Assembly: GCA_903892905.1 (NCBI GenBank)
Contig: CAITKI010000066.1
Coordinates: 1-59,057 of the forward strand
Direction of reading: 5' to 3'
Source of the DNA: an uncultured Candidatus Micrarchaeota archaeon
GTDB lineage: Archaea; Micrarchaeota; Micrarchaeia; Anstonellales; Anstonellaceae
DNA: 59,057 nucleotides
In this document: one piece after another, positions 1-59,057 of the stretch
Layout of the letters: each line of letters opens with the position of its first letter
Position numbering within the stretch: position 1 is the first letter of the stretch
The notes under the pieces: generated by a model
Told to the model about the DNA's origin: nothing
The model's input: only the letters and a program-made list of their open reading frames with translations
Database searches by the model: none
Translations under genes and position numbers: made by a program

Positions 1-30
1 AGGAACATAAACCTCGCTTTTTTCGAGGGG

Positions 31-627
31 GTGCTGGCAGGGGACTATGACTGCGACAGGGCGTGCTTCGTTGCCGCGCAGGTAGCGAGCATGAAGGGCT
101 ACCGTGTCTCATTTGTCTTCACCCGCGACCATGTGATGCTCATGCTGGACGGCAAGCACTATGCAAATGTGGCAGGCATGTCCGACCCGGCAAGCAAGGA
201 TGCGTTGGAGGCAAATTACGGGCCGGTGTGCTTCGAAACCGATGATTTGAAGACTGCGTCGTTTGTAGTGTACAACAACCTTGCGCTGAAGAAGCACGCG
301 CTTGGGGAAACCGCCGTTGCCATTTCCCTGGCTGACACTGCGATTGCGCTCGCGCCAAAGGTTGCAAGGCTGTACTACAACCGTGCGTTTTTCAAGACCG
401 CGCATGGCGACTTGAAGGGTGCGGAAAACGACCTTAAAACCGGGCTCGCGCTCGACCCCAAGGACGATTGGCTGTATTACCAACTCTACAAGGTCAGCAT
501 GGCGAAAAAGGATTATCGCGCCGCTTTTGGCTATTTGAAGGCGGCGAGGGAATTGGCTCCGAATGACCAGGAATACAGGGACAAGAATGTCGAACTTTGG
601 AAAAGCCACCCGGAAATCCGGTATTAG
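31..627 (+). CDS. TPR-repeat protein, possibly 5'-truncated at window edge
   Basis: Frame is open from nt 1; the GTG at 31 is only the first in-window start. C-terminal half shows TPR-like periodicity (ARLYYNRAFFKTAHGDLKGAENDLKTGLALDP; YYQLYKVSMAKKDYRAAFGYLKAARELAP). Confidence 0.55.
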   Translation: MLAGDYDCDRACFVAAQVASMKGYRVSFVFTRDHVMLMLDGKHYANVAGMSDPASKDALEANYGPVCFETDDLKTASFVVYNNLALKKHALGETAVAISLADTAIALAPKVARLYYNRAFFKTAHGDLKGAENDLKTGLALDPKDDWLYYQLYKVSMAKKDYRAAFGYLKAARELAPNDQEYRDKNVELWKSHPEIRY

Positions 628-1829
628 GGCTGCACCCATTCTATTTCGTAGTACTCGCGCGTGCTCCCAGGCACCTCGAGCCTTTTCACCAAGTAGTAGG
701 TGACCGACGTTTCGCGGTCGCAGATTGCAAGAAGAAGCTCAAGCCCTATGCGCTTGCACTGCTCAATTGCATCCGCAAGCTCCTCGCCGCCTATGTGCTC
801 CTCCTCGGAAAGGGAAAACATCAGGTATTTGGGCTTGCCTGTCTTTGGATTCTCGATGCCACCGTGCTGGCGGTGGTAGAGGAGGAAGTCAAGCGAGGTG
901 TGCAAGTCCGCCTTTTCTGCCTTTGCCTTTTTCGCAGAAGCCTTTGCCTTCTTTTTTGCCTCGCCAGGTATTGCGAGCAGGAAAGTTTTCTTCACTGAGT
1001 GCGCCACGCGGATAGCGCGCGCCCATTCCGATATGAGCAGCTTGCTGGAGCGGGGGAAGCAGTGCACCACGTGCTTGCTGTGTATCCATTCTTTCCCCTC
1101 GCGCGAAGGCGAGGCGCCCGGGAAGTAGAGCCTGAAGTGCGTGCCGAACTTGAAGCCTGTTTTCAGGACAAAGCCGTGCAGGCGCCAGTCCTCGTAGACC
1201 TCGTACATCTGCAGGAAGTCCTTGTGCTGGCGCTTTGCGGCGCGGATGACGCCCGCTTCATCTGCATTTTCAAGGCGCATGCCAGAATGGCGCATGAGGA
1301 AAAGCGTCTCGTAAGCATCGAGCTTGGACAGCCGCCCGCGCTGCTCGGCCTTGTAGGAGCCAAACTGGCCAAACCAGTGCTCCTCGTACAGGCGCTTGCC
1401 CACTTCCTCGTCGTCGATTATTGACCACAAGTCGTCGGGGTAGAAGCGGCCAATGGCGGAATATTTGTCAAGCGAGAGGTTCCCTGAAGGGTATTTTATG
1501 CTGTTGTTCCTGCCGTAGCGCTCGCATATTTCGCTCACCTGGCGCGCAATTAGCCCGCGGTCGCGCCAGTCCTTGTAGGTGAAGTAGCGCGCCATTTGCT
1601 TTTTTCTCTCAAATGCGGCGGCAACGTGGTTGAATCGGTACTCGTTGAGGGAAGAATCGAATGCGCGCGCGTTCCGTATGTCCATCAGGTAAAGCGCTTC
1701 CTCGGGAAAGAGGTGGATGATGCCTTTTTTCATGTAGCCATAGTGCCCGTTCACCAGCGATGAGACTGACTCTGGCTCGGAAACGCACGCAGTTTTCTTT
1801 TTCGGCGAAAAATCGAGTTTTATTGCCAT
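624..1829 (-). CDS. endA: tRNA-splicing endonuclease, long multi-unit form (401 aa)
   Basis: Catalytic-domain signature GFKFGTHFRLY...HSKHVVH...VAHSVKK. Extra N-terminal unit (EEALYLMD...YKDWRDRGL). Extra C-terminal unit resembles the 165-aa paralog at 12835-13332 (LELLLAICDRETSVTYYLV vs LELIIACGDEKEPHFYKL). ATG confirmed at 1829. Confidence 0.85.
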   Translation of the reverse strand: MAIKLDFSPKKKTACVSEPESVSSLVNGHYGYMKKGIIHLFPEEALYLMDIRNARAFDSSLNEYRFNHVAAAFERKKQMARYFTYKDWRDRGLIARQVSEICERYGRNNSIKYPSGNLSLDKYSAIGRFYPDDLWSIIDDEEVGKRLYEEHWFGQFGSYKAEQRGRLSKLDAYETLFLMRHSGMRLENADEAGVIRAAKRQHKDFLQMYEVYEDWRLHGFVLKTGFKFGTHFRLYFPGASPSREGKEWIHSKHVVHCFPRSSKLLISEWARAIRVAHSVKKTFLLAIPGEAKKKAKASAKKAKAEKADLHTSLDFLLYHRQHGGIENPKTGKPKYLMFSLSEEEHIGGEELADAIEQCKRIGLELLLAICDRETSVTYYLVKRLEVPGSTREYYEIEWVQP

Positions 1830-1902
1830 AATATCCCGCTCTTGGGGGGAGTTGGAAAAAATATCCCCGGAAGATTGCTATCCCCTGTATTGCCTCAAAA
1901 GG

Positions 1903-1909
1903 TTTAAAA
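1903..1909 (+). promoter_or_regulatory. TATA box (tttaaaa) for taw1, leaderless spacing
   Basis: tttaaaa lies 24 nt upstream of the ATG at 1933. The same gtttaaaacg context recurs at 14562-14571. Confidence 0.5.
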
Positions 1910-1932
1910 CGTGAGTGAGGGGGAATGGAAGC

Positions 1933-2973
1933 ATGGCAAGGGTGAGAAGGAAGCTTGGGAAGGGGAAGCATTACGATGCGCTTAGGCGCGAGAATGCCAG
2001 CCTGCCGGACGGCATGCTTGCGCGGCTCGTGAACCAGAAATATGCCGTGGTGGGCGAGCACTCTGCTGCCAAGCTTTGCCATTGGGCAGGCGAGTCCCTG
2101 CGCGGCAGGGGCGAATGCTACAAGTCGAAGTTCTACGGCATTTCATCGCACCGCTGCCTGCAGTGCACGCCGGTGCTGCAGTTCTGCAACCACGCGTGCG
2201 TCTTTTGCTGGAGGATGATGCCGGAAAGGGACAAGTACGGAGATGTAAAGGGCTTTGCATGGGGCGAGCCGGAAGAAATTGCCGACGGGCTAGTAAATGC
2301 ACAGAAAACATTGGTGGCTGGCTTTGGCGGCAACCCCGAAGTTAAACGCACGCTTTATCTTGAGGCGCTCTCACCCAAGCATGTTGCGCTTTCCCTGACA
2401 GGGGAGCCCACAATGTACCCGAAGATGGACAGGCTGCTGTCTGATTTCCATGCGAGGGGCATGACCACGTTTGTTGTCACCAACGGCACGCTTCCAGAGG
2501 CAGTTGCCAGGTGGAAGGTGCTGCCCACGCAATTTTATGTTTCCATGGTGGCACCGAATGAGAAAGTTTACAAGCGCTTTATACGCCCTTCAACGCCAGG
2601 GCTTTGGAAAAAATACCTGCGCACGTTGGAGATGATGCCGGAGATTGGGAAGAAAACGAGAACGGTGCTGCGGATGACGATTGCTCGGGGCGTGAACGAT
2701 GGCGACCTGGAAGACTATGCTGCACAGATTCGGCTCGCGCAGCCGCATTATGTGGAAGTGAAAAGCATGGTGTTTGTGGGCGGCGCGCGCTCGCCTGAGA
2801 GGGGCTTGGCGCTTGAAAGCATGCTGAAGATGGAGGAAATAAGCAAGATTGCGGAAGAACTGGCGCAGATGACAGGCTACAAGCTTGTTGATTTCCATGC
2901 TCCTTCGAGGGTTGCGTTGCTTTGCAGGGACGGGAAAACTGAAAAAGAGAGGAAGATAACATCGGTGAGGTGA
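1933..2973 (+). CDS. taw1: 4-demethylwyosine synthase (TYW1/Taw1), radical SAM
   Basis: Radical-SAM CxxxCxxC motif CNHACVFCWR preceded by a second Cys cluster (CHWAGESLRGRGECYKSKFYGISSHRCLQC), as in TYW1. The ORF-track GTG at 1915 is replaced by the ATG at 1933 on promoter spacing. Confidence 0.85.
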   Translation: MARVRRKLGKGKHYDALRRENASLPDGMLARLVNQKYAVVGEHSAAKLCHWAGESLRGRGECYKSKFYGISSHRCLQCTPVLQFCNHACVFCWRMMPERDKYGDVKGFAWGEPEEIADGLVNAQKTLVAGFGGNPEVKRTLYLEALSPKHVALSLTGEPTMYPKMDRLLSDFHARGMTTFVVTNGTLPEAVARWKVLPTQFYVSMVAPNEKVYKRFIRPSTPGLWKKYLRTLEMMPEIGKKTRTVLRMTIARGVNDGDLEDYAAQIRLAQPHYVEVKSMVFVGGARSPERGLALESMLKMEEISKIAEELAQMTGYKLVDFHAPSRVALLCRDGKTEKERKITSVR

Positions 2974-2977
2974 AAGT

Positions 2978-3304
2978 ATGAAAGAACATTTGAAGAATGG
3001 GAATGCGCTTCTGGCACTTTCGGTTTTTGGGCTGCTTGCTCTGGCAGCCGTGCTTTACATGGGAAATGAGTTTGCAAAGCAAAACAAAAATTCGCCAATG
3101 GCAACCGCAGATTATTCAATATTGGCTTTGGCAATTGTTGTTGGCGTGGCTTGGTTGGCCACACTCATACTTGGAGAATATGACGTATTGGCTTCCAAAA
3201 ACAATGCGGCGTGGAAAATAGCATGGGGTCTTGCAATACTGGTGTTGAGCTTTGCAGGGGCGATACTCTACTGTTTGATTGGAAAGGAAGGCAGGAAAAG
3301 TTGA
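2978..3304 (+). CDS. small membrane protein (three predicted TM helices)
   Basis: Hydrophobic segments LLALSVFGLLALAAVLY, ILALAIVVGVAWLATLIL, IAWGLAILVLSFAGAILYCLIG. The C-terminal helix resembles PLD-N-terminal-type small membrane domains. Confidence 0.6.
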   Translation: MKEHLKNGNALLALSVFGLLALAAVLYMGNEFAKQNKNSPMATADYSILALAIVVGVAWLATLILGEYDVLASKNNAAWKIAWGLAILVLSFAGAILYCLIGKEGRKS

Positions 3305-3308
3305 TGGA

Positions 3309-3908
3309 ATGGGAGTAAAAGCAGTCATTTTCGACATTGACGGCGTGCTTGCCGACTCGCGCAATGCGGTTGCGCACAACACCAAGCAGCTTATGCGCGA
3401 GTTCGGCTTTGACGTGCCTGATGCGCGCGTAGATGGCATGTCAAGCGCGCACTCTGCCGAGTCGGTGCTGGTTGCGCTGGCCCCGCCGCTTGAGAAGGAC
3501 GCCGTTATGAGGAAAAAAATGCTGAACCGGCTGCGAGAGCTTACTGTGGAGAATATGGCGCTTGTGATGCCGTCGCTTCTTGCTGCACAGGTGCCTGCAC
3601 TTGCCGCGCGCTACAGGCTTGCTGCTGCAAGCAACAGGAAATCATCAGCGCAACTTGTACTGAAAGTGCTGGGTATTGAGAAGTATTTCGAGGTCGTGAT
3701 GAACAGCGAGGGAATCCCTGTCAAGCCTGACCCCACCATGATCAGGCTTGCACTGGGGAAGATGGGCTTGCGCGCGGAAGAAGCTGTTTTTGTAGGCGAC
3801 AATGTGGAAGACATGCAGGCGGGGCAGGGCGCGGGCGTGCGCTCCATCATGCTGGATGGCACGGATGAGAAGAAAGTCGCTGCTTTTGTGAAGGAATTTT
3901 TGGGCTAG
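3309..3908 (+). CDS. HAD-superfamily hydrolase
   Basis: Motif I AVIFDIDGVLADS and motif IV-like VGDNVEDMQAG. The ATG at 3309 follows the stop of the previous gene (3304). Confidence 0.8.
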   Translation: MGVKAVIFDIDGVLADSRNAVAHNTKQLMREFGFDVPDARVDGMSSAHSAESVLVALAPPLEKDAVMRKKMLNRLRELTVENMALVMPSLLAAQVPALAARYRLAAASNRKSSAQLVLKVLGIEKYFEVVMNSEGIPVKPDPTMIRLALGKMGLRAEEAVFVGDNVEDMQAGQGAGVRSIMLDGTDEKKVAAFVKEFLG

Positions 3909-4345
3909 CTTATTTCCAGCGTGCCGTTTGCATTCTCTATCCGAAATGAGCGTGCGGAAGAATCTGTGCGCAGGGAGATTCCGCATGAGGAGTTTGCGCG
4001 CGCGGAAAAGCTGCCTGCGGAAAATGCGATGGAGCTGCCTGCATCGCCAGGCGCATTCGCTGCCTGCCCCGCACTGTCTTCTGCCAGAGCAAGCGTTGCT
4101 GGCTTGCCTTTCACTTCCACTTCGCGGACATTGCCATTGCCGAGCGCGCAGGCAGACTGCAGCTTGGCGGCAAAGTCTGAGAAGGAGGACTGGGAGAGCG
4201 ATGTGTCAAGGCGCGTCTGCGCGCCTGCTGCAAGGCGCGAGGAGGCGGCATAGACTATGCCGAATGCTGAAAGAAATATTATGAAGACAATGAGGGTCTC
4301 GATTGACGCTTGCGCACGGGAATAAGACGGGCTTGCCATAAACAC
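3905..4345 (-). CDS. class III signal peptide (archaeal type IV pilin-like) protein
   Basis: N-terminus MFMASPSYSRAQASIETLIVFIIFLSAFGIVYA: a short polar leader, then Q-x-S-x-E followed by a hydrophobic helix. Confidence 0.7.
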   Translation of the reverse strand: MFMASPSYSRAQASIETLIVFIIFLSAFGIVYAASSRLAAGAQTRLDTSLSQSSFSDFAAKLQSACALGNGNVREVEVKGKPATLALAEDSAGQAANAPGDAGSSIAFSAGSFSARANSSCGISLRTDSSARSFRIENANGTLEIS

Positions 4346-4390
4346 GCCCTTGTAGTTCAGGCTCTTTTTTCACCTGCGCGGCTCGCTAGG

Positions 4391-4642
4391 CTAGACGCAC
4401 TTTTTCGTGTAGGTGTCGCAGCTATTGGATGCGCAGTCAGAGTCGGTTGCACAGTAGTCGCCGCTCGCACCATTAATTACGCTTGAGTTGGATGCCTGGA
4501 GAACGGCGTCGGTTTTCTGGTCCGCAGCATTGGCTGCCTTACTGGCGCTTTTCATCAGGGTGCTTGCCAGTATGACGGCTAAGCCAAGGATAACCACCAG
4601 AACAACGAGCATTTCCGCGGAAAGCTGCCCCTTCGCGCCCAT
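4391..4642 (-). CDS. small class III signal peptide pilin-like protein (83 aa) with Cys-rich C-terminus
   Basis: MGAKGQLSAEMLVVLVVILGLAVILA; internal ATG confirmed at 4642. The upstream part of the 119-aa ORF overlaps the topA promoter region and is judged spurious. Confidence 0.65.
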   Translation of the reverse strand: MGAKGQLSAEMLVVLVVILGLAVILASTLMKSASKAANAADQKTDAVLQASNSSVINGASGDYCATDSDCASNSCDTYTKKCV

Positions 4643-4721
4643 TTCCCCACCCCAGACAAAATATCGCAGGCGTAGGTTAAAAGGTTTTCCAAAAAAATGA
4701 GGATTGGAAAGGTGCGGGAAG

Positions 4722-6947
4722 ATGAAGCTTGTTATCTGTGAAAAGCCCAAAGTTGCAGAGAAGATAGCCTATGCCATAGGCAGGGGGCGCGCAGAGAGGA
4801 AATCCGCCAATGGCGTGCCGTATTACGAGGTGGAGCGCGATGGCGACCACGTGATTGTGGTGTCCGCGGTGGGGCACCTGTACACCCTGAGGCAGGCCGA
4901 AGGCACGGGGGGGTATCCTGTTTACAATATCGAGTGGGCGCCAAGCTCCGAAGTGGAGAAGGAGGCGGACTACACCAAGAAGTATGTGGATGCCATAAAG
5001 AAGCTGGCACCAGGCGCGGACGAGTACATCTGCGCATGCGACTATGATATTGAAGGAAGCCTTATTGGTTACAATGCATTGCGGTTTGCCTGCGGCACCG
5101 AGGTGGGAAGCCGCATGAAGTTCTCGGCGCTTACATCGGAGGATTTGGAAGCCTCTTATCTTGAGAGGGGGAAGCTTGACGTGGAGAATGCGCTTGCCGG
5201 CGAGGCGCGCCACATACTGGACTGGTATTATGGAATCAACCTGTCCCGCGCGCTCATGGCATCCATCCGGAGCGCAGGGGCGAGCTACAAGCAGACCATG
5301 AGCATAGGCAGGGTGCAGGGCCCAGCGCTTGCCATACTTGCCAAGAAGGAAAAGGAAATTTCCGCGTTTGTTTCAAAGCCGTATTGGGAGCTGTGGTGCA
5401 AGGCAAAGGATGTTAGGTTCGACAGCGTGCGCGGAAGGTTTGATAAGCGCGAGGAAGCCGACGCTGCCATGAAGGCGTCGTCAGCAGATGGGCATGTTGA
5501 GAAAGTGGAGAGGAAGGACTGGCTCCAGGCGCCCCCGCCGCCATTTGACCTGACCAGCCTGCAGGTGGAAGCGCACCGCGCGCTGGGCATTGCGCCTGCA
5601 AGGACATTGGAGATTGCTCAGACGCTTTACGAGGCATCCATGATTTCATACCCCAGGACGTCCTCGCAGAAGCTTCCGGCAAAGCTGAACCTGAAGAAGA
5701 TTGTGGAGTCGCTTTCCAAGAATCCCGCTTATGAGAAAATTGCAAAGGCGCAGCTTGCTGAAGGGCGGTTTGTCCCTGCAGAGGGGAAGAAGGAGGACCC
5801 AGCCCACCCTGCAATACACCCCACAGGGCAGAGGGGGCAGGTTGGCGACAAGGAGCTGCGCCTGTATGACCTGATTGTGAAAAGGTTCCTATCGTGCATG
5901 GGCAGGCCTGCAAAGCGCGAAACGCTCAAGGTGTCGCTTCTCTCGGGCACCGAGCATTATGCGGCGTCGGGCAGCAGGACAGTGGAGGCAGGCTGGTTTG
6001 ACGCATATGCCCCTTACGTGAAAATGGATGAAATCACGCTTCCGGCTTTTTCTGAAGGCGAGAAGGTCGCTGTGACGGGCTTTCGGGTGGATGAGAAGAA
6101 AACGCAGCCGCCAAGAAGGTACACGGCAGCGTCCATAATTTCCGAGCTTGAGAAGATGAACCTTGGCACCAAGGCGACAAGGGCGGCTGTGATTGAGACG
6201 CTTTTCAAGCGCGGCTACCTTGAGGGCGAAAGCATCAGGGCAACTCCGTTTGGCCTGGCGGTCTATGACCTGCTGGCAAAGGTGGCTCCTGAAATCATGG
6301 ATGAGGAGCTCACCAAGTCCATTGAGGAAGAGATGGAAAAGATTGCGGATGGCGAGAACGAGAAGAAAGCCATCGAGGACGGCAAGAAAGTGCTTGACAC
6401 CATACTCAAGAAGTTCCAGGGCAATGAGAAGGATATTGGCTTTGGTCTGCTCTCAGGCCTGAGGCAGAAGGATTTCGCTGACAGCATGCTGGGCAAGTGC
6501 GTGAAGTGCGGCGGCGACCTCCGCGTGATACGCTCAAGGATAGGCAAGCAGTTCGTGGGCTGCTCGGGCTACCCTGATTGCAAGGCGACTTACCCGCTTC
6601 CGGGCGAGGCGAAGATAATGCCGCTGGGAAAAGCGTGCGAAAAGTGCGGCACGCCCATGATACGCGTGATACGCAAGGCAAGAAAGCCATTTGAGATGTG
6701 CATTGACCCTACGTGCGAGACAAAGAAGAACTGGGGGCAGCCAAGCTACCAGCGGAGCGCGCCTGTTGCTGCAAAAGCGCCAACAACAATGGGCGCGGCA
6801 CCCATTGCAAAGGCAGATGCGCCAGCAGCAAGTGCGTCCTCAGCCGCAATGACAGTATCCGCTGTTGCACCCACAACCGTTGCAAAAAAGCCTGCGGCAA
6901 AGAAAAAAATCCCTCCAAAGAAGAAAAAAACTGGTGAGAAGAAATGA
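4722..6947 (+). CDS. topA: DNA topoisomerase, type IA
   Basis: Toprim start MKLVICEKPKVAEK; catalytic-Tyr region ISYPRTSSQKL; two C4 zinc ribbons (CVKCGGDL...CSGYPDC; CEKCGTPM...CIDPTC); Ala/Lys-rich tail. Confidence 0.9.
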   Translation: MKLVICEKPKVAEKIAYAIGRGRAERKSANGVPYYEVERDGDHVIVVSAVGHLYTLRQAEGTGGYPVYNIEWAPSSEVEKEADYTKKYVDAIKKLAPGADEYICACDYDIEGSLIGYNALRFACGTEVGSRMKFSALTSEDLEASYLERGKLDVENALAGEARHILDWYYGINLSRALMASIRSAGASYKQTMSIGRVQGPALAILAKKEKEISAFVSKPYWELWCKAKDVRFDSVRGRFDKREEADAAMKASSADGHVEKVERKDWLQAPPPPFDLTSLQVEAHRALGIAPARTLEIAQTLYEASMISYPRTSSQKLPAKLNLKKIVESLSKNPAYEKIAKAQLAEGRFVPAEGKKEDPAHPAIHPTGQRGQVGDKELRLYDLIVKRFLSCMGRPAKRETLKVSLLSGTEHYAASGSRTVEAGWFDAYAPYVKMDEITLPAFSEGEKVAVTGFRVDEKKTQPPRRYTAASIISELEKMNLGTKATRAAVIETLFKRGYLEGESIRATPFGLAVYDLLAKVAPEIMDEELTKSIEEEMEKIADGENEKKAIEDGKKVLDTILKKFQGNEKDIGFGLLSGLRQKDFADSMLGKCVKCGGDLRVIRSRIGKQFVGCSGYPDCKATYPLPGEAKIMPLGKACEKCGTPMIRVIRKARKPFEMCIDPTCETKKNWGQPSYQRSAPVAAKAPTTMGAAPIAKADAPAASASSAAMTVSAVAPTTVAKKPAAKKKIPPKKKKTGEKK

Positions 6948-7828
6948 CGAAAGGAGAACTTGTGGTTTTCATCCCTGCCTGCAATGAGGAAAGGACAATC
7001 GGCTCAGTTGTGCTGCTTGCAAAGAAATATGGCTCGGTTTTTGTAATTGATGATGGGTCGGCAGACAGGACCGCGCAGGTTGCGCGCGATGCCGGGGCAA
7101 AGGTTATTGCACGCGCGGAAAATGGCGGGTATGGCGCTGCGCTGAAAAGCGCGCTTGCTGCTGCGCGCAAGATGGATGCTTCTGCATTTGTCTTCATGGA
7201 CGCTGACGGGCAGCATGACGCAGACGAGATACCAGTGGTGGCTGCGCCTGTGCTGGGAGGGAAGGCTGATGTGTGCCAGGGCTCGCGATTTTTGGGGAAA
7301 TTCGTCTCGGCGCCTGCCGGAAGGCGGGAGGGAGTGGCATTCATCAACAAGCTGACATCCGCGCACAGCGGGAAAAAGGAAATTGACAGCCAATGCGGCT
7401 TCCGCGCGATTTCAAGGAAAGCGGCGGGCAGCATTGTTTTGGAAAGCGACGGCTATCCTGCGTCTGCGGAATTCGTTTCGTCTGCGCAGCACGCTGGCTT
7501 GCGAGTGGTGGAAGTTCCTGTGCACGTGAAGTATTTTTCAGAGAGGAACAGCCCGTTTGCGCAGGGCGCGGGCCTGGTCGATTATGTCGCGGGGGAAGTG
7601 ATACGGAAAAATCCGCTTGCGCTTTTTGCAGGGGTGGGCGCGGTCCTGCTTGCGCTTTCGGCGCTGCTCGGCGTGTTTGTGGTGGACACGTTCTACTCGA
7701 GGCATGAGCTTGCCACGGGCTCCGCGTTCCTCACAGTGTTTTTCGGGATTGCAGGCATGGTAATGGTGCTTATTGGCCTGAACCTTTACACCCTTAAGAA
7801 AGTGCTTGAGGCGAGGGAGAAAGCGTGA
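6944..7828 (+). CDS. family 2 glycosyltransferase (dolichyl-phosphate sugar synthase-like)
   Basis: FIPACNEERTIGSVV, DDGSADRT, DADGQHD; two C-terminal TM helices. ATGA overlap with the topA stop. Confidence 0.85.
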   Translation: MTKGELVVFIPACNEERTIGSVVLLAKKYGSVFVIDDGSADRTAQVARDAGAKVIARAENGGYGAALKSALAAARKMDASAFVFMDADGQHDADEIPVVAAPVLGGKADVCQGSRFLGKFVSAPAGRREGVAFINKLTSAHSGKKEIDSQCGFRAISRKAAGSIVLESDGYPASAEFVSSAQHAGLRVVEVPVHVKYFSERNSPFAQGAGLVDYVAGEVIRKNPLALFAGVGAVLLALSALLGVFVVDTFYSRHELATGSAFLTVFFGIAGMVMVLIGLNLYTLKKVLEAREKA

Positions 7829-10188
7829 GGGGGAAAGAAGCTGCGCACGCCGGAAATGGCGGGCGGTTCCGAGGGAAACTGCTTGGATGGGCAGGCAAAA
7901 GGATGCCTATCCTCATCGTCATCATGTTCTGCCTTGTTTTTGCGCTCCAAATGGGGGCGCTGCAGCCGGAGTTCCATTTCCAGAAGGTGAGCGCCGAGCA
8001 TGGCGGGGCATACGGGAGCAGCTATGCATATGCTTCGGGGAATGCGCTTCTCCTCAAGCTGCCGCATGCACAGAGCATGAGCGCAAGCGCCTTGTTCTTT
8101 GGGAGCGGGCATGTTGCGTCGGTTTCATATTCTGGAGTGGACCAGACTGCGAACGTCACAAAAATCACGGTGGGCGGGAAGGTTGCCTGCTCGCCCTGCG
8201 TTGCTGGGAAAGATTACCCTGCGCAGGCAGACGGGGATGTTGCTGTCGGGGTTTTTGCAAATGAAACGCCCCTTGTGGCGCAGCCGGGCAATGGGCCCCT
8301 GAAGCGCGCATTTTTCGAGAAAACCATGGCGACAGGCATTGACGCTGAAGTCAACGTCAAGCTTGGCGGCGGGTGGGAGGCCAGCCCGAATTCTGCAGTG
8401 CCTTCCTCATTCTACAAGGTGGACGCGCCTTTCCATATCCACCGCGTGATGATAGGCGCAAGCCACCTGCTGCGCCTGCAGTGGCCGTGGGCGGAGTATA
8501 CCTATCTTTCAGCCATGCCTGCGTCGCTAATCTATCTGCTGCTGGGCGTGAGCCACCAGTACGCCTACAAGCTATGGGAGATGTTGCTGTTTTTCCTGCC
8601 TGTTTTCGTATTCTACCTTTTTTCGCGGAAGCTGGCAAGGGGCAAGGACGCGGTTTTCCTGTTCGCCTCGCTCATTTACCTTTTCCTCCCGAGCCAGGGC
8701 ATGATAGTCGGGGGCGGGGCGGACCTGTTCATGTACGGCATGACCGCGCACACGCTTGCCACTTCGCTCTCGCTCATTTCGCTCCTGTTTGCCTATGAGT
8801 TTGTGGTGGAAATGAAAAACCGCAGCTTTTGGCTTTCACTCCTGTTTTTCGTGCTTGCGGTTGCATCGAACCAGAGGATTTTCATCGCGCTTGCAATTGG
8901 GATGGGCGCATTGCTTGCCATCTCGCTTGCTGTTGCGGATGCCAGGCGGGCGGTCCTCCTGGGGATTGCGTGCGCGGCGGCAGCGGCATTCTTGCTTGCG
9001 CCGTTCGCCATCAACTCCGGCCAGCTTGCAAGCTACCCTGTGCTGGGGGGGGCAAGCACAGAAAGCCTGGGCTGGTCGCTGGTGGGCTTTTTCCAGCTGG
9101 GCTATTTTGCCTTGCCGCTGCTTTTCATTGCAGGAGTTGTCGTTGCGATAAAAAGGCGGGAAATGTTCCTGCTCTTCGTTTTTGCGGTTTGTGCGCTTGT
9201 CTTTGCCTTTGCCACAAGCCCGGAGGTGAACAGGCTCGCGCCGTTCCTTGACGGCCTGCGCTTCATGCCATCATTTTTCCTGCCAGTGTTTTTCATTTCC
9301 GGCGCAGGTGCGCTTTATGCATTTGAAACCGCAGTTGCCTGGGCAGGGAAAGCAGGGAAGAGGCTGAAGCTTGACCGGCTGGATGCGACCGTGTCATTTT
9401 GCCTCGCCATCCTTGCCCCGCTTGCCGTGCTTTTCGCATCTGCGGCGTTGTCCACCATGGACCAATACCGCGGGGAGGCGACCTCGCTTGCTGTTGCCGC
9501 TGAATTTTCCGAGCTTCAGGCTGCGTATGGATTGCTTGGGGGCGGATGCTTGTTTATCCAGGGCGGGATGGATGTTTCCCACTACCCCATTTATGAGCAG
9601 GGCCTTGAGAGGACGCATATCGCCGATATGGATACGCCGGGCGGCATCATCGATGCCATGGCAAGCGCGCGCTGCAAATACCTGCTTTTGGGCAACGTCA
9701 AGCTGGTTGCAAGCGCATCGGAGAGTGCAAGATGGCAGGAGTATGCTGGCTTCAAGAGCGAAACGCGCCTGGAAGAGGTTGCCTATGGGGGCAGCGACCG
9801 GCTCTTTGCCATTAAAGGCATGGAACCTGCGGCAAAGGTGGAAAGCAGCGATGCGCGGGTGGATGGATATTCCTTTGATTATGACAGGGGGAGCGTGCAG
9901 GGGGAGTGCCTGGCTGGCACTTGCACCCTTCGCATCAGGCAGGACATGCTCCCAGCCGCGCTTGCGTGCGGAGGGGCGCAAGGCTGCAGCGTGAGGCCTG
10001 ACCCAGCTGGTTATGCATTTTACGTCGAGGGCATTCCGCACGGGAAGTTCGACATTGCGCTTGAGCCCCGGCCAGCCGATTGGTTTTATCCACTCGTGTT
10101 GGCAGGCGCAGCAGTGGCGCTTGCTTGCGGCTATGCAGCCAGCAGGCTGCCAAGCGGCGCCTCAAAGCCGCGCAGAAAACTCCTTTAG
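7825..10188 (+). CDS. large polytopic membrane protein, possibly a GT-C-type glycosyltransferase
   Basis: More than 10 hydrophobic segments in the central 450 aa plus a soluble C-terminal domain. 4-nt overlap with the GT2 gene. No WWDYG-type AglB motif seen, so the function is inferred from context only. The start could instead be the ATG at 7903. Confidence 0.55.
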   Translation: MRGKEAAHAGNGGRFRGKLLGWAGKRMPILIVIMFCLVFALQMGALQPEFHFQKVSAEHGGAYGSSYAYASGNALLLKLPHAQSMSASALFFGSGHVASVSYSGVDQTANVTKITVGGKVACSPCVAGKDYPAQADGDVAVGVFANETPLVAQPGNGPLKRAFFEKTMATGIDAEVNVKLGGGWEASPNSAVPSSFYKVDAPFHIHRVMIGASHLLRLQWPWAEYTYLSAMPASLIYLLLGVSHQYAYKLWEMLLFFLPVFVFYLFSRKLARGKDAVFLFASLIYLFLPSQGMIVGGGADLFMYGMTAHTLATSLSLISLLFAYEFVVEMKNRSFWLSLLFFVLAVASNQRIFIALAIGMGALLAISLAVADARRAVLLGIACAAAAAFLLAPFAINSGQLASYPVLGGASTESLGWSLVGFFQLGYFALPLLFIAGVVVAIKRREMFLLFVFAVCALVFAFATSPEVNRLAPFLDGLRFMPSFFLPVFFISGAGALYAFETAVAWAGKAGKRLKLDRLDATVSFCLAILAPLAVLFASAALSTMDQYRGEATSLAVAAEFSELQAAYGLLGGGCLFIQGGMDVSHYPIYEQGLERTHIADMDTPGGIIDAMASARCKYLLLGNVKLVASASESARWQEYAGFKSETRLEEVAYGGSDRLFAIKGMEPAAKVESSDARVDGYSFDYDRGSVQGECLAGTCTLRIRQDMLPAALACGGAQGCSVRPDPAGYAFYVEGIPHGKFDIALEPRPADWFYPLVLAGAAVALACGYAASRLPSGASKPRRKLL

Positions 10189-11505
10189 GAAGTCGTCCAG
10201 CTTTTCCTCTGGAATGGATGCGCCTGCGGCGATGTTGTGCCCGCCGCCCACGCCGCCCACCTGCGCGCAGCATTCCGAGAGTATTTTGCCCAAGTTCAGC
10301 CCCGCTTCCACAAGCCCGCGCGTGCCGCGGGTGGAGAGCTTTATTTTTCCAGGCGCCTCAAGCGAGAGGGCGAGTATTGGCTTTTTGCGCGAGCCTGCAA
10401 ACAGCATGCCTGCCACCACACCGATTATGCTATCAGGTATCACACCGCGAGCGTCCAGCAGGAGGAATTTGCCGGCATCCTGCGTGTTTTTCGAGGCGAA
10501 ATCTATGCCTGCGCGCAGGTTCTTGCGGTGCTCGGCAAGAAGTGATTGCGCCTCATCATAGGCGCCTGCGCGCTGCAGGCAGACCGACACTCCAAGCTCA
10601 GGCCGGTCGTTCCTGCCGCACGCGTTGAGGAGTGTGGAGAACTCGGATGCATCGCGAAGCAGCGTGCCTTGAGGCATGCGAAGCAGGTTGTATGTGTCGC
10701 CTACGAGGCGTTTTGCCGTTTCTGGCGAGGAGCGCATGGCAACGAGCTTTGCCAGCGAGGAGACGAGCGCGCGGCGCTCGGAAAATGTGAGGTCGGAGTA
10801 GGCGCGCCATTTCTCGCCGCTGCCGCCGTTGCCCTGCGCTGCGCCTTTTTGCTTCTGCTCGATTCCAAGCTCCTGCAGCAGCGCACTGCAAGCATCGTCC
10901 TGGCCCGTGATGCCAGGCAGGTAAGGCTCGTCGGCGTAGAGGAGAAATTGCTTCAGCGGGCGGCTGTTCCTGCCAAACAATAAAATGTCCTTTTCCACGG
11001 ATATTGCGCCCTGGGAAACTGCTTGCGACAGCATGAGCGCGTTGAGGCTGCGAAGCGGCGCCTGCACATCGCCTATTGCGCCCACGATGCCAAGCTCCAC
11101 AAAATCCTTGAAAACGAAATAGGCGCAGCCTGCCGCAGAGATGTCGGTGCCGCCGTCAAAGCCAAATTCGTGGGGATTTGCCTGCAGGTGCGCCTTGCTT
11201 TTCTGCTGGTGGTGGTCTATCACCACAACATTGCCTTGCAGGGAGTCTATCTCCGCCGTGCCGCTGCCAAGGTCGACAAAAATGATTTCCGGCTCCTGCG
11301 AGATGGAGGCGAGGAATTCTGCGTCCAGCTTGCGCACTGACTGCGCACGGAAAGGCTTGCCCATTTTTTCAAGCGAGCCGCAGACAATGGAGCCGGAGGT
11401 GATGCCGTCGCAGTCATAGTGGTGCACCACCAACGGTGCGCGCATCGCCCCTATTGCCTCTCGTGCCTCTGCGCAGCGCGCGAAAAAGCCCTGCTCGTTT
11501 CCCAT
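10162..11505 (-). CDS. DHH-family phosphoesterase, archaeal RecJ/GAN-like
   Basis: DHH motifs VVHHYDCDGITSG, VFVDLG, VVIDHHQ and DHHA1-type GGGHNIAAGA. ATG confirmed at 11505. Confidence 0.85.
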   Translation of the reverse strand: MGNEQGFFARCAEAREAIGAMRAPLVVHHYDCDGITSGSIVCGSLEKMGKPFRAQSVRKLDAEFLASISQEPEIIFVDLGSGTAEIDSLQGNVVVIDHHQQKSKAHLQANPHEFGFDGGTDISAAGCAYFVFKDFVELGIVGAIGDVQAPLRSLNALMLSQAVSQGAISVEKDILLFGRNSRPLKQFLLYADEPYLPGITGQDDACSALLQELGIEQKQKGAAQGNGGSGEKWRAYSDLTFSERRALVSSLAKLVAMRSSPETAKRLVGDTYNLLRMPQGTLLRDASEFSTLLNACGRNDRPELGVSVCLQRAGAYDEAQSLLAEHRKNLRAGIDFASKNTQDAGKFLLLDARGVIPDSIIGVVAGMLFAGSRKKPILALSLEAPGKIKLSTRGTRGLVEAGLNLGKILSECCAQVGGVGGGHNIAAGASIPEEKLDDFLKEFSARL

Positions 11506-11527
11506 ACGCGCACTTTTGGCGGCGCAG

Positions 11528-11535
11528 TTATAAAA
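11528..11535. promoter_or_regulatory. single central TATA box (ttataaaa) shared by divergent leaderless genes
   Basis: 52-nt intergenic region. The TATA lies 23 nt from the ATG at 11505 (minus strand) and 23 nt from the ATG at 11558 (plus strand). Confidence 0.5.
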
Positions 11536-11557
11536 TGAGAATGCAGGAAATTCATGT

Positions 11558-11986
11558 ATGGACGTGGAGATGGCGCCTGACGTGGAGAGGAAGGTTTCCG
11601 AGATAGTGGACGTGCTGTCCTACGGGCATGTGAACGAGTTTCGGATAATTTGCATGCGCTCGAGGAATGCAACGGCGCGCGCTTACGCCAGGATTTGGAA
11701 TTTGCCGGATATCTGGCAGAAGGCGCTCTCAGTGGGGACTTTTTACATAATCGAGGTGCTCACGCAGCACTATGACCCGCTCTCCGAGGAGGAGAAGGAA
11801 AAGGTCATCATACATGAGCTGCTGCACATCCCAAAGACGTTTTCAGGCGCGCTTCGGCCGCATGGCGGCAAGGTGAAGATAAACGCAAGGACGGTGGGAG
11901 TGCTGCACAAGATCTACAAGGAGAGGAAAAAGGAGATGGAAACCGAGCGGAAGAAGCGGCTCGCGGTTGCAGAAGCCGCATTTTGA
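11558..11986 (+). CDS. putative zinc metallopeptidase (HExxH)
   Basis: IIHELLHIP motif in a 142-aa protein. Resembles small archaeal predicted metal-dependent hydrolases. Confidence 0.6.
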   Translation: MDVEMAPDVERKVSEIVDVLSYGHVNEFRIICMRSRNATARAYARIWNLPDIWQKALSVGTFYIIEVLTQHYDPLSEEEKEKVIIHELLHIPKTFSGALRPHGGKVKINARTVGVLHKIYKERKKEMETERKKRLAVAEAAF

Positions 11987-11997
11987 TTTGCCAGGTG

Positions 11998-12828
11998 ATG
12001 TGGATGATAATTGGCGCGATGAATGACCCGAAGAAAAACGTTGCCGAAGAGGTTGCGCTCTTCGGCGAGATGGGCTTTGACTATTTTGAGCTGACAATTG
12101 AGGCGCCGGGCGCGCACCCGGACAAGCTGATGCGGGAAAAGAAAGCAATCCAAGACGTGCTTTCCTCGTACAATTTCGGGGTGCTTGCGCACATGCCATG
12201 GTATTTCTCGGTGGCGCACCCATATCCTTCGATACAGGAAGCCATAAGCAAGGAGTTTTGCCGCGCGTTTGACGTTGCGGCGGAGTTTGGAGCCAAAAAG
12301 GCGACGCTGCATTCCGAATTCTTGCCCTCAGGCATACAGGAGCGGCAGGTGCACACTGCAAAGACGATTGAGACCATCAGGAAGCTCCATAAGGAAGCGG
12401 AGGCGCGAGGCATTGAGCTTCTTGTGGAGAATTTCAATGCCAGCTCGTTCTCGATAAAGGATTTCAAGCAGCTATTCTCGGAAGTTGACATGGGAATGAC
12501 GTTTGACGTCGGGCATGCCTTCACATCGGATGGCGAGGGGATGGAAAATTACCTCGCGCAGTTCAGGAAGAGAGTGAAGCACGTGCATTTGCATGACAAT
12601 GACAGGCGCACTGACCAGCATTTGCCGCTTGGCGCGGGAAAAGTCGATGTTGCGCGCGTGGTGAAGGAGATAAGGGCTTTTTACGACGGCACAATTACCC
12701 TGGAAGTGCACTCGCAGGACAGGGATTACCTCAGGATTTCGCGCGAGAAGCTGGAAATATTGTGGTACGGCAAGAAGAAATTCGAGGAAAATAAGGAGTA
12801 TTTGCAGCCTGAGGCGAAGAAAAACTAG
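11998..12828 (+). CDS. xylose isomerase-like TIM-barrel protein (sugar phosphate isomerase/epimerase or AP-endonuclease 2 family)
   Basis: Metal-ligand pattern HSEF...EN...DVGH...HVHLHDNDRRTDQHLPLGAGKVD...LEV. ATG at 11998 chosen over the TTG at 11983. Confidence 0.7.
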   Translation: MWMIIGAMNDPKKNVAEEVALFGEMGFDYFELTIEAPGAHPDKLMREKKAIQDVLSSYNFGVLAHMPWYFSVAHPYPSIQEAISKEFCRAFDVAAEFGAKKATLHSEFLPSGIQERQVHTAKTIETIRKLHKEAEARGIELLVENFNASSFSIKDFKQLFSEVDMGMTFDVGHAFTSDGEGMENYLAQFRKRVKHVHLHDNDRRTDQHLPLGAGKVDVARVVKEIRAFYDGTITLEVHSQDRDYLRISREKLEILWYGKKKFEENKEYLQPEAKKN

Positions 12829-12834
12829 TTTTGC

Positions 12835-13332
12835 TCAGAAGTTGAATGCGGACAATTTGTAGAAATGCGGCTCTTTCTCATCGCCGCACGCGATTATGAG
12901 CTCAAGCCGCGCAAGGTGCGCGATTTTCACCTGCTCCACCAGCTGCTTTTGCGAAGGAGCTTTGCCGGGCAAGAGATAAATTAGCTGCGAGGGGCGGTTC
13001 TCGGTGCGCCCCACGCCGGGCGCGTAGGCGCGGAAGTATTGCGTGGTCTTTTCAAACGGCGCGACCATCCTGCCGGTTTGTCTGATTATGAAGTAGACCG
13101 AAAGCGCGAATGGGAATGTTTTGTCGCGCTTCTTTTGCGCGGTGATGAAAGATGTGAGCGTGCCTTGGCTGAATTTTGCCTTTCCGATTTTCACCAGGTA
13201 GCCTGCCTCGAGGGGCGAGAGCAGGAGCGCGCCCTCCTTGTAAAGCCCGAAGCCTGCCTCGCGGAATTTCTGCGCAAGCGCAACATCGGTTTCCGTGAAG
13301 AGCTTGGCGTCTTTTGAGGTTGATTCGAGCAT
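12835..13332 (-). CDS. tRNA-splicing endonuclease-like protein, probably a non-catalytic (structural) unit
   Basis: EndA-like layout (LSPLEAGYL; SVYFIIRQTGRMV; YFRAY), but the catalytic His and Lys positions read SQLIYLL and AHLARLEL. Confidence 0.6.
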   Translation of the reverse strand: MLESTSKDAKLFTETDVALAQKFREAGFGLYKEGALLLSPLEAGYLVKIGKAKFSQGTLTSFITAQKKRDKTFPFALSVYFIIRQTGRMVAPFEKTTQYFRAYAPGVGRTENRPSQLIYLLPGKAPSQKQLVEQVKIAHLARLELIIACGDEKEPHFYKLSAFNF

Positions 13333-13338
13333 GATAAT

Positions 13339-14541
13339 CTACTCCTTCGCTGCCTTTTTCTTTGTGGCAGTCTTCTTCACCGTCTTCTTCATTATAAATG
13401 CGAGCTCATCCTCGTCAAACAGCTCGCCGAATGCGCCTTCCTCTTTCTTTGCCACTTCCTCGAAAAGCGGCAGGTAGCCGCCTGCCTGCTGCACTGAGCA
13501 GTGGCACATGCGCGCGATTTTGGAAAGCACTGCCTTGCGGAGCGTGCGCATGGATTTTGAGGAGCCCATGGCTCGGATATATTCAGGGTAGGCAAAGGGA
13601 ACGTAGCCGTGCTGCTGCCCGGATGAAGCGGACTTTGAAAGCGCCACGCCGGAAGTCATGAGGTCGGATGAATAACGGAGGTACCCCCAGTATTGCTGCC
13701 GCTTTATCCTGCCGTCAAAAATGTCTGCGCGCGAGAGCTTTTCGTACCCTTCTGCCAGGTCAAATGGCTTTTCGCACACTGCGGGCAGGTTTTGCGCGAT
13801 CCAGAGCTTGAGCGTGTCATGGTCCACGCCTGATGAGAACGCGGCTTTGCGCGCCTCGGCATATTTCTCGGATTTGAAGATGTCGCGAAGCACATCGAAT
13901 ATGTTTTTCTCTCGGTCGCGGCTGGCACTGGTGTTGCCAGCGCGCAGGTCATTGAGGGCGGCGCGGATGTCGCCAGCGGCAGCCTGCGCGATTTTCTCAG
14001 CATCCCCTTCAACGAGAGCAATGCCGCGCGAGGCGGCCTCTTGCTTCAGGAATTTTGCGATGGTGGAAACGTGCGAGCGGCGGAGCTCAAGCTGGGTGCA
14101 GTGCGCCTTTATCGATGAGAGCTTCTTGTCATAGTAGTCGGTTGCTGTCAGGATGACTGGCTGGCGCGCATTTGCAATCACTTTTGCTATTGCGCCTGCC
14201 CCGCCCCGGTCGGCCGTGCCTGAAAGCGAGTCCGCGTCGTCTATCAGGATGAGGCGCGTGCCGCCGAAAAGCGAGGCGGATGATGTGGCGTTCGAAAGCA
14301 ATGTTGACACCGATTCCTCGTCGCGCAAGTCAGATGCGTTGAATTCGAACAATTCCCAGCCGAATTCGTTTGCGATTGCGTGCGCAAGCGCAGTCTTGCC
14401 GGTGCCTGTGGAGCCAGTTATCAGGAGCGGCGGCTGGCGCTTGCCTTCCTGCCAGCCGCTTGCCCATGCCTTTGCGGCAGCAATGGCGGAAGGGTTGCCG
14501 ATGAGGGAGGAAAGCGCGCTTTTAGCCTCGGAAGATGCCAT
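13339..14541 (-). CDS. rfcL: replication factor C large subunit
   Basis: Walker A LLITGSTGTGKTALAHAIANE, Walker B RLILIDDADSL, acidic/basic C-terminal tail. ATG confirmed at 14541. The upstream 50 codons of the ORF overlap the divergent promoter. Confidence 0.85.
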   Translation of the reverse strand: MASSEAKSALSSLIGNPSAIAAAKAWASGWQEGKRQPPLLITGSTGTGKTALAHAIANEFGWELFEFNASDLRDEESVSTLLSNATSSASLFGGTRLILIDDADSLSGTADRGGAGAIAKVIANARQPVILTATDYYDKKLSSIKAHCTQLELRRSHVSTIAKFLKQEAASRGIALVEGDAEKIAQAAAGDIRAALNDLRAGNTSASRDREKNIFDVLRDIFKSEKYAEARKAAFSSGVDHDTLKLWIAQNLPAVCEKPFDLAEGYEKLSRADIFDGRIKRQQYWGYLRYSSDLMTSGVALSKSASSGQQHGYVPFAYPEYIRAMGSSKSMRTLRKAVLSKIARMCHCSVQQAGGYLPLFEEVAKKEEGAFGELFDEDELAFIMKKTVKKTATKKKAAKE

Positions 14542-14563
14542 GCTTATAGTCCGGATGAAGGGG

Positions 14564-14605
14564 TTTAAAACGTTCTTGTTGCGGGGGCGGCGCGCCTGTT
14601 TTAAT
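14564..14605. promoter_or_regulatory. divergent promoter region with two TATA boxes
   Basis: tttaaaa at 14564-14570 is 23 nt from the rfcL ATG (14541, minus strand). ttttaat at 14599-14605 is 25 nt from the ATG at 14630 (plus strand). Confidence 0.5.
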
Positions 14606-14629
14606 CGTTTGCGTCCCAAAACCACACTT

Positions 14630-15784
14630 ATGCTTATCGGCGTGGTGGGGGCGCCCAACAAGGGCAAGAGCACTTTCTTTGCGGCAGCCACGCTAGTCGA
14701 TGCCCAAATAGCAAACTACCCATTCACCACGATTACGCCAAACAGGGGCGTCACCTATGTGCGCGCGCCCTGCCCGCATGCGCAGCTGGGGCTGCCTGCG
14801 TGCAATCCGAAGAACAGCAAGTGCGCAGGAGGGGTGCGCCTTGTGCCTGTGGGCATGATAGATGTGCCAGGCCTGGTGCCTGAGGCACATGCTGGCAAGG
14901 GGCTGGGCAACAAATTCCTGGACAGCATACGCGAGGCAGATGTGCTCATACAGGTGGTGGATGCCACGGGGAAAACTGACCTGCAGGGAAACCCGTGCGA
15001 GTCCGCCTCGCCTGCTGAGGAAGTCGCTTTCCTGCAGGAGGAAATCTCGCTTTGGATGGCAGACATTATGTCGCGCGGGGCAAAGGGAAAAGGCGCAGCA
15101 GGCCTGGCTGCCTCGCTTACTGGCCTGAAAATCACCGAAGGCATGCTGCACAAGGCTGCGCTCGAGTGCGGCCTGGACGTGGCTGCAGGCCTGCCCGATG
15201 CAGAGGGCACGCTGCGGCTTGCCAGGAAACTGGTGGAGATGAGGATGCCTGTGGTGGTTGCGTGCAATAAGATAGATGTTGCTGGCGCGCGGGAGGGTTT
15301 TGAAAAGGTGGTGCAAGAATCTGGCAGGCATTCCATGCCATGCAGCGCCGCAGTGGAGCTTGCCTTGCGCAAGGCAGAGCATGCTGGCTTGGTGGAATAC
15401 CGGCCGGGCGATGCTGATTTTGCAGTGAAGGGAACGCCCAATGAAAAGCAGGCTGAGGCGCTGTCCGCCATGAAGCGCGTGCTTGCCGAGAACGGCGGCA
15501 GCGGCGTGCAGCAAATCATAGACTATATCGTCTACCAGCACCTGGATTGCATAATCGTCTATCCTGTGGAGGATGAGCATAAGTACTCGAACAACAAAGG
15601 GGACGTGCTTCCGGATGCTTACCTTGTGCCAAAGGGCACCACGGCGCTTCAGCTTGCGGCAATGGTGCACACCGACCTGGCGCACAAGTTCATAGGCGCA
15701 GTGGACTGCAGGCGCCACATACGCGTGGGCGCGGAGCACGCGCTTGCAAATGGGGATATTATAAAAATCATTGCGGGAAGATAG
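14630..15784 (+). CDS. Obg-like GTPase/ATPase of the YchF/OLA1 type with C-terminal TGS domain
   Basis: G1 GVVGAPNKGKSTFF, G3 IDVPGLV, G4 ACNKID, TGS-like end NGDIIKIIAG. The in-frame ATG at 14630 replaces the 14153 ORF-track start, which overlaps rfcL. Confidence 0.85.
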   Translation: MLIGVVGAPNKGKSTFFAAATLVDAQIANYPFTTITPNRGVTYVRAPCPHAQLGLPACNPKNSKCAGGVRLVPVGMIDVPGLVPEAHAGKGLGNKFLDSIREADVLIQVVDATGKTDLQGNPCESASPAEEVAFLQEEISLWMADIMSRGAKGKGAAGLAASLTGLKITEGMLHKAALECGLDVAAGLPDAEGTLRLARKLVEMRMPVVVACNKIDVAGAREGFEKVVQESGRHSMPCSAAVELALRKAEHAGLVEYRPGDADFAVKGTPNEKQAEALSAMKRVLAENGGSGVQQIIDYIVYQHLDCIIVYPVEDEHKYSNNKGDVLPDAYLVPKGTTALQLAAMVHTDLAHKFIGAVDCRRHIRVGAEHALANGDIIKIIAGR

Positions 15785-15867
15785 AGCGGGAGGGGCGGGA
15801 ACGCCCTGCGAACAAAAGCGAATTGCTTATAATCTGATTGCCCCCTCAAGGGGATGAAGGTGGGAAC

Positions 15868-17397
15868 ATGGCAAGTACTGCAAATGTTGCAAAGAAGGGG
15901 ACCGACCTGAAGATGCTTGTTTTTGCAGCAGTGGTGATTGTAGCCGCGCTTGCTGCGATAGGGTATTTTGCGGGTTTTTTCACAGGCGCTTCAACGCCGC
16001 CTGCGCCCAACCCGGCCGTTCCGCTTGCCACGCCGGAGGCAAGGCTTCTCCTTGCCAGCTTTGACAAGGGGGCTGCACTGTCCGACTACTCGCTGAAATA
16101 TTCCACAAATGACAATGGGGTGAAAAGCAACTATTCCATCATCAAGAACGGAAGCGACAGCTTTGTGGACGTAGAGGGCGCCTTCGGGAGGATGTATGGA
16201 TTCTTCGGAAAGGACAACGCCACAGACATGGTGTGCCTTGAATACGGCGGCGCGGCGAAATGCGCGCTTGCAGGCAACCTGACAGACATGGCAGACATTG
16301 CTGCAGGCCTGAAAATACTTAGGCCGACCTCGCTCGCCTACCTCAACCAGAAGGACGACACAAGGAAGCTCATCGCGGCAGGCGCAATCAAGCTTGGCCA
16401 GGGGATGACAAGCGAGGCAGTAAACGGGTTTGACACCCGGAAAATAGCCTACACCCTCGATTACAGCAATCTTACGGTGCAACAGATGGTTTCCCTTGGC
16501 GTGTCGCCAAATGACCAGACACTGCTTGCCGTGACTGACCAGAAAGTCACGTTCTGGATAGACAATGCGACTGGGCTCATGGTGAAAAGCCATGCATCTT
16601 ACAACAACCGGGGGACGCTAGGCTACTACGACACAGAGTACACCCAAGCCGCCCCCGTGGCATCGGCAATGCCTGAGAAGCCAGGGACAGTCATCGCTGC
16701 CCCGGCTTTTGTGGAGTTCTATTCAACATCGACGAAAGATTACGCAGAAAGGGCGGCCTGCTTTGCAAAGAGCGGGGCCGAAAAGGCAACCTGCCTCCAA
16801 AGCATTGCGGGAAACAGCGGCGATTGGGAAACTTGCAAGCTGATCGACACCCATCCGGAATATGAGAAATGCAGCATCATAGTGGCGCAGGAAACGCACA
16901 ACAGCGTGATTTGCGGGAAGCTCGCCGCGCTTGCGGACGACTGCTATATTGCGGTTGCAAGCGAAACCGGCAACTTCGACCTCTGCAAGAGCGTGAAAAA
17001 CGCGAGCCTGTCCTCGAGCTGCATAGACGCGGCGACCTCGGGGCAGCAGAAAAAGGAGGCGGCAGCCGCGCTTGCGGCAAAGGCAAACGCCGCGAAGAAC
17101 TGCGCTGCGGACGGCGATTGCAAGGTGTTTGGGAACGCCAACCAATACTGCGCCCCTAAGAACTCGACTGCGCGGTTTGCCAACAGCACCAGCGACTTGT
17201 ATGCTTGCCTCAAAGGCATGCCATGCGGCTGCCTGGGGGGGTATTGCGGCTTTGCAAAGAATGCGACATACTACACTTGCATAAACAACGCAGAAGATGA
17301 GATGCTGAGGCTGTACATAAACAGCCTCATACCCACCAATTCCAGCGTCAAGAACATAACTGAAAAATTGCCCATACCACCCACGAATAATAATTGA
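15868..17397 (+). CDS. membrane-anchored, Cys-rich extracellular protein
   Basis: N-terminal anchor LKMLVFAAVVIVAALAAIGYFAGFF. C-terminal third has regularly spaced Cys pairs (CFAKSG..CLQS, CKLID..CSII, CGKL..CYIA, CKSV..CIDA). GGTGG lies 5 nt upstream of the ATG at 15868. Confidence 0.6.
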   Translation: MASTANVAKKGTDLKMLVFAAVVIVAALAAIGYFAGFFTGASTPPAPNPAVPLATPEARLLLASFDKGAALSDYSLKYSTNDNGVKSNYSIIKNGSDSFVDVEGAFGRMYGFFGKDNATDMVCLEYGGAAKCALAGNLTDMADIAAGLKILRPTSLAYLNQKDDTRKLIAAGAIKLGQGMTSEAVNGFDTRKIAYTLDYSNLTVQQMVSLGVSPNDQTLLAVTDQKVTFWIDNATGLMVKSHASYNNRGTLGYYDTEYTQAAPVASAMPEKPGTVIAAPAFVEFYSTSTKDYAERAACFAKSGAEKATCLQSIAGNSGDWETCKLIDTHPEYEKCSIIVAQETHNSVICGKLAALADDCYIAVASETGNFDLCKSVKNASLSSSCIDAATSGQQKKEAAAALAAKANAAKNCAADGDCKVFGNANQYCAPKNSTARFANSTSDLYACLKGMPCGCLGGYCGFAKNATYYTCINNAEDEMLRLYINSLIPTNSSVKNITEKLPIPPTNNN

Positions 17398-17413
17398 AAA
17401 TGAGATTGGAGAG

Positions 17414-17506
17414 CGGGCCCAGTGGGATTCGAACCCACGACACGTGGATGGCTCTGCGCGTTCGCGCATAAGAGTCCACTGCTCTACCAAGCTGAGCTAT
17501 GGGCCC
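17414..17506 (-). tRNA. tRNA-Lys(CUU) with 19-nt canonical intron
   Basis: Minus strand reads GGGCCCA TA GCTC..GAGC A GTGGA CTCTTA[TGCGCGAACGCGCAGAGCC]A TCCAC GTGTC GTGGG TTCGAAT CCCAC TGGGCCC G. The intron at 37/38 folds as bulge-helix-bulge: CUCU/AGAG central 4-bp helix, GCGC-GAAC-GCGC outer helix. Confidence 0.9.
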
Positions 17507-17570
17507 CCAATCGAGGCTTTAAGGATGGAAGGATATAAAAGTTCTTTGCCCATGTTTGGCTGATGGTTTG

Positions 17571-18575
17571 ATGGCGGAAGAAGGCATGTTGGAGCTTGAA
17601 AGCGAGCTGATGCGGCTTAACGCACCAGTGCACAGGCGGCTGAAGGAGATATTTGGCGAGAAAACCGAGCCCGCGGCAGTCTATGGGCTCCTTTCCGAAT
17701 TCCTGCTTGTGGAAGGCAAGGGCATACGCCCTGCGCTCTGCCTGCTTTCCTGCGAAGCTGTTGGCGGCAGGACTGAAGATGCATTGGAGGCCGCGACAGC
17801 GATTGAGATGTTCCACAACTTCACGCTCATCCATGATGATATTGAGGATGGCTCGCAGATGCGGCGCGGCAAGCCTTGCATGCACATCAAGTACGGCGTG
17901 CCGCTTGCGCTCAATGCCGGCGATGGATTGTTTATGATGGTGTGGCGCGAGACATTGGCAATGCAGGGACAGAGGAAGGAGGAGGCGCAGGGGCTCCTTC
18001 TCCGTGCTTTCACAGATGTATTGGAAGGCCAGGCGCTTGAGCTTGGCTGGTATAATGACAATGCCTGGGACATAACCGAAAAGGAATATTTGAGGATGGT
18101 TGGCGGCAAGACCGGCGCGCTCATTGCAGCCTCGTGCGGCGTCGGGGCGCTTCTTGGCGGTGCGGATGCGAAAACGTGCAGGGCAATGTCTCGTTTTGGC
18201 ACGGGCATTGGCATGAGCTTCCAGATAATTGACGATGTTCTCAATATTGTGGGCGACGAGAACAAATACAAGAAAGAGATTGGTGGTGATATTAGGGAGG
18301 GAAAGCGCACCCTCATTACCATGTGGGCGCTTAAGATGCTTTCCGGCGCGGCGCGCGCGCGGCTGGGCATGCTCCTTAGGAAAAAGAGCAAGAGCAAAAA
18401 AGATGTGGGCGAGGCGCTGGCGCTCCTCAATGAGTCGGGAGCACCGAAAAAGGCCATGGAATATGCAGTGAAGATGGTGGATTCGTCCCTGTCCGAGCTC
18501 GAGTGCCTGCCTGAGAGCCGCGCACGGCGCACCCTTGCCAAGCTTGCGGCGTACATCACAAGGCGGGAAAGGTAA
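17571..18575 (+). CDS. idsA: geranylgeranyl diphosphate synthase (short-chain trans-prenyltransferase)
   Basis: First and second Asp-rich motifs LIHDDIED and FQIIDDVLN. ATG at 17571. Confidence 0.9.
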   Translation: MAEEGMLELESELMRLNAPVHRRLKEIFGEKTEPAAVYGLLSEFLLVEGKGIRPALCLLSCEAVGGRTEDALEAATAIEMFHNFTLIHDDIEDGSQMRRGKPCMHIKYGVPLALNAGDGLFMMVWRETLAMQGQRKEEAQGLLLRAFTDVLEGQALELGWYNDNAWDITEKEYLRMVGGKTGALIAASCGVGALLGGADAKTCRAMSRFGTGIGMSFQIIDDVLNIVGDENKYKKEIGGDIREGKRTLITMWALKMLSGAARARLGMLLRKKSKSKKDVGEALALLNESGAPKKAMEYAVKMVDSSLSELECLPESRARRTLAKLAAYITRRER

Positions 18576-18666
18576 GCGTGCCGTGCATCTTGCTGAAGGC
18601 AAGTGTGGGGAAGATTTTTAAATTGGAACCGAGAAGAAATGGCAGGGCAGACCCAAGGTGATAGTT

Positions 18667-18927
18667 ATGACGACAAAAGTTTCGAAGATATACGGCATGG
18701 ACATTTACACAGATGGTGGCAAGTTCCTCGGCCGCGTCCAGGAGATTCTCCTCGATTTGGAGAAAGGGGAGGTCATCCGCTTGACCATGGAGCCCCTCAA
18801 CTCTGTTTCAAAGGAGGAGGCAAAGAGGATACTGCGCGACAAGTCCGTGCTTTACAAGTCAGTGAAGTCGGTTGAGGATGTGGTGGTGGTGACAAAGGGC
18901 GCCACCTCAAATGCGGGCCTTGAGTAA
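18667..18927 (+). CDS. PRC-barrel domain protein
   Basis: IYGMDIYTDGGKFLGRVQEILLDLEKGEVIRL is typical of small archaeal PRC-barrel proteins. Confidence 0.7.
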   Translation: MTTKVSKIYGMDIYTDGGKFLGRVQEILLDLEKGEVIRLTMEPLNSVSKEEAKRILRDKSVLYKSVKSVEDVVVVTKGATSNAGLE

Positions 18928-18960
18928 TTTTTGTTTTTCCTTCTGCTTTTTTCTCTTTCC
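18928..18960 (+). terminator. oligo-T terminator tract
   Basis: tttttgtttttccttctgcttttttctctttcc immediately follows the stop at 18927. Confidence 0.5.
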
Positions 18961-19253
18961 AACCCTTAGCAGCGGCACTGATTTTTCGTGCCCCACACCT
19001 ACCCCTGGAGTTCCGGTAATAGGGGGGAGTGATTTTGTGTTTGTATCCGATGATTTTTGTTGTTTGTGATGTTTATAGTTGTTTATTGTAACCATAGTTA
19101 CATATATATACAATCAAAAATATCTTTTATTATTATAGGAAGTATGGGGGTCTGGTGGAGGGGGTGGGGTGGTTGAGGGATTGAACAAAACGCGGCAAAA
19201 ACCACAAAAAAAAAACAAACCAAAATAAAGAAAAATAAAACAAAAAAGAAAAA

Positions 19254-19370
19254 TAGCGGGAAGTGGATTTGAACCACTGATCTCTGGGTTATGAGCCCAG
19301 CGGGCACTCCAAACTACCCTTAGGTTCGTTCTAAAACAAGCAACTATAGTTCTAAAACAATTATCCCGCT
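19254..19370 (-). tRNA. initiator tRNA-Met(CAU), apparently interrupted between positions 9 and 10 by about 42 nt
   Basis: Contiguous 3' part 19254-19319: GGGT..GCCC G CTGGG CTCATAA CCCAG AGATC AGTGG TTCAAAT CCACT TCCCGCT A. It has three G:C pairs at the base of the anticodon stem and U72. The matching 5' acceptor AGCGGGA+TA is found only at 19362-19370. No BHB could be folded by eye. Confidence 0.55.
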
Positions 19371-20227
19371 AGTTTGGCGTCTATCAAGTGCCTTTCCAAC
19401 ATAATGAGGGTAAACACATTAATATCTATCTGTGCCAGCGCGCGGTATTCCTCCAACCTCCCAATCTCAGTTACGACGATCAATCTCGCGTTGGGGTGTT
19501 GTTTTTTTATAAACCCCCACTTTTTCCTCAATTCCCTTATTTTTTCTTCAGAATTACTCCAATAAGTGGCTTCTATGAACAAATTCAGGGCGCTGGGCAG
19601 CACAAAATCAACAGATAAAAAACCATTCCTATTATTTGCCGCCAGGATTTTTTCATAAACATACTCCAAACCCAATCTATCCAAAACCCTAGCCACCGAA
19701 ACTTCAAGCCTGTTATACATTTTTTCTCCATGAGGGCCAGTCAACTTCTTTCCCGTTCGCTTCAATCCCAACGTCGACCACACCCGTCTCGCGTCTGGGC
19801 TTGCCTTGTGGATGCCAACACATCTTGCATACGACGTTTTCCCGGCGGCTCTGCACTTATCCACCCATTCATCATAGAATTGCAAATCCTTCATGGATTC
19901 TCTAAGCTTCTCAATCCCACTTTTCGAGCCCCTCCTGGCCTTTGCAAGCCAGGCCACCCTAAACGCCTTCTCCTGCATTTTGGCGCCCAAACTCTCCTTC
20001 ACCCTCAAGCTCATTTTTCTCAAATATTCCAGGCGATAGCCCGGCTCAGCCAGTTTTCTTGCTACGGCTTTGCCTCCATTGGAATGAGCAATCTCCAAAT
20101 ACCGACGGCGCCCCAACATATTCACTAAATATTCCCGTATCATTGCTTTCTTGGCTGCATGCTCATTTGAAAGCTCCTTAAGGCTCGCCCCGCTGACAAA
20201 ACTTGCCAATATTCCTTGCCTGTCCAT
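19361..20227 (-). CDS. hypothetical protein with possible C-terminal PD-(D/E)XK (Vsr/DUF559-like) nuclease fold; low-GC gene
   Basis: C-terminal pattern LEVSVARVLDRLGLEYVYEKIL...GFLSVDFVLPSALNLFIEATYW. GC is visibly lower than in neighbouring genes. TATA tatttataa lies about 30 nt upstream. The last codons overlap the candidate 5' exon of the initiator tRNA. Confidence 0.5.
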   Translation of the reverse strand: MDRQGILASFVSGASLKELSNEHAAKKAMIREYLVNMLGRRRYLEIAHSNGGKAVARKLAEPGYRLEYLRKMSLRVKESLGAKMQEKAFRVAWLAKARRGSKSGIEKLRESMKDLQFYDEWVDKCRAAGKTSYARCVGIHKASPDARRVWSTLGLKRTGKKLTGPHGEKMYNRLEVSVARVLDRLGLEYVYEKILAANNRNGFLSVDFVLPSALNLFIEATYWSNSEEKIRELRKKWGFIKKQHPNARLIVVTEIGRLEEYRALAQIDINVFTLIMLERHLIDAKLAG

Positions 20228-20292
20228 AAAACAAGAGCAGAATCCTTACTTATAAATACTTCTTGGGTGGCATTCCGGTGGCAATAGGGGTG

Positions 20293-20997
20293 CTATGCGC
20301 CATCTGTGCGACTCCGCTTGGAATCAAAATATTCAAGGCAGCTTCCACAACTGCCGCACCTGAAGCGCGCGTCCACTGCCTCTGAAAAGTCGATTGTTTT
20401 CTGCTGGCTGCAGCATGCGCATCTGTAGCCTTCCTTGCCTGTTGCCTGGGTGGCCTCTGCTGCCACGACCGCGCCGCCAACACCCTTCAACCTTCCCTCA
20501 TCCATCTTCCAAATATAGGAGTACCAACCACTGTCCTTATCCCTCACGCGCGTGTAAGCGAAAACGCCGCGGTTGTGCAGCCTGTTGAGCACCACACGGA
20601 CCTCGCTTGGCTTTATGCCGGTTTTTTTCGCAAGCTCGTCATCGCTCATGTCCCTGTCAAACTCGCGGATGACATCTATGGTGTTCTCGCCGCCCATTTC
20701 AATGAGCCTCTGGCGCGCGGCAGCGTCTGCAAGCACAGCCGCCCTTGCGGCTTTTGAATAGGTGCTCCTCTTCACCACAATATCTGCATTTGAGGTTTTC
20801 CTCGCAGGGTAAACTTTCTTTGTTTTTGAGTAGGGCGCCCTCCCAAAAAACCGCGAGGGTTGTATTTTTGCGCCGGCCTGCGCATTTGCAACTTTTGGGG
20901 CCGCAATGGAAAGTCTTATGTTGTGTTTTTTGGAAATTTTACGAGAAGCAGAACTAGCTTTTTTTCCGATTTTGAATTTACTTTTCGGATTAGCCAT
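20293..20997 (-). CDS. tfe: transcription factor E (TFE alpha) with about 85-aa Lys-rich N-terminal extension
   Basis: Winged helix DDELAKKTGIKPSEVRVVLNRLHNRGVFAY; zinc ribbon YRCACC...RFRCGSCGSCLEY. An alternative start (ATG at 20697) would remove the basic extension. Confidence 0.8.
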   Translation of the reverse strand: MANPKSKFKIGKKASSASRKISKKHNIRLSIAAPKVANAQAGAKIQPSRFFGRAPYSKTKKVYPARKTSNADIVVKRSTYSKAARAAVLADAAARQRLIEMGGENTIDVIREFDRDMSDDELAKKTGIKPSEVRVVLNRLHNRGVFAYTRVRDKDSGWYSYIWKMDEGRLKGVGGAVVAAEATQATGKEGYRCACCSQQKTIDFSEAVDARFRCGSCGSCLEYFDSKRSRTDGA

Positions 20998-21040
20998 CCA
21001 AAATCACATTGTTTTTCTGACACATCCCTTATATATCCTT

Positions 21041-21577
21041 TCAGTCGCTTTCGCCATGGAGTACTACTTTACCACACGCATTTGGCACTATTTGCAGCTT
21101 GCCAGAAAACTTCTTGCCAAGCTCCTTGCCTGAAAAACACCTATCCAAAAAAAGCGCAAGCGCAGCGACCTCGGAATGCGGCTGCGTCGTGACCGACAAA
21201 TTTGCATCAGCAAGCTCGTACGCCTCGCGCGGCACTTTCCCTGCCCCGATGATGACAATGCACTTCCCATTCCCCTTCCCAAGCTTTTTTGCCGCGGGCT
21301 CGAAGTCCTCGCCGTACATTGTGAGATGCGCCACTTTCCACCCATCCTTCTTCCTCTCCCTCACAAATTTCCGCCAATTTGCCTCGTACCTTACCTTGAA
21401 AGGCCCGCCCCAGACTTCGGACACGCGCGCAATCCCCTTCACCACAGACTCATCCAGGTCGCCTGAAAGAACGCCTTCTGTTGCACCAAGCGCGCGCGCC
21501 ACCAGGAAAACATGGGTGGTAATCCTCTGGTCGCGCAGGGTGCGGTGCCCCAGCCTCAAAACGCAAATTTCTGCCAT
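21041..21577 (-). CDS. trm56: tRNA (cytidine56-2'-O)-methyltransferase
   Basis: Hallmark N-terminus VLRLGHRTLRDQRITTHVFLVARALGA in a SPOUT-sized protein (178 aa). Confidence 0.85.
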   Translation of the reverse strand: MAEICVLRLGHRTLRDQRITTHVFLVARALGATEGVLSGDLDESVVKGIARVSEVWGGPFKVRYEANWRKFVRERKKDGWKVAHLTMYGEDFEPAAKKLGKGNGKCIVIIGAGKVPREAYELADANLSVTTQPHSEVAALALFLDRCFSGKELGKKFSGKLQIVPNACGKVVLHGESD

Positions 21578-21626
21578 GCAGCATTTCTTTGCCCAGCTTC
21601 ATTTTAAGAAGATCGGTTCGCACGCT

Positions 21627-22247
21627 TCAAACTGGCGGCATGCATTTCACAATCCAATCCCTGCCAATCTGCTTTTTTGTTATTTGCTGGCCCTCAATGT
21701 AGGTAATGTACTCAAAGCCAAGTGACTTGTAGTCAAGCGTGCCTGGCGATGCGCTGGAGTTCTGGCAGATTGAGGATGCACCGCCAATATAAGGACCTGT
21801 TGACGTGCCTGTTATTGCGACAATATGCCAACCGCAAGCAGTGCCAAACAGGCTGGACGATGCAAAATACTTCTCTTCTCCTGGTCCAAGGTAAAAGTAA
21901 TCGCTGATGCTTTTGGTGCCCGCTGCCCCTGCGCAACTAGCGCCATAAAACTGTATTATGCTTGTGCCATCTCCGCCTACTATCTTTGTTATCCTTATTG
22001 GCTGCACGCCGTTGTTCCTAAGTCTCAAATAAAGATATGTGTCTCCACTTACAGAATACGCTCTCGCCCCACTCTCAACAATCGAAATGGGCGTTGCGCT
22101 TTGCCAATACATCTGCGACTGTGTTATCTGCGAATCCGACGCCATCCCCGGGAAAAAGCCGAGCAAAGCAACACTTACGAGCGCTACGATTAGGACAACG
22201 GCGAGTAGAACAAGATACTCCGTAGCCCCCTGCGCGCGTAGTTGCAT
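21627..22247 (-). CDS. class III signal peptide pilin-like protein, paralog 1 of a 3-member family
   Basis: MQLRAQGATEYLVLLAVVLIVALVSVALLGFFPG. The N-terminal about 55 aa and C-terminal about 50 aa (ICQNS.ASPGTLDYKSLGFEYI.Y..GQQITKKQ.G.DWIVKCMPP) are shared with 31100-31948 and 33830-34678. ATG confirmed at 22247. Confidence 0.8.
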   Translation of the reverse strand: MQLRAQGATEYLVLLAVVLIVALVSVALLGFFPGMASDSQITQSQMYWQSATPISIVESGARAYSVSGDTYLYLRLRNNGVQPIRITKIVGGDGTSIIQFYGASCAGAAGTKSISDYFYLGPGEEKYFASSSLFGTACGWHIVAITGTSTGPYIGGASSICQNSSASPGTLDYKSLGFEYITYIEGQQITKKQIGRDWIVKCMPPV

Positions 22248-22256
22248 GCCTATTGC

Positions 22257-22280
22257 GGGGGGGGGGGCGGAACTTTTATA
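22257..22280 (-). promoter_or_regulatory. pilin promoter: TATA (tataaaag on minus strand, 22273-22280) and 11-nt homopolymer (G11 on plus strand, 22257-22267)
   Basis: Minus strand reads tataaaagttccg-C11-gcaataggcATG. The TATA is 26 nt from the ATG. The same promoter is found at 34679-34708 with C9. Confidence 0.6.
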
Positions 22281-22290
22281 CATATCGTCT

Positions 22291-23561
22291 TTACATGTCA
22301 ATTTCACTCAGCAAGGGAAGTCAAATCCACTGGCATCCTACTTCCGAAACCTTCATAAGCAAAATAATTGATAATAAAACTATGAAAATGAGAACGTATC
22401 GTTTCAGAATATATCCTTCAAAAGCGCAGGAGAAGCAGATGTGCCAACACCTCTGGCTAGCAAAGAATCTGTGGAATGACCTCCTCGAACATAGCAAAGA
22501 GCTGTACAGAAACTTTGATAAGTTTCCAACAAGAAACTCATTGCAATTGATGGTCAAGGACACCGGCATGTTCTCACAAACATCCCAAGAGATAGCCCAT
22601 CGTGTTGAAAATGGCATCTGGAGATATATGAAGCTTAGGAAAGCCGGAAATAAAAAAGCGGGCTTTCCGCGCTTTAGATCCGCTGATAGAATGAAAAGCC
22701 TCAACTATCCGCAATTTGGTTTCTTCCTTGAAAAGAAACTCAAGGTAAATCCATTTGGAGAAATTCCTATTGTGCGGCACAGAGAGGTAAACGGCAAAAT
22801 AAAGACGCTGACACTCAAAAGAGAGGCATCTGGAAAGTGGTTTGCTTGTTTTGCAGTTGAAGAACCCCCTGCCATCAGGCTGGCGAACGGTGGCTCGAGG
22901 ATAGGTATTGACCTTGGATTGAGGGTATTGGCAACCCTTTCCAACGGTTCAAAGATAAACAATCCCAGGCATATTAGAAAGCACCAGGAGAAAATCGCCT
23001 TCCTACAGAGACTAAGTAATAGGAAAAAGAAAGGAGGAAAAAACAGAGTAAGGGCTAAGCAGAAAGTTGCCGTTGAGTTTGAGAAGCTTAAGAACGTAAG
23101 AAGGGACTTTCTGCACAAGCTATCAAAAAATCTAGTCGATTCATATTCTTTCATTGCCCTGGAAGACCTGGCATCGCAGGAGCTTGCCGAGCAGAACTTC
23201 GGCAAGCAGATATATGATGCTGGTTGGGGCGAATTGGCGGACATGCTGCGCTACAAGGCTGAAAGCGCTGGTTGCGAGATCATGTTTGTCAATCCAAAGG
23301 ATACGACAAAAACATGCTGCATTTGTGGAAATATGGCGGATATGCCACTGGCAGTTCGGATATATGACTGCCACAACTGCGGCAATCATATGGATAGGGA
23401 TTTAAACGCAGCATATAACATACTCAAAAGAGCTACTGCCGGATCGGCAGAAAGTAACGCTTGTGGAGATGTCTCAAAAAAGACGTCTGTGAAACAGGAA
23501 GCCATAGCCTCGCCATCGGGCAGGTTAGGGCAGTTCACAACCTTACAGCCACTATCCTAAC
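22291..23561 (+). mobile_element. IS200/IS605-family tnpB-only (IS1341-like) element; ends not defined
   Basis: tnpB ORF without tnpA; lower GC than flanks. The left limit is bounded by the pilin promoter shared with paralog 3 (ends about 22288). The right limit is bounded by the PIN gene ATG at 23562. Subterminal inverted repeat ggaagt..acttcc at about 22316-22345. Confidence 0.55.
22382..23560 (+). CDS. tnpB: RNA-guided endonuclease TnpB (OrfB_IS605)
   Basis: N-terminus MKMRTYRFRIYPSKAQEKQM; RuvC motifs IGIDLGL, IALEDL, MDRDLNAAYNI; zinc finger CCICGN...CHNCGN; C-terminal tail NACGD..SVKQEA typical of the region that overlaps the omega-RNA. Confidence 0.9.
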   Translation: MKMRTYRFRIYPSKAQEKQMCQHLWLAKNLWNDLLEHSKELYRNFDKFPTRNSLQLMVKDTGMFSQTSQEIAHRVENGIWRYMKLRKAGNKKAGFPRFRSADRMKSLNYPQFGFFLEKKLKVNPFGEIPIVRHREVNGKIKTLTLKREASGKWFACFAVEEPPAIRLANGGSRIGIDLGLRVLATLSNGSKINNPRHIRKHQEKIAFLQRLSNRKKKGGKNRVRAKQKVAVEFEKLKNVRRDFLHKLSKNLVDSYSFIALEDLASQELAEQNFGKQIYDAGWGELADMLRYKAESAGCEIMFVNPKDTTKTCCICGNMADMPLAVRIYDCHNCGNHMDRDLNAAYNILKRATAGSAESNACGDVSKKTSVKQEAIASPSGRLGQFTTLQPLS

Positions 23562-23960
23562 ATGCAAAAAATCATCATCGACACCAACATGCTCCTCTCG
23601 CAATTCGAGTACGCCTACGACATGCCTGGCGAGCTTCGCAGAATCGCCTCCGAGCCCTTCACGCTCATCATCCCATCCACGGTGATGGCCGAGCTTGAGA
23701 TGTTCGCAGGCAAGACGGGCAAGAAAGCGGCTGCCGCGCGTTTTGCCCTGCAAAACCTTCCAAAGATCAAAACACTCTTTCCAGTTGAGGTGGCAGACGA
23801 GCCGGGCTTCCCCGCGCGCGCCGACGATTGGATTTTTAAATACGCGCAGAAAAACCATTCCTGCGTTGCCACCAACGACGTTGGGCTTCGCAGGCGGCTG
23901 CTGGCATTGGGAGTGCCGGTGATTGCCGTGAAAGGGAAATCAAAGCTGGACTATGTCTAG
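23562..23960 (+). CDS. PIN-domain endonuclease, Fcf1/Utp24-like
   Basis: IIIDTNML, IIPSTVMAELE, DDWIFKYA, CVATNDVGLRRRLLALGVPVIAV match the archaeal Fcf1-type PIN layout. Confidence 0.75.
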   Translation: MQKIIIDTNMLLSQFEYAYDMPGELRRIASEPFTLIIPSTVMAELEMFAGKTGKKAAAARFALQNLPKIKTLFPVEVADEPGFPARADDWIFKYAQKNHSCVATNDVGLRRRLLALGVPVIAVKGKSKLDYV

Positions 23961-24010
23961 CAACCCAGTTGCGTTTGAATTTCTGAAAAATCTGAGGTGA
24001 TAATTTGGTG

Positions 24011-26047
24011 ATGTCAGGAACAATGCCGGACTTTGTGCTCTACCTTCCAATCGCGCTTGCGATAATTGGAATCATATACGGCGTGTTCGTCGCGCTCTCG
24101 ATTTTCAAGAAAAGCGAAGGGACGGCAAAGATGATCAAGATATCCGGCTCCATCCGCGAGGGCGCGGACGCCTACCTTAAGCGCCAATTCAGGACAATCG
24201 CCCTGTTTGCAGTGGCGCTTGCCATCATCGTTTACCTCGCGCTGGGGCCACTGGTCGCCATCGCATTCATAGTCGGCGCAATCTGCTCAGGATTAGTGGG
24301 CTACTTTGGCATGTACCTTGCAGTGCGCTCCAATGCGCGCGCAGCGCAGGCATCACTCACCTCGATGCAGGACGCGCTGTCCGTCCCCTTCTCAGCCGGC
24401 GTGGTGTCAGGCTCGCTGGTATCAGGTGTGGGGCTGTTCGGCGTTGCCATAGTTTTCATAGGTGTTTACCTCTCGCTTGGCGCAAACAGCGCCGCGCTTG
24501 CATCCGCAGGCCAGGCGCTCATAGGCTTTGGCTTTGGCGCCAACCTCCTCGCGCTTTTCATGAGGGTGGGCGGAGGCATTTTCACCAAGGCAGCTGATGT
24601 GGGCGCAGACTTGGTGGGCAAGGTGGAAAAGGGAATTCCTGAGGACGACCCCCGCAATCCCGCCACAATCGCAGACAATGTCGGCGACAACGTGGGCGAC
24701 TGCGCAGGAATGGGCGCGGATGTCTTCGAATCCTACACAGTGACCATCATTTCCACCATGGTGCTTGGAATGGTGACCTACGGCCTATCAGGCGCGCTTT
24801 TCCCGCTCCTGGTGGCGGGCATCGGCATGCTGATTGCGCTTGCGTGCAGCGTGTTTGTGCGCGTCAAGAGCGAAACGGAATACCCGTTCGAGGCAATGAG
24901 GCGTGGATTCCTCTACTCCACCGTGCTGCAGGCAATCGCGTTTGCCGCGCTCTCGCTTTTCGTGCTCAACACAAGCGCAGCGTTCTTCGCGCTTCTGACT
25001 GGCTTGTTTGCCACGCACGTCATCATGAGCTTCACCGACTACTACACCTCGACCAAGCACAAGCCAGTGCAGGAAATTGCAGCAGCTGCAAAGTCCGGCG
25101 CAGGCACCAACCTCATCGCAGGGCTTGGCGTGGGCATGGAATCCGCAGTGGTGGGCGTTCTTGTGGTGGCAGCATCCATCGCAGTGGGCTACTTTGGCTT
25201 CGGGCTGGGCTACTTTGGCATTGCCCTTGTGGGCCTGGGAATGCTTTCCACAACCGCAATGATCATGGCAATGGACACGTTCGGGCCAATCTCTGACAAT
25301 GCAAACGGCATTGGCGAAATGTCAGGCCTTGATGCCAAGGGCAGGAAGAGGATGGACGTGCTGGACGCGGTTGGCAACACCACCAAGGCAGTGACCAAGG
25401 GGTTTGCCATCTCCTCCGCGGCAATCGCTGCAGTGGCGCTGTTCTCCACCTACTTTGAGACATCTGGCCTCACGGCGATAAACGTCGCCATGCCCCAGGT
25501 GTTCATCGGGCTTTTGATTGGAGGCGCACTGCCCTTCATCTTCTCCTCGCTGACAATGAAGGCAGTGGGCAATGCAGCGAATCTCGTGGTGGAGGAGGTG
25601 CGCAGGCAATTCAAGGACCCTGCCATCATGAAAGGCACCAAGGACCCTGACTACGCGGCGTGCGTGGACATCTCCACCAAGGCGGCAATAGACTCGCTTT
25701 ACCTGCCTGCGGCGCTCGTGGTGCTCACGCCCATTGTTCTGGGCTTTGCGCTCGGTTTGGAGGCGCTAGGCGGCTTCCTGGCAGGCGCCATACTGGTCTC
25801 GCAGCTCATGGCCATCTTCATGTCAAACGCAGGCGGCGCCTGGGACAATGCCAAGAAGTATATTGAGGAAGGGCACTTTGGCGGAAAAGGAAGCGACGCG
25901 CACAAGGCTGCGGTGGTGGGCGACACAGTTGGGGACCCCTTCAAGGACACCTCTGGCCCCGCGCTCAACCCCATGATAAAGATACTCAACATCGTCTCGC
26001 TTCTTGTCGCGGCAATCATCGCCGGCAAGCAAGTGGGCGCTATCTAG
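24011..26047 (+). CDS. hppA: membrane-bound proton/sodium-translocating pyrophosphatase
   Basis: GDNVGDCAGMGADVFESY, SNAGGAWDNAKKYIE, VGDTVGDPFKDTSGPALN; about 16 TM helices. Confidence 0.95.
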   Translation: MSGTMPDFVLYLPIALAIIGIIYGVFVALSIFKKSEGTAKMIKISGSIREGADAYLKRQFRTIALFAVALAIIVYLALGPLVAIAFIVGAICSGLVGYFGMYLAVRSNARAAQASLTSMQDALSVPFSAGVVSGSLVSGVGLFGVAIVFIGVYLSLGANSAALASAGQALIGFGFGANLLALFMRVGGGIFTKAADVGADLVGKVEKGIPEDDPRNPATIADNVGDNVGDCAGMGADVFESYTVTIISTMVLGMVTYGLSGALFPLLVAGIGMLIALACSVFVRVKSETEYPFEAMRRGFLYSTVLQAIAFAALSLFVLNTSAAFFALLTGLFATHVIMSFTDYYTSTKHKPVQEIAAAAKSGAGTNLIAGLGVGMESAVVGVLVVAASIAVGYFGFGLGYFGIALVGLGMLSTTAMIMAMDTFGPISDNANGIGEMSGLDAKGRKRMDVLDAVGNTTKAVTKGFAISSAAIAAVALFSTYFETSGLTAINVAMPQVFIGLLIGGALPFIFSSLTMKAVGNAANLVVEEVRRQFKDPAIMKGTKDPDYAACVDISTKAAIDSLYLPAALVVLTPIVLGFALGLEALGGFLAGAILVSQLMAIFMSNAGGAWDNAKKYIEEGHFGGKGSDAHKAAVVGDTVGDPFKDTSGPALNPMIKILNIVSLLVAAIIAGKQVGAI

Positions 26048-26056
26048 TTGGGCGTC

Positions 26057-26170
26057 TTTTTCACTTCTTTTCTTTTTCATTTTTTTTGTCTTTTTTTCCC
26101 TTTATTTTGTTTATCTTCCTTTTTTTCAGTTTTTTGTGCCGTTATTTTCCTTTTTCTTATTTTTCTCATC
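26057..26170 (+). terminator. about 115-nt polypyrimidine/oligo-T tract after hppA
   Basis: Almost pure C/T on the plus strand with many T5-T8 runs. Confidence 0.45.
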
Positions 26171-26292
26171 CCTTCCCCATGAAATTAGGAATCAATTTGG
26201 GTATTATTTCGGAAAAGCGATTTATAAAAGGCCAGAGAACTTTGTGCGGAACAGAAACCAGCAGGACAGACTGCCGGAACGAGGTGTTGGAA

Positions 26293-26625
26293 ATGGATGG
26301 ATACGCAATAGTAAGGCTCGAGGCGGACGAAACTGCTGAAAAGGAGGGCATATTGCAGCAGTTCAACTCCTACGTGCACAAGGCAATGCACGAGCTGTCG
26401 TTCGTGCAGGAGCGGGAAGGCTATTTCCGCCTGCCATGCCACGACGAAATCTGCGGGCTCTCCGCAGGCATAATGGAATTCGGCGAGTTCCTCAAGTCAA
26501 CCGGCTACACCATGGTCGGAATCAACAGCAAGGCAACGCTTGAGGGCGAAAGCAGCACCGAAGTGTCATTTGCAAAAGGAGGGTACGAGGCGCACGTCAC
26601 GCTCTCCACTGTTTTTGTGTATTAG
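26293..26625 (+). CDS. hypothetical protein
   Basis: GAGGTG lies 6 nt upstream of the ATG at 26293. The upstream part of the ORF-track call lies in the oligo-T tract. Confidence 0.4.
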   Translation: MDGYAIVRLEADETAEKEGILQQFNSYVHKAMHELSFVQEREGYFRLPCHDEICGLSAGIMEFGEFLKSTGYTMVGINSKATLEGESSTEVSFAKGGYEAHVTLSTVFVY

Positions 26626-26688
26626 CGCGCCTGCGCGCCATGGCAAGGGCGCCGAAATCCATTAAATAACATCGCATCAAATAGCTCC

Positions 26689-26955
26689 ATGTTTTCAAGG
26701 CTCAAAGAAAAGAGGAAAGCCGCAAAGGCCGACTATCAAGACGCCTCCAACCAATTCAACTGGGGAGAAAACTACAGCAAGGCGTTGAAAAGCGCGAACC
26801 GCGCCATCAAGGGCTACCGTGCAATCAACATGGTTCCCATAAGCGCAGCAGTATTGAAACTCAGGATAAACAACGCGATTGCCCATGAAAAAATGGCAAA
26901 AAACAGGCAAAAATACATCGCGTCAAAGCTCAAGGAAGAATATTTTCACCTGTAA
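26689..26955 (+). CDS. hypothetical small basic helical protein
   Basis: 88-aa ORF with an ATG start; no recognisable motif. Confidence 0.4.
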   Translation: MFSRLKEKRKAAKADYQDASNQFNWGENYSKALKSANRAIKGYRAINMVPISAAVLKLRINNAIAHEKMAKNRQKYIASKLKEEYFHL

Positions 26956-26976
26956 AAATCTACCGGGCTGCGCCGT

Positions 26977-27654
26977 TCACTCTGACAGCCTTTTCTGCAC
27001 AGCCTCGCCCTCAAGCTCATGGAGCGCGTTTGACGCCACCCACTGCGCTGACGGGGAGTCTATCTTTGTAATCTGGCGCGCGACCACAATCGCTTCCTTG
27101 TTGAGAGTGAGGCTCCTCTTGCCAATCTGCCTCAACGCCCAGTTCACGGCTTTCTTGACGTAATTCCTCTCGTCAGTGGAGCCGCGGATGATGTGCGGGA
27201 AGAATTTCTCAAAAGCAGCCTTTCCCGCGCGCTTGTCATGCACGGCAAGCGTTGCCATGAGCACGTAGCCCGCGCGCTTCACATACTCCTCCTTGCGGAA
27301 GCTCCATTCAATCGCCTTCTTGTGCGCAAAATCAGTCTTGTCAAACAAATTGCCGCACACCTGGTCGCACAGGTCCCAGGAGTCAAAGTCAGCTGCCCAC
27401 TCATCCATCTGCCTCTCTGTCACGCGCTTGTAATCGTCAATGTAGGCCGCAAGTATCCTAGCCTCGTGCACCTGCGAGCGCCAAAGGTCAAAGGCCATGC
27501 CATGGTGCAGGCCAATATGCTTTGCCAGCCTTCGCAGCTCAGGTATGGACACACCGCACGCATTGTCCACATTGATGCCGAAGTTCGCCATGCTCTCCAG
27601 GTTCCTGGGCTTCCCCTTGTGGCGCAGGTGCGCGACCAGCTCGTTTGCATTCAT
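26977..27654 (-). CDS. DNA alkylation repair protein (AlkD-like HEAT-repeat family)
   Basis: MNANELVAHLRHKGKPRNLESMANFGINVDNACGVSIPELRRLAK...HEARILAAYIDD...WDLCDQVC...RRAGYVLMA is typical of the family. ATG confirmed at 27654. Confidence 0.75.
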   Translation of the reverse strand: MNANELVAHLRHKGKPRNLESMANFGINVDNACGVSIPELRRLAKHIGLHHGMAFDLWRSQVHEARILAAYIDDYKRVTERQMDEWAADFDSWDLCDQVCGNLFDKTDFAHKKAIEWSFRKEEYVKRAGYVLMATLAVHDKRAGKAAFEKFFPHIIRGSTDERNYVKKAVNWALRQIGKRSLTLNKEAIVVARQITKIDSPSAQWVASNALHELEGEAVQKRLSE

Positions 27655-27707
27655 AAGAACAGGATTTGACGAAAAGCTATATAAGGCGCAGGCAACAGAA
27701 ACTTTGC

Positions 27708-28142
27708 ATGGCAAGCGAGATATACAAGAAGCACGAGCCGACCATTATATTTTCACCCCCAACGCACCTAACCAACGAATTCTTCGAGAAATCCCACACA
27801 ACCAGCCTGGTGAATGCTGCAAACATGGTGCTTGACACATATCATTCGCTTGGGGCGAAAAAAACACCGATGGAAGAAAAGATATTATTCATAATAAAGA
27901 ACCCTGGCAAGGTGCACAACTCCGAGGCGATTGCCGGCATCCAGAAACAAAAGAACGGCGATGCAATCTACAGCGTGGAAGTCATTACTGAAGGCAAAGC
28001 CAGTAAGGCCGATACTCAGATCTTTACCCTTCGAGTCGGCAAGGATTCCACTGAAGTTTCATATGTGAAGAACGGCGAGCTCGTGGAGCTCCACTGCCAG
28101 CAAGCGGGGAAGGGGATAATCCACGAAGTGAACATTGCGTGA
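27708..28142 (+). CDS. hypothetical protein
   Basis: First gene of a tight 3-ORF cluster (spacers 9 and 8 nt). No motif recognised. Confidence 0.45.
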   Translation: MASEIYKKHEPTIIFSPPTHLTNEFFEKSHTTSLVNAANMVLDTYHSLGAKKTPMEEKILFIIKNPGKVHNSEAIAGIQKQKNGDAIYSVEVITEGKASKADTQIFTLRVGKDSTEVSYVKNGELVELHCQQAGKGIIHEVNIA

Positions 28143-28151
28143 GGTGTTGAA

Positions 28152-28307
28152 ATGTTCGTTTTCCAGACAAACCAAATTCTGAAGGCGCGTGAGGCCCAGT
28201 TCGCTGCCGAGACGCACATACTGAACATCCAGCAATCGCAGGCGTTCCTGAACAACGGCGGCAAGCAGGCAATTGTCCAAATGTACAAAGGCATGGGCAT
28301 CTTGTAG
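28152..28307 (+). CDS. hypothetical small protein (51 aa), not in the ORF track
   Basis: Hand translation: MFVFQTNQILKAREAQFAAETHILNIQQSQAFLNNGGKQAIVQMYKGMGIL. GAGGTG lies 5 nt upstream of the ATG. Confidence 0.35.
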   Translation: MFVFQTNQILKAREAQFAAETHILNIQQSQAFLNNGGKQAIVQMYKGMGIL

Positions 28308-28315
28308 GTCTTTTT

Positions 28316-28618
28316 ATGGGCAAGGAAAAATTCCCTCGTTACAGCGAAATCCCCTGGGACAAGATAAAGGAAGTGCGCGTCACATCCGACGGCAAGGCGT
28401 ACAGCTTCGAGTTCGACCTCAACGGCAGGAACCAGCGCATGACTGTGACTGTGATGCCCGGGCAGACTGAGCTTACGTTGTCAAGCAGCCAGGGCGAGCC
28501 TGTGGTGAGCGCCATCCAGCGCGGCAATGAAATCAAGATTCTCGACTTCTCCGAGAGAATCGCGCTTCAAAAGCGCGGCGGGCCGTTCATGATGAGCAAG
28601 AAGATAAAGAAAAAGTAA
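28316..28618 (+). CDS. hypothetical protein
   Basis: 100-aa ORF, beta-rich with a Lys-rich tail. Third gene of the cluster. Confidence 0.45.
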   Translation: MGKEKFPRYSEIPWDKIKEVRVTSDGKAYSFEFDLNGRNQRMTVTVMPGQTELTLSSSQGEPVVSAIQRGNEIKILDFSERIALQKRGGPFMMSKKIKKK

Positions 28619-28633
28619 GTCTGCGCGCGTCTT

Positions 28634-29722
28634 CTATCCTTGCTTTTTTATTATGCTGAAAATATCCCCTTCCTGCAGCACATGTTGTATCCCGACTTTC
28701 TGCCCCGGGAACTTCGCGCTCTTGCCCCAGATGAGCGCGTACTTGAAGTCGCGCGCGAGGTCCCGGTGCAATCTATTGCAGGCATCTTCTATGGTGGAGC
28801 CCGTCCTCATCATCATGGGCTCCTTGAGGTCGGCAACGTCAGTGCGGGGCTTGGTGTACACCCTCATCATCCGCAGGCCGTCGAAAATCGCTTTCTTCAG
28901 CCCCTCGATGTTCTGCGACTTCTCGGCAGAAACCGGCACATAATCGAACTTTATCGCCTTGAGGTATTCCGCGCTTACCATGTCCACCTTGTTGAGCACC
29001 ACGAGCGAGTGGTTGTACTTGCGGTTGCCTGCAAGCACGTCAATCAGCCTGTCCACGCTCGCATCCTCGCGGAAAACAATGGATGCGTTGTGCATCCCGT
29101 ATTCATTTATCACGCCAGTAATCATCTTCTCGTTCAGCTTGGTGAGCGGCACGGTGGAATTTATCTCCACCCCCCCGCGCAGTTTTTTCGTGATGTAGAT
29201 TTTCGGCGGCTCCTCGTCCAGCCGTATTCCGATGCCGGCGAGCTCCTCCTTTATGTTCGCCAAAATGCCTGGCTGGAAGACGTCAAGCAGGATGAGCACA
29301 AGGTCGGCGTTCCTTGCAACGGCAAGAACTTCCTTGCCGCGCCCCTTGCCCTCCTTTGCGCCCACGATGATGCCTGGCAGGTCCAATAGCTGTATCTTTG
29401 CGCCGTTGTACTCCATCACGCCTGGGATGCAGGTGAGCGTGGTAAAAGCGTAGGACGCCGTCTTTGACTTTGCGCCGGTAAGCGCGTTGAGCAAGGTGGA
29501 TTTCCCCACCGAGGGCAATCCGATGAAGACAACGGTGGCGTCCCCGCTTTTCTTGACGTCAAAGCCGCCCGTCCTGATGCCTGATTTTTTCGGCGCGATT
29601 ATCTCGCGCTTGAGCTTCGCGATTTTCGCCTTGAGCAGCCCGATGTGGTACTCCGTAGCCTTGTTCTTCTGGGTGCGCGCCATTTCGTCTTCCAGCTCGC
29701 GCAGCTTCTCCTCAATTCCCAT
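28634..29722 (-). CDS. developmentally regulated GTP-binding protein (DRG) homolog with TGS domain
   Basis: MGIEEKLRELEDE start, G1 GLPSVGKSTLLNALT, G3 LDLPGII, G4 LNKVD, TGS end GDIFSIIKK. Start 29722 chosen on family-typical N-terminus and TATA spacing. Confidence 0.9.
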   Translation of the reverse strand: MGIEEKLRELEDEMARTQKNKATEYHIGLLKAKIAKLKREIIAPKKSGIRTGGFDVKKSGDATVVFIGLPSVGKSTLLNALTGAKSKTASYAFTTLTCIPGVMEYNGAKIQLLDLPGIIVGAKEGKGRGKEVLAVARNADLVLILLDVFQPGILANIKEELAGIGIRLDEEPPKIYITKKLRGGVEINSTVPLTKLNEKMITGVINEYGMHNASIVFREDASVDRLIDVLAGNRKYNHSLVVLNKVDMVSAEYLKAIKFDYVPVSAEKSQNIEGLKKAIFDGLRMMRVYTKPRTDVADLKEPMMMRTGSTIEDACNRLHRDLARDFKYALIWGKSAKFPGQKVGIQHVLQEGDIFSIIKKQG

Positions 29723-29744
29723 GAGCCTATTCAGCCACCAAGCC

Positions 29745-29752
29745 ATTTAAAA
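29745..29752. promoter_or_regulatory. single central TATA box (atttaaaa) shared by divergent drg and gatD
   Basis: 51-nt intergenic region. The TATA is 23 nt from the ATG at 29722 (minus strand) and 22 nt from the ATG at 29774 (plus strand). Confidence 0.5.
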
Positions 29753-29773
29753 CTGAGGCACATAATCCTTTGC

Positions 29774-31096
29774 ATGGCAAAGGCAAAATCCCCCAAACCG
29801 CCATCTTCGGAAGCGAAAGTTGGCGACTCAATCTCCGTCTCAAGCGAATCCGGCGGGCACAAGGGCATTCTCCTCCCCTCCAACAATCCTGATGCGATTG
29901 CCATCAAGCTCCCGTCAGGCTACAACATCGGAATAAGGAAGGAAAGCATCAAAAAAATGGAAGTGCTTGAGGCAGGCAAGCCTCCATCTTCGGCAGCGCC
30001 TTCCAAGAAAGCCCAGGCGCCAGCAAAGGACTTCCTATCCATCCTCGGCTGCGGCGGCACCATTGCCTCCAGAATCGACTACCGCACAGGCGCAGTGGAT
30101 GCAGCAACGTCCCCGCAGGAGCTGGTGGATGCATTTGCGCATCTTTCAAAAAAGCCGCTGCGCGCAAAATCGCTATTCTCAATATCATCCGAGGACACCA
30201 CGCACATCCACTGGCAGAAAATCGCGCAGGCTGCCGCAGACGAGATAAAGGATGGCGCGCAGGGCGTGGTGATAACGCACGGCACCGACACCATGTCATA
30301 TTCCTCCGCCGCGCTTTCCTTCATGCTGCAAAATCTTCCCTGCCCTGTGATTTTCACAGGCAGCCAGCGAAGCTCGGACAGAAGCTCGTCAGACGCGCTG
30401 CTCAACATGCAGGCGTCGCTCCTTGCCGCGGGCTCCGACCTGTCGGGCGTCTTCATCTGCATGCACGAAAACCTCTCGGACGATTCCTGCCTATTGCATT
30501 TCGGCGCAAAAGTGAGGAAAATGCACACCTCGCGCCGCGATGCCTTCCGCTCCATCAACTGCAGGCCGGCGGCGCGCGTGCTGCCCCTTCAGGGCAAGTT
30601 CGAGAAAATTTCCCAGCTCGCGCCCCCCAGAAACACTGGCAAGCTCGCGCTTGACACCAAAATAAACCCCAACGTGGCGCTCATTTACTCCTACCCTGGC
30701 ATCAAGCCTGAGATGCTCGCCTCGCTTTCAAAATACGAAGGTGTGGTGATTGCAGGCACAGGGCTTGGGCACGTGCCGTCGAACACATCCAACGACTTGG
30801 ACGCAGTGCCTGTCATCAAGGAAATCTCAGAGCTCATAGCATCAGGCATTCCTGTGGTAATCGCGCCACAGACCATTTACGGCAGGATAAACCTCAACGT
30901 CTATTCCTCCGGTCGCGTGCTGCGCGAAGCAGGCGCCATCGGGCACCTCTGTGACTTCACGCCCGAGGCGGCGTATGTGAAGCTCATGTGGGTGCTTGCG
31001 CACGAGAAGAAAATGGCGCGCGTGCGGGAAATGATGGAAAAGAGCATCGCAGGCGAGATTTCCGGGCGCTCGGAAATCGTCGATTTTGACTTCTAA
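29774..31096 (+). CDS. gatD: Glu-tRNA(Gln) amidotransferase subunit D
   Basis: Asparaginase-type motifs ILGCGGTIAS and VITHGTDTM with the N-terminal GatD-specific domain. ATG confirmed at 29774. Confidence 0.9.
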   Translation: MAKAKSPKPPSSEAKVGDSISVSSESGGHKGILLPSNNPDAIAIKLPSGYNIGIRKESIKKMEVLEAGKPPSSAAPSKKAQAPAKDFLSILGCGGTIASRIDYRTGAVDAATSPQELVDAFAHLSKKPLRAKSLFSISSEDTTHIHWQKIAQAAADEIKDGAQGVVITHGTDTMSYSSAALSFMLQNLPCPVIFTGSQRSSDRSSSDALLNMQASLLAAGSDLSGVFICMHENLSDDSCLLHFGAKVRKMHTSRRDAFRSINCRPAARVLPLQGKFEKISQLAPPRNTGKLALDTKINPNVALIYSYPGIKPEMLASLSKYEGVVIAGTGLGHVPSNTSNDLDAVPVIKEISELIASGIPVVIAPQTIYGRINLNVYSSGRVLREAGAIGHLCDFTPEAAYVKLMWVLAHEKKMARVREMMEKSIAGEISGRSEIVDFDF

Positions 31097-31099
31097 TCC

Positions 31100-31948
31100 G
31101 TGGTGATTGTTGTGGTTTGCTTGGGTAAGGCTGGACAAGGCGCGATTGAGTCGTCTTCACTCTGCTCGACGACTGCTCGCTCCCTAGGACAGGGAGCGAT
31201 TGAGTTGGCGCCTGCGCCAATGTGCTTTTTGCTAGGCAAAAAGCATCAGGCACAGAGCTGCGGCTCTGTGCTGACTGCAGGCACCTTGAAAGGTCAAGGT
31301 GCCATACGCTCGTCCTCTGGGGCGACCTATTGCCCCTTGCATGGGCAAGGGGCAACCGAATATCTCGTTCTTCTTGCAGTCGTGCTCATTGTCGCGCTCG
31401 TTTCCGTTGCCCTGCTTGGCTTCTTCCCGGGGATGGCTTCCGACTCGCAAATCACGCAGTCGCAGATGTACTGGAAAAGCGCCAGCCCGATTTCGATTGT
31501 GGAGAGCGGGGCGAAATACAAAGCCTCGGACGGGTATACGTATCTGTACTTGCGGCTTAGAAACACGGGGTCATATCCAATAAGATTAACCGCCCTGGTT
31601 GGCGGGGACGGGACGAAAATAACCCAGTATTTTGGCACAAATTGCGGCGTATCGGGCTATGCCAACATCAGCGATAACTTCTATTTTGGGCCCGGCGAGG
31701 AAAAATATTTTGCGTATATAAATGCCTTCGGATTGCCTTGCGATTTGCAGGTCGCTGCGCGAACCACGGCATCCACTAGCTATAGCGTGGGTGGCGCATC
31801 ATCGATTTGCCAGAATTCCACTGCCTCGCCAGGCACACTCGACTATAAATCATTTGGCTTCGAATATATCGTGTACATCGATGGGCAGCAGATAACCAAA
31901 AAACAAGTTGGTATGGATTGGATAGTAAAATGCATGCCTCCGATTTAA
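31100..31948 (+). CDS. class III signal peptide pilin-like protein, paralog 2, with about 80-codon in-frame upstream extension
   Basis: Core GQGATEYLVLLAVVLIVALVSVALLGFFPG begins at about 31343. The frame is open back to a GTG 3 nt after the gatD stop. No ATG or own promoter is present. A TTG at 31337 would give MHGQGATEYL. Confidence 0.7.
   Translation: MVIVVVCLGKAGQGAIESSSLCSTTARSLGQGAIELAPAPMCFLLGKKHQAQSCGSVLTAGTLKGQGAIRSSSGATYCPLHGQGATEYLVLLAVVLIVALVSVALLGFFPGMASDSQITQSQMYWKSASPISIVESGAKYKASDGYTYLYLRLRNTGSYPIRLTALVGGDGTKITQYFGTNCGVSGYANISDNFYFGPGEEKYFAYINAFGLPCDLQVAARTTASTSYSVGGASSICQNSTASPGTLDYKSFGFEYIVYIDGQQITKKQVGMDWIVKCMPPI
31149..31355 (+). repeat. array of seven perfect hairpins
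   Basis: Hand-verified stems: 31149-31174 (7 bp), 31177-31199 (9 bp), 31205-31220 (6 bp), 31223-31245 (10 bp), 31250-31271 (9 bp), 31280-31303 (9 bp), 31330-31355 (11 bp). Four G-Q-G-A coding units start at 31133, 31187, 31292 and 31343. Confidence 0.85.
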
Positions 31949-33829
31949 GTGATTGCCATGATGTGCGGGCTTGAAATACACCAGCGATTGTCCGGCAGGA
32001 AGCTGTTCTGCTCCTGCGTGCCGCCGGAAGCGGGCGAAGCGGCAGCCGCAGGGGGCGTTGATGGCGAGGCAGAATCCGAAAAATTCACGCGCCGCCTCCA
32101 CACTGTCCGCTCCGAGCTTGGCGAAGTGGACGCGGCATCCGCGGCAGAGGCAAGCCGCAGCAGGACATTCTCCTACAGCGCGCCCCTCCCTTCCACCTGC
32201 CTGGTGGAATCCGACGAGGAGCCGCCGCATACCCTCTCGCCCCAAGCGCTGCACGCCACGCTCACCATCTGCTCCCTCCTCTCTTCAACGCCTGTGGACG
32301 AGCTTTACGTGATGCGCAAGAACGTGATTGACGGCAGCAACACCTCGGGCTTCCAGCGCACTGCTATCGCAGGCATTGGCGGCTCAATTGCCACGCCGTC
32401 AGGCAAGCTTCCGATACAAACGGTTTGCATAGAGGAGGAAAGCGCAGGCATAGTTGACGGCAAGGAAGGCTCTGCGCATTACGACCTCTCGCGCCTTGGC
32501 ATCCCGCTTGTTGAAATCGCAACCTCGCCCGACTTGCGCTCAGGCAAGGAGGCACAGGAAGCCGCGCTTGCAATCGGCACCATGCTTCGCAAGACAGGCA
32601 TGGTGAGCCGCGGCATAGGTACCATCCGCCAGGACCTCAACATTTCCATCCCCCAAGGCGCGCGCGTGGAAATAAAGGGCGTGCAGGACCTCTCGCTAAT
32701 CGCGCTCACAGTGGACCTGGAGGTGGCTCGCCAGGAAAAGTTCCTCGCAGTGCTAAACGAGGCAAAATCCCGCCTCGGCGGCAGCCTCCCCCCGGAAAGC
32801 ATATTTGACGTGACCGACACATTCTCAGCCACGCAGTGCCAGATGGTGGCAAAGGCGCTTCGCGGGAAAGCGCGCGTGCTCGCGCTTCCCCTCCCGAAAT
32901 ACGCAGGCCTGCTTGGGGCCGAAATCTCCCCCAATCGCCGCTTTGGCAGCGAGCTTGCGGACTATGCGCGCGCGTTTGGCGTGAAGGGTCTGGTGCACTC
33001 GGACGAGAGCATGGAAAAATACGGCTTTTCGGACGACGAAATCTCCGAGCTTCGCATGGCGCTCTCGCTCGGCAAGGATGAGGCCTTCCTGCTGGTGGTC
33101 GCAGAGGAAAACAAGGCGCGCGCAGCGCTTTCAGCCGCGTTTGCCCGCGCGACAAACTTCACAATAATCGAAGAGACGCGCCGCGCCAACCCTGATGGCA
33201 CCTCGAGCTACATGCGCCCATTGCCTGGCCGCGCGCGCATGTACCCTGAGACCGACGTGGAGCCAATCGCAATCACGCCCGAAATGCTCTCCGCCGCAAA
33301 GAAATCCGCAAGCGCCATCCAGGCGGCGGAAGAGGAGGCAAAGGATGCGCTTTCCTCGCTTCCCGCAGAGCTTGCAGCGCAGTTGGCCGCCGCAAAGGGG
33401 CTCCTTTCACACTCGCCCTCGCACAAGAGCCGCGCGCCAACCCCCGAGCTTTCAGTTTACCTGTCCGCGCTCGAGGCGGGGATCGACAGCAAGCTTATTG
33501 CCTCCACAATCACAAACTCGCTCGGGTCCCTCAAGCGCGAAGGCGCAAATACGCGCGCGCTCGACGAGGAACGGCTCCTCTCTGCGCTTGCAGCCTGCCA
33601 GGAAGGCGTTTTCGCGCGCGCGGCGATGCAGGATGTGCTGCGCGAAATGTGCAAGGAAAGCGCACTCGCGCCTGCAGATGCAGCGCGCAAGCTTTCGCTT
33701 GAAAAAATATCCGGCTCTTCCCTTGCCAAGCTCATCAATGAAGAGAAGCTCGATTTGGCGGGATTGATGGCAAAATACCGCCTGCGCGTGGATGCAGCAG
33801 AAGCGAGCGAACTTCTCAAGAAAAAATAG
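31949..33829 (+). CDS. gatE: Glu-tRNA(Gln) amidotransferase subunit E
   Basis: N-terminal CGLEIHQRL signature; GatB/E core; C-terminal helical tail. A GTG at 31949 directly follows the pilin stop; ATGs at 31958 and 31961 are alternatives. Confidence 0.9.
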   Translation: MIAMMCGLEIHQRLSGRKLFCSCVPPEAGEAAAAGGVDGEAESEKFTRRLHTVRSELGEVDAASAAEASRSRTFSYSAPLPSTCLVESDEEPPHTLSPQALHATLTICSLLSSTPVDELYVMRKNVIDGSNTSGFQRTAIAGIGGSIATPSGKLPIQTVCIEEESAGIVDGKEGSAHYDLSRLGIPLVEIATSPDLRSGKEAQEAALAIGTMLRKTGMVSRGIGTIRQDLNISIPQGARVEIKGVQDLSLIALTVDLEVARQEKFLAVLNEAKSRLGGSLPPESIFDVTDTFSATQCQMVAKALRGKARVLALPLPKYAGLLGAEISPNRRFGSELADYARAFGVKGLVHSDESMEKYGFSDDEISELRMALSLGKDEAFLLVVAEENKARAALSAAFARATNFTIIEETRRANPDGTSSYMRPLPGRARMYPETDVEPIAITPEMLSAAKKSASAIQAAEEEAKDALSSLPAELAAQLAAAKGLLSHSPSHKSRAPTPELSVYLSALEAGIDSKLIASTITNSLGSLKREGANTRALDEERLLSALAACQEGVFARAAMQDVLREMCKESALAPADAARKLSLEKISGSSLAKLINEEKLDLAGLMAKYRLRVDAAEASELLKKK

Positions 33830-34678
33830 TTAGAATGGTGGTCCGCACTTCACTATCCACTCCTTTCCAATCTGCCTTTTTGTTATCTGCTGTCCCTCCA
33901 CATACTGGATATACTCAAAGCCAAGCGTTTTGTAATCAAGCGTTCCTGGCGACGTGGTGGAGTTCTGGCATACTGAAGCGGCGCCTCGGACATTATTGTT
34001 TGAACTAGTGCCGCCAACATACGAGGCTATGTACCTATTGCAAGCCAACCCATACCAGCTGCCACCAACACCAATATATTTCTCTTCACCCGGCGCAAGA
34101 TAGTAGTAGTCACTGAAATTCGCATATGGGTTGGGCAGCCCGCAAGAGCCATCTGCTTCAACATAAGGCGCCTTTCCGCCATCGTTTCCAATCATGCCAG
34201 TTATCCTTATCGGGTACATTCCTGCATTCCTTACTAACAGGTAAGGAAACGTATTGCCACTATTCGTTGATGCCCTCGCTGCGCTTTCCACAATCGAAAT
34301 CGGGCTTGCGCTTTTCCAATACATTTGTGATTGCGTTATCTGCGCGTCGCTTGCCATTCCTGGGAAGAAGCCGAGTAGAGCCACGCTTACAAGAGCTACA
34401 ATTAGCACGACTGCTAAGAGAACCAAGTACTCAGTGGCGCCTTGGCCAACCAAGGCGCCTGCAGTTGCACCCGAGTGCAACTCAATCGCACCCTGCCCGA
34501 GCTGGGGACCGATTTGTCGGCGCACCGAGCTACTTGGCGGCGCTCCGCCAAGTGCTCCACTTGCGCCGCGGCGCAAGTCGGACAAATGGTCCACCCGAGC
34601 CGCGGCTCGAGTCGGACGATAAGTTGTGCCGCGGCACAACTGTGTGGCACCTTGACCTGCACGCGCGCGTAGTTGCAT
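33830..34678 (-). CDS. class III signal peptide pilin-like protein, paralog 3, with 70-codon insertion in the leader
   Basis: MQLRARAGQGAT-[70 aa]-EYLVLLAVVLIVALVSVALLGFFPG. Promoter and first codons match paralog 1. The stop codon abuts the gatE stop with no spacer. Confidence 0.75.
   Translation of the reverse strand: MQLRARAGQGATQLCRGTTYRPTRAAARVDHLSDLRRGASGALGGAPPSSSVRRQIGPQLGQGAIELHSGATAGALVGQGATEYLVLLAVVLIVALVSVALLGFFPGMASDAQITQSQMYWKSASPISIVESAARASTNSGNTFPYLLVRNAGMYPIRITGMIGNDGGKAPYVEADGSCGLPNPYANFSDYYYLAPGEEKYIGVGGSWYGLACNRYIASYVGGTSSNNNVRGAASVCQNSTTSPGTLDYKTLGFEYIQYVEGQQITKRQIGKEWIVKCGPPF
34436..34641 (-). repeat. array of six perfect hairpins/palindromes plus an enclosing long-range stem
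   Basis: Hand-verified: 34436-34459 (10 bp), 34463-34482 (8 bp), 34532-34553 (9 bp), 34559-34578 (20-nt palindrome), 34596-34609 (14-nt palindrome), 34622-34641 (20-nt palindrome). A 12-bp stem pairs 34506-34518 with 34581-34592. Three palindromes share a gCCGCGGc core. Confidence 0.85.
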
Positions 34679-34687
34679 GCCTATTGC

Positions 34688-34708
34688 GGGGGGGGGAGAA
34701 ACTTTTAA
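34688..34708 (-). promoter_or_regulatory. pilin promoter copy 2: TATA (ttaaaag on minus strand, 34702-34708) and 9-nt homopolymer (G9 on plus strand, 34688-34696)
   Basis: Minus strand reads ttaaaagtttct-C9-gcaataggcATG. The TATA is 24 nt from the ATG at 34678. Confidence 0.6.
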
Positions 34709-34783
34709 TCATATCTCGCGCTTTTTGGGAAAAGCGCGCGTTTCAAGGCAAGGGTTATATTCTTCATAGCCGCAATCACATCC

Positions 34784-35077
34784 ATGAACAAACCGTCGGC
34801 AATCGAAAAGAAGCTCTCCCTCCACAAGCGCCAGCTTTGTTCGCAATTCAACGTGAGCCAGATAGGGGTTTTCGGCTCATACGCACGCGGCGAGCAGCGG
34901 AAAGGGAGCGACATCGACATTTTGGTCGAGTTTTCCAATGCGCCCGGCCTTCTCGGGTTCATCAGGCTTGAAAACAGGCTGGAAGAAATACTTGGAGGGA
35001 AAGTCGACCTTGTGAGGAAAAAGGCAATCCGCCCCGAATTTAGGCAGGCAATACTTTCCGAGGTAGTATACGTATGA
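34784..35077 (+). CDS. mntA: minimal nucleotidyltransferase (MNT) antitoxin
   Basis: GVFGSYARGEQRKGSDIDILVEF motif; 97 aa; ATGA overlap with the next gene. Confidence 0.85.
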   Translation: MNKPSAIEKKLSLHKRQLCSQFNVSQIGVFGSYARGEQRKGSDIDILVEFSNAPGLLGFIRLENRLEEILGGKVDLVRKKAIRPEFRQAILSEVVYV

Positions 35078-35448
35078 AAAGGAGCCACGCAATATTCCTT
35101 CAGGACATTTTCGAGGCAATTGGCAAAATAGACGAGTTTGTGGGCAAACGAAGCTTCGAGGAATTTTGCAGTGACGAGGTGCTTCTCAACGCAGTCGTCC
35201 ACAAAATAGAGATAATCGGTGAGGCGGCAAAGGGGGTTCCCTCGGAAGTGAGGGCACGCCACCCGAAAATCCCATGGGCAGAGATGTCAAAGACGCGCGA
35301 TAAGTTAATACACAGCTACTTTGGCGTGGACAACGAAATAATCTGGAAGATTGTGAAAGAGGAGCTCCCTCCCTTGAAAAGCATAATTGCCGAGGCGGCA
35401 AAGGCGGAAGCGGCTCGCGAGCAGAAGGAAAAAAACAAAACAGCATAA
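35074..35448 (+). CDS. hepT: HEPN (DUF86) toxin
   Basis: Rx4H motif in TRDKLIHSYFGVD; 124 aa. Confidence 0.85.
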   Translation: MKRSHAIFLQDIFEAIGKIDEFVGKRSFEEFCSDEVLLNAVVHKIEIIGEAAKGVPSEVRARHPKIPWAEMSKTRDKLIHSYFGVDNEIIWKIVKEELPPLKSIIAEAAKAEAAREQKEKNKTA

Positions 35449-35520
35449 TTCAGCGCAAGCATTTTCAATTTCGCCAACTCCTCCCCAACTCTTTTAAATC
35501 CGTTTCACCCCAATTTACTT

Positions 35521-36468
35521 ATGGTCGCGCAAGCAACTGAGGGCGCACAACAGACGCCCGAATTCAAGCCGGCTCCATCCGAGATTTCCGCTCCCGACGG
35601 CAAGCCATACCACCTCATGGTAAGCCAGAACTGCTCCTACATCTACTCGTCCAACGTGGAGCTGCGGAACTTCCCCGACAAGGAATCGCACATCTTCATG
35701 CACAGGCTCGAGGAATGCCGCGGCAAGAACGTGCAGCTCCTGCACCGCTGCTATCCAAAACAGGATTCCTCGCTTCTGCAGCTTTTCATAATGGGCAAGA
35801 CGGTGGGCACGATTGCCAACAGGACAGAGGCAATCATCCCCTACCTTCCCTATGCGCGCCAGGACAAGATATGGAAGCATGGCGAGGCGCTCTCTGCAGA
35901 AATAGTGCTGCAGATGCTCTCGGCAGCAGGCTTCACCTCGGTTGCGACGTTCGACTGCCACTTCCTCAAGAAAGCAGGCGTGTTTTCCTATAAAGGGCTG
36001 CAGCTTCGCAACTTCTCGCTTTCCGAGGAGCTGGTCTCATACTTCAAGGCAAGGAAGCCCGACGCGCTTTTCATAAGCCCTGACCAGGGTGCAGCCTACA
36101 TGGTGGACGAGGCCGACGGCAAGAGCATGGTGAAGAAGCGCGGGGACTACAAGAACCACAAGAAGCAGGCAGTGCGCCACGTGGAGTCCCTCGAGGCCGA
36201 TTTCGAGGTGAAAGGCAGGGACGTGGTGATACTGGACGACATGATTGCAGGCGGCGGCACCATGATCCGCGCCACCAAGGCGGTGCTTGCGCAGGGGGCG
36301 AAAAGCGTGTGCTGCGGCTGCACGCACGGGCTTTTCCTGGGCGACGCCTACACCAAGCTCCAGCTTGCAGGCGCGGAGGAGATAGTCGCCTCCAATACCA
36401 TCGCGTCAGAGGCCTCCAAGATTGACATTCTCAATGTTCTTCGGGAAAAGATAGTGGGCAGGTTTTAG
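35521..36468 (+). CDS. prs: ribose-phosphate pyrophosphokinase
   Basis: PRPP-binding loop VVILDDMIAGGGTMIRA and YLPYARQD motif. TATA ttttaaat lies about 20 nt upstream. Confidence 0.85.
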   Translation: MVAQATEGAQQTPEFKPAPSEISAPDGKPYHLMVSQNCSYIYSSNVELRNFPDKESHIFMHRLEECRGKNVQLLHRCYPKQDSSLLQLFIMGKTVGTIANRTEAIIPYLPYARQDKIWKHGEALSAEIVLQMLSAAGFTSVATFDCHFLKKAGVFSYKGLQLRNFSLSEELVSYFKARKPDALFISPDQGAAYMVDEADGKSMVKKRGDYKNHKKQAVRHVESLEADFEVKGRDVVILDDMIAGGGTMIRATKAVLAQGAKSVCCGCTHGLFLGDAYTKLQLAGAEEIVASNTIASEASKIDILNVLREKIVGRF

Positions 36469-36488
36469 AAAAACGCATCCTCTCGCTT

Positions 36489-38009
36489 ATGTGCGGCATG
36501 CTCTGCGCGCAGAAAGTGCTTTCAGGGCAAATGGCGGCACGCGACTTCCTTTTCAGGCCGCCTGAGCCTTCGCCAGACATGCTGCTATCATCCCCATCAG
36601 AATCAATTTACGTCGGAAAGACAAAATACCTGGGCGTCCCCTTCTTCTGGAACAGCAAAAAACTCCTGAATCCTCACCTGTGCGTGGTGGGCACCACGGG
36701 CTCAGGCAAATCCTATTTCGTGAAGACGTTCATCACGCGCGCCAGCCTCACGCTTGGCTCCTCTGCGCTCATACTGGACTGGGCAGGCGAGTATGCCGAC
36801 TGGGTAAGGGGCGCCGGAGGGCAGGTGGTGGCATTTGGCGAGGAGGGCATCAACTTGTTGGACCTTGCAGGAAGCTCGCCGCACGCGCGCATGACGCAGG
36901 TGATGGACGCGCTTCGCATACTCACGGACATCTCGCACTCAAACGCGCAATGCCGCCTCACCGAAGACGCGATAGAGAAAGCGTATGTTTCTGCCGGCTT
37001 CAAGATGAAAGCGGCAGCTGGTGATGGCAGGCGCAGGATGCCCACGCTGGAAAGCGTGCAGCGCATATTGGAGCGCCAGGCAAAGCGAAGCGCGGACGCG
37101 GCCGAGGCTGCAAGGCGCATCAAGAACCTCCTTCTCTCCTCGGGCGGCTCGTTCACTGCGTCCACCCTGCCGCTTTCCTCCCTTCTTTCAGGATTGGTAT
37201 GCGTGGACCTGCACTCGCTGCCGACAGAGACGCTGCGCTCGCTTGCTGGCCTTTCCATCCTCCAGTTCGTAAAAGAAAGCATGCGCGCCAGCCAGCGCGC
37301 GCAAAGCCCGCAGCCGCATCTGTTCGTGGTGGTGGACGAGGCATGGAAAATCGCATCAGACGAGCGCTCGGATGTGGTCTCCATTGTGCGCGAGGGCAGG
37401 AAATACGGCTTTGGCCTCATCGTGGCAAGCCAGAACCCGACCGACGTTCACAAGAGCATATTCTCCAACGCAGGCACCATGATGCTCTTCCGCCTCACGC
37501 ATGCGCCTGAGCGCAGCTATGTGCGCTCCTCGCTTTCGTACTCTGACTTCTACGAGGAGGAATCGCATTCGCTTTCTGTTGGCCAGGCGCTTGTGCACCT
37601 GGAATTTTCGAAGCCTTCGGCGTGCCCGCGCAACTTCATACTGCGCAAGGTGGACGGCGAGGAACTATTGGTGACGCTTCATTTGGGGGGTGGTGGCATG
37701 GACCTGGAATTCGAGCGCAATGAGCTTTCCTCGCGCCTGCTCTCGTTCGGGCTGACAGACGCGCAAACGCGCAGCATGCTTGCCGAATTCGAGCGGCGCA
37801 GCTTTTCGCTTTCGGCATCTGAATTTTCGGCGCTGCTCGAGAAATTCGGGCACAGCCGCGCATCCGCAATCTCGCTTTTGCGCGAGCTTGGCGCGTCCGA
37901 GCGCGACCTCCTGTCGGCGCTTGCGCCTGACTCGCGCCACCAAGGCGAGGCAATCGCGATTCTGAAAGGCGATGCTGCCACGAAAGGAAAGAAGGGGAAG
38001 AGGCGATGA
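36489..38009 (+). CDS. HerA/FtsK-superfamily (DUF87-like) P-loop ATPase
   Basis: Walker A VVGTTGSGKSYF, Walker B LFVVVDEAWK, arginine-finger region REGRKYGFGLIVASQNP. C-terminal about 110 aa form a helical repeat region. Confidence 0.75.
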   Translation: MCGMLCAQKVLSGQMAARDFLFRPPEPSPDMLLSSPSESIYVGKTKYLGVPFFWNSKKLLNPHLCVVGTTGSGKSYFVKTFITRASLTLGSSALILDWAGEYADWVRGAGGQVVAFGEEGINLLDLAGSSPHARMTQVMDALRILTDISHSNAQCRLTEDAIEKAYVSAGFKMKAAAGDGRRRMPTLESVQRILERQAKRSADAAEAARRIKNLLLSSGGSFTASTLPLSSLLSGLVCVDLHSLPTETLRSLAGLSILQFVKESMRASQRAQSPQPHLFVVVDEAWKIASDERSDVVSIVREGRKYGFGLIVASQNPTDVHKSIFSNAGTMMLFRLTHAPERSYVRSSLSYSDFYEEESHSLSVGQALVHLEFSKPSACPRNFILRKVDGEELLVTLHLGGGGMDLEFERNELSSRLLSFGLTDAQTRSMLAEFERRSFSLSASEFSALLEKFGHSRASAISLLRELGASERDLLSALAPDSRHQGEAIAILKGDAATKGKKGKRR

Positions 38010-38010
38010 A

Positions 38011-38841
38011 ATGGATGGCAAAAAGCAGTTCACATTCGAGCGCACCATCCCAATCTCTTTCACAGGAAAATTCCCGCCTGACACGCGCGCGCTCTCTGGG
38101 CTGGGGTTTGATCTCGTCTCCGCAACCCGGCAGGCAATCACCATCCGCAAAAGCCAGCCAGGCGCGCATTCCTTGCCCCTTGCGCACCTCGAAATAACCA
38201 TAAAAAAGGAATCCGCCGCGCTCAAGGCATCTGCGCCTGCAGGCTGCGACCCGCATCTTCAGGAGCTTCGCGCAGCCGCCACATTCCTTCGCGTGCTCTC
38301 ATTGTTCCCAACCTGCCAAGCGAGCGCCGCCGAGCTTGCCTCTCTTCTCCTCCCCTCGCTTGACACAGCAGCCTCCATCGCAGATTCTCCCTACGAGGCG
38401 CTTTCCAAGAAATGCCGCGACGCCCACGAGCAGCTTTCAATGCTTATTGCCAAGAACCGCGCGCTCCTGCGCTCCTCCGAGGAGGGTGTGCTTGCCAGCC
38501 TCGAGCTTGAGCGCCAGTCATCCGCGCTTTCCGCACGCATAAAAAAGCTGGAAAGCGTCTCGGATGACTCCTTGCTTGAGCTTGTGCAGGACTGGCTCGC
38601 AGCCCACCATGGCAAATTCAATGCCGCGCTTTTTGCAAAGACGCACAGCATCCCGCCCGCGCGCGCAGAGGAGGGGCTTGAGCGGCTCCTTGCAACAGGG
38701 GCCATCAGGAAGGTGGGCGGCTCGCTCCACACGCAAGTCGCGCACTCGCACGGCACGTTCGAGAACAGGCCTGCAGGCGCGCTGGAATCGCTGAAAGGGC
38801 TGGTGCATTTCCGAAAGCCGCCGCCAACACATCATTTATAA
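38011..38841 (+). CDS. hypothetical protein (coiled coil plus possible C-terminal winged helix)
   Basis: The ATG at 38011 is 1 nt after the ATPase stop. Heptad-like segment LSMLIAKNRALLRSSEEGVLASLELERQSSALSARIKKLE. Confidence 0.5.
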   Translation: MDGKKQFTFERTIPISFTGKFPPDTRALSGLGFDLVSATRQAITIRKSQPGAHSLPLAHLEITIKKESAALKASAPAGCDPHLQELRAAATFLRVLSLFPTCQASAAELASLLLPSLDTAASIADSPYEALSKKCRDAHEQLSMLIAKNRALLRSSEEGVLASLELERQSSALSARIKKLESVSDDSLLELVQDWLAAHHGKFNAALFAKTHSIPPARAEEGLERLLATGAIRKVGGSLHTQVAHSHGTFENRPAGALESLKGLVHFRKPPPTHHL

Positions 38842-38863
38842 ACATTTCTTATAACATCACTCC

Positions 38864-39382
38864 ATGGCAGCTGATTACAGGCTAGTGCAGAGGCCGGAGT
38901 CCACTCCGAAAAAGGCAATCGAGATAGTGATAGCGCGCAGCGTGGAGATGGAGGGCAGCGGCAGCCGCAAATTCTCATACCAGGCATACCTGGCCGACGT
39001 GGGCGACCGCCTGGAAAAGCTGGGCGCGCGCCCTGAGAAGGAAATAAGGATACGCCTGCCCGAGGACGCCAAGCCCGAGTTCGCCAGGCGGTTCCTCTAC
39101 GCGCCGCAGCACTTCTTCATGCTCAAGTTCCGCCTTGAAGGGAACCGGGCCTCGGCAATCAACGCGCATGAGGACTACAACCGCGCCACGCCTGAATGGA
39201 TAAGGCAGCCGCTCTTCATGGCGGCTTACCGCGACCTGGAAAGCGAGGGCGCAACCACGCTCAACCTTGGCAGGCTGCGCCAAGGGCGGCGCACCGGCAT
39301 ACCATTCTCGAAAATAGAGCCGCTCATAGATGCGCGCATCAGGGCATCCGGCTTTGAGATGGTGCCGGTCTACGGGCAGTAG
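38864..39382 (+). CDS. hypothetical protein
   Basis: 172-aa ORF co-directional with the ATPase. No motif recognised. Confidence 0.45.
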   Translation: MAADYRLVQRPESTPKKAIEIVIARSVEMEGSGSRKFSYQAYLADVGDRLEKLGARPEKEIRIRLPEDAKPEFARRFLYAPQHFFMLKFRLEGNRASAINAHEDYNRATPEWIRQPLFMAAYRDLESEGATTLNLGRLRQGRRTGIPFSKIEPLIDARIRASGFEMVPVYGQ

Positions 39383-39437
39383 GCGAACTAGAGGGTTTTC
39401 TCCATCTTATTCGAGCAAGCTCGAATTCTGGAAAAGA

Positions 39438-39911
39438 CTAAAGCGTCTTTTCCAACAATGACAGCGCCTTCTTTATTTTCTCAAAAGAAGAGTCCATCCT
39501 CTGCTTGTATACGTATGAAAGTGCGGAAGCGAGGTTGCTGTCCTCCTGCATGGGCGCGAGCACGAAGCGGTACTTGCGCGATTTCGCCTCGATGATGCCC
39601 AGCTTCTTCAGCTGCAGCAGATGGTAGCGCACTGCTTTCGGGTTCGGCTCCTCCTTCTTTATTTCCTTCACTTTCTCCAGTATCTGATAGATGTCAGGGT
39701 CTGCCCCGCCATGCCTTTTATTGAAGTGGAAGTAAAGCAGCGCCTCAAGCACTTCCAGCAAGCCAGCGCGCGTCTCATTGGGCGATATCAGGCCAAGCGA
39801 CAAGGCGAGCCAGCGCACCAATGACTTGCGCGTCATCTTCACCTCTTCGTTGAACTGCAGGTCGCGCACCAGGCACTCCCCGCGGATGAGCTCGCTCTCA
39901 GGCATTCCCAT
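39438..39911 (-). CDS. winged-helix transcriptional regulator
   Basis: AVRYHLLQLKKLGIIEAKSRKYRF wing-type segment. Confidence 0.55.
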   Translation of the reverse strand: MGMPESELIRGECLVRDLQFNEEVKMTRKSLVRWLALSLGLISPNETRAGLLEVLEALLYFHFNKRHGGADPDIYQILEKVKEIKKEEPNPKAVRYHLLQLKKLGIIEAKSRKYRFVLAPMQEDSNLASALSYVYKQRMDSSFEKIKKALSLLEKTL

Positions 39912-39962
39912 GTGCCTCCTTGCCGCGCCAAAGGTTAAAAATCTCCCCAGCGATTACCTTGC

Positions 39963-40322
39963 ATGCTCAACCCGAACACCCATTTTTCGCCAATCCGCAT
40001 GCCTGCGTACATGCGCAGCGAGGTGGAGATGGAAGTCTCGGTGAAAAACGACGCCTCAACGCCTCTGTGGGTGGAGGCAGATCTCGTAATACCTGAGGCA
40101 ATCTCCCTCGCGCCTGATAAGCTCCTCTCGCACGGCCGCCTAAGGATAGGCATCGCGCTCCCTGGCGAGCGCATCTCCAAAAAAGTGCGCATTTTCGGCG
40201 GCGCATCATCCTACCCTGACACCTACTCCCTTCGCCTCACCTTCTTCGGCTTCGGAAAAGACGGCACCATCGCGGAGCGGTGCGAATTGCGCGCTGACCT
40301 GCGGTGCGAGAAAGGAATCTAG
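39963..40322 (+). CDS. hypothetical beta-rich protein
   Basis: 119-aa ORF. TATA ggttaaaaat lies about 22 nt upstream of the ATG. Confidence 0.45.
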   Translation: MLNPNTHFSPIRMPAYMRSEVEMEVSVKNDASTPLWVEADLVIPEAISLAPDKLLSHGRLRIGIALPGERISKKVRIFGGASSYPDTYSLRLTFFGFGKDGTIAERCELRADLRCEKGI

Positions 40323-40337
40323 TTTTGCGCGCGCCAG

Positions 40338-41096
40338 TTATTTTCCCTCATACAGCTTAGCCTGCGCCATCACGAGGTCGCGCTTCTTGGAAATCAGCGC
40401 GTAGTCGCTGTCCAGCGCCTTGATTGCATTGCAGTTGAGCGAGATGAACTCCTCTGCCGACATCTTGCCGCTGCCTCCGCTTGCCGCCTTGCCAAGCGTA
40501 TTCACTGTTTGCTTTGTGGTCATGGAATAGATTGAGGTAGTGCTTCTGGGCAGCCTGCCAAACGAGAGCGCGGTGTCGATGATGAGCTTGTCCGTGACGT
40601 CGGCAAGCGCGCTTATGCAGTTCTTCGCAGCAACCTGGCGAAGCTCGGTGGTCTGCTGCATTGCCGCGCTATAGTCGTTTGCCTGGGAAACTAGCTCCTC
40701 TTTCCTCGCATGTATCGAGTCAGAGTCGTCCACACAGCCTGATGTTGTGCATAGTTTCGGGAAGCTGTCCTCCCCAAACGCAGTCACCTGCGCGCTGCAG
40801 TCAGTGTCAAATGTCTTCACGCACTTGTCAGTTTGCGCATCGCAGCCGCGCTTCCAAAACACATTGCCCTCGCAAACGCTTGCGCAGTCAGAATCAAAGC
40901 GGCATTCGCCCTTGGGCGCGGAACCGCCCAAATCCACCAGCCCGCCGGTCGCGTTCTTCACGCCCTTCACTGCCTCTTGCTGTATCCCCTGCATGAGCGC
41001 AGCGTTGAATTCCTTCTCCTCCTGCGCAGTGCAGCCGAATGCGAAAAGCAGCAATCCCATTGCCAACGCACAAGCAACCAAAAATCGCATAGCCAC
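40338..41096 (-). CDS. secreted lipoprotein-like protein
   Basis: Signal/lipobox MAMRFLVACALAMGLLLFAFGC. Eight further Cys in the N-terminal half. Confidence 0.6.
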   Translation of the reverse strand: MAMRFLVACALAMGLLLFAFGCTAQEEKEFNAALMQGIQQEAVKGVKNATGGLVDLGGSAPKGECRFDSDCASVCEGNVFWKRGCDAQTDKCVKTFDTDCSAQVTAFGEDSFPKLCTTSGCVDDSDSIHARKEELVSQANDYSAAMQQTTELRQVAAKNCISALADVTDKLIIDTALSFGRLPRSTTSIYSMTTKQTVNTLGKAASGGSGKMSAEEFISLNCNAIKALDSDYALISKKRDLVMAQAKLYEGK

Positions 41097-41107
41097 CCCT
41101 CCAAACG

Positions 41108-41713
41108 CTACCTGCTCATCCTTTTCACAACAAGCGGCTCCACATGCAGCACCACGTTGGAAAAAACCTCATCCTTTGCTCGGCCGGCATCCACCACTGC
41201 GTACTTGTAGGCAAGGAAGCCCTCGCGCGCCTCGCGCAGGTAGTTTTCGCGCACTTTCTCCAAAAAATCAATGTCCTTCTCGAACCTGTCTGGCGTTTTC
41301 TGCGCGCGCTTCCTCTCTCCTGACACGCGCGCGGGGACATCGAGAAGGATGACAATGTCCGGCACAAGCGCGTCAATGCCCGAAAGCTGTTTCTTGAGCT
41401 GCGCAAAGCCCAGCGCCACGCCCTGGTAGGCAAGCGTGGAGTGCAGGTACCTGTCGCACACCACCACGAACCCGTCAGAAATTTCCTGCTCGATTTTGCG
41501 GCGCTCATCCACAATGTCGTCGGCAAAAACGTCCGCAAGCTTCCCAGGCGCCACTTCGCTCTTCCCAGACAGGTGCGCAAAAGCCTCCTTGGCGCGCCGC
41601 GTGGGGTACTTGTGCAGCCTGCACTTTATCCCGCTCTGCGCAAAAAAAGCAAGCAGGCGCCGAATCTGCCCGCCCTTGCCCGAGCCGTCTATCCCTTCGA
41701 ATACAATGAGCAT
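41108..41713 (-). CDS. tmk: thymidylate kinase
   Basis: P-loop IVFEGIDGSGKGGQ; DRY motif CDRYLHS. Confidence 0.9.
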   Translation of the reverse strand: MLIVFEGIDGSGKGGQIRRLLAFFAQSGIKCRLHKYPTRRAKEAFAHLSGKSEVAPGKLADVFADDIVDERRKIEQEISDGFVVVCDRYLHSTLAYQGVALGFAQLKKQLSGIDALVPDIVILLDVPARVSGERKRAQKTPDRFEKDIDFLEKVRENYLREAREGFLAYKYAVVDAGRAKDEVFSNVVLHVEPLVVKRMSR

Positions 41714-41765
41714 AATCCCCTCTTGCCAGCTAAGTTATAAATAGCCTGCTTTCCCTATTCTTCCC

Positions 41766-42818
41766 ATGGGAAAAATATTACTGACAGGCGCAACCGGAAG
41801 GCTGGGAAGCCACGTGCTAGCTGCGCTTTTGTCCCGCAAGGAAAAAGTGCGCGCCATCGTGCGCCCGGGAAGCAGCGCCAAGCTGCCGCGCGGGGTGGAG
41901 CGCTTTTCCTGGGACCTGTCTTCCGACCCGCTGCCCTACACGGCGTTTGTCGGGGTGGACAGGGCAATCCACCTGGCAGGGCTGGTGGGCGGCCAACCCG
42001 AGCGCGAGCTCATGCTCTCAAACGCGGTTGCCACGCGCAACTTCGTTTCCTCCTGCCCCCAAAAGCTTTCCAAGCTCGTGGTTGCAAGCAGCATTTCGAT
42101 TTACGGCGAATACAAGGGGCAGCTGGTGGACGAGGAATTCGAGCCGATGACGGAAAGCCCTTACGGGAAAAGCAAGCTGGCAGCGGAAGGGGAGGTGCGC
42201 GCGCACCGCCGCGGCATTCCCACCGCGCTTCTCAGGTTTGGCATGATTTACGGGCCTCTCTTCGAAGAGGGCTATTTCGACGTTTTCCGTTTCCTGAAAA
42301 AGGGCAAGATGAGGATATTTGGCGACGGGCAGAACAGGATACCTCTCGTGCACGTGGATGATGCCGTGCGCGCCGTGCTCCTTGCGCTTGATGCGCACCT
42401 GATTTCCTGCCACGAATACAACATTGTCGGCGAGGAGGCGCCAACGCAGGAAGAGCTGCTTGCCATGGCTGCAAAGTCGCTCCGCGTGCCTGCGCCTACC
42501 CGCCATTCTTCCATGCTGTTCGTGCAATCCGCCCATGCAATGGGCAGCCTGCTTTCAGAGCTTGGCATGGCGCACCCATTGCCATTTGACGCGGAAAACA
42601 TCCGCCAGCTCGCGCTTGACAGGGCGTATTCAACAAACCGCGCAAGGCGCGAGCTTGGCTACAGGGCAAAGGTTAAATTGGCTGCCGGCATCAAACAAAT
42701 GGTGCGGGAGTACAGGGCGAAAGCAAAGCCCGAGGACAGGGCGCCGCCTGCCAAGAAAGCGGGCCGCGCGAAGCTGAATGCAAAAATCAAATGGAAAGGC
42801 GTCATTTTCAGGGAGTGA
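41766..42818 (+). CDS. NAD-dependent epimerase/dehydratase (extended SDR)
   Basis: Rossmann motif ILLTGATGRLGSHV; YxxxK in SPYGKSK. Confidence 0.8.
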   Translation: MGKILLTGATGRLGSHVLAALLSRKEKVRAIVRPGSSAKLPRGVERFSWDLSSDPLPYTAFVGVDRAIHLAGLVGGQPERELMLSNAVATRNFVSSCPQKLSKLVVASSISIYGEYKGQLVDEEFEPMTESPYGKSKLAAEGEVRAHRRGIPTALLRFGMIYGPLFEEGYFDVFRFLKKGKMRIFGDGQNRIPLVHVDDAVRAVLLALDAHLISCHEYNIVGEEAPTQEELLAMAAKSLRVPAPTRHSSMLFVQSAHAMGSLLSELGMAHPLPFDAENIRQLALDRAYSTNRARRELGYRAKVKLAAGIKQMVREYRAKAKPEDRAPPAKKAGRAKLNAKIKWKGVIFRE

Positions 42819-42822
42819 TATT

Positions 42823-43590
42823 ATGGGCAAAGTCGAAAACTACATCAAGGACGGGATTGCGAAAAAGGGCGGCCTGCTCTTTGCGCTCATCGACCCTGTG
42901 GACTACAAGGCGCCCGCAGAGGCAATAGCCGCAGGCGCAGCCTCGTGCGAAGGCGGCGCGGACATCGTGCTCATCGGCGGCAGCATGGGCGCGCAGGGCG
43001 AGTTATTGGACAGTGTCACCAAGAGCATAAAGGAAAAGGTGAACGTGCCAGTGGTGCTCTTCCCGGGCAACATCTCCACGGTGACAAAATACGCCGACGC
43101 GGTCTATTTCATGTCGCTCCTCAACAGCCGCAACCCCTACTGGATAAGCCAGGCGCAGATGCTGGCCGCGCCGAGCGTGAAAAAGATGGGCCTCGAGGCG
43201 CTTCCAGTCGGCTACATCGTGATTTCCCCCGGCGGCACGGTGGGCTGGGTCGGCGATGTGAACCTGGTGCCGCGCGACAAGCCGCAAATCGCGGCCGCGC
43301 TCGCCCTTTCAGCGGAAATGACAGGCAGCAGGATTGTGCTTACGGACTGCGGCTCGAATCCCAAGGACGGGCACATGCCCCTTGAAATGGTGACTGCTGT
43401 CTCGCGCGTGCTAACTGTCCCTTACATTGCAGCAGGCGGCATACGCACGCCTGAGCAGGCAGCATCGGTGATTGCCGCCGGGGCAGGGGCAGTGCAGGTG
43501 GGCACTGCGCTTGAAAAGGGCGGGGACACCAAGAAAAAGGTCTCCGAGTTCGTGCGCGCCATCCGCGAGGCAGGCAAGAAGAAAATCTGA
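42823..43590 (+). CDS. geranylgeranylglyceryl phosphate synthase
   Basis: PcrB/GGGPS-type layout: LFALIDP, VLIGGS, YIVISPGG, PYIAAGGIRTPEQA. The ATG at 42823 follows the epimerase stop at 42818. Confidence 0.8.
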   Translation: MGKVENYIKDGIAKKGGLLFALIDPVDYKAPAEAIAAGAASCEGGADIVLIGGSMGAQGELLDSVTKSIKEKVNVPVVLFPGNISTVTKYADAVYFMSLLNSRNPYWISQAQMLAAPSVKKMGLEALPVGYIVISPGGTVGWVGDVNLVPRDKPQIAAALALSAEMTGSRIVLTDCGSNPKDGHMPLEMVTAVSRVLTVPYIAAGGIRTPEQAASVIAAGAGAVQVGTALEKGGDTKKKVSEFVRAIREAGKKKI

Positions 43591-43651
43591 CGGTTTTCAT
43601 GGCACTTGCAGCTCACACCAGCCAGCGGCACTGCGAAGGCATCGTGATTCC

Positions 43652-44251
43652 ATGGCACTCAAAATCCCACTGTCAGACCACGACACCGCTTTCGAGGCAG
43701 CGCTTGCCGCCATAAAAGCAGGCGGCATTGTCATCTACCCAACCGACACGCTTTACGGCATGGGCTGCGACGCCACCAATGCTGAGGCGGTGAAAAAGCT
43801 GCGTGCGCTCAAACAGCGCGATGCAGCAAAACCCCTGTCCATCCTGGTCTCTGACTTTGCCATGCTCTCGCGCTACTGCGCTACTACACCGGAGCAGGAA
43901 AAGATCCTGCACGCGCTGCTGCCTGGCCCCTACACATTCATCCTTCCCCTCAAGCACAAGCTTCCTGTGTCAGGCAGCATGGAAGCTGGCGTGCGCGTGC
44001 CTGAGCACGCATTCATGCGCGCAATAAGCAAGGCGGCAGGCATCCCCACCGTCACCACGAGCGCGAACCTGTCCGGCGAGAAAGATGCGGCAGAGCCATC
44101 CGGGGTTGCCAAGGAAATCGCGGAAGGGGCAGACCTGTTCATAGAAAACGGGAAATGCAAATACGCGCAGGGCAGCACGGTGATTGACCTTGTGCGCATG
44201 AAAGTCCTCAGGAAAGGCGCGGTGAGAGAGGGCGACAGGATAGAATTCTAA
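43652..44251 (+). CDS. tsaC: L-threonylcarbamoyladenylate synthase, YrdC-domain only
   Basis: IVIYPTDTLYGMGCDA, KQRDAAKPLSILV, TTSANLSGE. In-frame ATG confirmed at 43652. Confidence 0.85.
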   Translation: MALKIPLSDHDTAFEAALAAIKAGGIVIYPTDTLYGMGCDATNAEAVKKLRALKQRDAAKPLSILVSDFAMLSRYCATTPEQEKILHALLPGPYTFILPLKHKLPVSGSMEAGVRVPEHAFMRAISKAAGIPTVTTSANLSGEKDAAEPSGVAKEIAEGADLFIENGKCKYAQGSTVIDLVRMKVLRKGAVREGDRIEF

Positions 44252-44289
44252 TTAGGGGAAAAGAAAAATAAAAGAAAAAACAGGCGTGC

Positions 44290-44976
44290 TTAGAGCAGCC
44301 TGGAGAACTTGTCCTTGTTCTTCTTTGCAATCTCGGACACAGTGTCCTTCATGCCAAGGCCAATTGCAATTGCAGCGCCAAAGCCAAGCGCGATTGCGAA
44401 TGCCGAGAGCAGCACCAAGAACGACCAGACAAGCAAGGAAGGGTCGGCTGCCGGGAGCAGCATGGGCAGCGCAATGACAAGCGCGTTGTAGGCGATGAAG
44501 AGAGTCACGATCACCCCGATGCCGTTTGCAAACGGGAGCTTCTTGCTCTCCTTTATCTTGTCATTGAGGTAGTCCGCGGCCATCAGTGCGACAAGCAGTA
44601 TCACCAGCCCCTGTGCAAGGGAGGGGAGGTAGACGATTGCCTGCGCCGCAAGCATGTAGAGCATGGGCATCTGGATTATGTCTGCCGCAATGCCGAGGAA
44701 TGCCACCACCACGTATAGCTTGAGCATGATTATCGCAATGCCCGAAAGCGTGAACCCGAGGAAAGCGTCGTGCACGCCGTGCCCCTCCAGGAACTTCTCG
44801 AGCCTGACCCTCTTGAAGAATTCCTTCAGGACCGTCCCGAGCAGGTTTGCCACCCATATGCCGATGAGCATGACTACTACCAGGATACAAAAAGCAAACA
44901 CGCCTGAAAGCAGGTTTCCAATAAAGCTCACGGAGCTCGCCTGGAGCTGGTTCATCAGAGTTTCATAAGCCATCAT
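44290..44976 (-). CDS. polytopic membrane protein
   Basis: Five or six hydrophobic helices; basic C-terminal tail. Confidence 0.6.
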   Translation of the reverse strand: MMAYETLMNQLQASSVSFIGNLLSGVFAFCILVVVMLIGIWVANLLGTVLKEFFKRVRLEKFLEGHGVHDAFLGFTLSGIAIIMLKLYVVVAFLGIAADIIQMPMLYMLAAQAIVYLPSLAQGLVILLVALMAADYLNDKIKESKKLPFANGIGVIVTLFIAYNALVIALPMLLPAADPSLLVWSFLVLLSAFAIALGFGAAIAIGLGMKDTVSEIAKKNKDKFSRLL

Positions 44977-45048
44977 AAATCACCGGAAGGCAATTCTCGC
45001 GCGCGGTATTTAATGCTTTTGGCGGTGAAGATAAAACCAACATGCGCC

Positions 45049-45121
45049 GGGCCCATAGTCGATCGGCTAAGACGTCGCTCTTACACAGCGAAGACGGGGG
45101 GTTCGACTCCTCCTGGGCCCA
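45049..45121 (+). tRNA. tRNA-Val(UAC)
   Basis: GGGCCCA TA GTC..GAC G TCGCT CTTACAC AGCGA AGAC GGGGG TTCGACT CCTCC TGGGCCC A. No intron and no encoded CCA. Confidence 0.85.
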
Positions 45122-45130
45122 CTGTTTTTC

Positions 45131-45766
45131 TCATGGCGAAGCAGCCGCGCCAGGCGCGGCCACAGGCTGCGCGGGCAGGGAAAACACCGATGCATCGATT
45201 TCCCGCCCCTTCTCGTAAATTTCCAGGCCGGTCAAATACTCGGTATGTGTCAATCCCTTGCTCACATTGTAGGAATCATACGCCATCACCCCTCCAACTG
45301 CAAAGCAGAGCTTGCGGCTGCCAAGCGCGGGGATTTCCATCTGGTAGCACTTTCCGCCGGTATTGCCTATCTTGATGCTTTCCACCTGCGTTGCGCCTGT
45401 GGCGTCCGCCTCCGTGGGCACGAGCCTCGTGGCGTCAGATTGCGAAAGCATGGGGGTGATGTCGTAGCACGCGGGCGTTGAGGAAATATAGGAGCAGGAA
45501 TACGCGCGCGAGCCCACAAAGAAGAACGAAAGCGCCTTCATGCCCTGCGCCGACAGGTCATACCTCATTTTCTCTGGCGCGCGCCACACTTCCTTGGCCA
45601 TGGGCCCGCCCTCCTCCACGCTGTAGGTTGCATGGTAGGATATATCCGAAACCGGCAGCACGAAAGCCGCATTCGGGTTATACGTCTGCCCCTGGGCAGC
45701 GCCATTCTGCACGCAGCCTGCGGCAAATAGAAGCGCGCACGCAAGGGCGGCAAGGAAAAATCTCAT
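45131..45766 (-). CDS. secreted lipoprotein-like protein
   Basis: MRFFLAALACALLFAAGC lipobox. ATG confirmed at 45766. The upstream 148 codons of the ORF-track call are antisense to the DUF424 gene and judged spurious. Confidence 0.6.
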   Translation of the reverse strand: MRFFLAALACALLFAAGCVQNGAAQGQTYNPNAAFVLPVSDISYHATYSVEEGGPMAKEVWRAPEKMRYDLSAQGMKALSFFFVGSRAYSCSYISSTPACYDITPMLSQSDATRLVPTEADATGATQVESIKIGNTGGKCYQMEIPALGSRKLCFAVGGVMAYDSYNVSKGLTHTEYLTGLEIYEKGREIDASVFSLPAQPVAAPGAAASP

Positions 45767-45817
45767 GTTCCGAAATCCTCCCCTATCTTTTATTAGGCTT
45801 GCCTCCGTCTTTCTTCC

Positions 45818-46117
45818 ATGTACCTCAAGACGCATGCCTCCCCTGATGGCGAGATTGTCGCGCTTTGCGACATCGAGCTTATCGGCAAGGTGCTGGCAAG
45901 CGGCAAGGCGAGATTGGACCTGTCGGCCTACGCGCCGTTCTACCTTGGGAAAAAGGTGGATGAAAAGGAGGCGGTGGAGGCGCTTGCGCTTTCGCAGAAC
46001 GCCAACATCGTGGGCAAGCGGGCGTTGCAGGCAGCAAAGAAGGCAGGGCTTGCGGTCTCGCACGCGAAAAACATCGGCGGCGTGCCGCACCTGCAGGTCT
46101 ACAGGCTGCCGCCGTAA
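45818..46117 (+). CDS. DUF424-family protein
   Basis: MYLKTHASPDGEIVALCDIELIGK...NIVGKRA...GVPHLQVYRL matches the conserved small archaeal DUF424 pattern. Confidence 0.7.
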   Translation: MYLKTHASPDGEIVALCDIELIGKVLASGKARLDLSAYAPFYLGKKVDEKEAVEALALSQNANIVGKRALQAAKKAGLAVSHAKNIGGVPHLQVYRLPP

Positions 46118-46128
46118 AAAGGCTAGTT

Positions 46129-46440
46129 TTACAAGTGCTCCTCGGCAAGCAGCTGGCATCTTCGGAATGCCTGGTCTTCCCGTTCCATGAGCTTCACTTT
46201 CCAGGTGCAAGGCACATACCTCTTCGCACGTCGGTATAGCCCTTTGGAAATCTCGGGTGTTTTCTCAATGACTGCATTGCCATATTTCCAGTACAGGCGC
46301 GCAATCTTCTTGCCTGCCTTGTGTTCCAAGCCAAGCAGCTTCACTGTCCAAAAAATAGGCTTTCCGATTTTTGCACCCACGAGGTATACGCTCGGGTACG
46401 CATGCGTAACTTTCTTGCCTATGCTGCGGATATTCATCAT
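46129..46440 (-). CDS. hypothetical basic protein
   Basis: 103-aa ORF. TATA ttttataaa lies about 30 nt upstream. Confidence 0.4.
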   Translation of the reverse strand: MMNIRSIGKKVTHAYPSVYLVGAKIGKPIFWTVKLLGLEHKAGKKIARLYWKYGNAVIEKTPEISKGLYRRAKRYVPCTWKVKLMEREDQAFRRCQLLAEEHL

Positions 46441-46504
46441 TACACCGTTGTAAAAAGTGTAGAAAAAGGTTTATAAAAGGTCCGCCCGCTGCAAGCAAGG
46501 AAAA

Positions 46505-48169
46505 CTAGAACCTGTCTCTCTTCACATAGTGGGTATGCAGCAGCTCCTCTGCCTTTTCCGAAAGCGGCTTGCCGAGCATCTCCTTGTAGATTTGCTGCAC
46601 CACGGGGTTCTGGTGCGACATGCGGAGCTTGCTTGCGCGGTCTGCGCTGTACAGCGCCTCCGTCCTTTTCCTCAGCGTGTCCGGGTCGCGGTAAATCGGC
46701 TGCCCGCCGCCGCCAATGCAGCCGCCCGGGCATGCCATTATCTCGATGAAATGGTACTTGTCCCTCTGCTCCATGAGCTTGCGCGCGTTCGCCCCGCCGT
46801 GCGCGGCTGCAAAGCGGATTTCCTTGCCGTTGAGCACGATTTTCCCTTCCTTCACGCCTTTCATGCCGCGAATTTCATTTACCTCTATCTTCTCAAGCTC
46901 CTTGCCGGTTGCAAGGAAGTGCGCGGTGCGCAGTGCAGCCTCCATCACCCCTCCTGTTGCGCCGAATATCACGCCAGCGCCGGTTGAAATGCCAAGCGCA
47001 GGGTCGAATTCCTCGTCTGGAAGGCTGGCAAAGTCTACTTTCTTCATCTTTATGAGCCTGCCAAGCTCGCGCGTGGTGAGCACATAATCAACGCCGCTTT
47101 CCATCTCAGGGCGCGTGGACTCGAACTTCTTTGCAGTGCAGGGCATGATGGACACAACCGTGATTTTCTTCGGGTCAATGCCCGCTTTCTTAGCGTAATA
47201 CGTCTTGATGAGCATGCCCAGCATCTCATGGGGCGATTTGCAGGTGGACATGTTCCCAATGAGGTCGTGGTAGAAGAACTCCATCATCAGTATCCAGCCC
47301 GGGCAGCAGGTGGTAATCATGGGCAGCGTGCCGCCGTTTTCCAAGCGCCGCAAAAGCTCGGACGCCTCCTCCATAATGGTCATGTCCGCGCCCAGGTCAA
47401 CGTCAAACACCTTGGCAAAGCCGCAGCGGCGCAAGGCAGCAACAGTCTTTCCTGTCACCAGCGTGCCTACAGGCATGCCGAAAAGCTCGCCAAGCGCAGC
47501 CCGTATCGAAGGAGCAATCTGCACCACCACGTGCCTGCCCTTGTCATCAAGCGCAGATACCACTTCCTCAATGTGCGAGCGCTCGGATATCGCCCCCACC
47601 GGGCAGTTGAGTATGCACTGGCCGCACCTTATGCATGCAACATCGGCAAGGTGGTTCTCCCAATACGGAGTGACATGCTCGTTGTGCGCGCGGCTTGCAA
47701 AGTCTATTGCATAGACGCCTTGTATCTCTGCGCAAACTTTGACGCACCTGCCGCAGTTTATGCACTTGTTGTTGTCGCGTATCACCGCTGCGCCCAGGTC
47801 CGGCTTGTAATCCTTTATCTGCGAGAAGCGCGCATTGCCCATTCCCACTTCCTTGTAGGTCTGGCACACCTCGTAATCGTCCTCGCGCTTGCAGGAAGGC
47901 TCAGGCACCATGAGCTCCATGTTCAGCCTTCTTGCCTTCATCACGCGCTCGGAGTTTGTCACAATCTTCGCGCCCTCGCGCGGCCTTGTGGAGCACGAGG
48001 TGACGAGCTTGCCGTCCATCTCCACCAGGCACACCCTGCAGCGCGCCTCGGGCGTCATGCTGGCGTGGTAGCAAAGCGTGGGCACATTGATGCCGTTCTC
48101 GCGGCAGATGTCCAGAAGCGACTTGCCCTCCGCCGCCTCGATTTCGTTGTTGTTCAGCTTTATCTTCAT
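46505..48169 (-). CDS. hydA: [FeFe]-hydrogenase catalytic subunit
   Basis: All three H-cluster signatures are present: ITTCCPGW, IMPCTAKKFE, EIMACPGGCIGGGGQP. N-terminal 2Fe-2S ferredoxin-like domain (CYHASMTPEARCRVCLVE). Two 4Fe-4S motifs (CINCGRCVKVC; CIRCGQCILNCP). Confidence 0.9.
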   Translation of the reverse strand: MKIKLNNNEIEAAEGKSLLDICRENGINVPTLCYHASMTPEARCRVCLVEMDGKLVTSCSTRPREGAKIVTNSERVMKARRLNMELMVPEPSCKREDDYEVCQTYKEVGMGNARFSQIKDYKPDLGAAVIRDNNKCINCGRCVKVCAEIQGVYAIDFASRAHNEHVTPYWENHLADVACIRCGQCILNCPVGAISERSHIEEVVSALDDKGRHVVVQIAPSIRAALGELFGMPVGTLVTGKTVAALRRCGFAKVFDVDLGADMTIMEEASELLRRLENGGTLPMITTCCPGWILMMEFFYHDLIGNMSTCKSPHEMLGMLIKTYYAKKAGIDPKKITVVSIMPCTAKKFESTRPEMESGVDYVLTTRELGRLIKMKKVDFASLPDEEFDPALGISTGAGVIFGATGGVMEAALRTAHFLATGKELEKIEVNEIRGMKGVKEGKIVLNGKEIRFAAAHGGANARKLMEQRDKYHFIEIMACPGGCIGGGGQPIYRDPDTLRKRTEALYSADRASKLRMSHQNPVVQQIYKEMLGKPLSEKAEELLHTHYVKRDRF

Positions 48170-48213
48170 TTGATGACCCTATGTGCCGCTAATCGCAACT
48201 ACTTCCTCATCAG

Positions 48214-48234
48214 ATTGGAATCTTCGATTCCAAT
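48214..48234 (-). other. intercistronic 9-bp hairpin between hydB and hydA
   Basis: attggaatc-ttc-gattccaat, hand-verified, inside the 79-nt hydB-hydA spacer. Confidence 0.5.
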
Positions 48235-48248
48235 TCTGAAAAAGTTGT

Positions 48249-49373
48249 CTACAACTTTTTCATGAACGCGTCATAATCCTTCGGGAAATGCTGCAGGCTT
48301 GTCAGTATGTGGTTGCCGCACGTCTGCCCCAGGCCGCAAAGCGCGGTGTCCTGGATGTGGGTGGCAAGCTCGCGCATGAGCTCCAGGTCCTTCCTCACCG
48401 CCTTCCCAGTCCTCACTTTCTTGAGCAGGTTGAGCATGCGTATGGTGCCCTCCCTGCAGGGCGTGCACTTGCCGCACGACTCGTAAGTGTAGAATTTTGC
48501 AATGGAATAAGCGACGTCCACCACATTGTTCGTCTCGTCGATGAAAATGATGCTGTACGCCCCGTGCTGGCACTTCTCCATATTGATGGTCTCCGGAGTC
48601 ACGGACATGTTCTCGTCCACAGGCATTATGCCCCCGAAGCAGCCGAACGACATGGCCTTGAGCTTCTTTTCCGGGCGCGCCACATCTATTATGGTGGACA
48701 TCCTCACGCCAAGCGGGAACTCGTACACTCCGGGGTTTTTCACATTGCCCGATATCGAGAAAAGCCGAAGCGAGCTGTCCCAGTCATCAAACAGCACAGC
48801 CTGCGCAGCGCATGCAAGCGTCTCCACGTTGTTAATCACAGTGGGCTTGCCCCAGAGCCCGTGCGTGGTCGGGTTGGGCGGCTTGCACATCGCATTGCCC
48901 CTAAAGCCCATTATGGACTGCAGAAGCGCGGTTGCCTCGCCGCATATGTATGCCCCTGCCCCCCTCACAATCTCGATTGTCACGCCTTCCATCTTTGCGC
49001 GCGCAAGCACATCATCCACCTGCTCCTGCAGCCTCGGGCGGAGGTAGTCATATTCCCCCCTCAGGTAGATGAAGCACCTCTTGGCGCCCACCGCGTAAGC
49101 AGCGATAAGCATCCCTTCCACCAGCGTCTCGGCATTGTGCCGGATTATCAGCTTGTCCTTGAAAGTGCCGGGCTCTCCCTCGTCTGCGTTGCACACCACG
49201 AACCTCTCGTCGGCCGGGGCATCCCTGCACGTTTTCCACTTCTTGGCAGTGGGGTATGCCGCGCCGCCCCTGCCCTCAAGCCCCCGCTTCTCAATCAGGG
49301 CAATGGTGCCATCGGGCCCAAGCGTACGCGCCTTCTCCAGCGCCTCCAGTTTGGTCTGCCGTAATATCTGCAT
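48249..49373 (-). CDS. hydB: NuoF-like NAD(P)H/FMN-binding hydrogenase subunit, minimal form (374 aa)
   Basis: GRGGAAYPTAKKW, NADEGEPGTFKD, 4Fe-4S motif ESCGKCTPCREG...CGLGQ. No additional ferredoxin-type CxxCxxCxxxCP domain at either end. Confidence 0.9.
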   Translation of the reverse strand: MQILRQTKLEALEKARTLGPDGTIALIEKRGLEGRGGAAYPTAKKWKTCRDAPADERFVVCNADEGEPGTFKDKLIIRHNAETLVEGMLIAAYAVGAKRCFIYLRGEYDYLRPRLQEQVDDVLARAKMEGVTIEIVRGAGAYICGEATALLQSIMGFRGNAMCKPPNPTTHGLWGKPTVINNVETLACAAQAVLFDDWDSSLRLFSISGNVKNPGVYEFPLGVRMSTIIDVARPEKKLKAMSFGCFGGIMPVDENMSVTPETINMEKCQHGAYSIIFIDETNNVVDVAYSIAKFYTYESCGKCTPCREGTIRMLNLLKKVRTGKAVRKDLELMRELATHIQDTALCGLGQTCGNHILTSLQHFPKDYDAFMKKL

Positions 49374-49377
49374 GCGC

Positions 49378-49845
49378 TCACTTCTTTTTCTCCCCGGCCT
49401 GCGCCGCCTCGGTGTCGCGAAGCTTTTTCAGGATGAGCTTGAGCCTCTCCACTGTCATCTTGGTGTGCGGCTCCCCGTTTATCAGCATGGCGGGCGCCTC
49501 GTCGCAGCACCCTATGCACGACGTCTTGTAAAGGGAAAACAGCCCGTCCTTGCTCGTCTCTCCTATGCCTGCGCCGATTTCATTCTCCAGGAACTTCTCC
49601 AAGCGGACGCCGTTGTTGAGCACGCAGGAGGGCGAGCCGCAAATCTCAATCACATACTTGCCCTGCGGCTCGGTGTGGAACATGGTATAGAACTTCACCA
49701 CTCCGTAAAGCCGCGCAATGGGGATGTCCTGATCCACCGAAATCTGCTTGAGCATGTGCTCCGAGATGTAGCCGTGCCTTTCCTGCACCTCATGGAGCAT
49801 GTTCATCAAGGGGCGGGTGTCCTTCTTGCCTTTTTCCTTTGCCAT
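49378..49845 (-). CDS. hydC: NuoE-like thioredoxin-fold 2Fe-2S subunit
   Basis: CGSPSC...CIGCCDEAP cluster ligands. ATG at 49845 preferred over the GTG at 49866 on TATA spacing. Confidence 0.85.
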   Translation of the reverse strand: MAKEKGKKDTRPLMNMLHEVQERHGYISEHMLKQISVDQDIPIARLYGVVKFYTMFHTEPQGKYVIEICGSPSCVLNNGVRLEKFLENEIGAGIGETSKDGLFSLYKTSCIGCCDEAPAMLINGEPHTKMTVERLKLILKKLRDTEAAQAGEKKK

Positions 49846-49878
49846 CAACGCGAAATTCGCTCGCACAGTTTATATTTA

Positions 49879-49888
49879 TCGCCCCTGT
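49879..49888. promoter_or_regulatory. central TATA box (tttatattta) between divergent hydC and a membrane-protein gene
   Basis: 21 nt from the ATG at 49909 (plus strand) and 34 nt from the ATG at 49845 (minus strand). Confidence 0.45.
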
Positions 49889-49908
49889 ACAATTGACGAG
49901 GCGATGCA

Positions 49909-50472
49909 ATGAAGTTCGAATACGCGCGCATATCCGACTCGCTTTTCCAGCAGGAGTACTCCCTAACGCGGCTCCAGGAATACGTGGAGATGCTAGTCTA
50001 TGCAACCATTTCCTTCTCCCTTCCCTTCCTCCTAGGCCACGAGCAGCTCCTTGTGGGCGCAGCGGTGAACTGCGCGCTGGTGCTTGCCGCGCTCAACCTG
50101 AAAGGCGCGCGCCTGCTGCCCGTAATCATCCTTCCCTCAATCGGCGCCTTTCTCGCAGGCCTCGTCTTCGGCGCTGCCTCTCCCGCGCTCCTTTACATGA
50201 TTCCCTTCATCTGGGCGGGGAACGCCGTCCTTGTGCTTAGCATAAAGTATTTCGTTCTCGATAAGAAGACCAACCGCTTTGCCGCGCTTGGCTTTGGCGC
50301 TGCGGCAAAGGCGCTGTTCCTTTTCCTCTCGGCATTCGCGCTCCTCTCGTTTGGCATGGTGCCTGTTGCTTTCCTTACGGCAATGGGCATTTTCCAGCTC
50401 GCAACCGCGGCAATGGGCGGCGCAGCTGCGCTAGGGATACAAGTTGCAAAGAAAAAGTTCGTGGCTGCCTAA
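49909..50472 (+). CDS. polytopic membrane protein
   Basis: Five hydrophobic helices. No motif recognised. Confidence 0.55.
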   Translation: MKFEYARISDSLFQQEYSLTRLQEYVEMLVYATISFSLPFLLGHEQLLVGAAVNCALVLAALNLKGARLLPVIILPSIGAFLAGLVFGAASPALLYMIPFIWAGNAVLVLSIKYFVLDKKTNRFAALGFGAAAKALFLFLSAFALLSFGMVPVAFLTAMGIFQLATAAMGGAAALGIQVAKKKFVAA

Positions 50473-51023
50473 ACCTGCCTCAGGAAGTTTTCCAGTATCT
50501 TCTCGCCATTCTCGGTGTGCCAAACTTCGGGGTGGAACTGCGTGGAGAAGAGCTTTTTCTTCAGGCACTCCATTGCCTCGTGCGCGCAGGTGTCCGAGTG
50601 CGCAAGCGATACAAAACCATCAGGCATCTTCTTCACTTCGTCAAAGTGCGACACCCACGCATTGAACGAAGCGGGCACGCCTTCAAGCAGCACGCCCGGC
50701 TTGTCAACTTCCACGCGCGAGACGCCATACTCGGCATTCTTCCCTTTCACCACCACGCCGGAAAGCGTGTGCGCGATGAGCTGGTGCCCAAGGCAAATCC
50801 CCAGGATGGGCTTGCCTGACGCCTTGATGAAATCCGGCAGGAAATGGAAATTGTCTTTCGTAACAGAGGATGGCCCGCCTGAAAGTATCACGGCATCCGC
50901 AGCGTCAAGCTCGGCGCGCGTTACCGTCTTTGGCACGATTTTCCCGTCGTGCCCCAAGTCGCGGCACGTCCTCCAGATGACGTGAGTGTACTGGCTGCCC
51001 ATGTCAACTATAAGAATCGCCAT
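50469..51023 (-). CDS. guaAA: GMP synthase, glutamine amidotransferase subunit A
   Basis: Class I GATase triad context GICLGHQL and QFHPEV. Confidence 0.9.
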   Translation of the reverse strand: MAILIVDMGSQYTHVIWRTCRDLGHDGKIVPKTVTRAELDAADAVILSGGPSSVTKDNFHFLPDFIKASGKPILGICLGHQLIAHTLSGVVVKGKNAEYGVSRVEVDKPGVLLEGVPASFNAWVSHFDEVKKMPDGFVSLAHSDTCAHEAMECLKKKLFSTQFHPEVWHTENGEKILENFLRQV

Positions 51024-51043
51024 TCTCTCACTCGCAAATATCC

Positions 51044-52000
51044 CTATTCCAACTCCACGGTGGATGGCGGCTTGTTCGTGATGTCGTAAAGCACGCGCCC
51101 AACCTCGCGTATCTCGTTTGTGATGCGCGTGGATATCTTCTGGAGCACTTCAGGCGGCACATGCGAGAAATTCGCAGTCATGCCATCAAGCGAGCGCACC
51201 GCGCGCACAACCACAGTGTATTGGTAGGAACGTTCATCGCCCCGCACGCCCACTGTTTTCGTGGGCAGCAGCGCGGCAAAGTACTGCCATGGAAGCTCCA
51301 TCTTCCCGCTCTTTGCAGCTGCTTCCAATTCCTCTTCAACAATGAAGCAAGCCTCGCGCACAATCGCCGCCTTTTCAGGCGTTATATCGCCCACAATCCT
51401 TACAGCAAGCCCTGGGCCCGGGAACGGCTGCCTCTCTGACATTTCAGGGGGCAAGCCAAGTGCGCGGGCAGTAATCCTCACCTCGTGCTTGTACAGGTCG
51501 CGCAGCGGTTCCACAAGCTTCATGCCCATCTTTTCAGGCAGGCCGCCAACATTGTGGTGCGACTTTATGGTGTCCCTGCTTCCCCCGCCGCTCTCAATCC
51601 AATCAGGCGCAATGGTGCCCTGTATCAGGTAAGCTGCCTTCTGCTTCTTCGCCTCTGCCTCGAAAACGCGGATGAACTTCTCGCCGATTATTTTCCTCTT
51701 CTTCTCCGGCTCCTCCACCCCTTTCAGGGCGGAAAAAAAATCATTACTTGCATCCACCACGTCAAGCTTCACGCCTGCGCGCGAAAGCATGGCCAACACG
51801 CGCTTTCCCTCGTCCTTCCTCATCAGCCCGGTGTCCACGAACATGCAGTGGATGTTTTTCCCAAGCGCGCGGCTTGCAAGCGCGGCTGCGACCGAGGAAT
51901 CCACCCCTCCTGACACCGCTATTATGGCGCGCCCATTTCCCACACTGGCCTTTATGGAGGAAACTGCTCCCTCGATGAATTTTTCGGCGTTGAATGGCAT
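51044..52000 (-). CDS. guaAB: GMP synthase, ATP pyrophosphatase subunit B
   Basis: PP-loop AVSGGVDSSV and C-terminal dimerisation domain ending TVELE. ATG at 52000 preferred over the GTG at 52009. Confidence 0.9.
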   Translation of the reverse strand: MPFNAEKFIEGAVSSIKASVGNGRAIIAVSGGVDSSVAAALASRALGKNIHCMFVDTGLMRKDEGKRVLAMLSRAGVKLDVVDASNDFFSALKGVEEPEKKRKIIGEKFIRVFEAEAKKQKAAYLIQGTIAPDWIESGGGSRDTIKSHHNVGGLPEKMGMKLVEPLRDLYKHEVRITARALGLPPEMSERQPFPGPGLAVRIVGDITPEKAAIVREACFIVEEELEAAAKSGKMELPWQYFAALLPTKTVGVRGDERSYQYTVVVRAVRSLDGMTANFSHVPPEVLQKISTRITNEIREVGRVLYDITNKPPSTVELE

Positions 52001-52005
52001 ATCTC

Positions 52006-53100
52006 TCACTGCTTCTTGTGTTCATGCTTGTGGGCATGCTGGTGCGGGTGGGCGTGCTTGTGCTCCTCAGCTTCATGCTGCAGGGCGTCTCCCTTCCCAT
52101 CCGCCTTCGGCTTCTGCTGCTTGGCCAATCTGCTTGCCACGAAAATGATGATTCCCAGCGCCACGATCACCATGATTGCCACGACCACTGCCGCGCCAGC
52201 CACAATCCCCCCTGTGCTTGCTGGGGTTTGCGGCTGCTCAGTTGCAGGCGGGATTATTGGCGCAGTCTCAGTAACATTGGGCTTCTGCACCGGAACAACC
52301 GGGGCTCCTTCCACTATAGTCTTCGATGTAAGGTTGCCATAGGTGAAAACATACTCCCCTGGCGATGCGGCATTCACATGCGCTTTCCCATCGGCGCCCG
52401 TAATGACCTCGAAGTTCCCAGCAGGCGTTTTAACTGCCACGACCTGCCCTGAAAGTGGCAATCCGCCCTTCGCAATCAGGATTTCTATCACGGACTGCTT
52501 CTGCGCAGCCGTCGGCACGGCAATTGTTGCGGGGGCATCTGGCGCAACCGGCGTTTTGTCAAGCTTCACGTTCACCTCTGAAAACTGCGACTGGAGCAAC
52601 GTGGCGGACACGTTCTTTTCCACATACCCTTGCGCGTCAAAAACCAGCGCATACTCCCCTTCAGGGATGTATGACATCAGGTAATACCCGTCCTTATTGG
52701 GCGTGGTGCGCTTTGCGATATTGCCATTCGCATACGCCGCCACCGATGCGGTGCTAAAGTCTGCAGGGCCTGTCACCTGGCCGTATGCGCTTGCATAGGA
52801 GATGAGCTGGCGCATGGTGTATGTGATGTTGTCGCTCTTGCTGACCTCCAGGAGATTGACGTGCCTTGAGTATCCGCCCCTGTCAAGGTACACGAAATAG
52901 CTGCCAGCGTCAAGGCTGAACGAAGCAACGCCGTTCCCGTCCGCCCTTGCGTTGTAAAGAAGGGTGCCGTCCTTCACGATGGTTATGTTGGTGCCTATGG
53001 CGAGCGTGTCCTGAGACACAGTCACCTTTATCACAACGTCATAGGCAAAAGCAGACGCGGAAAAAAGTGCGAAAAGCATCAATACTGGGAACAACTTCAC
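52006..53100 (-). CDS. secreted, C-terminally anchored surface protein with carboxypeptidase-regulatory-like repeats and a His-rich tail
   Basis: Signal peptide (V)KLFPVLMLFALFSASAFA; repeated beta-sandwich-like segments (GNGVASFSLDAGSYFVY; DGYYLMSYIPEGEYALVF; DGKAHVNAASPGEYVFTY); TM GIVAGAAVVVAIMVIVALGIIIFV; tail HEAEEHKHAHPHQHAHKHEHKKQ. GTG start at 53100 follows AAGGAGGT. Confidence 0.65.
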   Translation of the reverse strand: MKLFPVLMLFALFSASAFAYDVVIKVTVSQDTLAIGTNITIVKDGTLLYNARADGNGVASFSLDAGSYFVYLDRGGYSRHVNLLEVSKSDNITYTMRQLISYASAYGQVTGPADFSTASVAAYANGNIAKRTTPNKDGYYLMSYIPEGEYALVFDAQGYVEKNVSATLLQSQFSEVNVKLDKTPVAPDAPATIAVPTAAQKQSVIEILIAKGGLPLSGQVVAVKTPAGNFEVITGADGKAHVNAASPGEYVFTYGNLTSKTIVEGAPVVPVQKPNVTETAPIIPPATEQPQTPASTGGIVAGAAVVVAIMVIVALGIIIFVASRLAKQQKPKADGKGDALQHEAEEHKHAHPHQHAHKHEHKKQ

Positions 53101-53154
53101 ATGACCACCCTGAACCTCCTTACGATGGAAAGCATAAAAAAGCACTCCCCGTTG

Positions 53155-53526
53155 TCAACCTCTCTGTCGGCATTCTGCCTGCGCGCTCTCCACGCGCCCA
53201 TCTTTCCAAATAGGGAATGAAAAAGAGTATTTTTCGCCAGCCTCGCTTTGCCCTTCCCCGCAGGAGGATGCATTCACGCCCGCGCCTTTTGCCTCCATGC
53301 ACTCACCCAGCAGATTCCCTGCCTCGCCAACAGATGCCTGAAGCGCCCCCTGCGAGGAGAACGCGCGCAATTCCGCAAGCGCGCCGGCGGCGTCGGAGCA
53401 GGCAAGGAACTCCCCCGCATTCTCTTCCTGTGGCGCAAAGGCAAGCAAATAGGCTGAAGCGACGACAACCAACGTGAGCGAGAATGCAGCCTCAAGGCTG
53501 AAAAGAAAAGCAAAATGCCGTGTCAT
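53155..53526 (-). CDS. class III signal peptide pilin-like protein
   Basis: MTRHFAFLFSLEAAFSLTLVVVASAYLLAF. ATG confirmed at 53526. Confidence 0.6.
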   Translation of the reverse strand: MTRHFAFLFSLEAAFSLTLVVVASAYLLAFAPQEENAGEFLACSDAAGALAELRAFSSQGALQASVGEAGNLLGECMEAKGAGVNASSCGEGQSEAGEKYSFSFPIWKDGRVESAQAECRQRG

Positions 53527-53572
53527 CCAATGCACGCTCCCGCCCGCCAGGCGCCTCCCTTGTCGTTTGCAA

Positions 53573-54010
53573 TCATCCAATGCATGCCTCCATTCTCGCC
53601 ATCCTGCCCCCGCGCACATCCAGCCTCTGCGTGCAGTAAACAGCGCCATCTTTCTCCCCGGCATACGCAAATTCATCGCCAATGCGCAGGCTGGCGTATT
53701 TCCTGCCTGTCTTCTCAAGGATGGACGCCAGGTCAACCGCCTCCCCCCTGCCCGCCTTCTCAAGCGCATAGGACGAGAAGCGCGCGGAAAGGAGAACGCC
53801 TGACGTCTCATCCGCGCCTCTTTGCACAGCCAGGCTTTGCGAGTAAAGCATGGCTGAGAACATGGCGAACATTGCGACTGACAGCACAAGCGCGAACGCC
53901 GCGTCAATGGACCAAAACGCACTTCGGCATGCTCCTGCCCTAGTGAGCACGGCATCATCTCTTTTGCCAATGCGCTGCCCACGCGCGCGCCCCTCATTCG
54001 CTTTGCGCAT
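53573..54010 (-). CDS. class III signal peptide pilin-like protein
   Basis: MRKANEGRARGQRIGKRDDAVLTRAGACRSAFWSIDAAFALVLSVAMFAMF. ATG confirmed at 54010. Confidence 0.6.
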   Translation of the reverse strand: MRKANEGRARGQRIGKRDDAVLTRAGACRSAFWSIDAAFALVLSVAMFAMFSAMLYSQSLAVQRGADETSGVLLSARFSSYALEKAGRGEAVDLASILEKTGRKYASLRIGDEFAYAGEKDGAVYCTQRLDVRGGRMARMEACIG

Positions 54011-54392
54011 AATATCCCCCATCAGCATCCACCGATATCCTATGGAAAAGCGGCTCGCGCACCACGCCTTCCTGCCTTGAGGCAAGCCAGTTCCCATCAT
54101 CTGCAGGCACGCCGCTCAGGTTTTTCTGCAGTGCGGCCTGAGGCATGATGCTTGATGACAGGTCAATGTAGAATGCCTCGCGCGCAAGCGACGCGCGCGC
54201 ATCCGCTTCCTGCACAGCAGAGGCAAAGGCATCGGTTTGCGCCTTTGCGGCATGGGCAAGCACTGCAAGCGCGCACAAGAGCGCGGCAAATGCAAGGAGC
54301 GCCTCGAGCGAAGACTGCCCTCGCGCCCGCCTGCCGGCATGCGCGGCTTCCAGCGAAGACTGCCCTGCCATGCATCTGCGCAGGCTAGCCAT
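53994..54392 (-). CDS. class III signal peptide pilin-like protein with duplicated cleavage-site motif
   Basis: MASLRRCMAGQSSLEAAHAGRRARGQSSLEALLAFAALLCALAVLA. The ATG at 54392 overlaps the upstream stop (ATGGCTAG). Confidence 0.6.
   Translation of the reverse strand: MASLRRCMAGQSSLEAAHAGRRARGQSSLEALLAFAALLCALAVLAHAAKAQTDAFASAVQEADARASLAREAFYIDLSSSIMPQAALQKNLSGVPADDGNWLASRQEGVVREPLFHRISVDADGGYYAQSE
54307..54366 (-). repeat. 15-nt exact direct repeat spaced by 45 nt
   Basis: agcgaagactgccct occurs at 54307-54321 and 54352-54366 (plus strand). It encodes the two GQSSLE units. Confidence 0.85.
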
Positions 54393-54972
54393 GGATGCCG
54401 CCTCCAAAGCCATCCGGCAGCAGCACGGCGTGCCCCGTGCCCGCCCCTTTTGAATAGAGTGAAAAGCCAACGCCATTTGCGCGCACTGTTTCCCGAAGAA
54501 GATTGGCATCAAACGCTTCGCTGCAGGCAGGGTTGGAAAGCATTAGCGCCCCGTCAGGCACGACAGCTCGCCATTCGCTTCCATCCTCTGCGCCTGCCTC
54601 TAGCGCTCCCTCACCGCGTGCCATCCTTGCAGACGCATCCTGCAGCGCAGCACCGGAAGGCTTGCCGCACCAAAATGCAGCGTCGTATCCTTGCCCGCGC
54701 AGCTGCGCCTCAAAATCCAGCGCGGCAAGGTAAACCGCGGCTTTCACTGCAGCAGGCGGCTCTGCGCCTGATGCCTGCGAAGCAGCAAGCGCACGCCCCG
54801 CAGCTTCCGACAATGCATCGGAAAACGCCGCGATTATTGCCTGCTCCTGCACATGCATGGCAACAACAGGCTGGTAGGAAACATCCGGCGCGCGCTTAGC
54901 TAATTTCATAGCTGAAGAAACGAGAACAAGGAGGTAAACGGACGCAACCAAAAACGATATTACGCCCTTCAT
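54385..54972 (-). CDS. pilin-like or pilus-associated protein with N-terminal hydrophobic helix
   Basis: MKGVISFLVASVYLLVLVSSAM. First gene of the four-gene cluster. Confidence 0.5.
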   Translation of the reverse strand: MKGVISFLVASVYLLVLVSSAMKLAKRAPDVSYQPVVAMHVQEQAIIAAFSDALSEAAGRALAASQASGAEPPAAVKAAVYLAALDFEAQLRGQGYDAAFWCGKPSGAALQDASARMARGEGALEAGAEDGSEWRAVVPDGALMLSNPACSEAFDANLLRETVRANGVGFSLYSKGAGTGHAVLLPDGFGGGIHG

Positions 54973-54988
54973 CGTGATATTCTGCCCA

Positions 54989-56029
54989 TCAGGCAATCGC
55001 TTCCACGAACTTCACAAGGTATGCTGTGGTCTTGTCTATGTCGTCAAGCGCGCACACCGCCACGTTGGAGTGGATGTAGCGCGTCGGGACGCAAATGGCA
55101 ATCGATGGGATGCCGCCGCGCTCGCCATAGACCGATGCAGCGTCAGTCGCGCCGCCCTCTATTACCTCTATCTGGAAAGGCATCTTGTTTTTCTTTGCAA
55201 CATCTATGGACGCTTTCTTGAGCCTCACATCCGCAAAATTCCCCCTTCCGCCAGCCTCCACAAGGCAAAGCGCAGGGCCCTTGCCCAGGTGTATGAGCGA
55301 CTCGTCCTCGCTCATTTCCGGGTGGTCCCCTGCAATCGAGGTGTCCACTGCAATGAAAGCGGACGGCTCCAAATTATATGCGGCAATCATGGCGCCCTTG
55401 CCGAATGTGGAAACCTCCTCCTGCGTGGTCCCTACCAGCACCACGTTCCTGTTCTTCAGCTTCCTGGCAAGCTCTAGAAGTATGTAGCATCCCACTCTGT
55501 TGTCCAGCGCCTTGCCTGTCACCAGCTTGCCATTCAAGACCTTGGTGGAAATGTCAAAGCTGATAGGATCGCCGATTTTCACGCCCATCTTCTCCGCGTC
55601 CTTCTTGTTCTTCGCGCCAATGTCAATGAAAAGCGACTTGTTGTCAATGGCAGACTTCATATCCTCCGCCTTCTGCATGTGCGGCGGCTTGTTGCCGATC
55701 ACTCCGTAAATCCTGCCCTTGTCCGTCTCCAGCACCACGCGCTGGTTCACAAGCGCGCGGTTGTCAATGCCGCCGACTTTGACGAACCTGATGAATCCCT
55801 TCTCGTTCACATACTTCACAAGCATGCCTATCTCGTCCATGTGCGCGCCAAGCATGAGGGGCTTTTTCTTGGTGGCATTGCTGCGCGCAATCACGTTCCC
55901 AATAGGGTCTATCTCCACCTTATAGCCAGCCTTCTTGAATTCCTCCGCCATGATGAGCGCGACCTCGCGCTCATAGCCTGGGACGCCGAAAGACTCGGTA
56001 AGCCTCGAAAGAAGTTTCATGTCCACCAT
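54989..56029 (-). CDS. M42-family metallo-aminopeptidase (FrvX/TET-like)
   Basis: FGVPGYERE, LGAHMDEIG, QEEVSTFG, HPEMSED. Several possible starts between 56020 and 56062. Confidence 0.85.
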   Translation of the reverse strand: MVDMKLLSRLTESFGVPGYEREVALIMAEEFKKAGYKVEIDPIGNVIARSNATKKKPLMLGAHMDEIGMLVKYVNEKGFIRFVKVGGIDNRALVNQRVVLETDKGRIYGVIGNKPPHMQKAEDMKSAIDNKSLFIDIGAKNKKDAEKMGVKIGDPISFDISTKVLNGKLVTGKALDNRVGCYILLELARKLKNRNVVLVGTTQEEVSTFGKGAMIAAYNLEPSAFIAVDTSIAGDHPEMSEDESLIHLGKGPALCLVEAGGRGNFADVRLKKASIDVAKKNKMPFQIEVIEGGATDAASVYGERGGIPSIAICVPTRYIHSNVAVCALDDIDKTTAYLVKFVEAIA

Positions 56030-56104
56030 TGGTATCACCCTTGCCATGAAATCAGCATACAAGCATAAAAAGGCGTTCCAAGCCCGAAAGCGTGGCGCAC
56101 CGCC

Positions 56105-56461
56105 CTACTTCCCGCGCCCAGCCCTCGCGCTCACTTTCATCACAGCCTCTTCCTCAGCCGCATCCGCTGCATCGCGGATGAGCGTAGACTCTATGTGCTT
56201 GAGCAGCACCACAAGCGGCGACTTTTCATCGAGCTGGTAGAGCTTTGCGCGCCCGACCACGCGCGTGAGCTTCACGATTTTCTTGCCTTCAATCTCATCC
56301 CAATGCTGGTATAGCGATGCCCAGCTCAAATTCGCGCCTTTTGCAATCTCCGTCTTGGTGAAGTCGCGCAGCCTGTTTTCCAGAAGGAAGTCTATCACCC
56401 TCCATTTCGGCTTGTCGCCTATGAACTGGAGGAACAATGAGGGCTCGTTTTCGTCTGTCAA
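56105..56461 (-). CDS. winged-helix transcriptional regulator
   Basis: WRVIDFLLENRLRDFTKTEIAKGANLSWASLYQHWDEIEGKKIV is HTH-like. Confidence 0.6.
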   Translation of the reverse strand: MTDENEPSLFLQFIGDKPKWRVIDFLLENRLRDFTKTEIAKGANLSWASLYQHWDEIEGKKIVKLTRVVGRAKLYQLDEKSPLVVLLKHIESTLIRDAADAAEEEAVMKVSARAGRGK

Positions 56462-56484
56462 TCAACCACCATCCATATTAATGA

Positions 56485-56832
56485 ATGGCAATATTTAAAT
56501 ATTTATATGTCATTATATATAACAATGAACACTTGAAAGGTGTTTCCATCACGCAGCAAGAAATAAACAGGGAGCAACTGAAGGCGCACATCCTTTACAA
56601 GCTGGCAAGGCACAGGCGATGGGGCGGCAAGCATACGGAGCTTATTCATGCAAGGTCGGCGCTGCCGCGCGAGCACCAAATGGAAGCCGAAAGCCTCTCG
56701 CGCGAGCTTGCCAATGATGGGTTCCTAATCTGGCTTCCAAAAACTGGGCAAATCCACATCTCTCTCAACCCGCGCAGGAAAAAAGAGATTGTGGAGATGG
56801 TGGAAAAGTACCTGAAGGAAAAAATATGGTGA
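56485..56832 (+). CDS. hypothetical protein; the real start is probably internal (TTG at 56533)
   Basis: The first 16 codons lie in an AT-rich promoter-like stretch (aatatttaaatatttatatgtcattatatata). Confidence 0.4.
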   Translation: MAIFKYLYVIIYNNEHLKGVSITQQEINREQLKAHILYKLARHRRWGGKHTELIHARSALPREHQMEAESLSRELANDGFLIWLPKTGQIHISLNPRRKKEIVEMVEKYLKEKIW

Positions 56833-57017
56833 TGTCAAACGCCTGCACGGTGGTGTTTTCATGGGCAAGAAAAAATCAGAAACAATGCTGCTCAAGGCGC
56901 GCATGGACGCTGAAGACCGCGAGATGGAAGAGAAAGGGCAAAACCCCTGAACAGTAAGCAGGCGCTGGGCAAGTATGCTAAATATCTTGGAAAAAAGCGC
57001 CCGTAAAATAAGGAAAT

Positions 57018-59057
57018 CTACGCCTTCTTGGCTTCCTTGGTGCCCGTCGCCGTCTCGTCTGCGGACGCCTCGGACAACTCCTTCTTCACAAGGCCTTCAA
57101 ACAGCTTGCACCATTCCTTGTCCACCTTTGCCCAGTCTATGTTCTCATTCTGCACCTTCTTGAGCAGGTTGTTCACCGCGGTGGTGCACTTGAGCACGAA
57201 GTCAAGCTCCAGAAACTGCGCGTGGTTGTTTTTTTCGGATGCCTCGAATACCTGCGAGTAAAGCTTCCCTTTCAGGAAAGCCTCCATCACATACTGCTTG
57301 GGCGAGATGCCTGTCTCGTCGCTCCGCCTCTCCAGCGCAGGGGGCACGAAATCCAGCTTCAGGCTCTTTGCAATCTTGCCCAGGTCTGCGTCAGCCAAAG
57401 ACTTTGCGTTTGCAGCAGGCTCGCTCAAGAACAGGCACTTGAGCATGGTATCGTCAATGTCTTCCCCGCGCTCGAGGTCGAATGTCTGCACGAACTTGTG
57501 CTCCTTGATGTCGGTCTCGTACTGGAAGCCCAGCATCCTGTACACGCGCGTCTTCCTGCCGAAGCGTATTTTCTTCAGGAAAGAGTACCTGTCAGTGGAA
57601 AACATGGATGCAGCGGGAATGCCAAACACCGTCTCCAGCCTGTCCTGCACGTCTTTCAGCGACTGGGCGTGAAGGTTGTAAAGCAGGAAGATGCCTGGCT
57701 GGGTGTTGAGCATGTTTATCACGCCCTGGATGGCGGTCCTCGAGCGGATTTCGTTGATGATGACGCAGGCGTCTCCCATGCGCAGCGCCGCGTTTGTCAT
57801 GGAAACCAGGTCAAGCTCCGATGTGCCCACCTCGTCCCTGTCTGAAGACTGCACCTGGACAGCGCCTATGTGGAAGCCTTTCTTCCTGTACGCCTTGACC
57901 GGTATTTCCTCAATGTCCTCAATAGGCAATATTCTTTTCTTGGTGCCAATCGCCGCAATTTTCGCAGATGTGAACGACGTTTTTCCCACGCCTTTGAGGC
58001 CCAGCACCGCTTCGGAGCAGCCCAAGCCCACCATCACGTCGTCATAGCCTGCAAAGAAAGGTGACATGGCATTGAGCTTGAGGTACATCGGGTAGGTGAA
58101 GGGCTTGTCGCGCATTATGCGAAGCGCAGCCTGCAGGTCCCGAAACGTCGCTGGCGGCTGCTGCAAGTGGCACCTCATCGCAAGCCTTGTGAGCACCACG
58201 TCCACCACAGGCGAGTTCTTGTCGAATTTCCTCGTGCCCATGGTGGATGCCACCATGTTCTTGAAAGCGTGCTCGAGCATTTCCCTGTTGTAGCGCCACA
58301 GCGTGTGGCACAGCCCGTACTTCGCATGCTCAATGTACAAAGGCGAGTTCTCGCTGTCAATGTAAATATCAGTGATATTGTCCTGGTCCAAGGCCATGTT
58401 CTCAATCGGCGAGCCTAAGCCCACTGTCCACGAGGCTGCCTCCCTGCCCATGGCAATCGCCTGCTCCTGCGTGATTTCCACCTTCTCCAAGGAAGCCTTG
58501 TCTATGAACTGCTGGGTGAATTCCCTGCTCTTGTCGTCGAAAATCGTGCCATAGTCCACCATCTGGCTGATTTCCTTCAACCCTTCCTGTATCGCAACGC
58601 GCAGCATCTCCTGAAGCTTAGAGGGCATTTCCTCAATCACTGGGTTCTCAATGGTGTAGATGTGCGCCTCTCCGCCAGGCACGTCGTATATCTTCACCTT
58701 CAGGCCATGCCCCAGCTCATAATTCGCCTCAGGCGCATCTATCTGCGTCGCGTCCTTGGGCACGGTGAGCATGAAGTTCTGCATGAAAAGAAGCGACTTC
58801 AGGCCCAGAAGCACGAGGAAAGCCGCGCGCATGTCCCCGGTTTTCTTGCAAAGCATGTACAGCGACGATTTCGTGTACGCGTCCAGTATGCCGTTCATCC
58901 ACGCGTGGAAGTTCCTGTAGCCTTCCACGAACACCGCCTTCTGCGGATAGGGCTCGTTGTAGCCGCGCAGCACCTGCTCCGCCACCATGGGGTTCATGAA
59001 CATGTATTCGTAAAAGTCCTTGAGCAGCTTCTTCCTCTGCAAATAATGCTCGTCCTC
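57018..59057 (-). CDS. type II/IV secretion-family ATPase (archaeal pilus/archaellum assembly PilB/FlaI/VirB11-like), 5' end may lie outside the window
   Basis: Walker A GLKGVGKTSFTSA, Walker B-like DACVIINEIRS, His-box region LLYNLHAQS. The frame stays open to the window edge upstream of the TTG at 59042. Confidence 0.8.
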   Translation of the reverse strand, partial: EDEHYLQRKKLLKDFYEYMFMNPMVAEQVLRGYNEPYPQKAVFVEGYRNFHAWMNGILDAYTKSSLYMLCKKTGDMRAAFLVLLGLKSLLFMQNFMLTVPKDATQIDAPEANYELGHGLKVKIYDVPGGEAHIYTIENPVIEEMPSKLQEMLRVAIQEGLKEISQMVDYGTIFDDKSREFTQQFIDKASLEKVEITQEQAIAMGREAASWTVGLGSPIENMALDQDNITDIYIDSENSPLYIEHAKYGLCHTLWRYNREMLEHAFKNMVASTMGTRKFDKNSPVVDVVLTRLAMRCHLQQPPATFRDLQAALRIMRDKPFTYPMYLKLNAMSPFFAGYDDVMVGLGCSEAVLGLKGVGKTSFTSAKIAAIGTKKRILPIEDIEEIPVKAYRKKGFHIGAVQVQSSDRDEVGTSELDLVSMTNAALRMGDACVIINEIRSRTAIQGVINMLNTQPGIFLLYNLHAQSLKDVQDRLETVFGIPAASMFSTDRYSFLKKIRFGRKTRVYRMLGFQYETDIKEHKFVQTFDLERGEDIDDTMLKCLFLSEPAANAKSLADADLGKIAKSLKLDFVPPALERRSDETGISPKQYVMEAFLKGKLYSQVFEASEKNNHAQFLELDFVLKCTTAVNNLLKKVQNENIDWAKVDKEWCKLFEGLVKKELSEASADETATGTKEAKKA

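Follow-up and report, generated by a model that had tools for sequence, protein, structure and literature searches.

Candidatus Micrarchaeum (ARMAN-2) carries tRNA introns at non-canonical positions together with a three-unit epsilon2 tRNA splicing endonuclease (EndA) (Fujishima et al. 2011, PMC3239211; structure 4FZ2, PMC3488258), which cleaves non-canonical and relaxed bulge-helix-bulge (BHB) motifs (PMC3239211). The words 'initiator' and 'iMet' do not occur in PMC3239211. Members of the Thermoproteales have tRNA introns at position 3/4 (Sugahara et al. 2008, cited in PMC4090602), and in the split tRNAs of Nanoarchaeum equitans and in permuted tRNAs a leader or trailer pairs to build the BHB that EndA cuts (PMC4090602). 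Position 9/10, which is the subject of this work, is not among the intron positions listed in that review, and a literature search on Micrarchaeota, initiator tRNA and intron returned nothing.

For the gain and movement of archaeal tRNA introns, Sugahara et al. 2012 (PMC3293823) proposed a mobile-element model with one population as its basis. In Caldiarchaeum subterraneum, the tRNA-Thr(GGU) gene gained an intron at 24/25 via an integrated element, whose 1.9-kb insert contains a repeated 'a' region. According to the model, an intron-bearing attP recombines with an intron-less attB (PMC3293823). Phages offer a different precedent in collaborative homing, represented by F-CphI beside the psbA group I intron of cyanophage S-PM2 (PMC6083498) and by mobE/I-TevIII in T4 (PMC2790892).

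The locus described here lies in a window (the whole stretch of DNA analysed) of 59,057 nt from the same phylum as ARMAN-2. Judging from its sequence, the minus-strand interval 19254-19370 is very probably a working initiator tRNA-Met gene with a 42-nt BHB intron, made by the insertion of a tRNA-targeting element. The locus is a concrete case of archaeal tRNA intron gain, and at its one defined target, the initiator tRNA, a whole range of states can be compared: occupied, empty, with the left junction deleted, and with the ORF deleted.

The interrupted initiator tRNA gene

The preliminary description had recognised a clean tRNA running from the D arm to the 3' end with anticodon CAU, and both the sequence and an Rfam match bear this out. 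This exon 2 (tRNA nt 10-73; 19254-19319, minus strand) reads GGGUAG...UCCCGCUA from 19319 to 19254 and comprises the D arm, the anticodon arm with CAU, the T arm, the 3' acceptor strand and the discriminator A. The Rfam tRNA model scores 36.7 bits at 19320-19262 (gathering score 29), a match that covers model positions 9-63 only. As had been noted, the 3' strand finds no partner in the 9 nt just upstream of exon 2 (CGAACCUAA). The matching 5' strand, exon 1 (tRNA nt 1-9, AGCGGGAUA), is indeed displaced to 19370-19362 on the minus strand, where it overlaps the end of the open reading frame at 19361-20227, here called ORF288, and carries its final codons (cuA GCG GGA UAa). Between the exons lies the 42-nt intron (19320-19361, minus strand) at tRNA nt 9/10.

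Archaeal initiator identity comprises the CAU anticodon, A1:U72 and three consecutive G:C pairs (29-31:39-41) in the anticodon stem. All these features, already claimed in part, can be read from the sequence and the cloverleaf: the anticodon is CAU, the stem CUGGG/CCCAG has three G:C pairs, and A1:U72 is implied by the 3' strand UCCCGCU. ARAGORN does not call a tRNA gene at 19254-19370 of the window, and it found nothing on the unspliced precursor or, in intron mode, on related loci. With these 42 nt deleted in silico, it returns a clean 75-nt tRNA-Met(CAT) with a standard cloverleaf. Since standard tRNA finders miss the gene, Micrarchaeota genomes with such a gene appear to have no initiator tRNA.

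Both strands counted, the 59-kb window contains three exact copies of AGCGGGATA, so that chance would place one in the correct orientation in the ~100 nt upstream of exon 2 only about 0.003 times. The copies at 1832-1840 and 41627-41635 lack tRNA-like surroundings and were set aside as chance matches. A second initiator anticodon arm was not found in the 59-kb window.

Straight after the discriminator base there is a T-rich tract (19206-19253, minus strand), which is likely to be an archaeal terminator. A TATA-like sequence, ATATTAAT (19418-19425, minus strand), located 48-55 nt upstream of tRNA nt 1 within the ORF288 codons D-I-N, is a candidate tRNA promoter. The surrounding QIDINV block of ORF288 has a codon identity of 0.68 against a baseline of about 0.5, with AAT invariant, and alleles from which ORF288 has been deleted carry a TATA box at the same distance from the tRNA. 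The DNA flanking the tRNA gene is lower in GC.

The bulge-helix-bulge structure and its conservation

The BHB motif consists of two 3-nt bulges with a 4-bp helix between them and helices on either side, and it is cut after the second nucleotide of each bulge. The preliminary description had proposed a non-canonical intron near this position without being able to draw a BHB by eye. Such a motif does exist, with predicted cuts exactly at 9/10, and deep relatives preserve it with covariation. The precursor, taken with its 5' leader, is predicted to fold as a 3-4-3 BHB. A blind scan over all cut pairs placed 9/51 first, with three of the four pairs of the central helix H and an inner helix of 12 bp; with the leader included, the outer helix forms nine of its ten pairs. 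Other registers, in which U8 pairs or the cuts fall at 8/50 or 10/50, gave lower scores or the wrong tRNA.

All strands of the motif lie on the minus strand. The 5' strand of the outer helix is the leader CCAAACU (19371-19377), together with A1 and C3, the leader pairing with exon-2 nt 13-19; pairing analysis assigns the 3' strand to tRNA nt 11-19, GGUAGUUUGG (19309-19318). The leader doubles as ORF288 codons, (gC)C AAA CU(a), and is retained even where ORF288 is deleted. In the central helix, G4, G5 and G6 of the 5' strand H (G4 G5 G6 A7; 19364-19367) pair as G4-U, G5-C and G6-C with 19322-19324, and A7 faces the A at 19325. The 3' strand H' (ACCU, 19322-19325), ending at the last-but-two nucleotide of the intron, is supported by the BHB scan, pair counts and relatives. 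The scan also yields the 5' bulge (U8 A9 A; 19361-19363), with the cut predicted after A9, and the 3' bulge (A A G10; 19319-19321), with the cut predicted before G10. The ORF288 stop codon UAA, tRNA nt 8-9 and a splice-site bulge are thus contained in the same three bases. The inner helix is the intron hairpin (19326-19360), whose minimum free energy (MFE) fold has 12 bp (19360-19349 with 19337-19326) and an 11-nt loop. The direct repeat TTGTTTTAGAAC, occurring twice in the 42-nt spacer, and the palindrome AACTATAGTT are present as first described; the two repeats are the arms of this RNA hairpin, since GUUUUAGAAC is self-complementary once G:U pairs are counted.

The lineage of the window, with A at nt 7, has an A.A mismatch in the central helix by the 5' bulge and a G2.G12 mismatch in the outer helix. 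At -34.8 kcal/mol, the BHB conformer is less stable than the cloverleaf plus hairpin (-42.8 kcal/mol), and therefore an alternative or co-transcriptional fold would be needed for splicing. While the 3' acceptor strand is still absent, the helix between leader and D arm is the MFE structure. The Thermoproteales introns at 3/4 likewise lie within or beside the 5' acceptor strand and need a fold that competes with the cloverleaf. They differ in belonging to another phylum with an (alpha-beta)2 enzyme, and no linked ORF has been reported there. As in split and permuted tRNAs, a leader takes part in building the BHB, but here the pieces are contiguous and the leader supplies only the outer helix.

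The 9/10 layout is kept in 18 distinct related genes, with introns of 14-44 nt, and the junction is fixed at 9/10 by those with a U as the last intron base. Exon 1 covaries with the 3' strand in the acceptor stem, where A7:U66 alternates with G7:C66, and compensatory changes are likewise kept among relatives in the T stem. Every lineage with G7 has all four pairs of H, and the inner hairpin abuts the 5' bulge in all. The pair between leader position -3 and nt 16 is A:U in the window, G:C in L004 and G:U in L044. The inner helix has two-sided changes among relatives at all eight counted pairs, with 92.7% of cells paired. In alignment A3, 84.9% of cells pair, against at most 50.8% with slid partners, a comparison that favours the tested structure because A3 was put together by hand from trimmed pieces and the window sequence itself supplied the structure. 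A shuffle test reached the observed value in none of 500 cases on four of the five measures. The duplex of leader and exon 2 averages -13.1 kcal/mol at intron loci and -6.35 kcal/mol at 25 intact loci (Mann-Whitney p 1.7e-6, which overstates the evidence because related sequences are non-independent). In G7 lineages, the leader helix adopts a shifted register with an internal loop, and that of L050 is weak (-3.9 kcal/mol).

The enzyme expected to cut the 9/10 intron, on sequence grounds, is the three-unit epsilon2-type EndA encoded at 624-1829 (minus strand), recognised by Pfam tRNA_int_endo (two stretches) and an N-terminal domain. The match between the intron and a multi-unit EndA of broad specificity, suggested at the outset, finds support in a full-length alignment: residues 2-401 of the 401-aa protein align to the ARMAN-2 epsilon2 enzyme 4FZ2 with E 6.8e-126. 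Following the known pathway, EndA would cut after A9 and before G10, an RtcB-type ligase would join the exons, and RNase P would then remove the leader. Because the BHB is built from the 5' acceptor strand and the leader and shares bases with a stop codon, splicing must precede trimming by RNase P. The window and ARMAN-2 have the EndA type and BHB introns outside 37/38 in common; introns at 53/54 and 59/60, two positions reported for ARMAN-2, are also present in the tRNA-iMet of relatives of the locus. Unlike the introns reported from ARMAN-2, the one described here draws the 5' acceptor strand and a protein-coding 5' leader into its BHB.

ORF288 and the inserted element

ORF288 (19361-20227, minus strand), the only gene of the proposed element and its single candidate protein, encodes an N-terminal helix-turn-helix-like region, a helical middle part and a C-terminal PD-(D/E)XK nuclease-like domain (residues ~170-288). 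A TATA-like box, TTTATAA (20250-20256, minus strand), is situated 23-29 nt upstream of its ATG and may serve a leaderless mRNA. The family comprises 14 close homologues, and 89 representatives at 50% clustering. No relative was found in the viral contigs searched. Pfam returned no family at or near its thresholds for ORF288 and nine relatives, and no recombinase family; PHROGs gave only matches of E >= 0.03. Tyrosine and serine recombinase domains are absent from ORF288, and PD-(D/E)XK is the sole fold signal.

The full-length structure model is mediocre (pLDDT 75) with weak Foldseek matches, and the model of the C-terminal domain alone (pLDDT 88) is clearer, showing the alpha-beta-beta-beta-alpha-beta core of the PD-(D/E)XK superfamily. 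Foldseek searches of BFVD gave 27 matches at E<=1e-3, including Endonuclease I, DUF559 and restriction endonucleases. The C-terminal domain also matched homing endonucleases, its fold being common to phage homing endonucleases and group I intron proteins, and in the PDB it matched XisH, VC1899 and NucS with probabilities of 0.96-1.0. A profile search against PDB sequences gave only weak matches to T7 endonuclease I (E 0.14-0.3). E175, D207 and E219 are invariant. The (D/E)xK motif reads E219-A-T221, its threonine standing opposite a lysine of T7 endonuclease I in the alignment; the invariant K193 and K229 could, to judge from their conservation, stand in for the motif lysine. As modelled, the C-terminal domain has a PD-(D/E)XK nuclease fold. 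ORF288 most likely serves the mobility of the element, which is the least certain step of the argument.

ORF288 or its 3' remnant lies directly upstream at every 9/10-intron locus with enough upstream sequence, a count that leaves out L037, whose contig starts too close to the tRNA. The initiator gene is uninterrupted in the majority of Micrarchaeota: neither the 9/10 intron nor ORF288 occurs in 25 of the 31 genome matches, all 31 of which are Micrarchaeota. At four loci (L004, L005, L011 and L040) the original promoter and an intron-less copy of tRNA nt 1-17 precede ORF288. The empty site L033, which has an intact gene, aligns to both flanks of the 902-bp insert of L011, and the comparison of empty with occupied sites yields an insertion of 0.9-1.0 kb. 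As read from these comparisons, ORF288, exon 1 and the intron are one insertion of about 1 kb. The early suggestion that low-GC DNA had integrated into the tRNA gene thus holds for the evolutionary origin of the intron and fails in so far as it implied a dead gene.

By homology to the four occupied sites and the empty site, the element extends approximately from 19311 to 20279 (minus strand) and comprises a left arm, ORF288, the replacement exon 1, the intron and the first 8-9 nt of exon 2; the repeat leaves its boundaries uncertain by about 9 nt. The window lacks the left junction with the old promoter and tRNA nt 1-17, which we read as deleted in its lineage, so that its status as an element follows from homology to relatives. 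It still keeps ACCGGAAUG (20279-20271), the sequence that comes after the tRNA fragment in L005. A giant intron of about 950 nt spanning the ORF288 region, from A9 of the fragment to the 3' end of the intron, was rejected on inspection: the nucleotides that follow the bulge of the fragment find no partners in the 3' part of the intron, and exon 1 persists in the window lineage although the fragment is gone.

Integrases of the pNOB8 and SSV types target tRNA genes, reconstitute the tRNA at one junction and leave a partial repeat at the other. The element shares all three traits, but it has no tyrosine-recombinase domain, measures only about 1 kb, and replaces the 5' rather than the 3' end, with an intron-bearing replacement. 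Its copies in L004, L005, L011 and L040 have the same architecture as the Caldiarchaeum case, with a 5' tRNA fragment, an insert, a same-strand ORF immediately upstream of the tRNA (867 bp here, 813 bp in Caldiarchaeum) and a reconstituted tRNA with an extra intron in the repeat. Unlike that case, which involves one population, we find a protein family in dozens of lineages, always at tRNA-iMet and with the intron at 9/10. Further differences are the overlap of ORF and tRNA, the distribution of empty and occupied sites over separate species, and the presence of derivatives that have lost the ORF.

Origin and spread of the intron

The insertion very probably targets the 5' end of Micrarchaeota tRNA-iMet genes and brings its own intron-bearing replacement 5' end. 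We read it as a Campbell-type integration with a crossover in nt 10-17, which leaves the old promoter and tRNA nt 1-17 on the left side. The intron would interrupt the contiguous DNA target and yet permit the element to restore a working tRNA. Extending this scheme, we tentatively suggest that ORF288 represents a new family of selfish elements that target tRNA genes in DPANN archaea. Its site-specific nuclease would attack an intact tRNA-iMet gene and drive the insertion of the ~1-kb cassette. The cassette would repair the gene with its own 5' end, the intron (with truncation at the other junction) would destroy the DNA target, and the host EndA would restore the RNA. If true, archaeal protein-spliced tRNA introns would for the first time have an identified agent and mechanism of gain and spread, and host splicing would act as the immunity device of the element.

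A possible but rather unlikely route of spread is collaborative homing, in which ORF288 cuts an intron-less tRNA-iMet near 9/10 and break repair copies ORF288 and the intron. Spread would then occur by gene conversion instead of circle integration, although it may overlie an original integration and the two are not fully exclusive. The shared fold with phage homing endonucleases and group I intron proteins suits this idea, as do the strict linkage of ORF288 and intron, their patchy distribution, and the repeated loss of ORF288 with the intron retained. Element-bearing lineages are interleaved with intact ones, and this interleaving, despite a left-junction deletion common to the window, L002 and L038, points to allele exchange. 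There is a parallel to F-CphI and the psbA intron (PMC6083498). With F-CphI and mobE, as here, a gene for a nuclease with a junction-resolvase-like fold adjoins an intron-containing gene, the intron splits a sequence that is contiguous in intron-less alleles, and the distribution is patchy. Those systems, however, involve self-splicing group I introns in phage protein genes, whereas here a protein-spliced BHB sits in a cellular tRNA, the nuclease activity is only predicted and the flanking repeat points to integration. Homing by itself does not create the tRNA 1-17 repeat in L004, L005, L011 and L040. In addition, ORF288 divergence equals host divergence, and cleavage by ORF288 remains putative.

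Unlikely, too, is one ancient insertion followed by purely vertical descent, with ORF288 as an ordinary host gene and patchiness caused by repeated deletion between the repeats. The identity of ORF288 tracks that of the host genes TFE and Trm56 (81 vs 80%, 61 vs 57%, 47 vs 46% and 38.5 vs 36%), and long vertical descent thus fits as well as mobility. The synteny Trm56-TFE-ORF288-tRNA-PRC is conserved, all full-length copies are intact with invariant acidic residues, viral-contig copies are lacking and the window has a single copy. Against this stands the GC3 of ORF288, which is below that of its neighbours in all seven loci with a comparable neighbouring gene. L008 and L025, with the ancestral promoter and an intact gene, group with L002/L038, which have no left repeat for precise excision; this is a weak argument, as the grouping comes from NJ trees of two to four short proteins without support values.

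Far less probable is a dead gene, broken by the integration of ORF288 DNA, with a spacer that is never removed and an intact copy working elsewhere. The missing ARAGORN call, the lower GC of the flanks and the existence of duplicates (one MAG, represented by L010 and L033, has two initiator copies) could be taken to speak for it. Yet both exons are perfect across lineages whose neighbouring proteins share only 36-47% identity, the acceptor (7:66) and T stems show compensatory changes, and the intron keeps its BHB with covariation. Deletions of ORF288 spare the leader, exon 1 and the intron in every case, and the intron-bearing collection MAGs L011 and L021 each have one match to the tRNA-body pattern, namely that gene. 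A split tRNA, raised as an alternative in the preliminary description, is scarcely credible. In this reading a true 5' piece elsewhere would be joined in trans and the nearby AGCGGGAUA would be coincidental; AGCGGGATA does occur at two further places in the window, and archaea have split tRNAs whose leader and trailer are complementary (PMC4090602). The other two copies, however, sit in unrelated contexts, and 18 relatives keep the adjacent copy at a distance of 14-44 nt, with covariation between it and the 3' strand. A separate promoter is unnecessary for exons that are contiguous on one strand and 42 nt apart.

The interrupted initiator tRNA gene and its predicted splice structure

On the minus strand, the initiator tRNA-Met locus (19254-19370) reads 5' to 3' ...GCC AAA CUA GCG GGA UAA UUGUUUUAGAACUAUAGUUGCUUGUUUUAGAACGAACCUAA GGGUAGUUUGGAGUGCCCG CUGGGCUCAUAACCCAG AGAUC AGUGGUUCAAAUCCACU UCCCGCU A, directly followed by a long T-rich tract. 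The Rfam tRNA model matches 19320-19262 with 36.7 bits, covering model positions 9-63 only, and ARAGORN calls no tRNA at 19254-19370. Joining AGCGGGAUA (exon 1, 19370-19362) in silico to GGGUAG... (exon 2, 19319-19254), across the 42-nt intron at 19361-19320, yields a 75-nt tRNA-Met(CAT) that ARAGORN accepts, with A1:U72 and an anticodon stem closed by three G:C pairs. The 9-mer AGCGGGAUA has three copies in the 59-kb window, both strands counted, so that chance would place about 0.003 copies on the right strand within 100 nt; the other two copies have no tRNA context. The preliminary description had proposed a displaced 5' strand and a CAU tRNA body with initiator features, and the sequence, Rfam and ARAGORN after joining bear this out. 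All its descriptive claims on the locus are correct. The window contains no other initiator-type anticodon arm. The mechanical ORF list contains short ORFs overlapping the tRNA and the T-rich tract (19098-19307, minus strand) and ORFs antisense to ORF288, the upstream ORF at 19361-20227 on the minus strand (19374-19618, plus strand); these look like artefacts of the tract and of the antisense frame, not genes.

No convincing bulge-helix-bulge (BHB) had been drawn by eye. One with cuts at 9/10 emerged from a scan that tested every cut-site pair against the canonical geometry (on each strand, from 5' to 3', a flank helix, a 4-bp helix, a 3-nt bulge and a flank helix; cleavage follows nucleotide 2 of the bulge). 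The best-ranked pair, after A9 and before G10, is the one that gives the correct tRNA. The central helix consists of G4-U, G5-C and G6-C, with A7 opposite A; the 5' bulge is U8-A9-A, the 3' bulge A-A-G10, and the inner helix a 12-bp intron hairpin. The "direct repeat" described earlier represents the two arms of this hairpin, because GUUUUAGAAC self-pairs via G:U. The outer helix requires the 5' leader: CCAAACU (-7 to -1), A1 and C3 pair with G19...U13 and G11 (9/10 pairs, one G2.G12 mismatch). This leader also encodes the ...A-K-L of ORF288, and the UAA of the 5' bulge is its stop codon. The BHB conformer is predicted to be less stable than the cloverleaf with hairpin (-34.8 vs -42.8 kcal/mol). 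As long as transcription has not reached the 3' acceptor strand, the fold of minimum energy is the leader:D-arm helix, and the BHB would form by co-transcriptional folding.

Encoded at 624-1829 (minus strand), the 401-aa splicing endonuclease EndA combines an N-terminal EndA domain with two stretches of catalytic type; it aligns over its full length with 4FZ2, the epsilon2 EndA of ARMAN-2 (E 6.8e-126). Enzymes of the epsilon2 type cleave canonical BHBs as well as relaxed or non-canonical ones, and the tRNAs of ARMAN-2 carry many interruptions (PMC3239211). The EndA of the window probably cuts the 9/10-intron substrate. A tRNA-Lys(CUU) gene (17413-17506, minus strand; Rfam 59.6 bits), reported by ARAGORN as "tRNA-???", has its anticodon loop interrupted by about 20 nt, at or beside the canonical 37/38 position. 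As an archaeal BHB intron, the 9/10 intron is of a known class, and its phylum is one from which such introns have been described before. What sets it apart is its position, its host tRNA (the initiator), a BHB built in part from the 5' strand of the acceptor stem and from a leader that codes for protein, and a threefold overlap, of the stop codon with tRNA nt 8-9 and the splice bulge.

Relatives and covariation

ORF288 has 14 close homologues (about 288 aa, 47-98% identity) with an almost invariant KLAG C-terminus. Their contigs keep the order aTrm56, TFE, ORF288, tRNA and PRC-barrel, and the tRNA downstream is likewise split, by introns of 42, 41, 39 or 14 nt. When one genome per species was searched with a 38-nt pattern taken from the tRNA body, 31 loci matched, all 31 in Micrarchaeota. 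In most of these AGCGGGAUA|GGGUAG is uninterrupted; two have the 9/10 intron, and further ones are interrupted at 53/54 or 59/60. Ten more loci came from metagenomes scanned for the 9/10 design, and three more distant ORF288 relatives found by profile search also lie upstream of such a tRNA.

In all 18 distinct sequences the intron hairpin adjoins the 5' bulge, and the junction is fixed at 9/10 because some introns end in U. The central helix is 4/4 whenever nt 7 is G, nt 66 then being C; judged from these sequences, G7 with C66 shows the displaced exon and the 3' strand changing in a compensatory manner. In a 12-sequence junction alignment, which was built by the authors and tests a structure derived from the window sequence, 84.9% of cells are paired vs at most 50.8% for slid partners, and 8/8 inner-helix pairs show changes on both sides. 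Leader position -3 covaries with nt 16 (A:U, G:C or G:U), and G7 lineages have a leader pairing in shifted register, CUCCAA:UUGGAG or CUCCUAGC:GCCAGGAG. At intron loci the mean energy of the leader:exon-2 duplex is -13.1 kcal/mol, vs -6.35 at 25 intact loci (p 1.7e-6, the sequences not being independent).

Within Micrarchaeota the initiator tRNA gene forms a hot spot for introns. At L019, L020, L022, L024 and L035 it lacks the 9/10 intron and is interrupted at 53/54, by about 35-45 nt following ...CAGUGG, or at 59/60, by about 70 nt following GGUUCAAA. On the 1071-nt contig L046 the gene seems to be interrupted three times, by introns at 9/10 (39 nt), in the anticodon loop after CUCAUAA (about 23 nt) and in the variable region after CCCAGA (about 31 nt). 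One MAG (AlinenSediments bin-2344) has two uninterrupted copies on different contigs (L010, L033).

Origin of the intron and proposed mobility of ORF288

Every 9/10-intron locus with enough upstream sequence has ORF288, whole or as a 3'-terminal remnant (L037 starts too near the tRNA to judge), and intron-less loci have no ORF288 close by. The remnants comprise 43 nt in L041, 22 codons in L044, 26 nt in L045 and about 13 nt in L021; all deletions spare the leader. Intron-less relatives have TFE, a conserved TATA-like box and the tRNA, in this order. In L004, L005, L011 and L040 a tRNA fragment lacking the intron (nt 1-17/18) comes after this promoter, and beyond it lie, in turn, a short arm, ORF288, exon 1, the intron and the remaining tRNA. 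The intact L033 aligns to both flanks of L011, around a 902-bp insert; the inserts of L040, L004 and L005 measure 907, 943 and 966 bp. This layout is that expected from Campbell-type integration of a circle of about 1 kb, whose attachment region would be "exon 1 - intron - nt 10-17", with the crossover in nt 10-17. It matches the integration model proposed for Caldiarchaeum tRNA-Thr (PMC3293823), and the initiator tRNA insertion is the second, far richer case of intron gain via an integrating element. In L004, the initiator tRNA (2408-2480) has the anticodon loop CCCAUAA, with C instead of U at position 33, and an rve-family integrase gene (2633-3827) has entered immediately downstream of it.

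In the window, L002 and L038, the ancestral promoter and the tRNA fragment are gone, and ACCGGAAUG, which in L005 comes after the fragment, begins 13 nt after the TFE stop. On the minus strand, ORF288 has a TATA-like box 23-29 nt before its ATG; another, ATATTAAT, lies in its codons D-I-N, 48-55 nt before the tRNA. Synonymous conservation is raised at ATATTAAT and in the last five codons, and ORF-deleted alleles keep a TATA box at equal distance from the tRNA. ATATTAAT is thus a candidate tRNA promoter.

Pfam assigns no family to ORF288 at threshold. Its C-terminal 124 residues give a good model (pLDDT 88) with an alpha-beta-beta-beta-alpha-beta core that matches the PD-(D/E)XK proteins XisH, VC1899 and NucS/EndoMS in the PDB. 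Among viral models there are 27 matches at E<=1e-3, including Endonuclease I, DUF559, restriction endonucleases, a "group I intron protein" and "homing endonucleases". The profile match to T7 endonuclease I is weak but consistent (E 0.14), and the relative P0068 matches Pfam Phage_endo_I (E 6e-4). E175, D207 and E219 are invariant, a threonine replaces the usual lysine, and the N-terminus has weak helix-turn-helix matches. This evidence supports a nuclease-like fold for ORF288, a putative nuclease, and identifies no recombinase. The protein family points to nuclease-driven mobility similar to that of F-CphI and the psbA intron (PMC6083498).

A nuclease-assisted element is ranked above a domesticated host gene. 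Recent spread of the element is opposed by ORF288 identity equal to that of host neighbours, by the absence of copies in viral contigs and by the single copy in the window. GC3 of ORF288 is below that of its neighbours in every locus allowing comparison. Trees (Trm56 plus TFE; four proteins) place the intact L008, L025, L006, L014 and L016 among the element-bearing window and L002/L038; these are neighbour-joining trees of short proteins, without support, and so do not decide the mode of spread. L045, with the 9/10 intron, shares 91% identity with L022, whose intron lies at 53/54 and not at 9/10. The left-junction deletion common to the window, L002 and L038, together with the ancestral promoter in intact relatives, implies that whole alleles were to some extent exchanged.

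L049 (about 905-985) and L052 (1-30), contigs of only 1 kb, contain 5' parts of a different tRNA in antisense orientation (GGGCCCGUAGCUCAGC... and ...CCCGUACGCUCAGCUUGGUAGAGC). These fragments adjoin the distant family members P0054 and P0049, which have a different N-terminus and the same nuclease domain; the wider family may target other tRNA genes too. In the distant relative L047 (1160-1189) the ORF crosses exon 1 in another frame (AGC GGG GUA = S-G-V) and ends 21 nt into the intron, and the ...SGVTNS... ends of several other members suggest a similar read-through. Between aTrm56 and a PIN gene lie a TnpB/IS605 OrfB gene (22253-23560, plus strand) and a pilin-like ORF with a class III signal peptide (21627-22307, minus strand), in a region of lowered GC; since both are present in L001 and absent from the syntenic L002, L003 and L005, the region represents an insertion polymorphism.

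Follow-up and report, generated by a model that had tools for sequence, protein, structure and literature searches.

Why does a pilin-like gene lying between gatD and gatE in a Candidatus Micrarchaeota (DPANN) genome begin with a leader of about 78 codons that is packed with hairpins? We analysed a 59,057-nt stretch of this genome (the window), which holds three pilin-like paralogues, P1, P2 and P3; the leaders of P1 and P2 are both hairpin-rich and about 78 codons long, versus 5 residues in P3. Searching the P1 leader (31149-31355) for inverted repeats, we found seven perfect ones, as a sequence-only reading of this DNA had claimed; their stems measure 7-11 bp (Table 1). The ORF table confirmed that the frame stays open from the gatD stop into the pilin core, and all four GQGA motifs counted in that reading are in the leader frame (Gln codons at 31136, 31190, 31295 and 31346). 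Its statement that each GQGA forms the 3' arm of a hairpin holds for three of the four units, the first (31133-44) not lying in a perfect hairpin.

The sequence-only reading had named in advance, as a check, whether this hairpin density exceeds that of shuffled sequence and of the rest of the genome. We found that it exceeds chance: region 31097-31360 folds as RNA at -131.7 kcal/mol compared with -99.8 +/- 5.2 for dinucleotide shuffles (z = -6.1; 0 of 200 shuffles equal), and the window averages 0.26 perfect stems of at least 7 bp per 207 nt, against seven in the P1 leader. Four or more such stems per 207 nt occur in the window only in the leaders of P1 and P2 (34436-34660 in the latter). The native codons also fold better than 100 of 100 recodings of the same protein in both genes (z = -2.8 for P1, -2.6 for P2). 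An Rfam search of 30900-31500 with E values up to 10 returned two chance-level matches only, none with E < 1. What the earlier reading had observed thus stood and its interpretation stood in part; it had overlooked the second array in P2, the short leader of P3, the unit structure and the wide spread of the feature.

Table 1. Coordinates of the genes, leader units and hairpins in the window (slashes in peptides mark the cleavage junction)
Feature	Position	Strand	Remarks
gatD	29771..31096	+	Context; NCBIfam NF003217 GatD, 482 bits; stop TAA 31094-96
gatE	31958..33829	+	Context; NCBIfam NF003107 GatE, 611 bits
P1 ORF	31100..31948	+	Open throughout; shares its frame with gatD and the gatD stop 31094-96
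P1 candidate start	GTG 31112-14; SD-like GGTGAT 31102-07	+	Read from the sequence; putative start choice
Leader unit 1, 54 nt, QGAIES	31136..31189	+	Hairpins A and B; unit architecture
Leader unit 2, 105 nt, QGAIEL	31190..31294	+	51-nt unit plus 54-nt nested insertion
Leader unit 3, 51 nt, subtype I, QGAIRSSSGATYCPLHG	31295..31345	+	Hairpin A with T.G pair; hairpin B perfect
54-nt two-hairpin element, family 2	31221..31274	+	Covariance model and filled/empty comparison
Hairpin	31149-55/31168-74	+	Perfect, 7 bp, 12-nt loop; hairpin A of unit 1
Hairpin	31177-85/31191-99	+	Perfect, 9 bp; hairpin B of unit 1
Hairpin	31205-11/31214-20	+	Perfect, 7 bp; hairpin A of unit 2
Hairpin	31223-32/31236-45	+	Perfect, 10 bp; within nested element 31221..31274
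Hairpin	31250-58/31263-71	+	Perfect, 9 bp; within nested element 31221..31274
Hairpin	31280-89/31294-303	+	Perfect, 10 bp; hairpin B of unit 2
Eighth hairpin	31310-31325	+	Imperfect, one T.G pair; hairpin A of unit 3
Hairpin	31330-40/31345-55	+	Perfect, 11 bp; hairpin B of unit 3
Mature pilin-like P1	31346..31948	+	Putative, from Q+1 of QGATEYLVLLAVVLIVALVSVALLGFFPG; basis includes the fold of paralogue P3
P2 leader, 78 codons, second palindrome array	34445..34678	-	QGA codons 34654, 34495, 34444 (34444 is the mature Q+1)
Mature part of P2	33830..34444	-	
P3, canonical 5-residue leader MQLRA/QGATEYL	21627..22247	-	Array-free state

We next consider where these genes start. Read from the GTG at 31112-14, P1 would have MVCLGKAG ahead of its first QGA; a GTG at 31100 or 31103 is also possible, no ATG lies upstream of the array, and the deposited P1 protein starts at an ATG belonging to the inserted element described below. 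P2 and P3 have in common a TATA box, a poly-C tract, the GCAATAGGC motif and the ATG, and both encode MQLRA, which P2 follows with 73 additional in-frame codons. Since P3 has its promoter and ATG in common with P2, we take it as the array-free state. The P2 leader contains units with hairpins A and B, plus antisense GGTCC-ACTTG..CAAGT-CGGAC modules.

These paralogues belong to a pilin-like family of more than 1,270 members. Of 120 family proteins listed, about three quarters have leaders of 3-12 residues and about one quarter carry arrays, with one to three extra modules, among those listed, following an M-x-[KR]-[AG] leader of the normal kind. Genes differ in unit number (1 to 4), array content is heterogeneous (1 to about 7 hairpins), and arrays begin at most about 30 nt from the start codon. 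Array genes are scattered in the family and form no single clade (mean N-terminal DNA identity of 79.7, 78.5 and 78.5% within and between classes). They look intact, the mature part being 170-260 codons long in 42/52 array-bearing genes versus 56/93 short-leader genes. QGATEYLVLLAVVLIVALVSVALLGFFPG is invariant across the family and follows a QxSxExxxL-like pattern: position +1 is Gln, position +5 is Glu, and the hydrophobic helix has about 20 residues. Matches to Pfam fell below cut-off (PF01917, 20.1 bits against 29.5; PF04021, 11.2 against 23.7), and an NCBIfam search of the pilin-like protein gave no match. The AlphaFold2 model of P3 (mean pLDDT 89.7) places helices at 8-30 and 33-50 followed by beta strands, a predicted fold of a long N-terminal alpha-helix and a beta-sandwich head; Foldseek matched this model weakly to the archaeal pilins 8fk7 and 8q30 (E = 3e-3 to 1e-2). 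On a related contig, tandem family members have a Peptidase_A24 gene nearby.

The P1 leader is built as a composite array from short palindromic repeat modules. A basic module spans about 51 nt and begins with a copy of the Gln-Gly-Ala(-Thr/Ile-Glu/Gln) codons. Its hairpin A consists of AGTYG, 3 variable base pairs, a TCKG-type tetraloop and CRACT, with AGTTG and AGTCG as the most frequent stem feet. Hairpin B closes the module as an inverted copy of the next CARGGNGCNA, such that cleavage-site codons make its 3' arm. P1 has three such modules of 54, 51 and 51 nt, with a 54-nt element nested in the second; with this insertion removed, unit 2 matches the 51-nt unit of L105 at 58/61 positions. 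Units come in two subtypes, and in the 51-nt unit the QGA direct repeats show synonymous differences. Because the 51-nt unit was seen in these leaders only (hairpin-A-type stems numbered 47 in leaders versus 10 elsewhere), an origin by transposition rather than local duplication is at most tentative. We rejected the beginning of the mature coding region (its first 57 nt) as a source of the unit, as only a single 8-mer matches, and in another frame. We also rejected an archaeal bulge-helix-bulge intron: the stems are perfect and lack 3-nt bulges, and conservation of the frame implies translation.

The nested 54-nt element reads TGTGCTTTTTGC-TAG-GCAAAAAGCA-TCAG-GCACAGAGC-TGCG-GCTCTGTGC-TGA and in P1 interrupts the foot of hairpin A in the second module, at CAA^CT. 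When 61 arrays were compared by BLASTN with 734 kb of pilin-masked loci, this family-2 element alone was recovered. As the modules are too short and variable for BLAST, we used covariance-model and pattern searches. Covariance model R1 matched the P1 leader at 31220-31275 (72.2 bits, E = 4.6e-16) and hit 16 places at more than 60 bits in 910 kb of pilin-centred loci, duplicate contigs included. These matches lay in leaders in the sense orientation, in leaders in the antisense orientation, and in intergenic DNA (for example, adjoining tRNA-Pro). Two independent comparisons of filled and empty sites showed exactly 54 nt at CRA^CT, in opposite orientations, with no target duplication and at most one ambiguous base. 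These comparisons, together with the copies in leaders and intergenic DNA, indicate that the element is a true insertion. Leader copies are exactly 54 nt in 6/6 measured, and a seventh (L112) fits the model over an equal span; intergenic copies are 53-60 nt and share just the flanking 5' A. Model R1 found no extragenic copy within the 59-kb window, and the viral contigs searched contained neither the element nor the pilin N-terminus. No transposase could be tied to the modules, neither a cognate TnpA nor one of RAYT type, the sole IS-related gene of the window being a lone TnpB dissimilar to the element. The ...GAUG CUGA end recalls a C/D-box sRNA, a candidate that was rejected for lack of a C box.

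To what, then, does conservation attach? The spacings of upstream QGA copies (48, 51, 54, 57, 99, 102, 105, 138, 153, 156 and 210 nt) are multiples of three in 61/62 cases, and 53 arrays contain 1 stop in the pilin frame versus 44 and 27 in the other two, from which we conclude that the reading frame is under selection. The peptide is not what is conserved, because identical DNA is read in different frames in different genes: TGCAGGCACCTTG yields TAGTL in one frame and CRHL in another, and the hairpin CTTTTTGC yields either CFLLGKKH or PLFARQKE. A covariation analysis, another check that the sequence-only reading had called for, showed strong compensation and almost no G.U across 32 distinct units. 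Specifically, 96.1% of pair cells were paired compared with 32-43% in slid controls, double changes occurred in 11/19 pairs (125 cells; 0/500 shuffles reached as many), and G.U made up about 4/608 pair cells. In 61 arrays we counted 1,336 Watson-Crick pairs and 18 single mismatches (10 A.C, 6 G.T and 2 C.C). Units persist even in L039 and L040, which have only about 44% identity to P1 in the mature part, the stems being kept via many compensated variants. Judged from these alignments, the DNA palindromes and the open frame are conserved, and the peptide appears free to vary.

We favour an explanation, at a rough probability of 0.58, in which in-frame palindromic modules have accumulated in a cleavable class III signal peptide and are tolerated since the leader is discarded. 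Among the readings offered from the sequence alone, a selfish in-frame palindrome in a cleaved leader is the best supported: palindromes are kept rather than peptide, lengths run in multiples of three, and the 54-nt element occurs between genes and in both orientations, with empty sites. Modules would arise by insertion and by duplication between QGA direct repeats. Selection would be no more than a filter, keeping the length a multiple of three, the pilin frame without stops and Gly or Ala at -1. Translation would initiate at an ordinary start upstream of the array and continue through it, and prepilin peptidase would cut before the last QGATEYL, the extra peptide being thrown away. The palindromes would behave as strand-symmetric DNA-level elements and not as sense-strand RNA structure. 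Efficient cleavage at the last junction is an assumption, because a basic -2 residue is found there in just 13/61 array genes (P1 ends HG/ and P2 ends VG/). Neutral junk should decay, yet the stems persist, which suggests that hairpin formation is selected or that a templated process corrects the palindromes. Among near-identical genes, sharing at least 95% over their first 120 nt, we looked for pairs that differ in array content; none was informative, and there is thus no evidence of recent mobility. Nor did we find an array-free orthologue of P1, the closest short-leader relative (P0002) belonging to a tandem pilin cluster rather than lying between gatD and gatE.

The persistence of stems also bears on a second explanation, which we consider unlikely though not negligible: that the array is a selected regulatory structure tuning mRNA stability, translation rate or premature termination, and so sets paralogue-specific expression. 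Compensation over the deep divergence of L039 and L040 and the superior folding of native codons in P1 and P2 are consistent with it. Oligo-T is an archaeal terminator signal, and the nested element supplies a T5 tract (31226-30) on the sense strand. The onset of arrays close to the start codon, in a message that is leaderless (P2) or operon-internal (P1), would also suit such a role. However, there are hardly any G.U pairs, and A.C mismatches occur no less often than G.T, which is not expected of selection on a sense-strand RNA; the modules occur in both orientations; and three quarters of the family lack arrays, whose content is very heterogeneous where present. Compared with structured cis-regulatory RNAs, we found neither an Rfam family (no match with E < 1) nor a pattern of G.U intermediates.

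It is conceivable, but quite unlikely in our estimation, that the arrays are functional DNA devices, with hairpins and QGA repeats serving as reversible locks or recombination initiators that choose which paralogues are matured or exchanged, giving phase or antigenic variation in a DPANN episymbiont, and seeded by new site-specific mini-elements targeting hairpin feet. We think it very doubtful that the array reversibly locks pilin maturation or expression, with phase or antigenic variation as the outcome. By one route the array would part the canonical [KR][AG] from the hydrophobic helix, and precise hairpin-stimulated deletion between QGA repeats would restore the short leader; by another, breaks at cruciforms would promote exchange between paralogues. 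Palindromes with direct repeats on either side are classic substrates for deletion by slippage, and unit number does vary between genes. P3 (MQLRA/Q) and 98/114 short-leader relatives have a basic -2 residue at the junction; in array genes this residue precedes the first QGA and is largely missing at the last junction, as a lock would have it. With about 30 paralogues in one MAG, the family has undergone a huge expansion; its central domain is variable, and variable poly-C tracts in the promoters hint at other switching. Against a lock, no near-identical pair differs in array content, the N-terminal DNA of paralogues differs at many synonymous sites and so gives no sign of recent gene conversion, and an array kept so strictly in frame and free of stops points to a long form that is itself translated and either of use or, at the least, does no harm.

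We find it highly improbable that the G/QGA[IT]E repeats act as peptide, whether as several peptidase or decoy sites or as released 17-residue peptides. The sequence-only reading had proposed several peptidase sites, and the motif is indeed repeated: each unit has the -1 Gly or Ala, the +1 Gln and often the +5 Glu of EppA-type substrates (PMC4187195). Its conservation looks like a by-product of the DNA repeat, however, with the canonical basic -2 before the first QGA only. Peptide between QGA copies is not conserved, and internal sites lack the hydrophobic helix that normally follows a cleavage site. The first QGA copy varies mostly at third codon positions, as a peptide-level role would predict, but this is accounted for by covariation with the hairpin B arm and by the two unit subtypes.

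The TTG noticed in the final hairpin is present (31337-39), and among 61 arrays the -3 codon at the last junction is TTG in 42, CTG in 11 and ATG in 3; as the reverse complement of CAA/CAG, this buried codon is a by-product of the inverted repeat. Although P1 has no upstream ATG and gene callers sometimes choose such starts (LHG/, LLG/, LQG/), the suggestion that the array is an untranslated spacer or start-sequestering RNA switch, with the real start at this TTG and a leader MHG/QGATEYL, is scarcely credible, given the in-frame spacings, the 44- and 27-fold depletion of stops in the pilin frame only, the near absence of G.U and of Rfam matches, and the finding that the array is preceded by the homologous promoter and ATG in P2 as well as in many other genes.

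In-frame palindrome arrays in archaeal pilin leaders appear to be undescribed so far. If in-frame palindromes in a discarded leader are the correct explanation, the Rickettsia case of selfish DNA within genes would extend to archaea, and to the discarded part of a secreted protein. The arrays would then offer a natural example of dual constraint, in which DNA palindromes are conserved and the frame stays open as the peptide varies. There are practical consequences as well: gene callers mis-start array-bearing pilin-like genes, and signal-peptide predictors built around short leaders like those of archaellins (PMC4187195) may overlook them. The analysis also exposes undescribed REP-like palindrome families in DPANN genomes and a 54-nt element with an apparently specific insertion site. 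Micrarchaeota pili are likely central to host attachment; if the arrays affect processing or expression, this would therefore matter for symbiosis.

Finally, we compared the arrays with known systems. Neisseria pilE has a G-quadruplex, a structure-forming DNA beside a variable pilin gene, and in both cases non-B DNA is found by the 5' end of a gene from a multi-copy pilin family; here, by contrast, the hairpins are inside the ORF and we saw no evidence of recombination. Small elements of the IS200/IS605 type, such as haloarchaeal PATEs, are hairpin-ended and free of target duplication. The 54-nt element partly resembles them in having two hairpins, no duplication beyond one ambiguous base and, in the two leader comparisons, the same short site, CRA^CT, within a hairpin foot on either strand, but it is much smaller and its intergenic copies share the flanking A alone. 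As for MITEs, the 54-nt element shows no target-site duplication, and the QGA repeats of the 51-nt unit differ at synonymous sites. Class III signal peptides of archaeal type IV pilins (EppA-type, QxSxExxxL) have the same -1 Gly/Ala, +1 Gln, +5 Glu, hydrophobic helix of about 22 residues and beta-sandwich (PMC4187195). Archaellin leaders are 6-12 residues long (PMC4187195), whereas those of P1 and P2 reach about 78, and at the last junction most array genes have no basic -2.

REPs are defined as short stable stem-loops with a family consensus and several copies (PMC12306157). The modules resemble REP/BIME sequences in being stem-loops of about 18-26 nt, often clustered, with copies in intergenic DNA and close to tRNA genes and the ends of genes. 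Overlap with coding sequence is uncommon for REPs, unlike the arrays, which lie inside an ORF, with other family-2 copies intergenic. Rickettsia palindromic elements (RPEs) are likewise palindromic repeats carried in frame in protein genes, translated and harmless to the product (PMC10969869); here, conservation of the frame points to translation. RPEs are bacterial, about 100-150 bp long and found in many unrelated genes, whereas the modules are archaeal (DPANN), 51-54 nt long and stacked in arrays; the likeness is one of arrangement, and none is expected in sequence. Unlike RPEs, the modules that lie within genes were seen only in the discarded signal peptide of one family, and one of their hairpins is built from the cleavage-site codons themselves.

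The leader of P1, the pilin-like gene between gatD and gatE, had been read from the sequence as seven perfect hairpins in a frame open from the gatD stop into the pilin core. Both points were borne out: an inverted-repeat search found seven perfect inverted repeats at 31149-31355 (stems of 7-11 bp, loops of 2-12 nt), with an additional imperfect hairpin, the eighth, at 31310-31325, and the ORF is open from the first codon past the gatD stop, in the gatD frame. The flanking genes were confirmed as gatD (482 bits) and gatE (611 bits). The RNA fold of 31097-31360 reached -131.7 kcal/mol, compared with -99.8 +/- 5.2 for dinucleotide shuffles (z = -6.1; 0/200 shuffles equally good), and the seven perfect stems of at least 7 bp stand against a mean of 0.26 per 207 nt across the 59-kb window. 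The only other place in the window with at least four such stems is 34436-34660, the leader region of a second paralogue, P2. All four GQGA motifs proposed were found in frame (Gln codons at 31136, 31190, 31295, and 31346); they form the 3' arms of hairpins as suggested, except for the first, which is not an arm of a perfect hairpin.

A six-frame motif scan of the window identified three paralogues, P1 to P3. P2 and P3 have in common a TATA box, a poly-C tract, the GCAATAGGC motif, and the ATGCAACTACGCGCGC start, and what sets P2 apart from P3 is thus 73 additional codons, in frame, that follow a normal leader and precede a normal mature N-terminus. The promoter layout (AATAAAAG, TTCG, poly-C of 6-11 bases, GCAATAGGC, ATG) is conserved upstream of many family members; its poly-C length varies (C11 at P3, C9 at P2), and, lying between TATA box and leaderless start, this variable homopolymer is a candidate tract for slipped-strand phase variation. 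Gene packing is very tight at 31094-31100, 31946-31960, and 33827-33832: a single TAA separates gatD from P1, P1 ends right against the gatE start, and the stop codons of P2 and gatE, on opposite strands, adjoin directly. It is unusual to find a pilin gene within a gatD-gatE pair; the closest relative found, P0002, is located instead in a tandem cluster of three family members (224, 209, and 235 aa) on contig ERZ1426827 (25,424 nt), with a Peptidase_A24 (prepilin peptidase) gene about 3 kb away, adjoining a family-B DNA polymerase.

Locations of the pilin-like genes, P1 units, hairpin elements, and neighboring features (L labels, collected relative loci)
Feature	Location	Strand	Remark
P1	31100..31948	+	leader long, rich in hairpins
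P2	33830..34678	-	78-codon leader, almost all perfect hairpins, with GQGATQL, GQGAIEL, GQGATEYL
P3	21627..22247	-	leader MQLRA/QGATEYLVLL
P1 unit 1	31136-31189		54 nt
P1 unit 2	31190-31294		105 nt
P1 unit 3	31295-31345		51 nt
54-nt element, leaders, sense	window, L062, L105, L112		covariance model
54-nt element, leaders, antisense	L014/L079, L161, L134		covariance model
54-nt element, intergenic	L012, L037/L102, L038/L079, L083 (directly after tRNA-Pro), L149 (twice)		covariance model
Conserved promoter layout	window 22245-22290 and 34676-34720	-	also L009, L015, L024, L027, L032, L057, L078, L105, others
Perfect hairpin pairs with A/T runs between gene ends	window 39409-39454, 48214-48262, 34717-34738		e.g. 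TGAAAAAGTTGTCTACAACTTTTTCA; similar pairs in L007, L010, L027, L065, L114
Hairpin runs beside tRNA genes or in ORF-poor DNA	L083 5034-5178 and 13074-13151; L137 11961-12088; L149 1-860		
Lone TnpB	window 22385-23560	+	RNA-guided endonuclease family NF040570, 269 bits

A search of the protein database gave more than 1,270 relatives (E <= 0.001). Relatives are all from Candidatus Micrarchaeota/Micrarchaeia MAGs, a single one of which has about 30 paralogues. QGATEYLVLLAVVLIVALVSVALLGFFPG, the mature N-terminus, is essentially invariant, and the family signature (Gly/Ala at -1, Gln at +1, Glu at +5, hydrophobic helix) comprises the four traits reviewed for EppA-type class III signal peptides (PMC4187195). 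An AlphaFold2 model of P3 (mean pLDDT 89.7) predicts a beta-sandwich behind a long N-terminal helix. Since Foldseek matched P3 only weakly to the archaeal pilins 8fk7 and 8q30 and the Pfam models fell below their cut-offs, the label "pilin-like" is supported by predicted architecture rather than by a curated family. Leaders were 3-12 residues long in about three quarters of the 120 relatives listed, the remainder carrying 1-3 extra modules behind an ordinary M-x-[KR]-[AG] leader. Array genes are dispersed through the family with no single clade; that they are pseudogenes was ruled out, as mature length is normal in 42/52.

Across 170 relative loci (910 kb in total), a terminal hairpin was present at 61 of the 186 unique QGATEY sites. 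The common module is 51 nt long and has three parts: CAR GGN GCN AYH SAR, which duplicates the Gln-Gly-Ala-Thr/Ile-Glu/Gln codons; hairpin A (AGTYG, 3 variable bp, a TCKG-type tetraloop, CRACT); and, behind a TAT or GCW linker, hairpin B, in whose 5' arm the next CARGGNGCNA appears as its reverse complement. There are two subtypes, QGAT[QR]..YCPLxG and QGAIE..AGTLx[GA], and the P1 leader consists of three modules. A third module type, GGTCC-ACTTG..CAAGT-CGGAC, lies antisense in P2, in sense orientation in L098, and between genes in L031.

What these arrays conserve is pairing and frame. When 32 distinct units are aligned, standard pairs fill 96.1% of pair cells (32-43% with slid partners), 11/19 pairs show double changes (125 cells), G.U occupies only about four cells, and 0/500 shuffles reach the observed pairing score. 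In the 149 hairpins of 61 arrays, Watson-Crick pairs number 1,336 and single mismatches just 18 (10 A.C, 6 G.T, 2 C.C). A DNA-level search covering every frame placed upstream QGA copies at 48-210 nt, with 61/62 distances a multiple of three; over 53 arrays the pilin frame contains 1 stop in all, compared with 44 and 27 for the remaining frames. The array peptide itself is not conserved: TGCAGGCACCTTG is translated either as TAGTL or as CRHL, with loops whose lengths compensate, and the CTTTTTGC hairpin as CFLLGKKH in P1 and PLFARQKE in L002. Random synonymous recoding weakens the fold (z = -2.8 for P1, -2.6 for P2), and much complementarity survives it because the palindromes themselves dictate amino acids.

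We weighed an RNA switch against palindromic DNA tolerated in frame within a cleaved leader. The P1 leader region had no Rfam match, and symmetric, wobble-free pairing is not the outcome of selection on sense-strand RNA; it points to DNA-level palindromes or a templated correcting process. Even in very divergent genes the units remain, their stems kept in many compensated variants, which pure neutrality does not explain.

The reading as tolerated palindromic DNA also takes in a nested insertion: in P1 unit 2, a 51-nt unit is split by 54 nt at 31221-31274 (TGTGCTTTTTGC-TAG-GCAAAAAGCA-TCAG-GCACAGAGC-TGCG-GCTCTGTGC-TGA), and without these it matches the uninterrupted L105 unit at 58/61 positions. 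A search for further copies with a covariance model of this two-hairpin element returned 16 places above 60 bits, duplicate contigs among them, in leaders (both orientations) and intergenic DNA. L014 compared with L001 shows the insertion again, in the orientation opposite to P1; both occupy the hairpin A foot, at CRA^CT, with no target duplication in filled versus uninterrupted units. The six leader copies measured are exactly 54 nt, and the model matches a seventh, L112, across that same span; between genes, copies are 53-60 nt in length. The insertion created an ATG at 31220-31222 (the flanking A at 31220 plus TG, the first two element bases), and this is the start codon chosen by the gene caller for the deposited P1 protein (P0001, 242 aa). 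No transposase was tied to any module, and no recent array gain or loss was seen among near-identical family genes.

Many intergenic clusters of perfect hairpins occur in the sampled Micrarchaeota genomes. Pairs between gene ends look like bidirectional terminator-like or REP-like elements; runs of 3-5 perfect hairpins lie directly beside tRNA-Pro, tRNA-Ser, and tRNA-Ala genes, and about 860 ORF-poor nt of L149 are packed with hairpins, including two 54-nt-type copies. Divergent from the P3 promoter is a lone TnpB with no TnpA beside it and no match to the 54-nt element model in or near it; a 132-aa ORF directly following it had no NCBIfam match and looks PIN-like by eye.

The canonical [KR][AG] of array genes stands before the first QGA, and a basic -2 residue occurs at the last junction in 13/61 array genes versus 98/114 short-leader genes. 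Because FlaK needs basic -2/-3 residues and PibD is more tolerant (PMC4187195), cleavage of array precursors at the last QGA junction is assumed here. For P1, the candidate start is a GTG at 31112 behind an SD-like GGTGAT (31102-07); it would give a leader MVCLGKAG ahead of the first QGA. The TTG buried in the final hairpin is an unlikely start: it is the reverse complement of the Gln codon (the position is TTG in 42, CTG in 11, and ATG in 3 array genes), and the homologous start and promoter come before the arrays.

Our literature search found no description of palindromic arrays for the leaders of archaeal pilins. Closest among known systems are Rickettsia palindromic elements, likewise inserted in frame in ORFs (PMC10969869), and REP elements (PMC12306157). 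In-frame palindromic repeat DNA is a known phenomenon; new here are its modular, stacked, and partly site-specific organization and, if cleavage is as assumed, the confinement of palindromic arrays to a cleavable archaeal signal peptide.

Follow-up and report, generated by a model that had tools for sequence, protein, structure and literature searches.

Arrays of short in-frame double-hairpin modules in the pilin leaders of a Micrarchaeota archaeon

The pilin gene pC of an uncultured Candidatus Micrarchaeota archaeon carries a composite array of double-hairpin blocks of 51 or 54 nt within its leader. The order of its parts is leader, resident QGA, a type 1 module, an inverted double-hairpin element (DHE-1) with a nested DHE, a further QGA, a terminal type 2 module and TEYL (Table 1). 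It appears rather probable that the modules are self-copying, in-frame mini-elements, which are copied into the leaders of pilins with a class III signal peptide and persist there as near-neutral passengers. Two properties would account for their toleration, namely that each module rebuilds the cleavage-site codons (G/A)-QGA and that it is presumably removed together with the leader. The 54-nt DHEs insert either way round at the base or in the loop of existing hairpins, which leads to nested arrays.

Table 1. Features of the pilin genes and their arrays; positions refer to the window, the whole contig of 59,057 nt (CAITKI010000066.1) that was analysed.
Feature	Position	Strand	Remarks
Pilin paralog pA (paralog 1 of the initial annotation)	22247..21627	-	module-free
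Pilin paralog pC (paralog 3 of the initial annotation)	34678..33830	-	
TATA-like box of pC	34702..34708	-	TTAAAAG, read in sequence
C9 tract of pC	34688-34696		after the TATA-like box, followed by GCAATAGGC
ATG and canonical short leader	34655..34678	-	M-Q-L-R-A-R-A-G; ATG at 34676-34678
First QGA-coding copy, resident	34646..34654	-	CAA GGT GCC; directly 5' of the insertion point between QGA and T
5' half of 'TQ...TY' (type 1) module	34619..34645	-	ACA CAG, inner hairpin, then TAT
Type 1 inner hairpin (20-nt palindrome)	34622-34641		AGTTGTGCC-GC-GGCACAACT
DHE-1, inverted	34507..34617	-	54-nt double-hairpin element, split by the nested insert into 34581-34617 and 34507-34528
DHE-1 hairpins			ACTCGAGCC-GC-GGCTCGGGT; GGACCATTTGTC...GACAAATCGGTCC, the latter formerly described as a 'long-range stem'
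Imperfect palindrome	34593-34612		CGAGCCGCGGCTCG
DHE-3, nested	34527..34580	-	54-nt double-hairpin element CGACTTGCGCCGCGGCGCAAGTGGAGCACTTGGCGGAGCGCCGCCAAGTAGCTC; edges ambiguous by about 2 nt
20-nt palindrome	34559-34578		
Perfect hairpin	34532-34553		9 bp
Decayed 3' end of first module with its QGA copy	34487..34506	-	CCCCAGCTCGGG; QGA copy CAG GGT GCG at 34487-34495
Intact terminal type 2 module	34436..34486	-	51 nt (17 codons), I-E-L-H-S-G-A-T-A-G-A-L-V-G-Q-G-A
Inner hairpin of terminal module	34463-34482		perfect, 8 bp
H2 of terminal module	34436-34459		perfect, 10 bp, loop 4; 3' arm = GQGA cleavage-site codons
Mature pilin coding sequence	33830..34444	-	QGATEYLVLLAV... through stop codon
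Pilin paralog pB	31100..31948	+	
Sister array upstream of pB	31136..31354	+	
pB array, first block	31145-31198	+	54-nt module
pB array, second block		+	51-nt type 2 module carrying nested 54-nt DHE-2 (31221-31274)
pB array, last block		+	terminal 51-nt module
pB array, QGA copies	starts 31136, 31190, 31295, 31346		

The insert of pC (34436-34654, minus strand) comprises 210 nt between two in-frame QGA-coding copies and is dense with perfect hairpins. All sequence features listed in the initial annotation were found in place, including a stem between 34506-34518 and 34581-34592, which contains one bulge. The sequence GCCGCGGC occurs three times in the array, and the palindromes centred on CCGCGG are perfect through the centre. 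Within the window, 10 of the 24 perfect hairpins (stem at least 8, loop at most 6) lie within 385 nt upstream of two pilin genes, a clustering with a binomial P of 2.5e-16. Fold z-scores of the pC array were -5.2 for the sense RNA, -5.3 for the antisense RNA and -5.4 for DNA, compared to -0.5 for the first 256 nt of a module-free paralog. A search of positions 30900-35000 against Rfam returned no relevant match at E <= 1, and no tRNA-like call was obtained in the array region.

The insert had been interpreted as one element of about 206 nt bracketed by an imperfect 15-nt duplication. It is instead a composite of four double-hairpin blocks of 51/54 nt, one of them nested: the 5' part of a 'TQ..TY' module, the inverted DHE-1, a nested 54-nt relative and an intact terminal 51-nt module. 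That it forms one class with the array at 31100-31355 is supported, and the shared unit of cagggNgcgattgagttg plus a hairpin is indeed common to both and can now be recognised as the start of a defined 51-nt module. The length of 206-207 nt has to be corrected, since both arrays measure exactly 210 nt from the first QGA copy to the last, an equality that results from the sum of four 51/54-nt blocks in each. The bracketing repeats GGTCAAGGTGCCACA and GGCCAAGGCGCCACT are identical at 12 of 15 positions and all three differences fall on third codon positions. The downstream QGA is not a duplicate of the upstream one; it belongs to the module and pairs perfectly with the module's own upstream arm, whereas the wobble bases of the upstream QGA are unrelated. 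In groups of genes sharing an identical module, the resident QGA copy varies at its wobble positions while the module is invariant.

The covariance model R1 matched the terminal module of pC, which is among the 68 distinct units in alignment A2, at 34433-34495(-) with 77.9 bits (E = 1.4e-18), and the type 1 half-module, whose layout is that of other type 1 units, at 34610-34654(-) with a truncated match of 38.8 bits; in the pB array it matched 31136-31201 (47.8 bits) and 31295-31357 (75.3 bits). By blastn, DHE-1 of pC is 92-100% identical to DHE-1 of the related locus L118. DHE-3 lies in the loop of the second DHE-1 hairpin and is 85% identical over 52 nt to the inverted DHE-1 of L168/L139, with compensated stem changes. 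It is missing from the otherwise collinear arrays of L129/L189, which read DHLS/VRRQIG (here and below, a slash marks a junction) versus DHLS-DLRRGASGALGGAPPSSS-VRRQIG in pC. The PQLG-QGA ending of the first module is found likewise in L129 and L125.

The host genes belong to a large pilin family, which counts more than 1400 members among the Micrarchaeota. Prepilins of type IV (class III signal peptide) have a short basic leader, cleavage after G/A, Q or another residue at +1, E at +5 and about 20 hydrophobic residues. The sequence of pA agrees with this scheme, reading MQLRA/QGATEYLVLLAVVLIVALVSVALLGFF with E at +5 and a predicted cleavage site, and the same motif is invariant in 30 aligned homologs. 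A Pfam search of the window proteins matched no family; PF01917 is carried by one homolog. pA and pC have in common a TATA box, a poly-C tract (C11 upstream of pA, in the same arrangement as the C9 of pC), GCAATAGGC and ATGCAACTACGCGCGC, after which pA continues directly with QGATEYL. Orthologs did not serve to date the insertion: the mature pC protein is no more than 80% identical to its nearest homolog, whose leader is short, and a single near-identical pair of genes with different leaders was encountered, the tandem copies in L038. The original view of an in-frame insertion in the leader of a pilin paralog is supported.

In the basic 51-nt module, a 4-nt junction is followed by an 8-bp inner hairpin, a 3-nt junction and the 10-11-bp hairpin H2. 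The place of the module is precisely the junction of the Ala(+3) and Thr(+4) codons in Q-G-A/T-E-Y-L, and module lengths are 51 or 54 nt, equal to 17 or 18 codons. The (G/A)-Q-G-A codons are present anew as the 3' arm of H2, so that the insert rebuilds the prepilin-peptidase site beside TEYL. One common structure extends across the 68 distinct 51-nt units, with 95.8% of the cells paired compared to 74.1% in shuffles. The covariation score of 0.536 (0.132 in shuffles) was reached in none of 500 shuffles, and slid controls gave at most 0.13. Among 1224 stem cells there are 10 G-U, 22 A-C and 29 other mismatches, with no excess of G-U. Stem changes are often transversion swaps (CG to GC or UA to AU and the reverse) and one-sided intermediates are nearly absent. 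The complementarity is of the DNA type, that is strictly Watson-Crick, with equal fold z-scores on both strands and with DNA parameters.

The module hairpins begin with AGTYG or ACTTG. The inner-hairpin loops (TCTG, TCTA or TGCG) are conserved in 46 of the 68 units and the adjacent stem pairs are hypervariable, a combination that one would not expect if the DNA were purely neutral and that gives a hint of a recognising factor or of a function. Zero-loop palindromes, as in true double-stranded DNA, found no support as a general rule, since self-complementary loops occur in only 4/68 inner hairpins and 1/68 H2 hairpins, about the level of chance. A switch in which the anti-QGA arm pairs alternatively with the upstream or the downstream QGA was discarded, as the upstream copy is Watson-Crick complementary to this arm at the two wobble columns in 8-9 of 68 units. 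H2 is 87% Watson-Crick in upstream units, of which only six were counted, versus 95% in terminal units.

Modules occur at 21 of 97 related Micrarchaeota pilin starts (22%) in an unbiased genome sample. In the window R1 matched the two leaders and nothing else, in 368 kb of relatives all its matches fell on pilin starts, and the H2 core was encountered 118 times in leaders versus 7 weak 5-bp matches elsewhere in 1.05 Mb. The QGATEYL pilin superfamily was the sole host found by both scans, and a dispersed REP or MITE was rejected on this ground. Viral contigs of IMG/VR gave no module matches. The metagenome loci (L078 onward) were collected with a pattern requiring H2, and many stem from related samples; owing to this pattern, statistics on these loci do not describe an unbiased sample. 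No earlier description of such modules in Micrarchaeota pilins was found in the literature.

Identical blocks have been copied between diverged paralogs. Modules at least 95% identical precede paralogs whose third-position identity in the adjacent codons is 0.33-0.67, with a baseline of 0.42. The identical block follows GCN directly and has its own CAAGGNGCN as its end, and wobble bases vary on either flank. Spreading by long-tract gene conversion is disfavoured, since the synonymous sites flanking identical modules are saturated. DHE-1 is present in both orientations with 90-95% identity: relative to the gene it is opposite to that of pC in L118, L124, L139, L141 and L168 and oriented as in pC in L129/L189, where it is unsplit, and in L125/L144. 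Filled and empty sites can be compared directly, as the L118 module equals the L093/L150 module plus a 54-nt insert and one base difference, and the nested 54 nt are what sets pC apart from L129/L189. The insertion points are reproducible: the 51-nt module enters at QGA/T, and DHE-1 enters type 1 as well as type 2 modules where the inner hairpin has its 3' base (..AC/T). Arrays mix module types. A palindrome with 9-nt direct-repeat flanks should be lost easily, and the persistence of the modules across distant Micrarchaeota suggests drive or benefit.

If the modules are self-copying passengers, they would spread as DNA, through template switching (copy-choice) or through short-patch recombination. 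Copying may start and end at short homology between the module 3' end and the 5' flank of the target, and the hairpins could promote polymerase stalling. Arm-to-arm correction would keep the stems perfect, and selection would merely purge frame-breaking copies.

It is conceivable, with a much smaller probability, that selection acts on the hairpins as RNA (or DNA) structures, which would occupy the first 30-250 nt of a leaderless pilin mRNA and adjust translation, ribosome pausing, membrane targeting or the lifetime of the mRNA. Module number would then set the expression of each paralog within a large pilin repertoire, and the modules would spread owing to their usefulness. The very strong covariation and the conserved loops are consistent with such a function, as is the persistence of modules in distant lineages and in 22% of the genes. 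In a leaderless mRNA the removable leader would be the only site for a 5' structure, and a 5-nt repeat slip in L101/L178, which shortens 57 to 52 nt, would switch the frame. However, G-U pairs make up only 10 of the 61 non-Watson-Crick cells and are not enriched, the antisense strand is equally stable, DHE-1 works either way round and nests inside other hairpins, and the composition of the arrays is haphazard. The decay of H2 in the few upstream units also argues against selection on structure, and the first hairpin, about 35 nt from the 5' end, would be too distant to act as a cap against 5' exonucleases.

A bolder proposal, likewise of low probability, sees in the modules a new archaeal class of mobile or regulatory cassettes. 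A dedicated structure-specific factor would add, invert, nest and delete them at the prepilin cleavage codons and thereby set or switch expression or processing across the pilin repertoire (more than 30 genes) of an episymbiotic DPANN archaeon. Conserved loops, fixed insertion points and sharp edges hint at such a factor, and if it exists, the arrays would be a new device of phase or repertoire variation inside a cleavable leader peptide.

It seems unlikely that the modules are non-autonomous elements of the PATE or REP kind, moved as single-stranded hairpins to the target QGA/T by a Y1/HUH transposase or a different structure-specific recombinase whose gene lies elsewhere in the genome. A site-specific enzymatic reaction would explain the sharp block boundaries without co-converted flanks at least as readily as template switching does, and both orientations of DHE-1, the reproducible insertion points and the conserved loops point in the same direction. 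Moreover, a TnpB gene adjoins pA, and an IS200-type TnpA is encoded in the related contig L184. No enzyme for site-specific module insertion was identified, however, and the Y1/RAYT-type enzyme that the initial annotation suggested looking for was not found in the window, a weak negative given the approximate probe sequence. The hairpins flanking the L184 tnpA (CCCCACAGC.. and CCACTGC..) are unlike the modules, and the ends of the TnpB element in the window lack perfect hairpins of at least 8 bp; any connection with a Y1 transposase or with the adjacent TnpB was therefore rejected, within the limits of this weak test. Y1 elements use targets of 4-5 nt and should be scattered, whereas the modules are confined to pilin leaders. 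REPs are extragenic, reach a high copy number and are tagged by GTAG/CGTC, and PATEs share their ends with a resident IS. The modules have neither an extragenic location nor a GTAG/CGTC head, and in about 1 Mb examined the hairpins of the only tnpA found are unrelated and the window's TnpB element has no hairpins resembling the modules. The likeness to REP/BIME-RAYT systems and to the IS200/IS605-derived PATEs (PMC3733652) consists in hairpin-based miniature repeats and in a suggested structure-specific handling of single strands.

The reading frame is conserved through the modules. Distances between QGA copies are multiples of three in 117 of 125 cases, with spacings of 48, 51, 54, 57, 99-111 and 156-162 nt. 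Counted over 100 inserts, frame 0 contains 2 stops compared to 48 and 81 in frames +1 and +2, and of the 68 distinct units 1, 16 and 36 have a stop in frames 0, +1 and +2, respectively. A TATA could be recognised in 39 module-bearing genes, and in 33 of these the hexamer begins 28-30 nt ahead of the upstream ATG; between ATG and the first Q, the median leader length is 6 codons for module-bearing genes and 7 for module-free ones. This promoter spacing implies that the modules are translated as leader peptide and points to a leaderless or nearly leaderless mRNA. Together with frame conservation and the scarcity of stops, it argues that the modules are probably translated rather than untranslated, and public gene callers likewise annotate the full 282-aa pC protein (P0121). 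From such a leaderless mRNA, translation would proceed from the upstream ATG through the modules, and a predicted leader of 78 residues would be cleaved before Q34444. The mature pilin would then be unchanged and the insert nearly neutral, in line with the passenger explanation.

A very improbable alternative is that the insert is removed as a bulge-helix-bulge intron, or skipped by ribosomes from the first QGA to the last, with a normal short leader as the result. The splice-site sequences of such archaeal introns form two 3-nt bulges with a 4-bp helix between them, Micrarchaeota are known for a permissive splicing endonuclease, and the bypass gap of T4 gene 60 is 50 nt, close to the 51-nt module. 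The identical QGA motifs flanking each module would also resemble matched take-off and landing sites. But removal would make both the lengths in multiples of three and the nearly stop-free frame 0 irrelevant, no stop follows the putative take-off codon, the Ala codons of the two copies often differ (GCG versus GCC in pC), and the upstream QGA is not paired with the module (8-9/68 Watson-Crick at the wobble columns). As no helix joins the insert ends, there is no bulge-helix-bulge motif, and both routes were rejected on frame and stop conservation and on the absent boundary pairing. With known bypass inserts (T4 gene 60; Magnusiomyces 'byps', 10.1101/2022.08.31.505936) the modules share mobility, a hairpin insert of about 50 nt and matching flanking codons; bypass gaps carry stops and need not be multiples of three, whereas the modules are frame-conserved and stop-free, which makes read-through simpler than bypass.

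In every module an in-frame TTG lies three codons before Q, replaced by ATG in some relatives ('CCC ATG' in L001, L044 and L102), and in L102, whose upstream unit carries a stop, the internal ATG must be used. Despite these codons, a start at the TTG in hairpin 34436-34459 (MVG-QGATEYL) that leaves the palindromes as a neutral 5' UTR, which the initial annotation had named as the refuting outcome, is the least credible reading and was not borne out: this 'buried' TTG is the mere, forced complement of the CAA (Gln) codon with nothing pointing to a start and no Shine-Dalgarno-like sequence before it, frame conservation and stop absence hold upstream of it, the promoter is positioned for the upstream ATG, and public callers give the full-length protein.

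A close parallel is offered by the Rickettsia palindromic elements (RPEs), reportedly described by Ogata et al. in 2000. RPEs are translated, are open in several frames and are tolerated by landing in permissive parts of proteins. The modules resemble them as hairpin-forming repeats lying in frame in ORFs and probably translated. RPEs, however, measure 100-150 bp, are bacterial and occupy many unrelated genes as well as intergenic DNA, whereas the modules are 51-54 nt long, archaeal, restricted to the prepilin leader, rebuild the cleavage-site codons and nest; no sequence similarity between the two was found. Miniature hairpin elements inside coding sequence exist in Archaea too, and to our knowledge they were known until now mainly from Rickettsia and mitochondria.

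Mitochondrial double-hairpin types include the DHEs of chytrids (Allomyces), mobile GC clusters of yeast (PMC4478555) and hairpin elements of sponges (PMC2800124). They reportedly share with the modules two-hairpin units of tens of nucleotides, both orientations, sometimes in-frame coding, filled and empty sites and the lack of an encoded enzyme; they differ in being organellar, dispersed in intergenic, rRNA and intron sequence and not tied to a codon junction. By adjacent hairpins, orientations, nesting and filled or empty sites, the modules may thus be compared with the mitochondrial DHE type in architecture and behaviour, homology not being implied. Mitochondrial genes of Nematomorpha contain coding palindromes of up to 284 bp in conserved enzymes, both arms of which encode conserved protein (PMC6649704). 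These are perfect inverted repeats in translated sequence with complementarity of the DNA rather than the RNA type, as in the modules, which are short and reside in a presumably discarded protein part.

The pilin leaders illustrate a route to harmlessness, in which an element inserts into a presumably discarded peptide and brings its own copy of the cleavage-site codons. The modules account for the odd long N-termini on about one fifth of Micrarchaeota pilin genes, and R1 provides a means to recognise such genes. With more than 100 natural variants, which combine perfect Watson-Crick covariation with both orientations, nesting and filled or empty sites, they form a test case for whether it is template-switch correction or selection that keeps palindromes perfect, and also for the existence of hairpin-specific enzymes in DPANN archaea. 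Should pilin expression prove to be modulated by them, this would be relevant to the way in which episymbiotic archaea vary the surface that contacts the host.

The window is archaeal and carries three paralogs (pA, pB and pC) of a pilin with a class III signal peptide (..[RK][AG]↓QGATEYLVLLAV..), a family known from Candidatus Micrarchaeota/Micrarchaeia genomes. The promoter regions of pA and pC have in common a TATA-like box, a poly-C tract, GCAATAGGC and then ATGCAACTACGCGCGC. After this shared region pA continues directly with QGATEYL, and in pC an additional 210 nt lead from the first, resident QGA-coding copy to the copy preceding TEYL (34436-34444). The palindrome array in pC is a real and statistically solid feature. 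All hairpins and palindromes that the initial annotation had placed at 34436-34678 were recovered, and 10 of the 24 perfect hairpins of the 59-kb window fall within the 385 nt upstream of pB and pC (binomial P = 2.5e-16). Relative to dinucleotide shuffles, the fold z of 34425-34680 is -5.2 for the sense RNA and -5.3 for the antisense RNA, and DNA parameters bring it to -5.4; the corresponding segment of pA reaches -0.5 and the pB array -7.0.

The basic module spans 51 nt or 17 codons and is represented by 68 distinct examples. It opens with a 4-nt junction (ATTG or ACAC), followed by an 8-bp inner hairpin (AGTYG NNN / NNN CRACT, with mainly TCTG, TCTA or TGCG as loop), a 3-nt junction (GCW or TAT) and a second hairpin of 10-11 bp, termed H2. 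The 3' arm of H2 is CAAGGNGCN, the codons Q-G-A, and the 5' arm is its reverse complement; the odd residues CPL, GTL and GAL before the last QGA occur because they are translated from this complementary arm. The H2 loop encodes x-(G/A) at positions -2/-1 in all cases.

Stem cells are paired in 95.8% of cases versus 74.1% after shuffling, and both sides have changed in 262 versus 80. Covariation scores 0.536 compared to 0.132 for shuffled alignments, with none of 500 shuffles as high and slid registers at 0.13 or below. Covariation was detected in all eight inner-stem pairs, and the three central ones display all four pair types. Since G-U accounts for only 10 of the 61 non-Watson-Crick cells, which is its chance share, and since CG↔GC and UA↔AU swaps are frequent and one-sided intermediates almost absent, these stems show DNA-type complementarity. 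At the wobble columns the anti-QGA arm finds no partner in the upstream QGA copy, which excludes a switch between two alternative helices.

Small double-hairpin blocks have been copied into a fixed prepilin codon junction and into each other, and the copied blocks keep the frame open and their stems strictly Watson-Crick. Gene pairs with modules that are at least 95% identical have a third-codon-position identity of just 0.33-0.67 over the next 33 codons (family baseline, 0.42). Two sets of genes, one of four and one of five, show the limits of the identical block: it opens precisely after the resident GCN (Ala) codon and closes with its own CAAGGNGCN, and wobble bases vary immediately on either side. 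From these sharp edges, the module is a discrete block placed between QGA and T that brings the QGA next to TEYL. In units of 105 nt, a 51-nt module contains an additional 54-nt double-hairpin element. One such element, DHE-1 (90-95% identity), has one orientation in L118, L124, L139, L141 and L168 and the inverse orientation in L129/L189, L125/L144 and pC, and is open in nearly all six frames. Filled and empty sites can be compared directly: the host module of L118 equals that of L093/L150 but for one base and the 54-nt insert. Arrays mix module types instead of repeating one.

The blocks of the pC array are listed in the table. The overall reading by the initial annotation was right in part. 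Its 12-bp long-range stem enclosing two hairpins exists, but is really one hairpin whose loop was invaded by another double-hairpin element, because the L129/L189 array is the pC array minus the nested 54 nt (..DHLS-VRRQIG.. versus ..DHLS-DLRRGASGALGGAPPSSS-VRRQIG..) and the nested piece and an inverted DHE-1 share 85% identity, with stems compensated. The pB array is composed of 54 + (51 + nested 54) + 51 nt; four 51/54-nt blocks add up to 210 nt in either array, hence their equal length.

Pilin paralogs of the window and anatomy of the pC leader array
Feature	Position	Strand	Remark
pA	22247..21627	-	paralog 1 of the initial annotation
pB	31100..31948	+	between gatD and gatE
pC	34678..33830	-	paralog 3, carries the insertion studied here
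TATA-like box of pC	34702-34708	-	
C9 tract of pC	34688-34696	-	
ATG and leader MQLRARAG of pC	34655-34678	-	
Resident QGA copy of pC	34646-34654	-	
Type 1 (TQ..TY) module, 5' half	34619-34645	-	palindrome 34622-34641
DHE-1, inverted, two parts	34581-34617 + 34507-34528	-	
Nested 54-nt relative	34527-34580	-	within loop of DHE-1 second hairpin
Decayed H2 remnant + QGA	34487-34506	-	
Intact type 2 module	34436-34486	-	R1 score 77.9 bits
Mature pilin of pC	from 34444	-	

The element nested in pB, DHE-2 (31221-31274, +), contains TGCTTTTTGC-TAG-GCAAAAAGCA, and its T5/A5 hairpin is similar to archaeal oligo-T terminator signals. Hairpins like it that are not at pilin starts were seen in L122, L148, L009 and L109, and one more at window 34717-34738, in the interval that separates pC from the divergent nucleotidyltransferase gene.

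R1, a covariance model of the 51-nt unit run over the window with filters off, gave significant matches in the two leader arrays only (four on the sense strand and two weaker antisense echoes), and the best match elsewhere in the window had E = 0.06. Over 368 kb of genome loci, matches lie at pilin gene starts or extended leaders, besides one weak truncated match at a locus end. Leaders contain the H2 core 118 times, compared to seven weak, chance-like 5-bp matches elsewhere (1.05 Mb); none was found in viral contigs, and Rfam gave no match for the modules. A partial DHE-1 copy in L035 (2139-2173), about 330 nt upstream of a pilin start and outside any recognisable leader, is the sole DHE-like piece seen away from a leader. 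Among three tandem pilin genes in L038 (1253, 1884, 2515), the first two have 97% identical coding sequences; the poly-C promoter and a 51-nt module belong to the first alone, and the second and third start with a module-free MGNKA leader.

The pilin family comprises 1416 matches, with many paralogs in each genome and a leader of about six residues in most members. In an unbiased sample of 97 gene starts, one genome per species, 21 (22%) hold one to four additional in-frame QGA copies; a pattern scan of metagenomes supplied a further 117 loci. Successive QGA copies are 51 nt apart in 71 of 125 cases, the remaining spacings being 48, 54 or 57 nt or sums of such blocks (99-111, 156-162), and 117 of the 125 distances are divisible by three. 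Genuine frame exceptions are limited to L101 (~10925-10977) and L178 (- strand): compared to the 57-nt module of L014, with its inner loop TCGCT-TCGCT-T, they have a 52-nt version that lacks one CGCTT of the tandem loop pair, and the upstream ATG is out of frame with the pilin. This version could reflect either on/off switching by slippage or a pseudogene.

Three lines of sequence evidence agree in suggesting that the modules are read through. Their lengths vary in steps of three only. In 100 inserts (7290 nt), frame 0 contains two stops and the other sense frames 48 and 81; a stop interrupts frame 0 in 1 of the 68 distinct units, frame +1 in 16 and frame +2 in 36. Finally, module-bearing genes have a canonical leader (median, six codons) before the first QGA, and in 33 of the 39 with a recognisable TATA hexamer it starts 28-30 nt ahead of the upstream ATG, similar to module-free genes (mode 28-29 nt, wider spread). 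Archaeal TATA boxes are centred near -26, so transcription would start at or adjoining the upstream ATG and produce a leaderless mRNA. The TTG that had been described as buried in the hairpin at 34436-34459 is forced by complementarity to CAA, which makes further explanation needless. It is replaced by ATG (CCC ATG) in some modules (L102, - strand, ~562; L001; L044). In L102, the unit upstream of this internal ATG contains TAG and seems to be a decayed module turned 5' UTR, with a new internal start.

Extended leaders (78 residues in pC versus 5) would be translated and cut off by prepilin peptidase at the rebuilt (G/A)↓QGATEY site; the mature pilin would thus be unchanged and the insert near neutral. 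We prefer to explain the copying itself by an enzyme-independent process at the DNA level, either template switching or short-patch recombination. It would start and end at short homology between the element 3' end and the target 5' flank, which extends over 9 nt in the case of the 51-nt module and over 1-3 nt in that of the DHEs. Stalling would occur at the hairpins, and the stems would stay perfect through arm-to-arm correction. The main rival is that the hairpins are regulatory in the leaderless mRNA. Insertion by a structure-specific enzyme would suit the sharp edges, reproducible insertion points and conserved loops, all of which speak against an enzyme-independent route, but the search, over ~1 Mb, revealed none in the window and none linked to the modules. 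A dedicated factor or a regulatory function retains a non-negligible chance. REP/RAYT repeats, bypass inserts and BHB introns are dismissed, as the modules lack their defining features.

Rickettsia palindromic elements are in-frame, translated and hairpin-forming, and the modules resemble them in this behaviour. Fungal mitochondrial double-hairpin elements/GC clusters (compare PMC4478555) are two-hairpin units that occur in either orientation and have filled as well as empty sites. These two systems are closest in behaviour; in contrast to both, the modules are archaeal, restricted to a single codon junction in a single gene superfamily, rebuild a protease site and nest. No earlier description of such modules was found in the literature, and we file them as in-frame palindromic mini-elements, a known class in a new form.

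The homopolymeric C tract between TATA box and ATG (- strand) is C9 in pC and C11 in pA (22257-22267), a 2-nt difference that shifts the TATA-ATG spacing from 30 to 32 nt. Tracts of 8-10 C occupy the same place in L031, L038, L164 and L091, and the tract is a candidate promoter site of slipped-strand phase variation. A divergent TnpB gene (OrfB_IS605 and Cas12f1-like TNB domain; 22382-23560, +) adjoins the pA promoter, with neither a tnpA nearby nor module-like hairpins at its ends. At 29777-33829, pB and its hairpin array are wedged between gatD and gatE; the pB open frame starts 4 nt past the gatD stop and lacks a clear TATA box, and pC and gatE stand back-to-back at their 3' ends (stops at 33829 and 33830). 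Directly upstream of pC lies a divergent toxin-antitoxin pair (nucleotidyltransferase, NTP_transf_2, and HepT-like RNase; 34784-35448, +), and a HerA/FtsK-like ATPase (DUF87, AAA_10; 36489-38009, +) is found about 2 kb from pC. A 94-nt tRNA at 17413-17506 (-), to which ARAGORN assigned no anticodon, may contain an intron.
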